Part shown: piece after piece, positions 1-64,000 of the stretch
Numbering within the stretch: position 1 is the first letter of the stretch
Layout of the letters: each line of letters opens with the position of its first letter
Source: Octopus vulgaris
Lineage: Eukaryota
Direction: 5' to 3'
DNA length: 64,000 nucleotides
Assembly (NCBI GenBank): GCA_951406725.2
Contig: OX597820.1
Span: 123,566,001 to 123,630,000 of the forward strand
Notes under the pieces: model-generated
What the model saw: the letters and a program-made list of their open reading frames with translations, nothing else
What the model was told of the DNA's origin: nothing
The model's database searches: none
Made by a program: the position numbers and the translations under genes

Positions 1-1752
1 TCACCGTCATAGTGTCTAGCCACGAGCACATCGAGCAGGTCGGCGAGACATTGAAAAACTACGAAGCGGTGACAGGAGCAAAATCAACCGGGAAAAGTCA
101 GTGGGCTTGCGACTCGGCACCTGGAGAAGCAAGCCCATGCCGTCCACCAGCGCCTCCGTCGTGGGACGCTGGACCGACTGCCCGGTTGAGTTGCTCGGGG
201 TCTGGTTTGGTCCGGACCTCCAAGTGGAGAAGAACTGGAACGAGATAACGAGTAGGGTGGTCACTCTCGCCCGGCAATGGGCCGAGAGGAAACTGTCCCT
301 AAAAGGTCGGGCGGAGGTGGCGAACACGTACATCGCGTCCGTCATCTACTACCGCCTGACCGTCGTACCTTGTCCCGACCCTACCATCACCAAACTACAA
401 CGCATTCTCTTTCGCTTCTTGTGGAAAGGATGCGTCCCGATGGTCAGGCGATCCATTTGCTGTCAACACCCGTTAAAAGGAGGGCTGGGCATGCCGTGGT
501 TGATGATGCGCAGACACGCGCTGAGACTGCGACATCTCTGGCTCTATGTAGACGACGGTGAACATGTGTGGTCGCCGTTTGTGAGGCACGCTTTCCCGCA
601 GCTCGTCTCCATGACCGAACTGCAGTCGTGGATCAAAAAGAGGCCGAAGAAGGGCGAGTGGCACCGCGAGTGTCGCGTTGCTCTCAAGCAACTCTGCCGT
701 CCTGGGTCGACCTTGAGTGACTTCAACACAACCAAAGTATTCTATAGGGGTTTAGTGGAGGGGAGGTACGACGACGAGCTCGGGGCGAACCTGGACGTCG
801 ACGAGGAGTACCTCACCCGCCTGTTCAGGACGACTTTCGGGCCAGGGCCCATGAACAACTTCCAGAGATCCCTGGCCTGGCAGTGCTACCGAGAAGCGCT
901 ACCCGTTCGGGATAAGCTCTACAGACACGGCTCCAGAAACACGGGGCCGACCTGCCCGAGATGCGGTCAGAGCGACGAAACCGTTCTGCACGCACTCGTG
1001 CAGTGTCCAACAATTTCCGACCTGTGGGCTTGTGTCGAACAACTGCTGTCACGTGTGGGACGAGTCGGTTTATCAGCTGAGTCTATCATTAATATTGTCA
1101 CGCCTCCCTCCTTCAAACGGGAAGGAAGAGCTATTTTCATCATCCTTGTGGCTATGGCGAAAGAATGTATCTGGTGGACGCGTCTGAAAGGATTGGAGAC
1201 AAACACTTTCCTCTCTGGTCAATCTCTCATCAACTTCTTCAAGTACCACTTGAAAAGGAAAGTGAGAGTAGAGAGGCAAGTTTTGTCTAGCGAATGTTTT
1301 AAAAAAGATGGGTGAATGTAGCAAGAAGGGCACGTATGAATGACGAAGCCACCTTGAGCATGATCCTATGAACCCAGAAATTGAAAACAGAGAGTTGCTT
1401 ATTTGCAAAAAAAAAAAAAAAAAGAAATATAACATGTGACTCCATTGACCGAGGTTACCGTGGTCTTTTCCGTAGGCTTTTCTTTCCACGGGTAAACCTC
1501 ACCTGTCCTCCCCTTTACACTTCATATTGACATTTCTGTGATAACGATCCCTATTGATCAAATTTTTTTTTTCCTCTCCCCTTTTTTTTAACCCCCTTTT
1601 TTGTCCTCTTTCTCTCCTTTTACGATCCCTTTTGATTGAAACTCCCCCTTCCTATTTTCTTTTTTTTTTTTTTTTTTAAACCTTCAAAAGAAAAGCTCTA
1701 CCTTGTAATTTGTTCTATCTGTGTGCAGCCCTGTGTGGCTAATAAAGAAACA
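1..1752 (+). mobile_element. Tx1/L1-clade non-LTR retrotransposon, 3' portion (RT C-terminus, zf-RVT region, 3' UTR), cut by the window start
   Basis: ORF2-like protein ...LSLKGRAEVANTYIASVIYY...GGLGMP...CPRCGQSDETVLHALVQC, then a T/C-rich 3' UTR ending AATAAAGAAACA directly into (TATC)n. A near-identical 3' copy lies at 34874-35374. Confidence 0.9.
3..1370 (+). pseudogene. Tx1-like ORF2 (RT thumb/C-terminal region plus CCHC zinc finger) with two 1-nt frameshifts
   Basis: Frame TVIVSSHEHIEQVGETLKNYEAVTGAK (3-~85) joins INREKSVGLRLG into ORF 101-1315. A second shift in the A-run at ~1301-1306 (6 A here, 7 A in the 34.9 kb copy) continues as RWVNVARRARMNDEATLSMIL*. Confidence 0.8.
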
Positions 1753-1820
1753 TATCTATCTATCTATCTATCTATCTATCTGTCTATCCATCTATGTATG
1801 TATGTATGTATGTATGTATG

Positions 1821-1894
<74 letters not shown>
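1753..1894 (+). repeat. (TATC)n/(TATG)n compound microsatellite
   Basis: Read directly. Immediately follows the LINE 3' end. Confidence 0.95.
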
Positions 1895-2502
1895 CCCAGC
1901 CGGCCGGTCAGCTAGACGTGTGGCTACACGTTTAGACATTCATCCACCCAGCCAGTCAGCTTAGTTCTGGTTTGAGTTTGTTTTAAATTGCAGTTGCAAC
2001 AACTTCTCTTCGTGAGAAGTAGATTAAGTCGCTTCTTGCCTTTTGAGGAGATGTTATCTAAGCCTGAAAAATTGGAACATAATCCTTTGTGCGCGCACGC
2101 GCGCGTGTGTGTTTTTGTTTGTGTGTGTGATTTCTTTTTCGAGAAGAAAACATGCAAAGTTTATTTATATCTGTTTAAATTTTCATAAAGTCCGCTTTAA
2201 AAACCTACATTTTAAAGATTTTTCAAATCATCTAAGATTTGTAAAACATGATGTGTTGTGAATAAATAAATATTATTTAATCACATCGCCGGCGTGGAGT
2301 TAAGTTCTAGTTTATCTGAGAGTGCATCATTGAAACATAGAGGGCGGCATTGGCCATCAACGACTCCTTTTTTCACTCCAATTATCACCTCCATATTTAT
2401 TCAACGCACTCACAGTATCGTTTTTTAACGCCCTCAGTGGGACGACGCCACTCACTTTGGGAATAACAACGTATAGCAATTGGACAGTACACTGCATATA
2501 TA

Positions 2503-2622
2503 TGGCTGTGTGGTAATAGGTTTCCTTCCCAACTTCATGGTTCCGGATTCAGTCCCACTTCGGGCCGCCCAAAGCCTTGTGAATGGAATTGGTTGGTAGG
2601 CTGAGACTGAAAGTAGCCCATC

Positions 2623-2681
<59 letters not shown>

Positions 2682-2910
2682 CATGTATGTATGTATGAAT
2701 TTGCGCGCGTGTGCGTATGTGCGTTTACGTTTGTCCCACATGCCATCGCTAGACAACAGATGCTGGTGTGTTTGTCAACGTAATATAAAATAAGTACTAG
2801 GCTTACATAAAATAAGTCCTGGGGTCGGTTTCTTCAACTAAAATTCTTTAAAGTGGTGCTCCAGCATGGCCGCAGTCAAATAACTGAAACAAGTAAAAGA
2901 AAATGAAAAT
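2503..2910 (+). mobile_element. tRNA-derived SINE family A (CORE-like, internal microsatellite), internally deleted copy
   Basis: Head TGGCTGTGTGGTAA...GGATTCAGTCCCAC and tail GGTGCTCCAGCATGGCCGCAGTCAAATAACTGAAACAAGTAAAAGA, shared with copies at 21.5, 36.6 and 48.1 kb. Confidence 0.8.
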
Positions 2911-2970
2911 GAAATATAATTTAGTAAACATACAATACTTTTTCATGAGCTACTGATAGTTTTGTGTGAG

Positions 2971-4961
2971 GAAAACCACTCAGCAGCATTTTGTAATAAG
3001 TCTGCTGCCTTCACGCAATCCTCATACTATGATCACATGACATAACACGCTAAAACACGATGAAAGGGGAGATGAAAGTAGATGTAAAAGGTGGAAGTGT
3101 GAAAGCACCGGAAAACGAAAAGAAAAGGAAAAAAAGAACGAAAACTTAAGGAGAATTAGAGTTATGTCCGCATGGAGTGTAAAATCATAATAAAACTGAA
3201 TTGAGAGAGGCCTAAATTCCGCCGTACAGCTGACCAATCCAGAGGGGGTAGTATTTTCCAAATCGCAAACAGGATCTTATTCATTTGTTTAATTCCGCTG
3301 GAAATTAATCAGTGGAGTAGAGTTCTAGGACCTGAACAGGATCTGTGATCGTTCATCTACGCCTAGCTTAAATTTTTCTGATCCGCTGGCATATACTGTG
3401 GACTTCTTAGCTAATTTCCACTTAGTTGTATGTAATGTGGCGTTAGACTTTAAACTCCATTCGTAGCTAGCCAACTTAATGGCTTTCCTTTTGCCAGAAG
3501 AAAATCATGTGGTTAGCATAACTATATTTGAAGTCGCCTTCCCATAACCCGATGCAACACTTCTTTTCAGTTATGTTATCATTTAGTGTTGCTTTAACTC
3601 CTGCGTCATAATTGACGCATCGCTGGTTGAGTGGAGAGGTTTCTGGATTTCGATAGTTACAACTGGGAGTAGGATCTTGGTGGGAGTAGGATCTTGGCGT
3701 GTAATGAAGTTCTTGATATTGGCACAGCAGCTATATGATAATTTGATTGAGAGCCTGTTAAATATTTTTCAGTACCTATGATTTACGGGAAAATGTTTAT
3801 CTAAGAGAGACAGGAATCTTACTTATTTTGGTTTTAACGTTAAGGGAAATAGGGAGGACGAACCAAATTATTCTCCTTGGAGTAAATTATGTTATTCTTA
3901 GAAGAGTTGTAAATGAATTCAACTTTAAAGCTAATATTAGCTAAGGCATTATCGTACTAGGGGCTGCCTTCTCAAAAATTTCTTTAGAGGAAGAGAGGTT
4001 AGATATTATGTTGCTTATGTTGTGTTTAATATTTTAAACACTATGGGTGAGGGCTGGGGGGACAAGACTGTATATAGGAAAGTTTCCCGCTGGGCATATG
4101 GTAAGGTTTATAAGAGGAAGCATTTAGATCTCGAGAAATATCTAAAGAATCGACTTTTGGCAGATTAGTAGCGACTGTGATTTTAAGGTCTAATTGAGTT
4201 ATTTCTTATATTTATCTAGGATGTGATCATCACAGCTATAGGAAGTGCCCAACCCATCGTCTTGGAATAGACTATCGTCGTGGGATGGACACTTGGATCT
4301 GAATGTGTTTAGTACAAGATCACAGATGTCAGCACTGAAGTATGATTCCATCGATACGTCATACAATTCAGCGGTATCAAACTTTTTTATCCATGCTGAG
4401 TCTTACTAAACAGGAGTGCTTTTCTCGCATGCATGAACAGGTCTAGGTCTACAGAGTCTATATCAACATATGATTTATCAAACTCGACCGCCTTATCAAG
4501 CAGCGATCTCGATACAGAAAAATAAAATCTATATCAAAGTGAGCTACGTATCGAGTTTGAAGTCTAACGTTACACCTTTTCAGACCTAACAACTCCAACG
4601 CACTGCTGAATTCCAGATCTGAAATTTTCAGTGAATGTAAACATTGGATAAGTTCCTATTGTCGAATTGGATAATAACACCTTCTCTGGATTGAGCAGCT
4701 CTACCGCAGAGTTTAGGCCCCTCTCCATTCAGTCTTATTACGACTTTTTGTCAAAGGGAACTTAACTCTAATTCATTCCTACATTTAGTTTTCTCTCGTT
4801 TTCTGGTGTTTTCAACCTACGCATTCACATCTTCTTTCTCACCTTTCATCGTATCTTCTCTTATTTTATCGTCCTGTTTTAGCTTGTTATGCTTTGTCGG
4901 CTCAGTCTGAGGATTGCTTGAAGGCACTAAACGAATTATAGAATGCTGCCTGAGTTGTTTT
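2971..4961 (-). mobile_element. Degenerate Penelope-like element (RT core to GIY-YIG) with inverted pLTRs
   Basis: Minus-strand relics HFDIDF..SRSLLDKAVEFD, YDVSMESYFSADICDLV, HDDSL (RT motifs) and CIGLWEGDFKYSYANH (GIY-YIG). 2971-3293 and 4654-4961 are diverged inverted repeats. Confidence 0.75.
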
Positions 4962-5092
4962 TATCGTATTAAACTATTAGTAGCTCCATAAAATATATAT
5001 ATATATGGTGTGTTTATCTCTCACCAGATAGAGTACTCTTTTTGTTGATCTTAATTCCACGGAATATACATATATACATTCATACAAATATA

Positions 5093-5160
<68 letters not shown>

Positions 5161-5166
5161 TATATT

Positions 5167-5488
5167 TCGTTTTTGGATTTGGTTTGCAAGATTCATTATA
5201 TGAGTTCGTGTGTTGGAGCATATTCTGTTGTGTCTGGGGAGAGTCATTTTCTTTTTGTGCCTTATTATGTAACACACTCACCGGTAAAATTTTCCTTTTT
5301 TCTTATTTTTATTTTTCTAAAATTTTCGTTCCTCTTGCAACCTTTTCAATAGTTTTCAGCTATTGAAATGGTTGCAAGACGGAACAAAAATTTTAGAACA
5401 ATAAAAATAAGAAAAACGTGGAAAATTTACCCGTGAATGTGTTACATAATAAGGCACAAAAAGAAAATGACTCTCCTCCCCAATAGTA
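5167..5488. mobile_element. Foldback non-coding element between (TA)n tracts with two head-to-head HHR motifs
   Basis: Arms 5236-5352 and 5360-5481 are reverse complements. Minus-strand motif 5317-5352 reads CTA-TTGAAAA-G-GTTGCAAGAGGAAC-GAAA-AT-TT-TAG. Confidence 0.75.
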
Positions 5489-5492
5489 CATA

Positions 5493-5557
<65 letters not shown>

Positions 5558-6474
5558 GGGGGGGGGGCGCATTTGTTTATTGTGTATGTGACTGTGTGTG
5601 TGTATGAACGTGTGTATATGTATGTGTGTGTGGTTTGTGCATATCCAGGAACAGCTTGTTTTATTAGAAATATATAAAGCTGTCGAACCTGACGTGAACG
5701 TAGTGATAATCAGAGAATGAGAGAAAGATGTGGTAAGCGGGGAACGTTCCGTTGAATGGAAATGAAAATCTTGCTGGACATTCAGAAGAAAAATATAGTT
5801 TCCAATTGACTAAAAATTCCTATCTACATTAGCCAAATTGCAATTATCTTGAAAACTACAAATGGTCTATTTTGTAGGACTTCTTAAATAAAAACGATTT
5901 TATTAAATGATAGAGACCAACAATGATTATCATAGCGGAGCTACGTAAAATAGCTATGTTCTAGACTTTGATGCGCAATATGGTGAGAAAAGCATAGCAG
6001 ATAAGATTTAGAAAATAGTAGAATATGTGAATCAAATTTGCTCTTTGTAGACTCGATAAAAAGTTTCCCATTTTAAAATAGTCGCTGAAACTGATTACGA
6101 CTCGTTTAACTTGAAAGATTAAATTAAGAGCCAAAATAATAATTGGACTTAGAAAAAAGAGAAGCCAAAAGCGGAACAGACCACGCCATGGAGAAAGCCT
6201 TATAAAAGACATGTATATGTATGTATGTATGTATGTCTGTCTGTATGTATGTATGTATGTATGTATGTATGTATGTGTGTATGTATGCATGCATTATGTA
6301 AGTATGTATGTATTTATAAATGAGTATGTATGCATGTATATATATATAAACATAAATAAAAAATATAAATTCCACATATATATATATATATATATGCACA
6401 CACACACTCATACACACACACACACACACACACATATCCTCCACAACATACCCCCTCCTAAAAAAAGACCACAG

Positions 6475-7414
6475 AATGAACACAATCCTCCAAACACACA
6501 CGATCATAAAAAGCAAAAGACAGCCTAGATCCATGAAAAGTCTCCTAACACAAGAAAAAACACCAAACTTCAAGATTTTCCCCCTCTACCAATTTAGGGA
6601 CGATACAACCTCGAGACAATGAATAAGTAAAGAAAATCTCTTTATTACAAAATACAAGCCACTTCTTAACGGGTCTACGACAAACAATTAATATACCTCA
6701 ACTTCAGAATAAAAGAAATATATACACACACAAATATTACACTCCATAGAATCCATTACTAATCAGCCCCATCACAGCTATACTTACACCCATTCATATT
6801 CTCCCTTCTCTGTTTTTTCTTCTTCTTCTTCCTCTTCTTCTTCATCATCATCATTATCATCATCATCGTCGTCATCATCATCACCACCATCATCACCACC
6901 ATCTTCTCCTTCTCCTTCTTCTTCTTCTTCTTCTTCTTCTTCATCATCATCATCATCATCATCAACATCGTCATCTTCTTCTTCTTCTACTTCTCCACCT
7001 TCCACACCTTGTCACTAATGTCTTTCAGTATAACGCCTACGCAAATTCCATAAACAATTCCTGAATTGAACTGCGACACTGTCAGCCAGTGACCATTCAA
7101 AATACGACCATTAAGGCATTCCCAGATTTCCCCACCCCTCTCCACATCAGCCTCCTTATTCTTCACCTATCCTACCAAGAACTCAAAACGACCTCGAACA
7201 CACAAGTGCAAACAAGGGAGTCAGAGAAAGGCAGAATGCTACTTATATCTGAACACTACTACAGAAATATTCTTTTAAAAAACGTTTCTTCTAATTTTTC
7301 TAAATTTAATTATTTAATCGTTACAGTTGAAAAGGTCTCAAAATGACCGAAACCGGTACTGAAAGATTCACTATAAAATTATCTTAGCATTTTCTATTTT
7401 TGACTTGTTTTTTC
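6475..7414 (+). mobile_element. Penelope-like 3' fragment with GIY-YIG core deleted, low-complexity 3' UTR and terminal HHR
   Basis: MNTILQTHTIIKSKRQPRSMKSLLTQ joins directly to PNFKIFPLYQF...KENLFITKYKPLLN. Homologous to the 32.4-32.9 kb and 53.7-54.2 kb copies. Ends in (TA)n. Confidence 0.7.
7324..7361 (+). ncRNA. Minimal type I hammerhead ribozyme motif, U3-A8 variant
   Basis: CAG-TTGAAAA-GGTC tcaaaat GACC-GAAA-CCGG-TA-CTG. Confidence 0.7.
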
Positions 7415-7971
7415 ATATATATATATATATACATAGATATAGATATATACAGATACATGCACATACACACTTACAAATACATGTGAATATGTAAATGTAT
7501 GCCCGAGGAGAGGTAAGTGCTTTGGCGTCCTCGGAACTTTTGTAAAATGAATTATTAAATCAATCTGTTGTTAAAGATATTCCTGGTACAAGCACAAACA
7601 TATGCGCGCGCACGCAAACAATCATATTTATATACATACAATTACCTACACACGAGCGCGTTGACACACGCACACAGCACATGCATACATACACACATAT
7701 CAATTCGATGGCTTATTCGTGTTAGATTTGAAATTGAATATGCTTGTCGACCTTGTATTTCATCAATGGAGAACAACTTGTTTCAGACAATTGGGTACTT
7801 GCAACACACTCGATTCATTAGTATAAAGAGACTAAGAAATCCGGGCTTTCGAAATCAGTGTCTCTCCACTGACTACGATATGTCAGATTACTGGATCTAA
7901 CAAGCATCTTTTTGCCTGTTTATAATTTCAGCAAGCAAATTGTTTGTTATACATTCAAATATACGTATATA

Positions 7972-8250
7972 TAGGGAGATTTTAAGAAGAAAACAAAAGA
8001 CGAAGACAGGTGGTGTACAAAACAAACAGATGTATTAAGATAACGCTCAAGAAAAGAAAAAGTATTTTACGTTTCGAGCCTACGCTCTTCTACAGAAAGG
8101 GACACAGAAAAATAAGGAGAGAAAAAATGTGTGTAGTGGCTAACGATCTATCATGGCGACTGCCAGACAGGAGGGCCACACGCGAGGGGGAGGAAGTAGG
8201 GGAGATAACAAAGTAAAGACGATCCCCAACACGAAGGTGCGTGTGTCTAT
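7972..8250 (-). mobile_element. Short pLTR-like repeat family B with an A6U HHR motif (8064-8099)
   Basis: Homologous to 9790-10000 and 57320-57522. Minus strand reads CTTT-CTGTAGA-A-GAGC gtag GCTC-GAAA-CG-TA-AAAT. Abuts a TA run. Confidence 0.7.
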
Positions 8251-8539
8251 AATTATTTATCTAAATTTATAACATATATACATACACACATTCACACAGA
8301 CATACACACACACATAACACAAACACACACACCAACACAAACGCATAGATATGTACATATATATATATATATAAGTGTGTGTGTGTGTGTGTGTTTCTTA
8401 TATATAGATGTATAGTTTAAAGAGACCGAAAAATAAGTACCAGGCTTAAAAAGTAAATACTGAGGTCGAATCGTTTTTCAAGGCAGCGCCCAGTATCGAT
8501 CGCATTGAAATGGCTGAAAAAATAAGAGGATAGAAAGAT

Positions 8540-8637
<98 letters not shown>

Positions 8638-8749
8638 TACTCAAGGAAATTCAAACTTTGAAGTCACGCTTTATTTACAATCTTATAGAAATATAATATA
8701 AAATAATATAATGAAATGGAATGATAGAATATTAACTGTCCATTCACAT

Positions 8750-8794
8750 TGAACTAGTACTTTCATGCATTAATCTGTGCAATCTTCAGGTTCA
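8750..8794 (-). ncRNA. Canonical minimal type I hammerhead ribozyme motif
   Basis: Minus strand: TGAAC-CTGAAGA-T-TGCA cagattaa TGCA-T-GAAA-GTAC-TA-GTTCA. Core intact, palindromic stem III AGTACT. Confidence 0.8.
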
Positions 8795-9530
8795 TGTTGT
8801 AGTGGTGACAGTTATGTTTTACAATTTACATGAGATGGTTATACCGTGTGTCTTCAATACATTTGTATAGGCTCCAGAATGTTATTTTTTGCAAACTGTA
8901 TTCTGACCAATCAGCGTGTGATTTTACTAAATCACTTATGTTGATTGGTGTTTGCTTTAGGCGTCAAAGTTTGTCGAACATGTCAAGAGACCTGTATTTT
9001 GACCCTGGCTAAAGCAATAATCGTTGGGCTATTTTTAGAAATGTTATAAACAACATTTCCCAGACATTTTTATATTTCGTTTATCATATCATCATTATCA
9101 TCACCTTTATTATTGTTGTCGTTGTTGTTGTTGCTGTTGTTAGTGGTGGTATTGGTTGGAGTAACTGTGGTAGTAGAACTTTAAGCACCCAAATAAGATA
9201 ATTTTTTCCTGACTTTTCTCTTGATTTAGCTTGTATTTTCCTGCTGTCGTCATCATGAGCACCTTTAGTATTATTGTTAGTTGTAGTGGTCGTAGCAGTA
9301 AAAATAGTACCTCTAAGTATTTGTATTATTGTTTATTTAACTTGGGTTGGAATTTATTAACAAAATTTTCTCTACTCTGACTTTTCTCTCAATTTCACTT
9401 GGACTTTATAGTTTATAGGAAGGAAATATTATAAATATTTTCCGACCACATTTTGTTATATGGTTACTCAAAGGTATCTGATGGACATCTGGGTCTCTAA
9501 TTTGCTGTCGGTGCACACGTGAACGTTCTA

Positions 9531-9571
<41 letters not shown>

Positions 9572-9572
9572 T

Positions 9573-9779
9573 GTACTTGTTTCAGTCATTTTGACTGCGG
9601 CCATGCTGGAGCACCGCCTTTTAGAGTGGTGAAAGAGTACAGCAGGAATCACCACCTCCTGCCGGAGCCTCGTGGAGCTTTTAGGTATTTTCGCTCAATA
9701 AACACACACAACGCCCGGTCTGGGAATCGAAACCGCGATCCTCCGACCGCAAGTCCGCTGCCCTAACCACTAGGCCATT
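9573..9779 (-). mobile_element. Chimeric SINE: family C tRNA head plus family A 3' tail
   Basis: 9624-9779 matches the 5' part of the 15.1 and 55.3 kb SINEs. 9573-9620 matches the family A tail GGTGCTCCAGCATGGCCGCAGTCAAAATGACTGAAACAAGTA. Confidence 0.8.
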
Positions 9780-9789
9780 ATATATACAT

Positions 9790-10000
9790 ATAACGGGAAG
9801 GTTTACGAAAATAAACAAAAGACGAAGGCAGGTGGAGTACAAACAAACAAATGTATTAGTATGCTGCTCAGGAATAGAAATAGAACAAGTCTTTTACGTT
9901 TCGAACCTACGCTCTTCGATAGAAAGATACACAGAAAAAAAACAAGGAGAGAAACAAGGAGAGAAGAAAATGCGTGTAGGAGCTAACGATCTATCATGAT
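9790..10000 (-). mobile_element. Family B pLTR-like repeat with HHR motif (9891-9926)
   Basis: Minus strand CTTT-CTATCGA-A-GAGC gtag GTTC-GAAA-CG-TA-AAAG. Homologous to the 8.0 and 57.4 kb copies. Confidence 0.7.
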
Positions 10001-10699
10001 ATATATAATGAATATGCAGTTGTATAACTGTGTGTTTCCATGTCTATCAGGGACTGGTTCCGCTTTTGGTACTTTTGTACTACAGCTTTTTGGAAACCAT
10101 TTTTCACCATTTTTACCATTTATACCGATGTGTAAAAACAACCAATTTTGAAAACCAGAAACTGGAGTTGAGATTTATCTCCCGTTATAAGAAGGTAGAT
10201 TTCACAAATATTTGATCAATAATAATTTGCGCCATCCCGCTAGAAATGCAAGCGTTCAAAATAAATGCTAATCGCATAATACAAAGCCATAATATATAAA
10301 GATAATCTTCAACTTCACTAATCGTCCTTCCTGGTTACACTAGCCGACTTCGAAAAGTTAACACACTCTGGAAACTTTAATGAACATGAACATAACAGAA
10401 AATAAAGAGAATTTGTGTACTTTGAATGTATGAGTATAAACAAGTGTAAAATAGTGTAAATAATTAAAATAAAATTATATCTAAATGACATTTTTTCTTA
10501 TTTTTTTTGTTGTAGTGTTTGAAGGAAGTTCTGGCTTTCGTTAGGAGTGGTCCATATAACCATTCATGATACAGAGCCTGGAAACCTGTTTCAGTTCGGG
10601 AGTGAATCGTCATCACATATCACTTAGTCGCAAACACATGTCATGGAGCTGCAATAGAATGCTGCATCACCAACAATGATGTGATTTCTCTAAGACATC

Positions 10700-11905
10700 A
10701 CCCAGTAATCTATCAAAGTCCATTTACACATTTCTCAATACATGCTGCTGTTACGACTTCCCGCCCTCATCATATGCCTCCATCGTAGATGGGTAGATTT
10801 ACAACTCAATAATATATCCACGTATAAACAAAAGAATAATACAAAAGTGCCCATTAGTACTATTTCAAGTATCTTTCTTAAGATTCTTGCAGAATAAGGG
10901 ACTGCATTTATCTGCAGGTCCTTGAGTTTGCGTGCGGTGCAATGTTCACAGGAACAATGGTCATTTTTGCTTTCCACAATCTCTTCAGCCTTCTGATTAG
11001 GTCCACAATTTTCTCAATTTCTTTGATATTCACTTTATTATCATGTAAAACTACAAAGTCTATGATTGGTTTCATGATCTCTGTATTCTTATCTGGTCAC
11101 GTTGGCTCAATAATATAGCTGGTCTAATGATGGAGAAATTCCATAAAATCTTGTAATTATTATTTACCATTACAAATTGTGTTCATCCCAATTTTCTCTC
11201 ACTTTGAATCCACACACTAGGCTAACATTCCCATTCCCTCTTGTTGTCAACGCAATCATTTCTGCGCATATAATATTTTTGTGCTATCTTAGAGCAATGT
11301 CAATATTTTCGTCTCATTTCCACAGATTCTGCCTTTTTTCTCTGACGGAGTTTAGTCAATTTTCGCGTTTATCAAATTTGTTTTAATAACTTGTTCAAGA
11401 GCAGCTAAAGGGAGTGATTCGCTTTCTCGTTTCACGCTTCCGTCCATCGGCCACAACCACTGTTCTTTACTTCTAACACCGTCAATGTGTTGCATGAATT
11501 GGCTTTGTATCTGCGTCACTTTCCAGCTATTTATACAACATTTATTCCTTTTGGTTTTGAATTCTCTTATTATCTCAATAGCTTACTGCATATTTCCTCC
11601 TGAAAATAATATTCTTTCGTCCCTATGCACAACATAGATTTGCAAATACAGTATCGCAATGGCAACAGTGTTTTCTATATAGAAACCTCTGCTCTTTCTT
11701 TCTCTTGATTGTAGAGCCTATCGCTATTACTTTTAGTGTGGTGCGAGCCATGCATTATGATCTGATACTCCTGTGTTTGTCAATTTTAGAAAAGGAGAAG
11801 AGAACCTTGATATTGGTATGGCCCATGTATTCATTGCTTTGATAATACTCTCCTCATTTAGTTTTGTTTCGCGCATTGTTCGAAATTCTTATCTTGTACT
11901 TTTGG
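10700..11905 (-). mobile_element. Degenerate R4/Dong-like LINE (restriction-like endonuclease clade), 3' part
   Basis: Minus-strand relics IIKAMNTWAIP, KILWNFSI, LQINAVPYSARILRKILE, similar to IKAINTWA, KILWDF and LQK.ALLGTARILRKVL. Homologous to the 60 kb copy. Confidence 0.65.
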
Positions 11906-11911
11906 GGTTTA

Positions 11912-11972
11912 AAATAATAATGATAATAATAATAATAATAATAATGATAATAATGATAATAATAATAATGAC

Positions 11973-12028
<56 letters not shown>

Positions 12029-12121
12029 TAACAATAATAATAATAATAATGATAATGATGATAAGGATAATGATGATGACGACGACGATGATGATGATGA
12101 TGATGATGATGATGATATTAA

Positions 12122-12175
<54 letters not shown>
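11912..12175. repeat. (TAA)n/(TGA)n followed by (TTA)n trinucleotide repeats
   Basis: Read directly. Confidence 0.95.
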
Positions 12176-12176
<1 letters not shown>

Positions 12177-12619
12177 AATTTATATCAGATTATGTAAGTC
12201 GGAACAAAAAATCTTATTTCAAGATACGTTTTCAAACTGAACCTGACGCTTTTTCAAGCTGGGAGCCGTTTGTTTTGCGTTTTCTTGTCAAGATGTAATT
12301 CTACAGTTTCAGATATGTTGTATGGGAATTTGAGCTTCATCTTGTCATAAAGTGGAAAACTATAAATGGTAAAGAAAACAGAAGGAAATTTCCCAAAATA
12401 TATAAACATACATACAAGCAAAACACACGTATATCATTTTTCTACTGGAAGAAAAGCAAGGATTATTCATTTTTGACAGCGAATACCATTTCTTATTCAT
12501 CCATAATAGGAATTAAAATACTTTCACTACTGCTGCTACGCCTACTAGAAAAAGAAGAAAGACATCTTCTAGTAATACTAATAAAAATAATAATTGAAAG
12601 AAAGAATAGAAGAGCGAAG

Positions 12620-12734
12620 GAAGAAAGGAATGGAGGAAGAAGAAGAAAAGCAAAAGGAGATGAGAAATAGTAGTAGTGGTAGTGGTGGAAGTAGTAGTAG
12701 ATGAAGAAGAAGAAGAAGGAGGAGGAGGAGGATG

Positions 12735-12766
<32 letters not shown>

Positions 12767-12885
12767 TAGAAGAAGAAGAAGAAGAAGAAGAAGAAGAAGA
12801 CGACGAGGAAGAAGAAGAAGAAGAAAAAGAAGAAGAAGAAGAAGAAGAAGAAGAAGAAGAAGAAGAAGAAGAAGAAGAAGAAGGA
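12620..12885. repeat. (GAA)n-rich polypurine tract
   Basis: Read directly. Confidence 0.95.
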
Positions 12886-14100
12886 CGAAGCCAGAATGCG
12901 GTATATAATAACAGAAAATGACAGGCATCGAACCTTAATCAGGGGGTTGGCGGCTGGGCTCCTCTTATGCAAGATTAATGCTTGCCTGTTTTTAAAAACT
13001 CGGTAATCCATTCAGAGATCATTGTTTTTGTTTATACTTTCTTAATTTTATTCTATGTTTTTTTTTATTGCTTTCACGGTTTGCTTTTGCATATGACATG
13101 CTTCTTTCGATCATTCAGAAAAATTATTCTGTTATGATGTTCCTAGTTTGTGTAGGAAACCTGCTTGTAGCAGTAGCAAAAACAACAACTATAAAGGTAA
13201 AGACAAAATGAACTGCAGCAACAATGATAACGGTATAAACTGAAGCTTCAGTCACAGGTACATCCACCCACGCCTACACCAACACCAACGTCACAGTAAC
13301 GATTATATATTTACGGCAATACAACCCTCTAGCAAATTCAGTAGTATCGACGAAGTGGATCCTGCTATAAAAGCCAATAACACTACCACCACCACCTGCA
13401 CCACTTAGGGCTACAGCAGTAGTAACAAAAACAGTGAAATGACAAGTACAACAAAAACGAAGTTAACTTCACTCATAATAACATCATCTGAAAAATTGCA
13501 ATAATATTTACAATAATTACAAAACGATATCCCATGTCAAAATGTCTGAGATTATTTGGGGAAAGGGATATTCTTATTAAGGGACTGTTATCGTCGTCGT
13601 CATCATCGTCGTCATCGTCGTCATCGTTGTAAACATGATCACGATCATAATCACCATCATTAATGTTCTTTTCTTGAATTTCTTTTCATACTCTTCTGTG
13701 TTGGTAATAAGAGCTATCGTAGCCAACATCACTATTTACTCCATCTCAAATCGAAAAACAAAAAAAAAAAATGGCGAGAAATGTAAGACAACCAGACTGT
13801 ACACGCACACGCACACACACATACACACACACACACACGTATATGTATATAGATATACATATATAATAATTTAATAAATAACACATATGTATACATACAT
13901 ACATATATGTACATACCTACATCTATATGTATATATACATGCAATAAACGTAGAACACAACGAGAAACGAAAACATAAAACCAAACAAGGAAACGGATTT
14001 TTTTAACAACGAAAAAACAGAGTACAAGACAAACAACACAAGGAACATTCCCCTTCTTCAGCTGCCCCTGTTTCAACTTATTCCGTGTTTCGAAGGTAAG

Positions 14101-14614
<514 letters not shown>

Positions 14615-15074
14615 GTGCTTTGTATATCAAGGGCTAGTCAACCTAAAGTATCCGTTTCAAGCTGGAAAGCTGCGATGAGTCGAAGAGTTGACTGCTATTT
14701 CTAGCAGATGCAGTGGCCTCGTACAAGCTGCATCAACGGCTTGTATGGCTGTGTCTACAAAGATTTGGTATAGGGAAAATCAGCTCTCGCCAGTGTATAT
14801 ATCTCTGGTAATATCTAAATTCTACCAAAATGTTAATGCCACTATTAGCTATCTTTGTTGAGTCCCAATATCATACTTGATTGCAAAGAGCAACAACTGT
14901 ATAATATACTCACAAGTAGACAATCTGCATCATTGGAAGTGAGATAAGTTTAGTGACAGACATAAAAATGCATTGTAATGGGACCTCGTCCAACTGACTC
15001 TCTCGCTGTATTGAATATTACAATGAACAGTCACAGAGCACAAGTCAGATACACGAATCGGGTGCATTTCGTAT

Positions 15075-15464
15075 GGATATGGAAGCACTCCGTCGGTTAC
15101 AACGACGAGGGTTCCGGTTGATCCGAATCGACGGAACAGCCTGCTCGTGAAATTAACGTGTAAGTGGCTGAGCACTCCACAGACACGTGCACCCTTAACG
15201 TAGTTCTCGGGGATATTCAGCGTGACACAGAGAGTGACAAGGCCGGCCCTTTGAAATACAGTTACAACAGAAACAGGAAGTAAGAGTGAGAGAAAGTTGT
15301 GGTGAAAGATTACAGCAGGGATCACCACCATCCCCTGCCGGAGCCTCGTGAAGCTTTAGGTGTTTTCGCTCAATAAACACTCACAACGCCCGGTCTGGGA
15401 ATCGAAACCGCGATCCTATGACCGCGAGTCCACTGCCTTAACCACTGGGCCATTGTGCCTCCAC
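15075..15464 (-). mobile_element. Full-length tRNA-derived SINE family C with 11-bp TSD
   Basis: A/B-box head TGGCCCAGTGGTTAAGGCA...GGTTTCGATTCCC. TSD GCATTTCGTAT at 15064-15074 and 15465-15475. Near-identical copy at 55.3 kb. Confidence 0.9.
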
Positions 15465-17015
15465 GCATTTCGTATAATCTAACGATCAATCATACAAAGT
15501 CAACTTGAAGTAAAGCTTTCAAATTTGTCAGCTTGTAAATTTTATTCAATTATTCTCTAAATCAAATTACATTATATTACCGTTAATGTCATTTGATCCT
15601 TCTTTTATGAGCATACATAACCTCAAAAGTGTAGCTAAATATTTAAACCTTTATATTCAAATGCTCACTTGTTTGAAAACATTTGTCAAATCAGATAGCT
15701 TTAAAGGGAGTTATATTAATTATATTAATCTCAATTTGCTTTGTTCTTTTAGAAATGGACTTTTGAAATAAACGTAGCTTTACGAGCCTACGAGCACCAT
15801 AACATACCTAACCTAACACCTTCCAATCACAAGAATCGATAACTTGGATGTGTATTTCCACTTTCTATGGTTTTGAGTTGATGGAGAACAAGCATATCCT
15901 CCATAGGAAACCAGTTTATCGCATTGCGGTAATGTAACAAATAATAGTGGGGCTTTGCTACTGAAGCTAAATGTTATAGCCGAACGCACTACATAATGCC
16001 GGCAACTATATTTGATCAGACAGCAACTCAGCTCGTTTAATAATCACTAGGCTAATTAACTAATGATAAAATGTATTTATTAAGCTTGCTATAAAAGGCA
16101 TACAACTAATCAAAGATTGAACACTGTTTCCTTATATACCAAAATATCTTCATAGATATGTTGTGTTAAAAAACACATTATAAGGTGTTCTTGTGAGTTG
16201 CTGCAGTGAATCATAAGAACGACAGACGCTCTGATATGTCATGTTTTTTGATATAATAGTTTGTAAAGAGATTATTATCTCAGACAATCCCACAACATAA
16301 TGGGAATTTTTAAAGTGAAAGATTTGCAATCAGATATTGAAAATGCATGGAAGCCTCATTTTCAAGCCAAATTGGATATTTCTTACATAGGCTCAAATGA
16401 AAGAAATAACGTATATCGAATGTTTTTTTTTTGGTTTGCATTAAGTGGATGTCATGTATAAATGCTGATTTTATCTTCCACCGAGTAGAGCAAGACAAAA
16501 TTCAAAATCATTAGGTATTGAACTTAAACATAGCTGAGCTGAAACTTGTTTACTTAAGTGATGCCCAATTTCTATCAGGTTGGTGCCATTTAACAGCGAT
16601 TAATGTCGATGACAGCAGTAATAGTACAATTAACATTTCATTAGATGCTAAAAACAGAATTGTTTTTACCCTTATTGAAAAACAAAAGAACAAATTGATT
16701 GTTCAGTAGATTAATTCCAATTCATTCCTTATCAACAAACAAGAACATCAATCAATTTTGAATATCTTTTTATACTCCTTCTTCCATCGTCTCCTTTATA
16801 TCCACCACAATATTCTCCTCCTCATTTTGGCCTGTTACACTCTCTTCCTCTACCGTTATCATGATCATCACCGACATCATCATCATTGCTAGTACTATTG
16901 ACACTATCGTCAAAAAGAATAAAACTACAAAAGATACGAGTAAAAACTGTAAGAACGAAACAGTGTAAAAAAGCACCACACCTCACCAAAAAAAAATCAA
17001 TCAAATCGCACTCTC

Positions 17016-17055
<40 letters not shown>

Positions 17056-18249
17056 GACACAGACACACAACACACACAAATAAACACGTACACACACACA
17101 CACACGCACCACGTTCATACATACACGTATATGTGTGTGTGACCATTCACCTATAAAGTTGTTTCGAATCAGAACCAAAATGGCCGTTATCAATTTATAT
17201 CACTTAAAATACAAACCTAAAATTTCAATGTTATCTGATATCAATATTCTGTTTAGCAGCCAAAATTTCGAATTTGTAAATTTTAACGGTATTTTTGCTT
17301 TCTTTCCAGAAGACAATAATTGTTTTAAAGTATAAAAGAGAATAAAACCTCTATTCACAAAACGAACACCATACCAGCCGCAATTGTTAGAATCATTAGC
17401 GCTTGCCTCTTCCTGCTACTCCACCTTTTCCTCTCCCTCATTATTATCCTCATCTCTCCCCCCCTCTCTCTCTCTCTTTCTGTCCCCATTTCTCTCTCTT
17501 TCCCATTAAACGATCTAGCAATTAGAAAGGCAACCGAGATATAATAAATTTTAAAAAATTAACATCGAATGAATTTTGTGAGTCAATAAATTTATTAACC
17601 CGAAAATAAATACAATTTGTATTGCTAAATTGATTGTATAGGAGGTTAATTCTGCCCCTCTTTTCACATCATAAGAGGCAATTAAAAAGAAATACAAATA
17701 AAAAATGAAAATAAGTAACTCAAACAATAGCAATAAAAGCAATAGAAAACAATAAAATGTGAATATTTTGTTGAATTTTTATGAGAGCAAATTAGTTCTG
17801 CTTTCGCAATTCATAGTATTTGTTAAATTTATTTGTTTCATGTTAGATCAGAGGAGAAGTTTAAAATCTTACTGTAATTAAACTATAAAATTATATACCT
17901 TATAAATGAATGGTAAAAAATCGATATAATTAATTGACTATTGGTTTCTAAATACTTGTAGATAACATTGTTGAAGGAGAGTTGGTACTGAAGTTGTATT
18001 CCTGTTTGTTTGATGGAGTTTTGCGAAACTAGAGCGATTAAATCAGTCGGTATTGCTTTCATGTTTTATATATTATGATTACTGCATTTGTGGTAAGCGG
18101 AAGCAGTTGATCCTTTTGGAGGAACACACACACACACATATATATATATATAATACAAATAAGAAAATGGAGAAACAATTTAGTTTGTTCATCAACATTC
18201 GGATATTAGAATGTTGAATTATTTATTCATTTATCAAAATGAGAACCTT

Positions 18250-18346
<97 letters not shown>

Positions 18347-18672
18347 CATTTATATATAATATATATATGAATATGCATATATATGTATATATATATACAT
18401 AAATATTTATATATATATACATTTATATATAATATATATATGAATATGTATATATATATATATATAAATTTTTAAAATAGGATAATTTCTTAATAAGAAA
18501 TCTTAACAAGAAATTATCAAGTAGTTAGCGTGAAAAACCTCATAAGAGAAAGAAAATATTTATTTATATCGTATAGAGGGCATTATTACACATAAATGCC
18601 GTACGCTCACGCTAGGAGGGACTCTTAAAGTCATAACTACGAAATATAAACATGTTTTTGTTCGCTGAAAGC

Positions 18673-18760
<88 letters not shown>

Positions 18761-18786
18761 TTATAAATATATATATATATATAATA

Positions 18787-19432
<646 letters not shown>

Positions 19433-19817
19433 AACACACACTCACATGCGTGTGTGTGCGCGCACGTGAGTGTGTACTTGTATATATACACTAACATCTA
19501 ACGTTGAGATTGAATGCTCTACACGGCGTTAATGGATAAATATTCTTTATTCGTGGGTTAACAAAGGCTGCCATTGGCTTCTTGCTGAGAGAAATGTGTC
19601 TATAACCATCTAGCCCGCCACATTGAATGTCTGTATCCATCACCATCTTGGATGAGAATACACAAAGTTATAAGATACCGTACGAGATTTTGGGATGAAT
19701 AAATATTTCGATTATGGGAGGTAACTTTTCAGAATCTCGTAAATTCTTGTTTCCTTTGCATTAGTCCGGGAATCTTTGTAAGAAATCGCTTTTATCAGTA
19801 AGAAAGCCGACAGAAAT

Positions 19818-19866
<49 letters not shown>

Positions 19867-19869
19867 CAT

Positions 19870-19927
<58 letters not shown>

Positions 19928-20102
19928 CCCGGGTAGTGTGCACACACATATGTATCCCACACCTATATAAGATATATATATAATTACACAGAATATATTC
20001 ATATATTTCTCCCACTACAGGATTGATCGTCGGCCTCCCCCAGACGTATCTATCTACCTGTCTACCTCTGTTTGTTTTGGAATTTTAAATTCCTGGATTT
20101 TC

Positions 20103-20180
<78 letters not shown>

Positions 20181-20218
20181 ATTTATATAAGCTATCTATC
20201 TACATGTCTATCTGTGAG

Positions 20219-20288
<70 letters not shown>

Positions 20289-20574
20289 TCCCCAGAAATT
20301 GAAATGCACGAGGTATACATGAAATGTCATAATTCAAATTAGAAATGGAACCTTGAACGATACAAACACAGGTGTTTCAAAAACGTAAAATAACATTTCC
20401 TTGTTATTAGTATAGCTATTCTACTTAGTATTAGGCTATATAATGTGAACTTTAAATTCACCAAGAAAGAACAAAATAGCGAGACATCAACAAAGTAACA
20501 CCTTGATAACAAACATAAAATATATTTGCGTGCTACAAATATTTGTTGATAATATATAATGGAATTCATATATG

Positions 20575-20673
<99 letters not shown>

Positions 20674-21507
20674 CATACATATACACACTATTCCTACCTT
20701 ATTAGTTCTATATATAATGATATAACCTTGTTAATAATGTCACCCTTCCATAATTTATGAGTTTAAAATCAAGAATTATGTTTCAGTAAGACGAAATTAA
20801 TTGCTCATTATCTTAAACTACAATAATTAATGCATTACAGAGCAAATATATCTATTGAGACATGTTAGTGTGAGAGATTAAAGAATTTATGAACGAAATG
20901 TTAAAGGTTAAATAGAATGAAGTCTTAGTATTAGAATTAATGGCGATTTATGAAATATTACATATTAATTGTTGTTTGAAACGGCAGAAGATTAAATGTT
21001 ATATAGAATGAGACAAAGCCGTTTGAAAATTGGTCGAGCCATTTGATTAGTATTCGGACTATAAGAATGTAAACTTAGAATGAAAATAGAAAAAATAATG
21101 AAATCGCGACGCTAAGATAAAATGAATCTGGAAGGCGTTTTACTGTTTCAGATAGTTTGTCATGCATTTTCTACATACATCAAAATATTGTAATAACGTG
21201 ACAAGGAATCAACTTAATCATACGAAAGAAATATAGTCGATATAGAAGATTTTATCGACTGGGTTTCATGGCGTCTGGTCGTGTAGACCTATAACGAAAG
21301 TACTACCAGTTATCAACATCTCTCTCGTAAAATATTTCAAGCTGCATTGCTATATTCTTTCTCTGTAAAGGCATGAGAACGTGAATTAATGATGATCTGT
21401 CTGCTACTTTAGGAAGTCAGCGAACCACGCATGACTCTGTCTCACAGCTATTGTACTTCGTTCACGTGGACTGTGGGTTCAAGTCCACTCATTTCCTTTT
21501 TATTTAT

Positions 21508-21735
21508 TTTCTTTTCTTCTTTTACTTGTTTCAGTCATTTGACTGCAGCTATGCTAGAGAAACGCTTTTAGTCGAGCAAATCGACCCCGGGACGTATTCC
21601 TTGTAAGCCTAGTACTTATTCTATCGGTCTCATTTGCCGAACCACTAAGTTACGAGGACGTAAACACTCCAGCATCGGTTGTCAAGCGATGTTGGGGGGA
21701 CAAACACAGACACACAAACATATGCACATATACAT

Positions 21736-21818
<83 letters not shown>

Positions 21819-21974
21819 TACGACGGGCTTCATTCAGGTTCTGTCTACCAAATCCACTCACAGGGCTTTGGTTGGCCCGAGGCTATAGAAGAAGACACTT
21901 GCTACGCAGTGAGACTGAACCCAGAACCATGTAGTTGGTAAGCAAGTTGCTTACAACACAGTCCCTCCTACGCC
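21508..21974 (-). mobile_element. SINE family A, full length
   Basis: Head, CORE-like CAAGTGTCTTC, internal (CA)/(TA) repeat and conserved tail. Homologous to the 36.6 and 48.1 kb copies. Confidence 0.85.
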
Positions 21975-22697
21975 TCTAAATATAGATATTTGCTTGATAT
22001 AAAAATAGAGATACAGTATACTAAGATCTATTCCTAAACGTGTTCGACTGTAGTTGAACAATATTGTAGACAAATTATGTCTTTGATTGAGATCTATATT
22101 TCACAGTGTTCACTTCTTGAAAAAAAAAATGAAAAGTACAGTCATCCACCCTTAGGAGTGAGTAAGGCTTGGCCGCCTCTACTCTGCTTATGCTTACGGC
22201 TATGTGTACCCATGTAATCACCTGAAGAGAAATGCACACTCTCGTATCGTTTACTCTTTATCCAGCGCGACACAGAGGATGTAACACAAAGGAAAAGAGG
22301 GCTACATCGGATAGTACTCAGAACAGTTGCGCAGAATAATTTAACCACGAAACTACGAACCTCCACATCTTTGCATGCACGAAAGACGATGTTCAGGATA
22401 TGAATTAAATCTCATACAGCGTATAGAATAAGAATATATGTCTTAGAATGCATTTCATCCAAACCTCGATCAATTTGGCCAACACACCGAAACATTTAAT
22501 AAGAACTATGAATTGTTCTTTGCTCACATCCCAGTCAATGATTAGGAACAAACAGTGCAGCTTTATCAAACATTTTTTCGGAGTCTATTTCGAAAAGTAA
22601 GACTAGTGAATGTACTAAATTATATTCAGACTTTAATCAGACTAACACTATGCAAGCAAATATGCAAATATATATACACACATATATATATATATAT

Positions 22698-22734
<37 letters not shown>

Positions 22735-22763
22735 CGAGAAAGAAGCAACAAGAATGGATTAGT

Positions 22764-22854
22764 TTTTAGTACAATTGTTTCATACAAAGACAGGTTTTAT
22801 TAAGAATTGCAAATATTGCAGCAGATAAAAGTGTCCCGTACTCATCAGCTAAAA
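22764..22854 (-). ncRNA. Type I hammerhead ribozyme, canonical core, extended stem II
   Basis: Reverse complement of the 23214-23304 motif. Confidence 0.85.
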
Positions 22855-23213
22855 CACATATGAGTTCTCCAAATATCTTAGTGGGTGAGGCTACACTCAT
22901 GAAGTATTGGAGATAATTTCATTAAAAGCAGATTCAGGTTGTAAACAGACTTCCGAAGTTATTTAATGATGATGCACAGTCTTATCACAGGTTTTAAAAA
23001 AAAAGCTTATTAGCTTCACAGAGAAGGTGAATTAATCCGTAGTGTAGGTGTAAATTTCCAGAGATATGAGGAGGTGTTTCATACTCACAGACGATGAATT
23101 TATCCATGGTTAATCCACAATGAGGTGGGTATAATTTCATGCTACATGATAAGGTATTTGCCACATTACTGTTCTCTTCACAAGACTGCTATGTTATGGA
23201 GAACTCATATGTG

Positions 23214-23304
23214 TTTTAGCTGATGAGTACGGGACACTTTTATCTGCTGCAATATTTGCAACTTTTAATAAAACCTGTCTTTGTATGAAACAATTGTACT
23301 AAAA
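23214..23304 (+). ncRNA. Type I hammerhead ribozyme, canonical core, extended stem II
   Basis: TTTTAG-CTGATGA-GTACGGGACA...TGTCTTTGTAT-GAAA-CAATTG-TA-CTAAAA. Predicted cleavage after A23298 (GUA). Confidence 0.85.
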
Positions 23305-23449
23305 ACTAATCCATTCTTGTTGCTTCTTTCTCGTTTATAATCACCCCACATTACTGTATGGTTAACACCATATATTTTTCTGGTGCATCTAAGTTAAGTA
23401 CCGTATTCAAGTGAATTCATTAGAATTGACTTGAATCTTAATTACTTTT

Positions 23450-23485
<36 letters not shown>

Positions 23486-23489
<4 letters not shown>

Positions 23490-23724
23490 GTTTCAATATT
23501 TGTTGTGCAAGATTTTTTTATGTTAAGTCGTGTGTTGAAACAGATATTGTTATATTTCGGAATGGTCATATTGCCAGTTTAGGAGTGTGACGAAAGAACT
23601 CTGGCCGAAATAAGATTAAGATTAATGTACAAAATAAATAACACTGAAGCAAAATAACACCAAATATATAGTGCGTGTGTTTTTATTTGCTAAACTGGCA
23701 ATATGACCATTCCGAAATATAACA

Positions 23725-23728
<4 letters not shown>
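23486..23728. mobile_element. Foldback element between (TA)n tracts, rearranged copy of the 50.37-50.58 kb repeat
   Basis: 23545-23582 is the reverse complement of 23690-23727. The inverted part starts at GGAGTGTGACGAAAGAACTC, the 3' half of an HHR. Confidence 0.75.
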
Positions 23729-23776
<48 letters not shown>

Positions 23777-24346
23777 GAATACATTAATCTGTTCGCAAGT
23801 GTATCTTACTTTCATATTTCCTTTGTCTTCACATATACGTATCGGTACTGATGCACATGCATATATAAACACAAAGATGCATAAAGGTAAAGAGATTCAA
23901 AAACACACACACGCACACACACGCACACACACATTTGTATATATCACACGCATACACAGGCACAATGTCTCTTAAAAGTATAAATATTTGTATCCAAGCA
24001 CTTGTTTACGTATATCTATACACACACTTGTACATACCTATTTATTGGAACATAGATCGATATACACACGCACGCAAACACGCCAACACGAAAACACACA
24101 CACGTACACACATACCATATGATTAACTATTAACAGATTTATTCAAGAAACGCTTGTGGAATTCGAAAATAGCTGAGGCAATCAATTAGACAGCATTCCT
24201 ATCATCATATATTAGTTGCCTAATAATTAACTTTGATGTTTTGCCCTCTTCTTGCTCTGACCTACATCAGCGGTTGATCATTAAGAATTATTTTTCATTT
24301 AAAAGTAACATTTCTGTGTTTTATTTCTTTCCTTTTTGCAATATGT

Positions 24347-24545
<199 letters not shown>

Positions 24546-24855
24546 TCCGCCTGACTGACTGTCAACTCATCCATTCATCCATCCATCAATCCAGGCAGCC
24601 AGCCAGCCAATTACCTAGCTAGCCAGCAGCTAGCTTGTTCACTATCTATTTATCTACCGGTTTGTGTGTCACTCAGTCTGTTTCTCCGCCTCTCTTCCCC
24701 TCTGCATCCCACTCTTTTTCTATCTAAACATTTTCATATCTCTCTCAACACGTTTATACCTTTAAGAGAACGTTACACATACATATACATATATACACAT
24801 ACATATGCAAATTTATGTGCACATATGTGAGACCATACATACGAGTATACACACA

Positions 24856-24886
<31 letters not shown>

Positions 24887-24888
24887 CC

Positions 24889-24919
<31 letters not shown>

Positions 24920-25949
24920 CACATATACACACACAAATGCGTGAGTGTAATTTCAATAATGATTTGCAAACACATTTTCAGATTAATATACAGATAATAT
25001 TCGTCGTTGCTGCAATACGCAGTCTTATACAAGCATGGATATACATATACATATATATACGTTAATAAATGTGTGTTCATGTATTACTGTATCCTCTGTG
25101 CGCGTGCGCGTGCATACATACATATATATACATATTGTGATATATTTAGAATATGTGAGTATCTACATATATGTATGTGTATATATATATATATATATGG
25201 ATATGCATGCATATGTATGTAGGTAAGTATAGATATATGCATATATATATGTGTGTATGTGTGTGTATATATATATGTATATATGCATATACACATACAT
25301 ACATACATACATACACACGCACACAAATATATATATATATATATATATGGATATGCACATGCAAATACATAGATAAATGTATTTATCTATGTGTGTGCAA
25401 ATATATAGATAAATGTATTTATCTGTGTGTGTGTATGCGTGTTTTTATCCAGACACGCATACACACACACACACACATATGTACGCGCACACACAAAAAT
25501 AGCGTTATTATTTCAAAATACATACATACATGCATGCATGCATATATAGATAAATACATACATACATACATACGTGCAAACATATAGAAATATCAGATTA
25601 GAAGGTGTCTAGCTGTCGTAAACAACAATCTGAAATTATTTAAATAGAACAAAATATGTGATTGACACATTGGTGGTTCTGTTTTGGCAGAACTGATAAA
25701 CTTGATAAGGTGGCAAACTTTTAAAATTAAAAAAAACCCAAAATAATTTAACAATGAAAAGGAAAAAGAAAATACAAAAACAAACTTGCATATAAATTTT
25801 ATCAAAAGAGATGAAGTAAGAACAAAAATGATTTTGATTAACGAATGAAATAAACCTTAGGAATATATCATCTGTTCATCTATATTTTATCTCGCTTTTG
25901 TAACAGGGATAAGTATATCAAAGAATATATATATAGTTATAATATATAC

Positions 25950-26220
25950 TTATTTATTATTGCATTGAGCATAATGCTTGTTGATACTCTGAGTTCCTCG
26001 AATATCTATGATCCCGTAAGTGAATTCTAATTTCAAAGATATGGAATTTACAGGAAAGTATGCGTATTACACGTTGATAAGGGCCGTATTTAATTATTTC
26101 ACCTATCAGTAATTCTTGGCACTTTAATCTTTTCACTACTTTAATTATGTTATGTTTTCTTGCAGTGATTACTTCGAGATCTTCCATTTCTTTGTGTGGT
26201 TTTTGTCGTTATTTTGTGGA
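25950..26220 (-). mobile_element. Degenerate Penelope-like GIY-YIG fragment
   Basis: KCQELLIGE...LSCK...HLRDHRYSRNSEYQQALCS resembles the Cys-rich/GIY-YIG region of the other Penelope copies. Confidence 0.45.
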
Positions 26221-26876
26221 TTTTCGTGTGAGTAAGCTCACTACCGAACTATACAACTAGGAATATACCCATAGTACATGTTATACAGAGAGACAGTGCA
26301 GAAACAGATCAAGAACGTACATTGAAGAGATAGCAAGTTGCGTGGGTCAGGGGATATGTGAGCAATGGCTGAGGCTCAACGCAGAGAAAAGCTCGTAAGC
26401 ACTCTAACAAAATGCACAGTTAGAACATGGAGGCTTGGTTAATAACATAGATGTTAGGATCTCATCGCCACATACCACAGACATGGTAGCCAGACAAATT
26501 ACGGAGGCCATACATATAATAGAAAATTGACCGAGCTTCACAAGAAAACGTGAATGGAGTAATAACACCTCCTACACCATCACACTACGCAACCTATTGA
26601 CTAAAAAGAGAGAATGTGGAAAAAAATAAAAGACATGGGGACAAAGAGTGCTATATACGAACCCATATATACATATACAAGACACAAATACGCATACTAA
26701 ACACACACATATACAGACACACACAGACAGAGAGGTACAGACATAAACGCATGCTCAGACGGGATACACACAACAGAAAGTCAAAATGGAACAGACAGAA
26801 GAAGAAGAGACAATAGGGACAGAATGTCGTTGAAGAGGTGACAGGATGTGCGACGAAAAATTACTGAAGCATAAGC

Positions 26877-26934
<58 letters not shown>

Positions 26935-27058
26935 AAAATGGAGATGAAACAACTAGTGCACGTGTTTAATTAGCAAGAGATAAGAAACATTAAACATAAT
27001 ATCTCTTTTAACACTCGATTTCACATCAAGAAACACGCAAAACGAATACATAACTGTA

Positions 27059-27160
<102 letters not shown>

Positions 27161-27189
27161 GCAGATATGTATATGTATATATATATATA

Positions 27190-27566
27190 TCTCTCTATAT
27201 ATAAACGGCAGTTTGTCTGTGCGTGTTTCTGTGTGTCTGTTTTCTTGTACCCTCACCCTGACCACGGCTTTCAACCGATTCTGATGAAACTTGACACACA
27301 CATAGCCCAATGTCAAAATTCAAAACTAACGCAGCGAAAATTTTGAAAAGTTCCCCCAGTTCTGAAAAAGATCGGTAAATTCGACATGGGGTCGACAATC
27401 AGAAACACAAACCACAGGGGACGCAACTCGACCTTTTTAACTATCAAAAAAAATTTACCATCATTTTTTTTCCCATTTTTTTTTGCTATTTTTTGGCTAT
27501 AACTCTCTAAAAATGCTTTATAGTTATTTCCCTTACAAACCCGAGCAACGCCGGGCGATACTGCTA

Positions 27567-27567
<1 letters not shown>
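27190..27567 (+). mobile_element. Non-autonomous Helitron inserted in (TA)n
   Basis: 5' TCTCTCTATATATAAA, internal CAACCGATTCTGATGAAACTTGACACA, 3' hairpin CCCGAGCAACGCCGGG about 8 nt before terminal CTAG. A|T insertion site, no TSD. Confidence 0.85.
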
Positions 27568-27654
<87 letters not shown>

Positions 27655-28240
27655 CTGCATTTGCCTGTGTGTGTCTGGGTTAGCATATTATGAATGTATG
27701 CATGTATATATAACCATCCTATGAAATTGGGTGTATTACCATAATCGTCTTATTCAAATGTTAACAATATACATATACATGTGTGTGCACACGTATGTGT
27801 GTACATACACACACGTGCACATGAACACATACACACACACACATATATTTGTGTGTATGTATGTGTGTATGTAGGAGATTTCCTCTTGGATTTTAAAGGT
27901 TAATACCGGTTTACTATACGAAGCTCTAAATTGGCGAATGGCGTTATTCTAACAATGAAAGTGCAATACGTGACTCTTCATACAAAACACAGACTTTTTA
28001 ATAATCTTTTCAGTTTAAGTGTCAGAGCATGAATTATCGAAGATCTTCAAGACGAAAAATGTGTTGGGGAAATCTACTCAATCAGACAATGTTCACTTGA
28101 TAATGTTTGAATTACTGCTACCAAAAATATCATTAGTAAACTTTCACAGCAGAATGAAAATCTATTTCGATTATATGTCAGATCCGACACAATTTACATT
28201 TTTGTAGTCTTTCCTGATCCAAATGTTTTACTATACATAC

Positions 28241-28271
<31 letters not shown>

Positions 28272-28312
28272 CATACATACATACATACATACATACATAC
28301 ATACATACATAC

Positions 28313-28910
28313 ATTTTGGTCTTCCGTGAGCAAGCGCGGCACAAATTTTGTTGCAACTTTTTATCATTCGGAATTCCTCGGTGAAAATTCGTTGGCAGGA
28401 TCTCCAGGACACACCAGTCATATCAACAAGTTTCGTCAATTGTTTGGCGACGGTTCTCCAAGATCAGTTCACGAGTTTTCCTGATGTTTTCCTTCGTCCG
28501 GAGATCGACAGTCGCCCTGAACAAGGTTGGTCTTCAAACGATGAGTGAACATTCCTAAAGCGTGAAAACGTCTTGAATTTTTGTTTTGCTCATGGCAGCG
28601 TTCTTGTAAGCTTTTTGAAGCATGTCAACTCTTTCCGTCGTTCCCTTGCATAGCAGAAAATAGAATTTCACGGAAGCACACTGTTTCTCGCTTTCAGTCA
28701 TCGCAAAAGTCGACGAACAGGGGAGAAGCACTGCAAAACAAAGATGCACCACGTGGCAGTACGACCCCAATCAACGACACCGGTCAGCAGACTGATGACT
28801 GAGGGTCGCATCAAGTGACTTCTACCGGCGGAACTGGACTACAACGGGCTTATTTATTATTATTTATTATTTCTCACAGAGAACGTTTCCAGTTACTTTT
28901 GAGTACTCTC
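28313..28910 (-). mobile_element. Mariner transposase 5' fragment
   Basis: MTESEKQCASVKFYFLLCKGTTERVDMLQKAYKNAAMSKT and LVDMTGVSWRSCQRIFTEE...KFVPRLLTEDQ (HTH region and WVPHEL-type motif). Truncated at (TACA)n. Confidence 0.8.
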
Positions 28911-28983
28911 TCATAAACATTCGTGTATATGTATACACACACACATCCAAACACACATACATTAATACTAGCCAAAGATCTGT

Positions 28984-29292
28984 TACTGAATATCTCTCTT
29001 TGAGATATTTAGAAATAATAATGTTTATATTTATTAGATCAGTGATGTGAGTAACTTTGAAAGTTATATATTTTCGAACGGGAATTCAGCAGCGCCGTCT
29101 GGCTCAGCTGCTCAGTGTTGACAAAAGGCAATAACCTTCAAACCGGTCTACAAATGTTGTGTCATATAGCCAGCTAGAGACGACATTTCCTGGGGCTAAA
29201 CAACGGGGCTGTTGTTTATGTTGGCAAATAGTCTTTACTTGAAAGTACCGCTACTGAATATCTCTCTTAGAGATATTTAGAAATAATGTTTA
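28984..29292 (+). mobile_element. Penelope-type pLTR remnant with U3-A8 HHR motif (29115-29151) and terminal direct repeats
   Basis: GTG-TTGACAA-AAGG caataa CCTT-cAAA-CCGG-TC-TAC (G12 mutated). TACTGAATATCTCTCTT(T/A)GAGATATTTAGAAATAAT occurs at ~28985 and ~29252. Shares a TAGCC...CCTGGGGCTA hairpin with 18.9/19.2 kb. Confidence 0.55.
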
Positions 29293-31555
29293 TACACACA
29301 CACACACACATACACACACACACACAGTGATACATATATATGGTCCAAAAGTAGAAAGCACAATGACGATTCGTTAGGATATTTATAATGTAAGTATTCA
29401 AATTAATTAGATTTATACTTCCGTGGGTTGACTACGTACGAACTAAGGACATTTCGGTTGGTGCATCAATGTTATATCGACCCAACTATTTCTAGTTTAC
29501 ATAGACATTGAGAAAAGATGTGTCGCAATGCGCGTGGGTGTATACAAGTGTATGTTTTAATAGAATTGTATGCTAGTGTCTGAGTGTATGTGCGTGTGTA
29601 TATGTGCATGTGTGTGTGTGTGTGAGCATGGGTGAATGTGTGCGTGTACGTGCGTGAGTTTGTTCTTTTAAATGAATGCGAAAAAAAAATATTTGTTATA
29701 GATAATCCCCCGAGCAGTTTATTTTGCATTGTCGCAAGCTAAAGGGAAATTAAATTGAACATTTTTTTTGTGTGTGTAAGCAAATAAGAATAAATTAAAA
29801 CAATTAAGATTTTCATTATAATAGCAACGAGACATTAATGTTATTTACAGTTGAAGTAAGACCGGCTGTAATTGATGGAACGGTAGATTAGCGGCTGAAT
29901 TATTGGCAAAGTTTAACCGTCACCACCATGTTGTTAATGTTGTTTTTATTGCTGTGGTTATTGTTTTTTTTTACCTTATAACCCGAGGCAAATCATAATC
30001 AATATATCTTCCGTTTCTTCATTTTGTTGAGGAACGATTTATTTAAAGGTGTATAATGGTCAAATGGTTTAGAAGTTTACTCTGAAGTTACAAGATCACT
30101 GGCTTTGCCCCATGGCGTAGTATCGTAGTTAAATGTCATATTCTATAACCTTGAGTCGATCCAAGGAGTAAATTTGAGTCGAGTGAAAATGTATAGAAGA
30201 GCATGAGGTTATTTATGCGCGTTATTCAAAAGCAGAGACTTTTAAGATACTGAGTGACATTTCATCAGCTTGAAAATTACGGGTACACACCCCCGTGGTA
30301 CGTACATCCATTTACACGTCATTTCATAGACAACTGCATCCTCATCGAATAATGAATATCATTACATGCCCGTTTATTATTTTTTCTGTCTCATTAACAA
30401 CCCCACGTGATTTGACAAAGGGAGATTCCTGTTCGTAAGGGTAGTTTTAAAAAATAATGGTAAAAATGTCATTATAATTTTCAGAATACAGTAACGCTTG
30501 TGCTGTGATATACGCCTACCAAATAATTTATAAGCTATTAACAAAGAATTTACTCGACGTTTTTGTAAGAATTTTTACTGCGAAAGCGCCTTAGGATGAA
30601 AGTTAAACATCGAACTTTTGTTTATGTATTTCCGGTTGATCAATTTCGATTAATTTTTTTCTAATACTTGTCTAATATGATCTTAGTTTAATACCAAGGA
30701 TAATAGCTGTCTCCACTTGAGAAGCATGACCATGATACGATGCATAAATATGAAAGTTTTGGTGTTTGTAGAGAAGGGCAATAAAAGTCTATGGAAAGTT
30801 TTTTGTTTTTCTTACATTTTACTGTTTTGAAAGGAGATATTTAGTGTAAATAAAATTAATACGTATATTAAGAAAAAATATAAAACGACACCCACACGCA
30901 TATTCTCATACAAATTTAGAGATACAGTCAAATAGCCACACAATAAATAAATACATACACACGAACATATATGCACACACACGCACGCACGTACGCACGC
31001 ACGCACGCACGCACACACACTCACACAAACACACACACAAACACACACGTATTCGACCGTCTGCGCTCACGATTCGGTTTCCCCTGACAAGTCTATGAAA
31101 CTATGTTGCATGAAGGGGAATTAAACAGTTTTAAGGAACACGCATTTTGAATATATGAAATATTCAACATTCTAATTAACTACTATTTTTATAAAATCTT
31201 TCATAAATAAAAGATGATTAAAGTTTGAATTAGACGAAATACACCTTTAACTATATAAATGATGGAAACTCACACAAAATATATTTACATACACGCATAC
31301 ACACTCAACGATACACGCAGATATACAAATATATATATATGTGCGCCTCTGAGTGTCTGTGTGTGTGTATCTGTGCGTGCATGTGTGTGTGTGTGTGTGT
31401 GACTCTATATAAAGAAAATACACGGACGCCTATATACATATATATGTATGTGTGTATTTGTATGCATGTAGACCCTACTAAATGTGCTGAGTGCCTCTTT
31501 CTCTCGTTTCTACACTCACTCGTGTAAATATATATATATATATAAATATATATAC

Positions 31556-31619
<64 letters not shown>

Positions 31620-32404
31620 AAGGGTTTAGCAACGATATATATATATAATTTATAATATAGTCAAAGAGTTATAGCTATTTCTTCTACTAAAAAGGGAAAC
31701 GTCGAAAGATATAAAAGGTTAAACGATTCGAAATCGATTGTAAGAAGAGTTAATGAAAATTAAAAGTAAATTACTTGGTAATATTTGTTTTGTTTTTTCT
31801 TCAATGTTGTTGCTGTTGTTCTTTTATCAGGCCAATATTGGAGAGATGAAAGAACACCAGCCAGAACAACAATTAAAAACAAAAACCAAAGAAAACAAGA
31901 AAAACAATGAAATTGATAAAAACATTAAATGAAATATTTTGTAAATATTTTCATAGTCTTCAAATAGGTTGGACATTTTCCTTTTTTCTATCTGTCTGTC
32001 TGTCTCTCTCTCTTTTACTTTGGTAAGGTTTGGCAGGTAGTAGTAGATCTGAAGAAATAGTGTTTATGGGTGCAGAAAAATGCTTGTCTCTGAAGTTTGA
32101 TGGTCTAAGCAGCAGCAGCAGCAGCAGCAAACGAGGTAGGAGACGGCAAAGAAGGAGAAGAAGAAGAAATAGACAAAGAAGGAAAGAAAAGGAAAATACG
32201 GGAGTGGTATGACCCAGTAGTAGGGCTGTCTGAGGAATATGCCCTAATGGTCAAGTGACTTAAAAGTGACCTGTTGTTGTAGCATAAGTGGTAGGAACTG
32301 TTTTAAATAAATTCATTCGTAGCGACTGTTCTTAATATGTCTACCGTTTTTAATATTTGTGTGGTTGTTATTCTAAGTTTATTGTAGCAGTGTCAACTGT
32401 GGTA

Positions 32405-32945
32405 GAATCATTGAAAAGAGGTTTATATTTTGCGATAAAATATAATTGTTTGTTTCATGCGCTGATTATAAGTTGCATTATCCCAAAATTTATAGAGGGG
32501 AAAATTCTAAATTTGGGTTGTTAATTAGTGATGCAATTGTCAATGTGTTCACTTAATGCTAGTTTTCTGTATTAGCATATTTTAATCTGAGATCTATGTA
32601 CGGTCATCCTCTGGCGTAGACTGTTTTTAGTTTGACCAATGTATTGATCTCGACACCCTGAGCAAATTATCACATATATTAGCTTTTCTGAAGCACAAAT
32701 TTTGTTGCTTTTCACTGTAAAACGTTGACTCTGTTTGAAGAACTCCGATCCCTGAATTAGGTTGGCGCATCTACCACAATTAGATCTTCCGCGTCTTTTT
32801 ACTTTTGGTTTCGCTGTTGCTGACGAGTGTACTTGGGATTGTGTTAGACTTCTCATTGATTTGGGATGTCTTTTGCTCTTTATGATGGTGTACGTTTCGA
32901 GGATTTGATTCATACTATGGTCCCTTTTTAGTTAAGGCATGTTCT
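32405..32945 (-). mobile_element. Penelope-like GIY-YIG endonuclease fragment
   Basis: ORF 32572-32913: IIKSKRHPKSMRSLTQ...NCGRCANLIQG...ICASEKLIYVIICSGCRDQYIGQTKNSLRQRMTVHRSQI. Confidence 0.85.
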
Positions 32946-32991
32946 AGATGATGGTGTCGAAGTGAGAACCTAGGTTTAAAATTTCCCTATG

Positions 32992-33034
32992 ACACTTGAT
33001 GAAGGCTGGCGGGTATACAGCCGATACGATGTGT
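32992..33034 (+). ncRNA. Degenerate type I HHR motif in pLTR-like sequence opposite the GIY-YIG fragment
   Basis: ACAC-tTGATGA-A-GGCTG gcgggtata CAGCC-GAtA-CG-aT-GTGT. Stems intact, three core lesions. Confidence 0.5.
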
Positions 33035-33241
33035 TAACAACAAACAAGATGAGGACAAATATCCGTCAAATGTAAATAATGAATTATTTATTCAGATCTT
33101 CTACTACCTACCGAGGCTTCCCATAGGGAAAGAGAGACAGAGAAAGGTAAAAATGTCCTATTTATTTGAAGACTACGGAAGTATTTACAAAACATTTCTT
33201 TAAATTTTTTCGTCAATTTCATTGTTTTTCTTGTATTACTC

Positions 33242-33279
33242 TTAGTTGAAAACGTCGAACAGACTGAAACTGGTACTAA
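33242..33279 (+). ncRNA. Minimal type I HHR motif, U3-A8 variant
   Basis: TTAG-TTGAAAA-CGTC gaaca GACT-GAAA-CTGG-TA-CTAA. Confidence 0.65.
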
Positions 33280-33639
33280 TCTCCGTAAAATGTGTTTCAT
33301 TATAACTTCATTTTAGCATTTTCTAATTTGCGTTGTTTTCCTTATACATATCAACTCGTGTGCTACTTTTTAACCTTCTATACACACACATACACACACA
33401 CACACAGAAACACAAACAGGCACACATACACATATGTATTTGCATTATCAACTTACGTACATACGTAATTACATACTTAAGGAGTTTATATAGTAATAGA
33501 CGATATCATTTTTGATTGGTTACATGGTTATCTCGTTAGATCATATAGAAAGAGAGAGAAGAGAAAGAGGAAGAGAGAAAGAAAGAAGGAATAAAGAAAG
33601 GAAGAGAAACATATATCAAATGCTAGCCGTATTTCGCCT

Positions 33640-33800
33640 GCCGTTAGGTTCTGAGTTCAAATTCGGCCAAGGTCGACTTTGCCTTTCATACTTTCGGGGT
33701 CGATAAGTTAAGTACCAGTTACGCACTGGGGGCGAGGAATGAACTTAATCCATTTCTCTGTCCTTGTTTGTCCCCTCTATGTTTAGCCCCTTGTGGGTTA
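33640..33800 (+). mobile_element. SINE family D fragment (GGTCGACTTTGCCTTTCAT...GGGGTCGATAA...GTACCAG central domain)
   Basis: B-box GAGTTCAAATTC plus a central domain shared with the 59.1-59.8 kb cluster. Confidence 0.7.
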
Positions 33801-34374
33801 AAGAATCAGATATGTGCACACATTAAGCTTCATTGCTGACATGAGAAAGCCGATTGACAGTGAGGGAGAAAGAATCATAGATACAGGGGAGCAGAATGAG
33901 TAAATGTAAATGTCAGTATATATACCAAAATATATCGTTTTATTTACTTTTACGTGAAGGCAATGCATATTTTTCTTTTGAAAATTACTATTAAGGTCTA
34001 GTATTCATTTTGCATATATGTATTGCATATATACCGTATTTTCTCATATTCCTCCTGGTGACAAAGGTATACTTTCCAAATTACCCGTCCTATGACGGGT
34101 AATATGCTAGTATATACCTAAACAATAACATACATTTGATGCTCGCATTTATTAATCATTAAAGAATCGATTGTGATAACAATTAGAATGATTGACTGTG
34201 TCTAAGCACGTTCAATAAAGATAACACATTTGAATTAGGGAATTTAATTATGAGAGTTAATTATTCTTAGTGCTTTATGCGAAATCGCTTATTATTTCAG
34301 AATCCCAATATGTGAGATAGTGTGTATATGTGTTGCATGGAATGAACGTGAGCGTGTGTGTGAAAATTTGTAGC

Positions 34375-34456
<82 letters not shown>

Positions 34457-34466
34457 TGTGTGTGTA

Positions 34467-34504
<38 letters not shown>

Positions 34505-34775
34505 AAAGAGAGAGAATGAGAGAGAGGATTTACGTTCGAAAATCACGAAAACTCACACATATAGAGGCGAACGCACATGCGGACATACGCACACACACAC
34601 ACGCACACACACACTGATATATAAATATAGCTAGATATAAATAAATGGGTGACTAGAAAGATTGGTAAGACGGCTATCTCTCACTCTCTCTTACTATATA
34701 TATATATATATAAATATATATATGCATATATACTTTTCTATCTATCTATCTGTCTATCTCTCTGTTTATCTAACA

Positions 34776-34825
<50 letters not shown>

Positions 34826-34873
34826 ATCTATATCTATCAATCTATCTATCTATCAATCAATCTATCTATCTAT

Positions 34874-35374
34874 TTCTTCAAGTATCACTTGAAGAGGAAA
34901 GTGAGAGTAGAGAGGCAAGTTTTGTCTAGTGAATGTTTTAAAAAAAGATGGGTGAATGTAGCAAGGATGGCACGTATGAATGATGAAGCCACCCTTGACT
35001 ATGATTCTATGAACCGTAAAAATTAATACAGAGAGTTGCTTATTTGCAAAAAAAAAAAGGAAGAAATATAACGTGACTTCATTGACCGAGGTTACCGTGG
35101 TCTTTTCCGTAGGCTTTTCTTTCCACGGGTAAACCTCACCTGTCCTCCCCTTTACACTTCATATTGACATTTCTGTGATTACGATCCCTATTGATCAACT
35201 TTTTTTCCTCCCCCCCCCCCTTTTTTAAAATCCTCCTCTTTTTTATCCTCTTTCTTTCCTTTTACGATCCCTTTTGATCGAAAACCAACCCCCCTTTTTT
35301 TACCCCCAAAAGAAAAGCTCTACCTTGTAATTTGTTCTGTCTGTGTGCAGCCCTGTGTGGCTAATAAAGAAACA
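34874..35374 (+). mobile_element. 5'-truncated copy of the Tx1-like LINE embedded in (TATC)n
   Basis: Aligns to 1235-1752 (FFKYHLKRKVRVERQVLSSECFKKRW...), with the same 3' end AATAAAGAAACA and (TATC)n on both sides. Confidence 0.92.
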
Positions 35375-35418
<44 letters not shown>

Positions 35419-35534
35419 CATCCATCTATCTATCTATCTATCTATCTCTATCTCTCTCTCTCTGTATATATATATATATATATATATATGTACGCATATG
35501 TAGATATATGTATGTATATATATATATCTTTTAC

Positions 35535-35790
35535 CTTTTTATTGTTTCAGTCATTAGACTGCAGCCATGCTGGGGCAGCATGTGGAAGAATTTTAGTCGG
35601 ACAAATCAATTCCCGTACTTTATTTTAAGCGTTATACTTATCCTATCGGTCGCTTGCCAAACCAATAAATTACGCAGGCGTATACACACCAAAGGTGCTG
35701 GGGCCAAAGGCACAGACAAAGTCACACACACATACACACACACAATCACAAACACACACACACAGATACACACAACTATCTCCATCATTG
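35535..35790 (-). mobile_element. Degenerate SINE family A 3' part
   Basis: TGTTTCAGTCATTAGACTGCAGCCATGCTGG tail motif. Confidence 0.6.
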
Positions 35791-36582
35791 ACAAATGAGT
35801 ATTACTTGCATATTACATATCTTCGCTAATAGTTTCGGCCAGTAAATGATGATTCAGCCTTCTGAATTAATTAATCTCTTTTGATATTCTCCAGTAGGCG
35901 TAGAAAATCCTTTGGAAAATGTCTTTGTGAATTTCACTAACGTCCTACCAAGCATTATGCCATACAAATGCTTCCACAGTTTCTGCAAATATTCCGTCCT
36001 TATCGGAACGTCGAAACACTTCAATGGAACAGCCTACCTATTAAGATATGTTACGTGAAATATAATCGAAATCAAGGACAGATAATTCAGTCATCTCAGA
36101 GATATCGAAGATTAGGGAACAACTTAAGTCATAAATCTCCTTTGTTCATGAGTGATAACACGTAATTATTGTTCGAACTTATCATATTGGGCCGATATAC
36201 TTAATTTAATGATGCTTAATACAAACAAACAATAAAGAAAACAGACCTGAGTTTTATCTTTTAATAGTAAATAATACGTAAAAGGAAAAGTAATTAGAGA
36301 TTTGGGAGCGGTGTTATTGTAATATACACACGCACACACAGGCACAAACATATACAGGACACATACACACGCGCACACACGGAGAAAGACATATACGCAC
36401 AGACACGCACAAACATATACGGAACACATACACACACACGCAGGGACACATATACGCACTGACACATAGCTAATGAAAGAAACCTTAAGTGCGCTATTGA
36501 AGGGCCAGAATAGCAGTCAAATTTCCAATAAATCACATGCGTTTCACTTGTAGAATGAAATACCCATTGTATGACGTAGTCC

Positions 36583-36975
36583 TTACTCTTTTACTCTTTT
36601 ACTTGTTTCAGTCATTTGACTGCGGCCATGCTGGAGCACCGCCTTTAATCGAGCAACTCGACCCCGGGACTTATTCTTTGTAAGCTCAGTACTTATTCTA
36701 TCGGTCTCTTTTGCCGAACCACTAGGCGACGGGGACGTAAACACACCAGCATCGGTTGTCAAGCAATGCTAGGGGAACAAACACAAACACACACATACAT
36801 ATATATATACATATATACGACAGGCTTCTTTCAGTTTCCGTCTACCAAATTCACTCACAAGGCATTGGTCGGCCCGGGGCTATAGCAGAAGACACTTGCC
36901 CAAGATGCCACGTAGTGGGACTGAACCCGGAACCATGTGGTTGGTTAGCAAGCTACTTACCACACAGCCACTCCT
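36583..36975 (-). mobile_element. SINE family A, full length, young
   Basis: Near-identical to 48105-48516, with a (TTACTCTT)n tail. Confidence 0.9.
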
Positions 36976-37433
36976 ATATTACATTATAGATGAAAGCAAA
37001 ATTCAGGAGACCACGACTGTAATATTTCGAACATAGGCTCTGTTTAATTAAAGCTGACATGGAACTATGCAAGAACATTGATAAGAAAAACGCACTAACA
37101 ATTTTGTGTGAAAACGCGTGCGCGCGCACACACACGACATGCACACACACATACACCCCTATACACATGAATGCAAACTCCAAAACGTTTTCCCCCAAAT
37201 TACTATTTTTAGAAAGTCTATATCATTTGGCACGGTCTAATAGAATGGAAATGTAGAAGTGGGTATGGAGTTGAGAAAATTGCTTCACTGCCATATGATC
37301 TTACCTGCAATTCTACTTCGCAGGATTTTGGGCAAATGCCTTCTATTATGGGTCCTGTGAGTGGATTTGTTAAACGGATCCTGGAAGGAGCTCGGTGTTT
37401 TTTATGTATGTATGCATGTATTTGTATATATGT

Positions 37434-37661
37434 ATTTGCTGGACATTGTTGTAGAACTGAAAACGAGACAATTTCTACTCTTCTCCTCTGGAAGCCATCT
37501 ACTCGCGATACCAGAAGGCACACTTTCCAACCCTGATGTAATCTACAGGGCTACAGGCATCCAGCAACAGGACCTCCGTAATGTTATGATGGGCCGTGAA
37601 GCCTGGCGTAGCATGGTAAATTCCATTGTCTCGACCTCGGTCGAACAATGATGATGATGAT
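37434..37661 (+). mobile_element. RTE-clade LINE 3' end with (TGA)n tail
   Basis: FAGHCCRTENETISTLLLWKPS.../PDVIYRATGIQQQDLRNVMMGREAWRSMVN*, followed by TGATGATGATGA. Confidence 0.75.
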
Positions 37662-37663
37662 TT

Positions 37664-37714
<51 letters not shown>

Positions 37715-38009
37715 CATAAAGCGAATGGTGTAGACCTCGTAGCTTACTGGTAAAGTGCGGTCGCTTTCACAGTGATCGTTATGTATATGGTAAATGAAAG
37801 ACGGAAGAAGTAATAAACGGTTATTTATTAGTCACGGCAATTGTTCCGATACATCTAGCATCAAATCCTCCACGGGTGGAATACTCAAGAACTAGTCCAG
37901 GAGAATCCGGCGGTGCACATGTATCTCATCGAGTGATGAATAGACAAAACCCGTTAAAATAACAGTTCCGCAATGTAACTTACAGAATTGAACCTTCAGA
38001 CGAGATTCA

Positions 38010-38208
38010 CAGGGTGTTCAAAAAGTTTCTCTGCAGTGAATTCAGCCCAGGAAGCGCTCACACGACAGTAAGAAAGAAATTGAATTTTATGTATTGAAAA
38101 TGAAGGACGACACTTTCAACACCTCTTATAAAGTCTAATATATTATTTTGTCTTATACCATCTTTTGCAATAATGTACTTAATGCGGAGAGACTTTTTGA
38201 ACACCCTG
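38010..38208. mobile_element. Tc1/mariner MITE-like deletion derivative
   Basis: TIRs CAGGGTGTTCAAAAAGT(T/C)TCTC(T/C)GCA with TA at the right end. Internal ENEGRHFQHLL* is a transposase C-terminus. Confidence 0.8.
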
Positions 38209-38549
38209 TATAAGAGTCTGCATTGCCTCATTCATATTTTATCCTTATCTTGTTTCCATCAATAGACTGCGGATATGTTGGGACAGTATCTGAAAAGGTT
38301 TAATCGAACGAGTCGACCTCATCGCGTTTCTTTTCTTTTTTGTTTAACGTCTGGTACTTATTCTGTGGGGCGTTTTTCACGGAGACATAAAACAACACAG
38401 GTTTTCAAGCCGTGGTGGGGTGACAAAAAAACCACCCTTACACACATACATATATACATAAATATATATATATTTTTAATAGAAAGAAACATACATACAC
38501 ACACACAGAGACACATACACATATATATATAATAGTAATAACAGGAAAA

Positions 38550-38742
38550 GGATTTTGGTATTAAATCTTTATTGGGCACTACATATGTTTCGATCCATCA
38601 GTCTCTGGGTCTCGTTAGGTACATCAATAAAGCTCAAATTAAAAATATGTAGTGCGACATATCTTTATTGACGTACCTGATGAGACCCAGAATGATGGGT
38701 CAAAACATATGTTGAACCTAATAAAGATTTAATACTGAATCC
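38550..38742. mobile_element. Foldback element with two head-to-head HHR motifs (38567-38632 minus, 38663-38726 plus)
   Basis: Plus: CTTTATTGACGTAC-CTGATGA-GACCCA gaatga TGGGTC-aAAA-CATATG-TT. Minus: ...GTAC-CTaACGA-GACCCA...TGGATC-GAAA-CATATG-TA-GTGC. Confidence 0.8.
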
Positions 38743-38902
38743 ATCTCCCGTTAATCAATATTATTGCCCTAACTGCCACTACGGTGTTACTGAAGTAGAT
38801 CCAACAGGAGTGTACCACAACTGCGGATGACAAGAGATAGCTTAAACTGTGCCGGTGCTCTACAACACTAATCGATCTAATCGTCTTTGTCAAAATTATT
38901 GT

Positions 38903-38953
<51 letters not shown>

Positions 38954-38955
<2 letters not shown>

Positions 38956-39160
38956 GGAGTAAACACATAAATGTGAAACAAGGTGGAAAAAAGAGTAATC
39001 AAATACCAGTGGTAGAGTAATATGCTTTATTTAAAGCAGCAGAAAATTCAATAAAAACCTGTTACTCTGAGTTTCCCGTTGCCGTTCATCGGACAGTTTT
39101 GAACGGCAACGGAAACTCAGAGTAACAGGTTTTGTTGAATTTTCTGCTGTTTTAAATGAA

Positions 39161-39162
<2 letters not shown>
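38954..39162. mobile_element. Foldback element between (TA)n tracts with U4C HHR motif (39059-39096 minus)
   Basis: Arms 39030-39088 and 39100-39156. Minus strand CTGT-CCGATGA-ACG gcaa CGG-GAAA-CTCAGAG-TA-ACAG. Confidence 0.75.
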
Positions 39163-39213
<51 letters not shown>

Positions 39214-39549
39214 ACAAAATTGGACAAGAACGCAAAACATCCAGACAGTTAGGTGATACAAAAAAGGGACAACAAAGCATCCATAGATATAGATAAAGTA
39301 AGAGGAGAGTTATAATATCCAGGCAGCTACCGAATTTCTCTGTGTAAAATGCCAAGGCTAGTTCCTTCAGACGATGCGTTTGATGGTAAACTTCATTTAA
39401 CACCCATCCGAAGTTACAGATTATTTCTTGGCTACTTAGAGAGTAAATTACAGTAATGATAATTAGGAGAAGGAGGAATTTGAACATTCAAACTCATGGA
39501 AATAAACATAAAGTTTGAATGTTTAAATTCTTCATTCTCCTTGTTATCA

Positions 39550-39628
<79 letters not shown>

Positions 39629-39694
39629 TATATATACACATACACACACCCACCGACACACACATATATATATATATATACATATAAATATACA

Positions 39695-40270
39695 TGATGG
39701 TCGCATCCTCGTTTTTTGAGCACGAGATGACGATTCCGGTACGTCAAGCGATGTTTGTGCGCGATGATTTTCAAAGGTGAGGACTTGAATTCAACCTGTT
39801 CTCCTTTCTGAATAACGATGACAGATACCTCCAAAACAAGAAACAGTTACCTCTTTGGTTGCCATCGAGTTGCAGGTTTAGATCACAGTTTTCCTTCTCC
39901 TAGAGTGATGTTCTAACAAGGATTATGGGTCAATCATAATTCTCATTCTCAAGGCTCACTGCTGACTGAACCTGTTCTACCTGCCCGTTGTTGAAAACGT
40001 CTTAATCCTCTGTGAAACTACTGCGTTTTCTGCGCCAAAGTCGCCAGTTTTTCGATGATTGCTGCAGGCACTACCGCAGTCCATGAGAAATAGCAGGACC
40101 AAAATAGTGTACACAGTACTGGATGACCGTTGACTTTATTGAGTTCTTCTGTCCATTGACAGGTTTCGCATTTCATCTTGCAATTTGCTCAACCTCCCTC
40201 CTCACTAAGCAAGCTTAGCACGTTTGCCATGTAGCTGCCGACGGTCTGATCATGTAGTAGGCTGATTGGA
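39695..40270 (-). mobile_element. Possible degenerate RTE-clade LINE 5' region
   Basis: Non-repetitive, GC-richer block containing CAGTTTTCCTTCTCCTAG, a motif I associate with RTE/BovB-like 5' UTRs. No clean ORF. Confidence 0.3.
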
Positions 40271-41654
40271 TTACATGTTACTCGTAATGCTCACAAATGG
40301 CCTCACACACACGTACACACACACGCGGACACACAATACATACAAGCGCACTACACAATACACACACACATGTACATATATTCATTCACACATGTATACA
40401 CACAAACATACATATATACATATATACATACATACATACATACATACATAAATACATACATAAACACGTATATATTTATTCACACATACATATATATTAC
40501 ATTTATATACCGCAGGTTTCCACTCCATTTATCAAATTTAGTAACAAAGTATTGATCGGCCCAGTAAAGTTCAGTCGCACAAACTGTCACGCCTTGGTAC
40601 TGAGCCCGAAATCTAAACGAATTCCTTAGCCACACAGCTATGCCTGGGCATAACGTTTCGACAAATTTGAACCCCGTGATATGAGTGGAATTCTCTTTTT
40701 TGTTTTGTTTTTGATTTTATACACCTGTATAGGGATATTTAGATTATTTCGGAGTTGTTCATCTCACTATATATGTGAGGCCCTTCAATATTTATAAACA
40801 TGTAGGGTTTATCACCTTTTCTTTAATAGACATTCACTCTCTCCAGCCATTGATTAATCTTTCTGAAACTGGATGCACCTCCATTATTCTGTTTCAATTA
40901 TGGAGCGGTCCATTCTTAATTGAACTAATCGATTCTTTTCTGAAACTATAGTAAAACATACAATACACACTCTGTACGGTTCAGTTAATTACCTTCTCCT
41001 AGGTTCCATAATTTAGCTAAAGCAACTGATGAAGAATACCGTATACAACGCAACCACATTACGACCGCATCGTAACCCCATCGCAACCCCATTAAAATCC
41101 GGTGTATCTCCACTAATAGTTAGCCTGCATTCATCTGTAAATATGAACAAAATAATCTGCAGTAACCTCATCAAGATAACCAATTATTGCAAGGGATGTT
41201 GAGACGCTAAAGGCTGCGTACACACTCACCTCGTCAAAACGAGATCGGAATATGAATAAAGAAATAGGGAAAAGGGGGCAATTCAAATAGAGCTACAATA
41301 ACACTGTTTCAAAGTAGCTTGTTAGAGTGTGTGAGAAAGAGAGTGAGAGAGACACAGAGAAGGAGTGGGATTGTGTGTGTGTAAGAGAGTGAGCAGAAGA
41401 AAGTTATGGATAAAAAAAGATAGGGAGAAAGAGAAACAAACAAAGAACTTAGAGAGAGTCAAAGCAGACCAGAGCGGAAAAAGCAAATATATTCTTAAGG
41501 GGTGCAAAGTAAAAACAAACAATATAAGAGAGGAGGAACACACATACATATATGCACACGCACACACACAAACACACATGCACACACACACACACACGCA
41601 GACATATATTTATATGAAGGCGTGTAAATGTACATACGTTTATATCTATCACAT

Positions 41655-41696
<42 letters not shown>

Positions 41697-41697
41697 A

Positions 41698-41748
<51 letters not shown>

Positions 41749-42378
41749 CATATAACATTTTCAAGGATGTGATTGATTGTAACCTCAAAATATCGGTTTG
41801 CTCACCTAATGAAGGCAAGCAACCCAAAAGGTTGAAGTCGCTGTCAAGTATTTTGTTGCAAAAGTTAATAAATACGTATATTATAATAGTTTTAAAATGT
41901 CTATTTTGTGGGAGTAACGATTATCAATAAAATATTTTTTTCACTCCCAGAATTATACTCAAGTTCTTTATTCCACGTAGTCGGACGTAGCTTCTTTTGA
42001 ACTTGTGATTCAATAGGACATACATACATGCACTCATAATCATATATATATTAAATATATATATATATATATAAATAAATATTAGAATAATTATATATAT
42101 ATATATATATGTATATGTGAAATAGAAAGATGAATAATCTTGTTGCAGATTAATCAAAAGTTTAACCGATACCTTGGTAGCAAAAATCACAGCAGAAGAC
42201 AGCACGGTTGGAGGTACAACCATATGGTGTTGCAACCGTGCGTTGGTGCGGATAATTGAATTTTAATATTATTAGTGAATTGAAGAAATGGAGTTGGACG
42301 AAGATTGAACAGAAATCGTTTTATTGCATTCTACACGTGTTTCGAAAGGCACAATTTACCAAATTCCGATTGAATGTG

Positions 42379-42515
<137 letters not shown>

Positions 42516-44214
42516 GTATATGTATCCATTAGAATAATTATGACTTCGACTGAAGTTTATGACTAAATATGACAACTTAAACAGAAAATGAGAAAAGGCC
42601 GAGGTCGTTTAAGATTACTCTTTCTCTCCTTGTCTCTTCCTGTACATGTGTGTGTATCTGTGTGTGAGAGTGACAGAGAGAATGAGAGAGAGAGGGGCGG
42701 AGCGAGAGAGAGAGAAAGAGATAGAGAGAGTGTGTGTAAGTGGGAGAAAAATTAGAGGTTAATAGTAAGAAATAACTGGTGTTTTGAAGACAGTAAGAGA
42801 TCTTAGAGGGGCAAGTGAAAGTGAAATTTAAATAAATAAATAAATTTTTTTAAAAAGTAGTAATAATTTAAACTCCCTTAATTGCAATTTTCAAAACTTA
42901 TTTATTCTGACTTTGTTTATTTTTCGATTACGGCCTGTTATTGTTTGCATCTCCCGTCTCCTTGTAATAATTTCACTTCTTTATTTAAATTATGTAATGA
43001 TCACGCGAAGAGAAAGTCAATAGAAAGTTCTGTTACAACTGAAATTCTACTGATTATCTCCAGAACAATTGGAAAAGAGAGAATACAACATAGAGGAAAA
43101 AATTACAAGCTGAAATCATTTCTTTCCCCACCGAGACATTAACGTATCAGTTATGAAGAATTAAAATTTAAAAGAAAGAGAATATGAACAGAAGAATTAA
43201 TTTTGTGTAAGATTACATCCGTCTTTCTTGGCTAGGGAGTTAATTACAGGTTTAGACAACACTAATACAGTGCTTATTCATATTATTTTTCTTAGTTTGA
43301 ATAAAGCATATTGATTTTGATAACAAAAGAAAATGTCAAAACAGAACAACAATGCAAATAATCACAACAAAGCATAATGGCGCTAATTCCCTCGGCGCGT
43401 TGATGAAAGATGATAATAGAACATTTATACAAAAAAAAAATGCTTTTTTAAGAAATAAATGAAATTATATAGAAAAATGTTATTTCGTTGTTAAGTCGGC
43501 GTGGTGGTGAGATGTTAGGGCTGAGTTATTTTATCTAATCCTCTATGTATCCATTACATAGAGGATGTCTATGTGATTGTTGACCCTGCTAATTTGAGGC
43601 AGATTTTCAAACCACAGGGTAATGCAATAAAACTAAAGGGAAAAATGACATTTAGATAATGTCGTCTTACGTAATTTTTCAGTGCGATATTGCTCAATGG
43701 GGCAACGACTTTTCGAAAAGAAAAACCCGAGGCGGGATGGTCAAATCTAGAATGTCTTTCTTGACCATAATTCTGTTAAACCTAGGCTGTCCTTGGCTTA
43801 ACCAGTACATGATGACAACAACTATGTTGGCTAAGAGAACAACGACGATGACAACGTCTCCGATGATGATGGGAATAGCCATAACAATCGTCCCCTTCGC
43901 TAGCGCCACCTGGGGGATCAACATCGTAAGTTCAGGATAGATGTATGGAACAGCTGCACATATAAGGAAGTAAGAATGAGAAAAGGGATTGAGTAAACGA
44001 GGAAGAGAAAGAACCAAAGAAAATACGAGGAGAGAGTAAATGTAGAAAGACTGAACAAAAAATGCTGGGTGTCAATTATAACATTTGGGATTAATTCTCG
44101 GTTTTCTTGATACCCTCAGGTGGTTTGGATAACTGTTGACGCGTCATTTCAGTTACATAATTTAAGCGCCTTCACATCGACATACGTTTATTTCCGTTTC
44201 TTATGTGATATATA

Positions 44215-45071
44215 CCAGGAGAAGTCACAAAGTATCTGACCTTGATTGTTTTTTGCGCAAAATAATAATGTGGCAGCAAAATCCGAATGGGTATTAGGTG
44301 GCTGCGTCCTATCTTAAGCATGCGCAAACATTTTCGTGTCTGTAGACTGCGTCATTCGCCCGCAGTGACGCGTTGAGTACAGGCGTGAAGAGTGTACTGT
44401 GCAATTTTTCTTTTTGAGACAAGATAACCGAGCGCACTGAGCAAAGATACTGTATCAAATTCTGTCGAAAACTTGGTGATTCGCAAGCCCAGATTATCGA
44501 GAAGATTCAAAAGGCCTTTGAAGATAGTGCTATGGGAAAACCACAAATAAAGGTGTGATACAACTGGTTCAAAGACAGCCGCAACTCAATGGACAGTGAG
44601 CCAATTTGTGGCCAGACAATTAAAAAGGAATATTACCTGGGTGGGTGTTCTTGTCGCCTTCGTGAAACTGTGTGGTGAAAATGACCCAACCTCTGGGCAC
44701 CAAAGAAGGGAAAACTCCACCATGACAACATTCCCGCTCATTCCACCCACGTCTTCCAAGCATTCATAGTCAAGCAAAATACACCACTTGTTCGTTAGGC
44801 TTCCCACTCCCCAGATTTAGCTCCGTGTGTCTTTGGCTAAAAAAAAAAACACTCAAAGGGAAAAGATTTGAGTCAAAGGAGGACATTAAGCAAAATTCGA
44901 CGGCACAGCTCTACAGCATCCCATAAAAGTAATTTCCAGAAATATTTCCAGCTGTGGCAGGAACGCTGGCAGAAGTGTGTAGACTGCCACGGTGACTAAA
45001 TCAAAATGGTAAGTTCTTTCATATTACTTGTTTTAGTGGCCAAAGGTCGGATACTTTATGACTACACCTCG
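44215..45071 (+). mobile_element. Internally deleted mariner element with both TIRs
   Basis: TA|CCAGGAGAAGTCACAAAGTATCTGACCTT ... AAGGTCGGATACTTTATGACTACACCTCG|TA. Relics TEQRYCIKFCRKLGDSQAQIIEKIQKAF, HHDNIPAH and HSPDLAPC. Confidence 0.88.
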
Positions 45072-45149
45072 TACATGCTAATCTAAAGGAAACAACGACC
45101 CAGAATGAAAGTAACAATTACAAGCAGTATAAATAGGTATTGTCGTTTA

Positions 45150-46523
<1,374 letters not shown>

Positions 46524-46524
46524 A

Positions 46525-46619
<95 letters not shown>

Positions 46620-46632
46620 ATCTATCTATCTA

Positions 46633-46674
<42 letters not shown>

Positions 46675-46845
46675 TAGATAGATAGATATGTACAAATAAA
46701 TGAAAGAATGGAGTTGAACGACGATTTAACAAAATTCCTTTATTCTCGACATATGGTTTCGAAGACTGCATGTTTTTCAGACGTGAATTTGCTACCCGGG
46801 TATCGGTTAACCGAATTATCCATACTAGGATAATTCATTCAACTA

Positions 46846-46935
<90 letters not shown>

Positions 46936-46937
46936 AT

Positions 46938-48100
46938 TTCAATCATCAATGTACTTATCCTGATTATCTATGACTTCCTTCCATCCGTTTACAATCTTTT
47001 TAATCCCTTTGGTTTCTAAGCGAAGAACTCCGAAATGTTAGTTTTCGACCTCCTCATGGCTTACGAAAGTTATGTCCCCCAAATGATTCCTTAAACTACG
47101 AAACGAATGGTAGTCTGAAGAAGAAAGGTCGGGAGAATAAGGTGGATGAAGAATATTTCCCAAGCAAGCTCTTCGATCTTCTGTTATGTGCTTGTTGCAG
47201 TGTGGGGTCACGCATAGTCCTGTTGAAACATCACTCATTTTCGAATCACTAATGCGGGTCTTATTTTCTTCAAAGCTTGGTTCAAACGTTCTAATTGCTG
47301 CCAGTAGACTTGAGCATTGATTGTTGCATTAGGTGATAACAATTCAAAGTGAATTACTCCTTTGCAATCCCACCAGATACAGAGAAGAAACTTTTTCGCA
47401 TAAAGTTCCATTCTCGGTTGTGGTTGAGCTTTTTCCCTTTTACCAAGCTACTGTTTACGATGCTTAACATTTCGATAGAAGATCCATATTTCGTCACCAG
47501 TCACAAGTCTATCAAAAAATGGTGAAATGAATTCGCGATAATGGAAAGAAGAGAAGATGTCAACTCGGGAATTGCGGTTGCTTTTGCACAATTCATGAGG
47601 CACCCATTTTCCAAGTTTAGGAACCTTTCCAAGATTATGAAGATGATGATGAAGAGTTGTATGGTTTGAACGAAGCTTTACTGCCAATTCTTCAATAGAT
47701 AATGCAGGATTTTCTTCAAGGAGCTTATCATCAAATTCAACTGGACGTCCTGTTTGATCTTCATCTTCAAGGCTGAAATCTCCACTTCTGAATTTTGCAA
47801 ACTATCTTCTGAAAGTTCTTTCATTCAAGCATTCATTCACATGCATGTTCGAGTCGCTGCGGCTGCAAAGTTTTCTTTTTTGTACTCATAAAACATTATG
47901 TGCCTTAAATGCTCTTTTTATACTTCCATGTTAGAAAGAGATTTAATAAAAACAAATCCTGTAAAATGATATTTAATTAGTTTAAATGTACACAAATGCA
48001 CAAAAATCATTTGTAATTCCAGTAGATATTTGAAAATACTATTAAATTTCATTCAATTATAAAAACGGTAAAATCTGACAGAACTTATAGGATGACCTGA
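46938..48100 (-). mobile_element. Mariner (Mos1/Hsmar-like DD34D) transposon relic, near full length
   Basis: LGKVPKLGKWVPHEL, LVTGDEIWIFY, ILHPPYSPDLSSSDYHSFRSLRNHL and a C-terminal WKEVIDNQDKYIDD*. 5' TIR TA|TCAGGTCATCCTATAAGTTCTGTC. Confidence 0.9.
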
Positions 48101-48104
48101 TATA

Positions 48105-48516
48105 TACTCTTTCTCTTTACTCTTTTACTTGTTTCAGTCATTTGACTGCGGCCATGCTGGAGCACCGCTTTTAGTCGAGCAAATCCACCCCTGGACTTAT
48201 TCTTTGTAAGCCCAGTACTTATTCTATCGGTCTCTTTTGCCGAACCGCTAAGTGACGGGGACGTAAACACATCGGCATCGGTTGTCAAGCAATGCTAGTG
48301 GAACAAACACAGACACACAAACACACACATACATATATATATATACATATATACGACAGGCTTCTTTTAGTTTCCGTCTACCAAATCCACTCACAAGACA
48401 TTATTCGGGCCGGGGCTATAGCAGAAGACACTTGCTCAAGATACCACGCAGTGGGACTGAACCCGGAACCATGTGGTTGGTTAGCAAGCTACTTACCACA
48501 CAGCCACTCCTGCGCC
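48105..48516 (-). mobile_element. SINE family A, full length
   Basis: GGCGCAGGAGTGGCTGTGTGGTAAG head, near-identical to the 36.6 kb copy. Confidence 0.9.
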
Positions 48517-49288
48517 TATATAATAGTTCAAATTTACAATCTCAGTTTAACACCCTCATAGGGATGACTTACTTATGCCAACGTATCAGTTATATACTGG
48601 GAAACAGCTAGGTGAACATACGTGAAAAGACCTCAGGATTTCTTTGTAGTATTGGAAATGATTATAACTGTTTAGTGAATAGGAACTGCTTTTCTGTGAA
48701 TAACTCAGAGGTCTGGAGCTGCATTTTGAAAACTAAAACTTTCTACTTTACTGTTCTCTTCAATTACACGATATGGAAGCTACAAAAATATATGAAAATA
48801 CATCAGACGAAATAATAAAAATATTAGTTCGTAGAGAAAAATAGATTTGATAGCAAGCGAATATAAAGAAAGCCTGTTATTAGAATGAAGTTATTCTTAT
48901 ATGAGTAACCATGCTTTTTGTTGAGGCTGTTTCTGGATATTCCAATGTTAGATATCTAAAAAGTGAGCAAAAAGTTTATTACTTGAGTATGCGTAGGCCT
49001 CTTATCACTTTTTTTAAAAATAAAAGTAATGGATATAAAGATTCGTAAGAAGAAAATAGAAAAGACTAAAGTCAGAACAGAAGACTAGATAAAATATCGA
49101 ATAGCTAGCAGGAATACGAGTAATACGCAATAATGAAAATATATTTTCGTTTAAATGTTTAAATGCAAGCGACTTATCTTCTTTCTAAATACACACGCAT
49201 TCAACATTCATATTCACAGAAACTCATATATATATGTATGTTTAAACATGCATAAATACATAATTATATACACACACATACATACATA

Positions 49289-49342
<54 letters not shown>

Positions 49343-49355
49343 CATGCATGCATAC

Positions 49356-49446
<91 letters not shown>

Positions 49447-49945
49447 TCAACACACGAATTCACATAAAGAATCTTGCAAACCATATATAAGAAAGAAGTA
49501 CACAAACACACACTCACACATACACACACGCGCATATACATGAACACACATATATAATAATAAATATATATATATATGCATATATGTACGTTTAAGTACA
49601 GATATGCATGTACATGTGTGTGCATATACATGTGTGTCCATCCATCCATCTATCCATCTATCTGTCTATTCCAACTCTCTCTCTCTCTCTCTCTCTTCAC
49701 ATGTATATGTATATATATATATATATGTTTGAATTTATATATATATGTATATATGTTGTAGAGAGTAAACCAACCGTTATAAAGGTATAATCTGCAACCT
49801 AAGAAAACGTGTTTATCAAATACCTCTTAGAGTAACAAAAACTATATAACACAATATCTCAAAGGCAGCTTTATGAAGTGTTTCAACTATAGCAGCAGAC
49901 ATGTATGTATAGAAGCATACAATACATACACACACGCACACGCAC

Positions 49946-49976
<31 letters not shown>

Positions 49977-50325
49977 AGTTAAGTTGATAAAGAATAAGTA
50001 AAAGTTTATAACTATATATTTTCTATAAATTTAGAATATATTTTGTATTTCAAATTTTAAGCAAGAAATATATTTCCTTATCAAACTGTTTATAAATATA
50101 CAAATAAACAAATAAATAAATAAAACGTTTATGAGAAAAATCAAATGTTTCATTCATTTATCTAAAACAAATATTTATTATTTAGAAAAAACCTATAAGA
50201 AAATCAATATAAAAAAAAATTGATGAAAGATACTTTAAAAAAAAATCGGTTTTGAAAATGCACTAGAAAATTATTAATATTTGTTGTATGTCATGCGGAT
50301 TAAAGACAATTTTCATAAAGGATTG

Positions 50326-50365
<40 letters not shown>

Positions 50366-50371
50366 GTTTAA

Positions 50372-50580
50372 AGATTTTTTATGTGAAGTCGTGTGTTGAA
50401 ACAGATATCGTTATATTTCGGAATGGTCATTTTGCCAGTTTAGCCAATAAAAACACACGCACTATATATTTGGTGTTATTTTGCTTCAGTGTTATTTATT
50501 TTTTACATTAATCTTAATCTTATTTCGGCCAGAGTTCTTTCGTCACACTCCTGTGACCGCATCAGTGATCCTTTGTTTTC
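50372..50580 (-). mobile_element. pLTR-like repeat with A9C HHR motif (50527-50571)
   Basis: Minus strand GGATCA-CTGATGC-G-GTCACA ggag TGTGAC-GAAA-GAAC-TC-TGGCC. Near-identical sequence at 23.5-23.7 kb. Ends at (TA)n. Confidence 0.7.
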
Positions 50581-51934
50581 TTCTTTCTTATTTGTGTCTT
50601 TCCTTACTAATCGTCATATATATGTGTGTGTGTGAGAGAGAGTATGTATATATGTGTATACATATATGTGCGTGTATGTATATATATAGATGCATGTGTG
50701 TCTATATATTACGTGTGAAACTATGCATAAGCAGAGTAAAATAATGCTAATAGAGATAATATGTAGCAAAGGAAATAGTATAACAAAATATTGTAGGTCA
50801 AGCGTAAAGAGAAAAGTCTTATGCTTCCTATTTTAACTTTTATTTCCAAGCTTTTCAGTCCCCTGACGGTTTGTGTTCCAACGTTTCCATTGTTCCAAAC
50901 ATTACACTGCGTAACACGATTTTTCTCCTTCCATAGCAACTGTTATTTCCTATTTGTTTATCCTTTGCTATTTTCTTCAAACATTGCTTTTGTTACGTTT
51001 ATTAACACCCCAAAGAATCCACTTCAACTCATGGCTATGATGCTCCACCACTACTAAGGGACATGCGCAAGTAGTTAAGGCCAAGGAACTGAGAATCTGT
51101 GATATTGATAAGAATATTAATTAGAACAATATTTCTGCTTTAGTAACTCAGCGTTGAATCTGTCTGAAATGTGATGGAGAAAAAGTCAATTTCAAAACAT
51201 TGATGTCCAGGTCACGAAAGCAAAGTTTGAAGGGGATAGTAGTCGTTTCCTTTGATTTCTAGATAGAAGCAAGTAGGAAATAGCATTTACTGAGTGAAGA
51301 GAAAAATAAATAAAATGTTTGTTAAACAGTGTAATTGTAGCATTAGGTATGATAAAAAATGTACGTAAAAAAACGTAGAATCTATATCTAGACTCTCAAT
51401 GCTATATACTATCACCAAAATAGCCCTGCTAGGAACAACTTACACCCTATGCAAGACACTATCAATTCAGTAATACAACCTAAACAAAACAATCCATTAG
51501 CATTGACATTAGGGGACGGATCTGTCTGTGTTAGGGATAATGTTTTGAGACTACACCGCCTCCAAGTTCTCTGCATGTAAACATTGCTAGTTACGTAGCT
51601 TCTTAAGGCTAACAGTTCTTTATTGGTCTGTAATGTTTTTGTTGGTAGATTTATCTCCGGGCATAGTTTTATGTGGTGCTTTTAAATTTATGAATTGTTC
51701 ACTCTGTCTGTGTTAGTTCAAATAATAAAACAAGTTTTTATTTGTTTTTTATTGGTTTGGCTTCGTTTGTGACGTGTTTTCATTTGCTTGTATGTGTGTC
51801 CTGTAAATTTCACTTAGTATTATGGGTATCAAAATGTATATATGATTGTGCAGACATTTGAATGTATGCCTAATTACTCAATTTATGTACTTACTGTTTT
51901 GTTCCATTAATATTTCATAATTTGTAAACATTCT

Positions 51935-52955
51935 GCTCAATACCACAGAGCTTTTGTCAGTGTTTGTCCATAAGCAGTTGAGCATGTCTCTTGGTTGAAG
52001 ATATGTGCATGTCTGATCAGGAGCAGAAGTAGTCGGGGAGAATCATAGCCATGTGTTGAGAAAAATTCTTTGGAGTTTGAATAATTCATCTCTGGAGGCA
52101 TGGGTGTTTCGTTTAACATTCATAAACAACTCTTATTCAAGGAACTTTTGAGCGGGATGGGCTACTCGGCCTAAAGCAAATTCTAACTGGATCCTACCTG
52201 CAAGGTCATGCGCTGTTTATCTTGATATGAGATCAAAATGTTGCGCACATATGGTTGTGATGCATGTGCCTGGTGTACTCTTATCAGACAGGTAGTCATG
52301 ATGGGTATATTGGGCTTCGTATATTTTACCCTAGTGTCACTTTGATGGCAAGCACTGCGCTCTCACTCAATAATAATAAATACAGTAATACTAATTGATC
52401 TGGTGGAATAACAAGCAGCGGCTATCAGGATTTCTGATCTGAACTAATTGGAAGTGTTATCATGTATATGTTTTGTCTTGGTGTGAAAGATGAGCTACAT
52501 CAAATATTCTGCACAATACCACATATTTGCTTGTCAGTTGGTTGGCTTCAACCAGCTGAGCATGTCCCTTGGTGACTTACGATATGTGCATCTCTGATCA
52601 CGAGCAGGAGTAGAGAGGGAGCATCGTAGCCATGTGTTGAGAGAAATTCTTTGGGGTTTCAATAATCCACCTCCGGAAACATGGATATTTCATCATCCCT
52701 GAACAGCCATTATTCAGGGATCTTTGAGCGGAGTGGGACTCCTCGATAAGAAGACAATTCTAACTGCACCTCACCTATAAGGTCATATGCTGTTTATTTT
52801 GTCATGAAGTTACCATGTTGCGCACTTATTGTTGTGGTGCATGTGCACGGTTTACCCTTATGGCATGGGTAGTCAAGTAGATATATTGGGATTCGTACAT
52901 TTCTATCCCAGCATCACTTTGTTAGTTTATGTTGCTCTGTCAATAATAATAATAA
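51935..52955 (+). repeat. Two diverged tandem copies (~440 bp shared) of an unclassified interspersed repeat, each ending in (AAT)n
   Basis: 51935-52380 aligns to 52510-52955 (AATACCAC...GAGCATGTC...TAGCCATGTGTTGAGA...TCAATAATAATAA). Confidence 0.75.
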
Positions 52956-53047
52956 TGGTTTCAAACTTTGGATCAAGGCCAAATAAATCTGAGTGTAAAC
53001 CCGTGTGTTCAACCCGAACGAATAAGATGGTGATGATGACGATGATG

Positions 53048-53079
<32 letters not shown>

Positions 53080-53104
53080 GATGACAATGATATATTTACA
53101 TGTA

Positions 53105-53578
53105 CAAGGGTGGACTGAAAACTAGATAGGCTGACCCTAGAGAGATGCTAAAGCTGAGAAATTTTTGCAAGCATTAATTTCAACTTTCTTATTAATAACT
53201 GCATTGCTTCTTTCCAGGTAAACTGCAATTTGACTGTTCAAAGAAAACTTCAAAAATACCTGGAGTGACTTCTCTTGAACAAAGACGAAATATGGCACCG
53301 TGGTGTAATCAAGTACTTGCAGAAAAGAGTTTAGTCTCAAAGGACATTTATACAGACATGGTCGTACCATTAGGGCACGATGATCAGCTTTATCAACAGA
53401 GCAAAGGCGGGCAGCTAAATTTAGGAAGGGAAGAATAAGTTCTGGAAACGGCTTATTGACTGGACGATTTAGAGCTGCCTCCACCGACGAGACATCGATA
53501 TTGTACGCCACATGGTGGATGACAGACGATTGGCTATAAATGAATCACCCAAAACATTTAGCACAAACTGGCCATATT
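53105..53578 (+). mobile_element. Mariner 5' fragment
   Basis: TA|CAAGGGTGGACTGAAAA TIR-like start, then WHRGVIKYLQK..KDIYTDMV...AAKFRKGR HTH relic. Confidence 0.75.
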
Positions 53579-53583
53579 TATCA

Positions 53584-53653
<70 letters not shown>

Positions 53654-53712
53654 GTCTTTCTCTGTCTCCGTGTCTTTCTGTCTGTCTGTCTATCTCTCTG
53701 TATATGTATATA

Positions 53713-54890
53713 TACACCATCATCATTAAAAGTAAACGGCAACCAAAATCCTTGAAAAGGATTTTAACCCAAGCTAAACTGCACTCAACATCAACCACAA
53801 AACCAGCAGTTAGAAAATGTGGAAAGCCCAACTACGGAATCTGTGTCATCTTGGTAGAAGGTTCAGAATTTATACTAGAACAAGGACATCAGTTCACCAT
53901 TAGAACAAACTTCACCTGTGCATCAGAGAACTTAATTTACGTCTTAACATACGCAGGTTGCAATAGGCAGTATATAGGCCATACAAAAAATAGCTTACGT
54001 AAAAGGATGGCGGTGCATAAATCCCAAATTAGAAACCCTGATTACCGGAAAATACCAGTCAGCGGACACATAGATAGACGTGCTTCAAGTATAATCCGAA
54101 ATTTACAACTTACCCACTTTACAAATTCAGTGACAGCGTAACCTTCACCCAACGCCAAAATAAAGAACTTTATTTCATCAAAATATTTAGACCAAGTTTG
54201 AACACCCTGAGCCAGGAATATTAAAACAAAACATTGGTCTTCCGAAAAGGAAAAATGAAATTCTACCAAAATCACTACGACTGCTCCCACTAGCACTACT
54301 ACTACAACCACCGTGGTCACTACTATTGCTACTACGATCAACAGTCCTCTACGACTGCGGCTGCTACGGCCACAGCTTAACTGCCACAACCCCAACCACC
54401 ACCACAGTTGCCAAAGCTACAACCAACAGTAACTGCTACTACCGCCATTTAAGCCACTAGACATACCGCTGCTGCTAGGACAGCCACAACTTAGCCGCCC
54501 CAACCAATAAGCTGCTGCAACCCCAACTATCACCATGGTTACTACTACTACGACCAACAATCACTACTGCTGCTACCATTCCATTGGAACACAAGGACGG
54601 TTCCTTTTGATACCAGCAAGAAACAATAATGAACTTCTGTACTACACGCAACTATAATATAGCGATTATACCAACTACCGACAAAATACCACCACATGGA
54701 TTCTATTGAGACCAGTAAGAAACAACTATGAACTTTTCTATTGCACTTTTCATAATATTTTTGATAAGGTTCGTTTTTCAAGAACCGAAACATGTAAAAT
54801 TCATAAGAAAATTAAAATTTATCTAACATAGTGGCGTTTTCAAACTTCTTTTTTACAAATATATACCCACTCGTATACGATCTACTCTTA
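53713..54890 (+). mobile_element. Penelope-like 3' fragment: GIY-YIG endonuclease, ACT/ACC-rich UTR, terminal HHR, (TA)n
   Basis: IIKSKRQPKSLKRILTQAK...CGKPNYGIC...FTCASENLIYVLTYAGCNRQYIGHTKNSLRKRMAVHKSQIRNPDYRKIPVSGHI. Confidence 0.88.
54757..54800 (+). ncRNA. Minimal type I HHR motif, U3-A8 variant
   Basis: ATTT-TTGATAA-GGTTC gtttttcaa GAACC-GAAA-CATG-TA-AAAT. Confidence 0.72.
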
Positions 54891-54891
54891 T

Positions 54892-54923
<32 letters not shown>

Positions 54924-54968
54924 CAAATCATATACACACACAAACAATATGCACACACAAATATTCAA

Positions 54969-55016
<48 letters not shown>

Positions 55017-55252
55017 TACACACCACACGCACCACCACACAGACGCACAGTTTCTTTCAAAATTAGATTCTTTATAATTTTATGCCTGGTATGAATAGTC
55101 CTATATATTAGTTGTCATAGATATCAATTGTTCAGTATGAGGTGTCTGATATGAGTTGTCCGGGAATGAGATTTCCTGGTACCAGTTGCGCTAGAACCAA
55201 ATTCGTAGAGCAAGTGTACGTGCGACATTGAAATCTAGACGAAGGTGTTTAT

Positions 55253-55640
55253 GGATGGAAGCAATCCGTCGGTTACGACGATGAGAGTTCTGGTTGATCC
55301 GACCAACGGAACATCCTGCTCGTGAAATTAACGTGTAAGTGGCTGAGCACTCCATAGACACGTGTACCCTTAATGTAGTTCTCGGGGATATTCAGCGTGA
55401 CACAGAGAGTGACAAGGCCGGCCCTTTGAAATACAGGTACAACAGAAACAGGAAGAAAGAATGAGAGAAAGTTGTTGTGAAAGAGTACAGCAGGGATCAC
55501 CACCATCCCCTGCCGAAGCCTCGTGGTGCTTTAGTTGTTTTCGCTCAATAAACACTCACAACGCCCGGTCTGGGAATCGAAACGGCGATCCTACGACCGC
55601 GAGTCCACTGCCCTAACCACTGGGCCATTGCGCCTCCACT
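55253..55640 (-). mobile_element. Full-length SINE family C with 12-bp TSD
   Basis: TSD GAAGGTGTTTAT at 55241-55252 and 55641-55652. Homologous to 15075-15464. Confidence 0.9.
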
Positions 55641-55845
55641 GAAGGTGTTTATACATCCATATCTATTAATGGTTATATTTAATACAATTTTTTTTTGCTG
55701 TATTGTATAGTTGTAGCATTTTGTTTCTGTAATTATTGATGTTATATAAAAATGAAGCTGTATCCTTTAATTTACTGCTTTTCTTCATACAAACCGAGAA
55801 GTTATTTTGCGGGACAGCCGTTATATTAACGAGATACACCTTGTA

Positions 55846-55937
55846 ATCACCTGATGAGACAAATCTACATCGCCGGATACGCCTAAATCAGTTAAGTGAG
55901 GTATCAATGCTAGATGGCTCGAAACAATTGTAGGGAT
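55846..55937 (+). ncRNA. Type I HHR motif, canonical core, extended stem II
   Basis: ATCAC-CTGATGA-(GAC..ATCTACAT..GATAC/GTATC..ATGCTAGAT..CTC)-GAAA-CAATTG-TA-GGGAT. Confidence 0.65.
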
Positions 55938-56752
55938 CAACAAACATTCTCGTATCTGCCACCTTCCGTCTCTCTTATTATTCAAATACCCAACGAAGAC
56001 TGTGAAAATGAACGTGCTTTACCGATAAGACACCAGGTGTATACCATACCATTTATTATCCAAATACACACACACACATGTATGTATATACATTAATATC
56101 GAACAATAAGAATGCGTGCTTACCTCCGCATTCATGGATAAATATTCTTTATACATGAGGTAACTAATGGTAGTCTGACTACCCCACAAATAAAGCATAT
56201 ATGTTGTTTGTATTTTACCACTGATAACCGGCGTAGGGTTGATTACGCCTCGAAAATATCTTGTCTAAAAAAGTGAGACTGATTAAATAAGTATTAGGGT
56301 TGTTTTTCTCAACAAAATGCCTTCATGCAGGTGCCCCTGCATGGCCGTAGTCAAGTAACTGATGCAAGCAAAAGAATATATTATTATGTATATATCTTCT
56401 TTTCACTTTCCAAATGAAATATTGATCCTCTTTGAAGTATTTCACCGTCTTCTGTTATCAGGCACCTGCTACAATGTAATGTAGTTGTTTGGAACAAGAG
56501 AGTCTGAGAGTAGACATGTAAACATTATCTAAAGAGACCTACATTGTTTATTCCTTTTTGTATTCAACAGAACAGTGTTTATTTCTTTGTTTGAAAAATA
56601 CTTTAAATATTGTTTCTTCTTGTACAACAAATGCTGCAGAGAAATTGCGCGGGTGCATACACATACATACATACATACGTACATACATACATATATACAT
56701 ACATACATACATACTTACATACATACATACATATATACATATACACGCACAC

Positions 56753-56865
<113 letters not shown>

Positions 56866-57064
56866 TATACATGAATATATACATAATGCATATATACATA
56901 CATACAAATACATGCAAGTGTTTTCTGAAGTTTAACATGAGGTATTGTTTTTGTTAATTACATTCCATTATTGGAGCTTTTGATCTTTGTCAGAAACCAG
57001 CTCCTTCCTTGCAGGAATAACTCAAAGAATGAAAATACATACACACTAACGAGTGTGTATCACA

Positions 57065-57098
<34 letters not shown>

Positions 57099-57319
57099 CG
57101 TCCATACGTTCTAACATATATACGTACCAACGTGCACACACATAGATACATACATACATACTCATTCATAATTATGTATGTATTTTTGTAATTATGTATG
57201 CATGTATGTATGTATTTATGTATCTTTCTATCTTACATATCCAGTTAGGGGAGTTTGTCAATTGATTTGATAAGCCACATTTTAAACTTATTACTTATTT
57301 TTTTGATATTATATATATA

Positions 57320-57522
57320 TAATCATGGCATTCGCCACGATAGATGGCTAGCCAATAAACCTTTTTAGATTTTATCTCCGTTTATTTCTGTGTTCCTTTC
57401 TGTCGAAGAGCGTAGGCTCGAAACGTAAAAGACTTTCTTAATTTCCGATCGTTAAACTAATACATCTGTCTGTCGTTTACACATCCGTCTTCGTCTTTTG
57501 TTTTTTTCTATAAATTCTCACT
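57320..57522 (+). mobile_element. Family B pLTR-like repeat with A6U HHR motif (57396-57431)
   Basis: CTTT-CTGTCGA-A-GAGC gtag GCTC-GAAA-CG-TA-AAAG, flanked by TA/TACA repeats. Confidence 0.75.
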
Positions 57523-57545
57523 ATACATACATACATACATATATA

Positions 57546-57598
<53 letters not shown>

Positions 57599-57649
57599 AT
57601 ATATATACACATATACACAATGTATATACATATATGTATGTATATATCT

Positions 57650-57710
<61 letters not shown>

Positions 57711-57764
57711 CATATATATATATACACACATAACAGTTTATTCTATCACTTTTATATGTTATTT

Positions 57765-58090
57765 GCTTCACTTATTAGACTGCAGCCATGCTGGAGCAGC
57801 ACCTTGTAGTGTCTAGTGAATTAAATGCAACTCGGACCATTTTTTGTTAAGTGTTGGACGTATGCTGGCAGTCACTTTTTGCCTAACCGCTAATTTATAG
57901 GGACATAAACAAAACCAGTTATCTTGGGATGGAGGCGGTGGGGGGGGGGGGTAACAAATCAAAGACAATGAGACACACACATATATAAATGACTGGTTTC
58001 TTTCTGTTTCTCTCTACGAAATCCATTCAAAAGGCTTTCGTTGGCCCAAATAGGAGACACTCAAGATACCATCCAAAGGGACTGAACCAG
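57765..58090 (-). mobile_element. Old, degenerate SINE family A copy
   Basis: GACTGCAGCCATGCTGGAGCAGCACC tail and GGGACTGAACC head remnant. Confidence 0.55.
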
Positions 58091-58794
58091 TGAGTGTACA
58101 TGAAATATGTAGTAAAGTGTGTTTAATTTCCAATGATGAGGAGGCTGCTGTCTATTGAACACCAGGAGGCTGGAGTCTTAAGAAAATCATAACGTTACAC
58201 CAGGAATTTGAGAAAAATCTTGTATATATTCACTCTTCTACGAGCATCAAATTTACAGTATACAAGTTAACTGGTGTTTTTTTGTGTCTGATAATCCGCG
58301 TTTTTCCACACTACATAGTATGTATGTATGTATGTATGTATGTATGTATGTATGTATGTATGTATGTATGTATGTATGTATGTATGTATGTATGTATGTA
58401 TGTATGTATGTATGTATGTATGTATGTATGTATGCATATCAAAACGTGCGTTTGGAAGAAAGTACCTATGAATGTTTGTATGACAGTGAAATTATATCAA
58501 AACAGTCTTAAGCAAATATATTTCTAGCAGGCGGTACTTTGTAGTGTATTCTTAGCCGTAAGATAAATAATAAAATTTATGCGCTCACTTGCAGTTATTC
58601 TCTGAAGTATTTGCACAAACTAGCATTAAAGGAGGAGAAAATAGAAGCGCAACTTCAACTATATTACTAAAGGTATCAAGTATTTGAAAGTAATCATATA
58701 TATATATGTACATACAACCAGCCAAACACATATTTATACATATGTGCGTGTATATATATATGATATAAATCGCACAAATACGGATGAAGAAGAC

Positions 58795-58860
<66 letters not shown>

Positions 58861-59064
58861 GATAACAATAATAATGATACTTTCATTTGCCACAGGGATA
58901 CATTGCAAACATTCACAATTCCTGTGAGGAGCGAGATGAAAATGGTAAAGGAAAAATTAAGGGAAACGGAAATGCTAAAAGCTATACATTGTATACAAAA
59001 TAAAAATAACAACGTTAACAATGATAGTTATAATAAAAACTTCATCATCGACAGCCACAACAAC

Positions 59065-59770
59065 AACAGGTACAAGGCCTGGAATTTTTTGGAAAGGTGG
59101 GTAAGTCGATTACATCGACTACAGTGCTGAACTGGTACCTATTTTATCAATCCCGAAATGATGAAAAGGTTATGTCAAACCTGGTGACAATTATATTCAC
59201 AAGGAAAAGACTGAAGACATGCTTTTAAGCATTTTGTCCGGCATGGTAAAGATTATGTTAGCTCAATACTTTCAATAATTATTATAATAATCCTTTCTAT
59301 TATAGACACAAGGACTGAAATGTTCTGAGAGGAGAACAGTCGATTGTATCGACATGAACTCCACGAAAGGATGAAAGCCAAGTCGATCTCGGCAGAATTA
59401 TAGAAGTTATGATAATTACAATTTAACATGGCACAAGGCCAGAAATAAAGCGCATCAGTGAAGTTAAATTTAATCTATTTTTCAACAGTATAAAGATTGA
59501 AGGAACATTAGGTCCAGACAGAATTGTAAATAACAACTATAATAATAATAATAATAATGATAATAATGATTTCAAATTATTGTCACAATATCAGCTTGGG
59601 GGAAGGGATTAAGTCGATTACATCGACCCTAATAGGCAACTGGTACTTATTTAATCGACCCCCGAAAGGTTGAAAGGCAAAGTTAACCACGGCGGAATTT
59701 GAACTCAGAACGTAGCAGCAGACGAAGCACTGCTAAGCATTTGCTAACGATTCTGCCAGCTCACCGCCTT
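59065..59770 (-). mobile_element. Cluster of three SINE family D copies among (AAT)n repeats
   Basis: Recurring AGTCGATTACATCGAC...CTGGTAC(T/C)TATTT...CGAAAGGATGAAAGGCAAAGT at ~59100, ~59340 and ~59610. Confidence 0.7.
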
Positions 59771-59852
59771 TATAGTAGTAGTAATAGTAGTAGTAGTAGT
59801 TGTAGTGGTAGTAGTAGTAGTAGTAGTAACAATAATAATAATACTATTAATA

Positions 59853-59912
<60 letters not shown>

Positions 59913-59941
59913 GGAATAATAACAATAACAATGATAGTAAT

Positions 59942-61055
59942 ATTTAGTATCAAGAAAAGCAAAGGCAGGATATCAGTTTAGATATCAATATGAATGATCT
60001 GAGGCTTATTATTTATAATAATAGAGATATTCCCTAATACAAACTGTAAGACAATTCAGCCGAGATTTGGCATAGATAAGAGTGGAATAAACGGGACAAG
60101 TAGTCAAAAGTGAAAGCATCCAATTACCTGATGGCCAGACATAAAAACCATTGAAAGCAGGAGGGTTATAAGTATCTGGGAGTATTAGAATCTGATAGAG
60201 TACTAACTATAAAAAGGAAAATTGAAAAGGCGAAGGTTGAAAAAGGTGAGGAAGCAAGTGAAGTCAATACAAAATGGTCCGAATCTAGTGAAGGCTGTAA
60301 ATACTTGGGCAGTATCGTTACTTAGATATTTGCCAGATTTTCTAGATAGGATAATATCTGAATTAGCACATCTAGACAGAACAAGGAAGAAATTCAATAT
60401 AAATGAAGGACTTTACCCAAGAGCAGGACTAGAAAGATTATATTTACTCAGAAAGGAAGGTGACAGAGGGCTAATATCAGTAGCAGACTGCGTGGAGTCA
60501 GCTAGAGTATATATAGCCTCTTATGTAAGCAATAGTGAAGAAAGTTTATTTAGACTTGTGAGAATCACAGTAGGACATAGAGAAACCAAAAGGCCAGATG
60601 AAGTTGAAAAGCGGCAAAAGAAAAAGAAAGATTATCTGACTGGTAGATTTCCAAAGATGTTTACAGGAAATATTACTAGTGAGACATGTTTATGACTGCA
60701 GAAAAGGAAGCTGAAAAGGTGAGACAGTGTTACTTAGTAGCAGCACAAAATTAAGCATTGGGGACTAATTGGATAAACACCAAGATAGACAAAAACCTAG
60801 TAGATTTCCAATGTAGATTATGTAAATCAATACAAGTGTTAGTGGTATAGTAAGTGAATGTAGCATGCTGGAACAGGTAGAGTACAAGAACATACATGAC
60901 AACCTATGGAGTATAGTCCACTGGTAGTTATATAGCAAGCTAGGATTTGAGCATACGGATAAATGGTATGAACACGAACCTAGTGAAATACAAGGAAGTA
61001 AGATATATACGATGTAGGATTTTAACATTCAGACTGAGAAAGTGATAAAAGCTAA
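59942..61055 (+). mobile_element. Degenerate R4/Dong-like LINE fragment
   Basis: GYKYLGVLE, NGPNLVKAVNTWAVSLLRY, GLERLYLLRKEGDRGLISVADCV, IVSECSMLEQVEYKNIHDN, KWYEHEP, DFNIQTEKVIKA. Confidence 0.8.
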
Positions 61056-62185
61056 GTTTGATTTAATAGCAATTTAATATTCAATAATGACGTATGCGTA
61101 AAATTATTCTCTCATCGGGTGTATTTATGTCACCCACGCTAAGTTTGAGTATAGTGTAAGTATGGGTACTAATGTGTCTTCATACTATTAGCATGTATGC
61201 GTTTAAAGTTTTGTTTACATGTTTGCGAACAATAGCAATGAACATGTATATGGAAGAGAGAAAGAGAGAGTGCGCGAAAGAGAAAGAAAGAGAGAGAGAC
61301 AGAGAGAGAAAGGATGGAAGCATGGACTAGTTTTTAAGGTGTTGGAATTACGATGGCTATGCTATGAGTTCAATTCTCGGTCTGGGCATTGCGTTGTATT
61401 CTTCAAAATGAGACTTTATTTCACCTTGTGTTAGTTCACTCAGCTAAAGATAAGGATCAATGGAAGTTGAGATGTTAACCCTGTGACCGGACTGACATCC
61501 CGTTCAGGTGTGTATGAATCCTATAAACTCAATTGCTTAAACAAAGAAATTTTTCAGGTGAAATCATTAAAAGAAGGTAATAAATATCAGTTATGACATA
61601 AGCGTATACGAAACCAATATCTGAGTAAATCATACTTAGAATACTCTAGAAAGTAAATAAAGAGTACAATCTCATGAAATACATTTTTCGAAAGGAATTT
61701 GCTTCATTTACTAATTGAATCATCAAAAATGTTTAATATCCGGGAGAAATATAGAAGTTCTGTCAGAACTTAGTAAGTATAACTCGTCCAGGACAGCCGA
61801 GTTTGCCCAAACTAAACGAAATGTTATGATAACCTTGAATAGCAGCGGCAACAAATTAGGTGGTAAAGACAAAAAATATAGAATCAATGGTCGTAAATTG
61901 CATACGATAAAAGGCATACAGCACAAAAATATCTTAAATATAATATCCTAAATTTTGTCGAGTCACATAAGATCCATAATTGTGCGCAAGGAGACAAGGA
62001 AGTGAATTAGAACTGTGGTGTAACTTATGTTAAATGTATAATAGTGCTAAATAACTTCATCAAATTTAAAATACATTCTTGTATTAAGTAAATATGGAAT
62101 AAAATACAGTCGGTGTATGGATATAAATAGATAAAATAGTACATGCGTACAGATATTATACATACATACAATATATATATTATAT

Positions 62186-62221
<36 letters not shown>

Positions 62222-62236
<15 letters not shown>

Positions 62237-63781
62237 TGAGAATAAGTGTCCGTCTGTCTGTTTGCCTGATTGTCTGTCTCTCTGTGTGTTTCCCTAAAAC
62301 TTGAGAACTATACAACCAATTTCATTCAAATTTTACACATGCCTTACTTAGGGTCCATGTAGTTTCATGGGCAAACAAAATGTTCAACTTCTTGCCTAGG
62401 GCGAGCCCATAGCAATATCATATCTTCTTCACTATTTCAGTGTTACGTGTTAAAAGTGAAACAAAAACATTTCTCTATTTTATGTCAAATACTTTCAATT
62501 TAACAATACAAATTAGAGATAATAATAACAATTGAATTATATGTAGTAAGTAATAATTAAAATCAAACTAAAGTATAATATAATCGTAACATAACAAAAG
62601 TACAAATATCAATTGGTATAAAATTGCATCAATGACTTTAACTTCAATAAGTGGTTTCACATGAATAGGAATAAATTAAAAATAAAATTAGCGTGCAGAA
62701 ATGGAATGGTCCAAATGGAGGTTGCAGATACCGTTTACCACGGCTTTTACATTAGATTATCTGCTAAGTAGCTAGCATTAAGTATCTATATGAAGTTTGG
62801 CTGTATGTAATGTCTGGTTTTCCGAACAGCCGCTCTTACTGAGTACTGCTGTTGGTTTATTTCTTATACATAAAGGACTATAAATTCAACTGCGTACTGC
62901 TTTTTGATTCACCGTAAGGTTTGTTGTTATTATTATTACTGTTTAACTATTGTTATCACGTGTGTTGGTTCCTCGTAAGGGAAACGTTGTTGTGTTGCAT
63001 TTGTTAAATAATTGTAAACTTTAACCCCCATCCCTTTGGAAGAAGGAGCTTTGGTTATTGTTTAAAAATTTAATTGTGTCCCTGTTTGGGGAAATTGACA
63101 ATATTTTCACCGTTTACACGGAAGCATTTTTGTTAGAGTGCCTTCGATAGAAGAAAGTCTAAAAATGAATTTCGCTGCAGCCGTCAGAGGGCGCGAACTC
63201 ATTAAAATTAAAATGGGAGAAATACAAACCTATTTCGGATTGATCACCGACAAAGACGGTGAATCTAGGATAACACCACGAAACGAAATAAAAAATTAAA
63301 TTAAAGAAAAGACTATAATGTCTATAAAGTATACAATATAAAGAAAAAAAGATTTGAACACCTGGAGGAAAGCACCATCGAAAAGTGTCTTGGTGCGTCT
63401 ATGAAAGATAGTTAACCAGAGGCGATAAATTCGCTACAATAGAAGCAAGGTTCGAGTCAACCATTATATCTGGGACGTAGGACGTCCCGGATAAAAATTA
63501 AAAATCCCCCCCCCCCCAGAAGTAGAGGTAGGCTGGATTGTAGCAACACTTCTATAGAAGAGGGAGGACATGATACAATTGATCGAAATTGCAAGATACA
63601 GGCCTACAATTCCAGTCTGTTATATATTTTGAGTAATGTTATCACTAGCGATATCAAGATATAACTTTGTATTTTATGTGTAGATGTATATAGAGAGAGG
63701 TACATGTAATATGTACACATATATATACACATATATACATGCACTATCACTATGACCCGGCAACGACAGTCATAATGCTAG
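62222..63781 (+). mobile_element. Helitron-like element with internal passenger sequence
   Basis: 5' TATATATAAAACTGAGAA..(GTCT)n..CAACCAATTTCATTCAAATTTTACACA resembles the 27.2 kb Helitron 5' region. 3' hairpin ATGAC..GTCAT, then CTAG|T. Confidence 0.6.
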
Positions 63782-63836
63782 TATATATATAAATATATAT
63801 ATATATATATACAAACATATTTATTTATATTTATAC

Positions 63837-63873
<37 letters not shown>

Positions 63874-63878
63874 CAGAC

Positions 63879-63909
<31 letters not shown>

Positions 63910-64000
63910 AATGAGTGTGTGTATATATATGTGTGTGTGTGTGTAAATACGTTTGTATGGATGGATGTATCTCTATCAATCGTTATGTATATACACATGA

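What the first reader, a model, noticed from the sequence alone, without database searches (positions are those of the whole stretch)
22734..23334. Twin intact hammerheads in near-perfect inverted arms
Seen: two ~138-bp arms that are almost exact reverse complements, each with a canonical core (CUGAUGA, GAAA, GUA), 6-bp stem I, a long nested stem II and palindromic stem III ACAAUUGU. Inference: a young insertion in which transcripts from either strand contain an active-looking ribozyme. A read-through transcript could also fold into a long hairpin that blocks the ribozyme and offers a dsRNA substrate for ADAR or Dicer, so folding competition could act as a switch.
Basis: partly seen in the sequence, partly recalled or inferred. 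Interest (0 to 1): 0.75.

Follow-up and report, generated by a model that had tools for sequence, protein, structure and literature searches.

The report
Penelope retrotransposon fragment with paired hammerheads
This is an ordinary broken copy of a jumping gene whose end repeat carries a hammerhead (predicted self-cutting RNA) motif and sits here twice, back to back, as in most copies examined, so the mirror-image pair is likely a by-product of insertion rather than a regulatory switch.

Summary
The arms and both hammerhead cores are real. They are the 3' ends (pseudo-LTRs) of a Hydra-clade Penelope-like retrotransposon (PLE). The insertion spans 22735-23453 in a (TA)n tract: two 5'-truncated, ORF-less copies joined head to head. 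Longer relatives encode reverse transcriptase plus a C-terminal GIY-YIG-like nuclease with the Hydra motifs; one sister copy has an intact 957-aa ORF. The layout is the family norm: 22 of 26 top-hit insertions have an inverted partner, and 33 of 33 resolved pairs join one tailed and one tail-less arm. Arms of one insertion are more alike than arms of different insertions. Opposite-strand twin hammerheads in PLEs are already in print. The switch idea is not supported. Read-through from either side makes the antisense arm first, and the predicted arm duplex (-232 kcal/mol) swamps the ribozyme fold (about -9). The short palindromic helix III likely needs a dimer, which one transcript cannot supply. 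Cleavage, transcription and editing are untested. The scan noted the same insertion pattern for other families in this genome before.

The parts
22668..22734 (.). Left (TA)n/(CA)n microsatellite: insertion target
   Evidence: TRF period 2 array; element terminus abuts it
22735..23198 (-). Tail-less arm: 5'-truncated copy of the element's 3' end (pLTR), 464 nt, ending at the family's fixed end 1, 35 nt after the hammerhead cleavage site
   Evidence: Matches element positions 3909-4354 of reference copy L043; end 1 followed by TA
22764..22854 (-). Type I hammerhead motif, left copy; predicted cleavage after 22770
   Evidence: Pattern scan; stems kept across 17 family sequences
22872..23196 (-). 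Spacer between the arms: upstream part of the same pLTR/3' UTR, present only in the left copy
   Evidence: 42 matches in the own genome at 95-100%, many abutting arm hits; contiguous with the arm in L031, L032, L043
23191..23198 (.). Head-to-head junction of the two truncated copies, with short imperfect microhomology (alignment overlap 8 nt; exact overlap 2 nt, read by eye)
23197..23453 (+). Tailed arm: second 5'-truncated copy, 257 nt, ending at the family's fixed end 2
   Evidence: Matches element positions 4207-4468 of L043; end 2 followed by TA
23214..23304 (+). Type I hammerhead motif, right copy: 6-bp stem I, long interrupted stem II, 1-2-bp helix III with palindrome; predicted cleavage after 23298
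23334..23453 (+). 120-nt tail present at one end only; in full-length copies it is the 5' UTR leading to the ORF start about 55 nt further on
   Evidence: Tail length 118-121 wherever measured; continues into the ORF start in sister copies L053-L071
23454..23485 (.). Right (TA)16 microsatellite: other half of the target
   Evidence: TRF

Best explanation
The locus is an ORF-less, 5'-truncated insertion of a Hydra-clade Penelope-like retrotransposon, made of two copies of the element's hammerhead-bearing end joined head to head in a TA microsatellite, likely written by the family's reverse transcriptase priming on both cut target strands. Shown: arm sequences, family membership, two fixed 3' ends 120 nt apart, one of each per insertion, (TA)n flanks, RT + GIY-YIG-like ORF in longer copies. 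Inferred: the nuclease cuts (TA)n on both strands; one strand starts cDNA at end 1 and the other at end 2 of the same RNA or same source element; both cDNAs stop early and are joined at short homologies. Inferred from established PLE biology: the hammerhead processes the element's own tandem transcripts, likely as a dimer through the palindrome or with protein help. At this locus it is likely a passenger, locked in a 137-bp duplex in any read-through RNA.
For: Arm search: 47 matches, 40 of 1876 first-look candidates scored. ORFs with LYRDD and a C-terminal nuclease in longer copies. Intact 957-aa ORF in sister copy L091, about 90% identical in DNA to the window subfamily. Pfam RVT_1 E=7e-4 on an L043 frame and GIY-YIG E=1e-3 on the L091 C-terminus. 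Motifs RIRWK, DKT, CxCx5C, CxxC, CxH, with only one Cys between the GIY- and YIG-like motifs, fit the Hydra definition. Census: 22 of 26 top-hit insertions have an inverted partner, 3 are single, 1 is unresolved; 11 more pairs among 16 later-picked insertions; all 33 pairs are tail + no tail. Within-insertion arm distance 0.0055 vs 0.0259 between insertions (12 pairs, 230 nt) and 0.0077 vs 0.0146 (22 pairs, 130 nt), permutation p<1e-4. Both window arms share a rare variant seen otherwise in single arms of 2 loci, against 50 loci with the common one. The window's tail-less arm holds about 300 nt absent from the tailed arm, and the tailed arm holds the tail, so neither is a copy of the other. 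Two internal RT start sites flanking the tail, with both strands cut and extended, were shown in vitro for another PLE (PMC11167929).
Against: Pfam hits are below gathering thresholds, and the full 957-aa protein hit neither family. Clade assignment rests on motifs and by-eye comparison with the published alignment, not on a tree. Arm similarity could also come from gene conversion after insertion or from subfamily structure. About 10 of 33 pairs have the two 5' breakpoints within 30 nt of each other (read by eye), which fits fold-back priming. Covariation support for the hammerhead is moderate: 6 of 32 pairs with double changes, reached by 39 of 500 shuffles.
Confidence: 0.88

Rival explanations
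1. Same element, but the inverted arm arises by fold-back self-priming or a template switch of one cDNA (or an antisense template), not by priming on both target strands.
For: Proposed for Adineta Penelopes because of palindromes at inverted junctions (PMC3846280 passages). About 10 of 33 pairs here have near-coincident breakpoints. High within-insertion identity fits it too.
Against: In at least 13 of 33 pairs, the window included, the tail-less arm reaches more than 10 nt further upstream than the tailed arm (read by eye), so it cannot be a copy of the finished tailed arm. Both outer ends abut (TA)n at fixed element positions.
Confidence: 0.25
2. One reading: a locus-specific RNA switch in which hairpin formation competes with hammerhead cleavage and feeds ADAR or Dicer.
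For: A 137-bp near-perfect duplex is predicted on both strands. Hammerhead cores are intact and the stems are kept in the family. Small RNAs against Penelopes are reported in a rotifer.
Against: Duplex -232 vs ribozyme fold about -9 kcal/mol, and stem I/II probability about 0 in the whole-locus fold. The antisense arm is transcribed first from either side. 19 of 33 pairs in the family have the same two intact opposite-strand motifs, so the layout needs no locus-specific function. No host coding frame is recognisable among the 25 frames of 130 aa or more in the window (by eye).
Confidence: 0.04
3. A non-autonomous retrozyme or MITE-like element with terminal inverted repeats that moves as a 600-700-nt unit.
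For: Non-coding, hammerhead-bearing, short, with inverted ends. Retrozymes are reported as relatives of PLE pLTRs (bioRxiv 10.64898/2026.07.22.740005, section 14).
Against: Spans between arm ends vary from 243 to 4383 nt, with different junctions. The sequence is collinear with the 3' end of coding copies. No tandem monomer array is present at this locus.
Confidence: 0.04
4. The inverted arms are an assembly artefact.
For: Such structures are known to trouble short-read assemblies. No public contig spanning this junction was found.
Against: The arms differ at 2 sites and have different ends (tail vs none). 33 pairs on many contigs show the same rule with different junctions.
Confidence: 0.02

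Closest known systems
Hydra clade of C-terminal EN+ Penelope-like elements (Craig et al. 2021, PMC8557442), e.g. Penelope-13_HM and Hydra-1_Obim
   Same: RWK, DKT, CxCx5C, CxxC and CxH motifs, no CCHH; (TA)n targets; hammerhead near the 3' end. Penelope-13_HM is listed with a 5'-truncated inverted copy and the same hammerhead on both strands (supplement).
   Different: A different family from Hydra-1_Obim: its hammerhead and ORF start differ. The unit is about 4.6 kb between hammerheads in L091, against 'generally <3 kb'. The ORF has Asn-rich inserts (28% N in residues 481-810). The tail is 120 nt, not 30-40. Helix II is about 60 nt in all, longer than in any Hydra-clade hammerhead listed.
[quoted passage not shown]
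   Same: Type I topology, short palindromic helix III thought to need a dimer. Dual motifs about 100-700 bp apart on opposite strands were already reported in Schistosoma.
   Different: Much longer, interrupted helix II. Activity is untested here; the published minimal motifs were inactive as monomers and weak as dimers.
Poseidon_Ac of the green anole (Frangieh et al. 2024, PMC11167929)
   Same: Two fixed element ends flanking a tail, AT-rich target, hammerhead upstream of both ends.
   Different: Another clade. There the hammerhead and the RT start sites lie inside the ORF; here they lie in a 210-nt 5' UTR.
Adineta vaga Pen2a/Pen3 Penelopes (Arkhipova et al. 2013, PMC3846280)
   Same: Two direct pLTRs plus an inverted one, tail on one end only, Asn-rich ORF inserts; L091 has this layout.
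   Different: Target-site duplications of 8-10 bp there; a microsatellite target with no discernible duplication here.
Animal non-LTR retrozymes
   Same: Non-coding, hammerhead-bearing, related to PLE pLTRs.
   Different: Retrozymes are tandem monomer arrays; this is a truncated piece of a coding element.

Membership tests
Penelope-like element (EN+) | Single ORF with RT and C-terminal GIY-YIG nuclease in full-length copies | tested here: met
   957-aa ORF in sister copy L091; LYRDD at 354, VIY..YIG at 837; Pfam RVT_1 and GIY-YIG weak, below cut-off. The window copy itself has no ORF.
Penelope-like element (EN+) | Pseudo-LTRs: the 3' end repeated directly upstream of the ORF | tested here: met
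   L091 direct repeat 1036-1408 / 5686-6058, 98.9%; pLTR and tail precede the ATG in most of L053-L071
Penelope-like element (EN+) | Inverted 5'-truncated copy and a tail at one end only | tested here: met
   33 of 33 resolved pairs; tail 120 nt rather than 30-40
Penelope-like element (EN+) | Hammerhead in the pLTR | tested here: met
Hydra clade | RWK motif and DKG changed to DKT | tested here: met
   RIRWK at 35, ADKT at 123
Hydra clade | CxCx5C linker, CxxC and CxH motifs, CCHH finger absent | tested here: met
   CKCRIKSKC at 818, CQLC at 915, CVH at 945; one Cys between the GIY- and YIG-like motifs
Hydra clade | Insertion into (TA)n | tested here: met
   TA-rich flanks at nearly all termini; exceptions L036, L049 (broken tail), one stray match in L047
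Hydra clade | RT phylogeny within the clade | not tested
   Published reference proteins were seen only as supplement text; no tree built
Hydra clade | Generally shorter than 3 kb (typical, not diagnostic) | tested here: not met
   About 4.6 kb unit in L091, due to Asn-rich inserts and a long 3' UTR
Type I hammerhead ribozyme | Core C3-A9, G12-A15.1, U16.1, H17 and helices I and II | tested here: met
   91% of cells paired, 6 of 32 pairs with double changes, covariation score reached by 1 of 500 shuffles, slid controls 36-50% paired
Type I hammerhead ribozyme | Helix III stable enough for monomer cleavage | tested here: inconclusive
   Predicted pair probability under 0.01 as monomer; palindrome duplex -6.4 kcal/mol between two molecules; palindrome kept by a double change in 2 of 17 sequences
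Type I hammerhead ribozyme | Self-cleavage | not testable with these tools
   Needs a bench assay; only assembled contigs were available
Non-LTR retrozyme | Tandem head-to-tail monomers of a non-coding unit | tested here: not met
   No tandem unit at the locus; collinear with coding copies
MITE / DNA transposon | Fixed-length unit with terminal inverted repeats | tested here: not met
   Spans 243-4383 nt with variable junctions and unequal ends

The most novel reading that the evidence does not exclude
Every insertion of this family is made by a dimeric RT-nuclease that primes both cut target strands at two obligatorily different sites on one folded RNA. The sites lie in the 210-nt domain between the hammerhead cut and the start codon. 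In that domain a 13-bp helix buries the AUG and a hairpin follows each start site, so the fold would both place the two RTs and toggle the RNA between message and template. The family, with an intact ORF, would be a ready system to test how Penelope elements make their inverted, one-tailed insertions.
Probability: 0.3. Interest if true: 0.55.

Novelty: new member of a known kind. Interest (0 to 1): 0.25.

Why it matters
As a locus it is ordinary: one of many truncated Penelope insertions, with no sign of a special function. The family has modest value. It has an intact ORF, a strict one-tail/one-no-tail rule, an unusually long tail and a strongly folded 5' UTR, which make the open question of how PLEs build inverted insertions testable. 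It also leaves many near-perfect inverted repeats in the genome, which would be dsRNA substrates wherever transcribed.

Tried and rejected
Rfam at gathering thresholds: no hit; the e-value mode was not run. Sequencing runs: no RNA holder listed on record; all 24 runs are contigs with RNA only guessed, so transcription, cleavage ends and A-to-I editing could not be read. An empty-site search by laying four runs on 21900-24300 gave no joint skipping the whole insertion, and the unique left flank was barely covered: uninformative. Pfam on the Asn-rich frames and on the full ORF gave no relevant hit. L043 as a full-length reference lacks an upstream pLTR, so sister copies were used for the 5' layout. 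In one search L039 had no pair detected and 8 pairs with under 130 shared nt were left out; in short-spacer loci the compared stretch can include junction letters, which inflates within-pair distance. In one search an identity filter hid some arms (L033, L041), recovered. Literature searches: hammerhead+Penelope+inverted, hammerhead+octopus+Penelope (27), Nematis/pLTR (28), twin priming+Penelope (56), tail/start codon/stem-loop (67), retrozyme+octopus (68). From listings only, none described this family, a counted one-tail rule or an AUG-burying helix; subscription journals and Repbase are not covered. Two 12-nt motif searches of the Craig 2021 supplement found no copy of this family. Rejected: DIRS-type inverted terminal repeats (the ORF has no recombinase-type layout; judged from the motifs).

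Full report
OBSERVATION. The two arms lie at 22729-22871 and 23197-23339, 143 nt, 98% complementary, 325 nt apart. Leaving out the TA letters they are 137 nt with two mismatches. Each holds a type I hammerhead core with a 6-bp stem I, an interrupted stem II of about 60 nt and the palindrome ACAAUUGU; predicted cleavage is after 23298 (+) and 22770 (-). A strict pattern scan of both strands of the window returned only these two sites. Rfam found nothing at gathering thresholds.

IT IS A REPEAT FAMILY. In the own genome (2.8 Gb, 227 contigs) the arm gave 47 matches, most at 97-100% identity, from 40 of 1876 first-look candidates scored. The spacer gave 42 matches from 40 of 1520. Many arm hits come as facing pairs with different spacing. 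Widening these loci showed the arm to be the 3' end of a longer element. Upstream lie a 3' UTR and an ORF with LYRDD and a C-terminal nuclease. A sister copy, L091, has an unbroken 957-aa ORF about 90% identical in DNA to window-subfamily copies, with direct repeats of the hammerhead region on both sides and a short inverted piece at the 5' end. Pfam support is weak: RVT_1 E=7e-4 and GIY-YIG E=1e-3, both below cut-off, and the whole protein hit neither. A protein search with residues 30-480 returned 22 relatives among 7997 candidates scored, 21 at 31-45% identity and unnamed.

CLADE. Craig et al. 2021 (PMC8557442; I saw passages, section 11 in full, supplement part 2 and supplement search hits) define the Hydra clade by RWK, DKT, CxCx5C, CxxC and CxH motifs, no CCHH finger, canonical hammerheads and (TA)n targets. 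The L091 protein has RIRWK, ADKT, CKCRIKSKC, CQLC and CVH, and one cysteine between the GIY- and YIG-like motifs. It differs from the listed Hydra-1_Obim and is longer than typical Hydra elements. No tree was built.

ANATOMY OF THIS COPY. The insertion runs 22735-23453. A 464-nt copy on the minus strand ends at fixed end 1, 35 nt after the cleavage site. A 257-nt copy on the plus strand runs 120 nt further to fixed end 2. Both ends abut TA repeats. The truncated 5' ends meet at 23191-23198 with short imperfect homology. In full-length sister copies the tail continues about 55 nt into the start codon, so it is the 5' UTR of the next unit; the cleavage site lies about 210 nt before the ATG.

CENSUS. 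Among the 26 distinct insertions behind the 30 loci returned by the arm search, 22 have an inverted partner, 3 are single and 1 runs off the fetched DNA. These were chosen by likeness to one arm, not for having a partner; the window is one of the 22. Among 16 further insertions, several picked because they looked paired, 11 are resolved pairs. All 33 pairs join one tailed and one tail-less arm; in 19 of them both hammerheads pass a strict pattern. Spans run from 243 to 4383 nt. Arms of one insertion are closer than arms of different insertions: 0.0055 vs 0.0259 over 230 nt (12 pairs) and 0.0077 vs 0.0146 over 130 nt (22 pairs), permutation p<1e-4 (31 loci given, 9 left out). The window's arms share a rare variant found otherwise in one arm each of two loci. 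In at least 13 pairs the tail-less arm reaches further upstream than the tailed one, while about 10 pairs have near-coincident breakpoints (read by eye).

MECHANISM. Most likely the nuclease cuts (TA)n on both strands and each 3' end primes reverse transcription at a different fixed point of the element RNA; both products stop early and are joined (inference). This follows the in vitro work on the anole element, where both strands were cut and extended and two internal start sites flank the tail (PMC11167929, parts 1-2 of 4 read). Fold-back priming, proposed for rotifer Penelopes (PMC3846280, passages), remains a rival for the near-symmetric pairs. Gene conversion could add to arm similarity.

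THE RIBOZYME. Across 17 family sequences the hammerhead structure is 91% paired. Six of 32 pairs have double changes (39 of 500 shuffles reach that), the covariation score is reached by 1 of 500 shuffles, and slid controls are 36-50% paired. The sequences are related and the structure was drawn by me, so this is moderate support. The palindrome is kept by a double change in 2 of 17 and by a wobble in 3. As a monomer helix III is 1-2 pairs with predicted probability under 0.01, while two palindromes pair at -6.4 kcal/mol. This matches the dimer-type hammerheads of animal PLEs, which were inactive as monomers and weak as dimers (PMC4209133, parts 1-2 of 4 read). That paper already reports dual motifs 100-700 bp apart on opposite strands, and the Craig supplement lists a Hydra element with the same motif on both strands. 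The anole ribozyme needed protein and was dispensable for insertion in vitro.

THE SWITCH IDEA. Each strand carries one sense ribozyme and one antisense copy, so no single transcript supplies a dimer. Because the 3' ends point outward, read-through from either side makes the antisense arm first. The predicted arm duplex is -232 kcal/mol against about -9 for the ribozyme fold, and stems I and II have probability about 0 in the whole-locus ensemble on both strands. The isolated arm folds no better than shuffles (z -0.57 and +0.34), although such folding ignores tertiary contacts. This is an off state, not a balance. Only a transcript starting between the arms would free a ribozyme, and it would release no ORF. 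Whether the locus is transcribed or edited is unknown (see Tried and rejected).

A SIDE RESULT. In full-length copies the stretch from cleavage site to start codon folds strongly (z -6.9 for L070). A 13-bp helix pairs bases just after the cleavage site with the AUG region in all 18 sequences folded (pair probability 1.0 over its 8 central pairs). In the 15 full sequences aligned it has 7 one-sided changes that keep pairing, 1 broken cell and no double change, so it is conserved but not proven by covariation. A hairpin followed by a similar U-rich motif begins about 10 nt after each fixed end (by eye), in line with earlier scan notes on Hydra elements. The window copy lacks the AUG half.

VERDICT. 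A real, correctly described feature with an ordinary cause: a new family member of a known class, inserted in the known pattern. Earlier notes of this scan describe the same two-end pattern for other families in this genome; none matched this sequence or place. Other papers seen: PMC6962438 (passages) and bioRxiv 10.64898/2026.07.22.740005 (abstract and section 14; its supplements, which list retrozyme and PLE families, could not be seen). Hammerhead numbering and the general dsRNA/ADAR expectation are from my own knowledge.

Noticed in passing
window 55851-55932 (+): A second, unrelated type I hammerhead-like motif with the same helix III palindrome; belongs to an older repeat family (39 other matches at 75-81%). 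Stem I has a mismatch.
   Followed up: partly
window 46195-46270 (+): A third hammerhead-like motif (CUGAGGA core, palindromic helix III) found by the loose scan; folds at z -2.0 but not as a hammerhead.
   Followed up: partly
L031 1467-2599: A 379-nt stretch of host flank plus the tail is duplicated inside the insertion, and the flank itself holds an inverted repeat (1318-1554); looks like a template switch to local DNA followed by re-priming.
   Followed up: no
L091 ORF, residues about 481-810: Asn-rich inserts (28% N) between RT and nuclease that keep the frame, as described for rotifer Penelopes.
   Followed up: partly
L053-L086, cleavage site to start codon: Strongly folded 5' UTR with a 13-bp helix that buries the AUG and a hairpin after each fixed end.
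   Followed up: partly
L039 6984 and L043 5594-5609: One copy ends 13-14 nt short of end 1, and another begins 6 nt before its ATG right after TA letters; both points coincide with strands of the AUG-burying helix.
   Followed up: no
window 20-1315, 53473-54141, 60213-60695: Remnant frames of other retroelements (LINE-like C-terminal region; a GIY-YIG-like nuclease with a Cys pair; another RT-associated frame), judged by eye.
   Followed up: no
window 15080-15464 and 55256-55639: Two copies of a 385-nt repeat also present in L031 at 95-97% identity.
   Followed up: no
protein P0016: An annotated ankyrin-repeat protein matches the N-terminal part of this family's ORF at 68% over 38% of the query; either a gene-model artefact or an exonised fragment.
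   Followed up: no
L039 1004-3 and L089 71-538: Nuclease frames of other, more distant Hydra-like families lie next to copies of this family.
   Followed up: no
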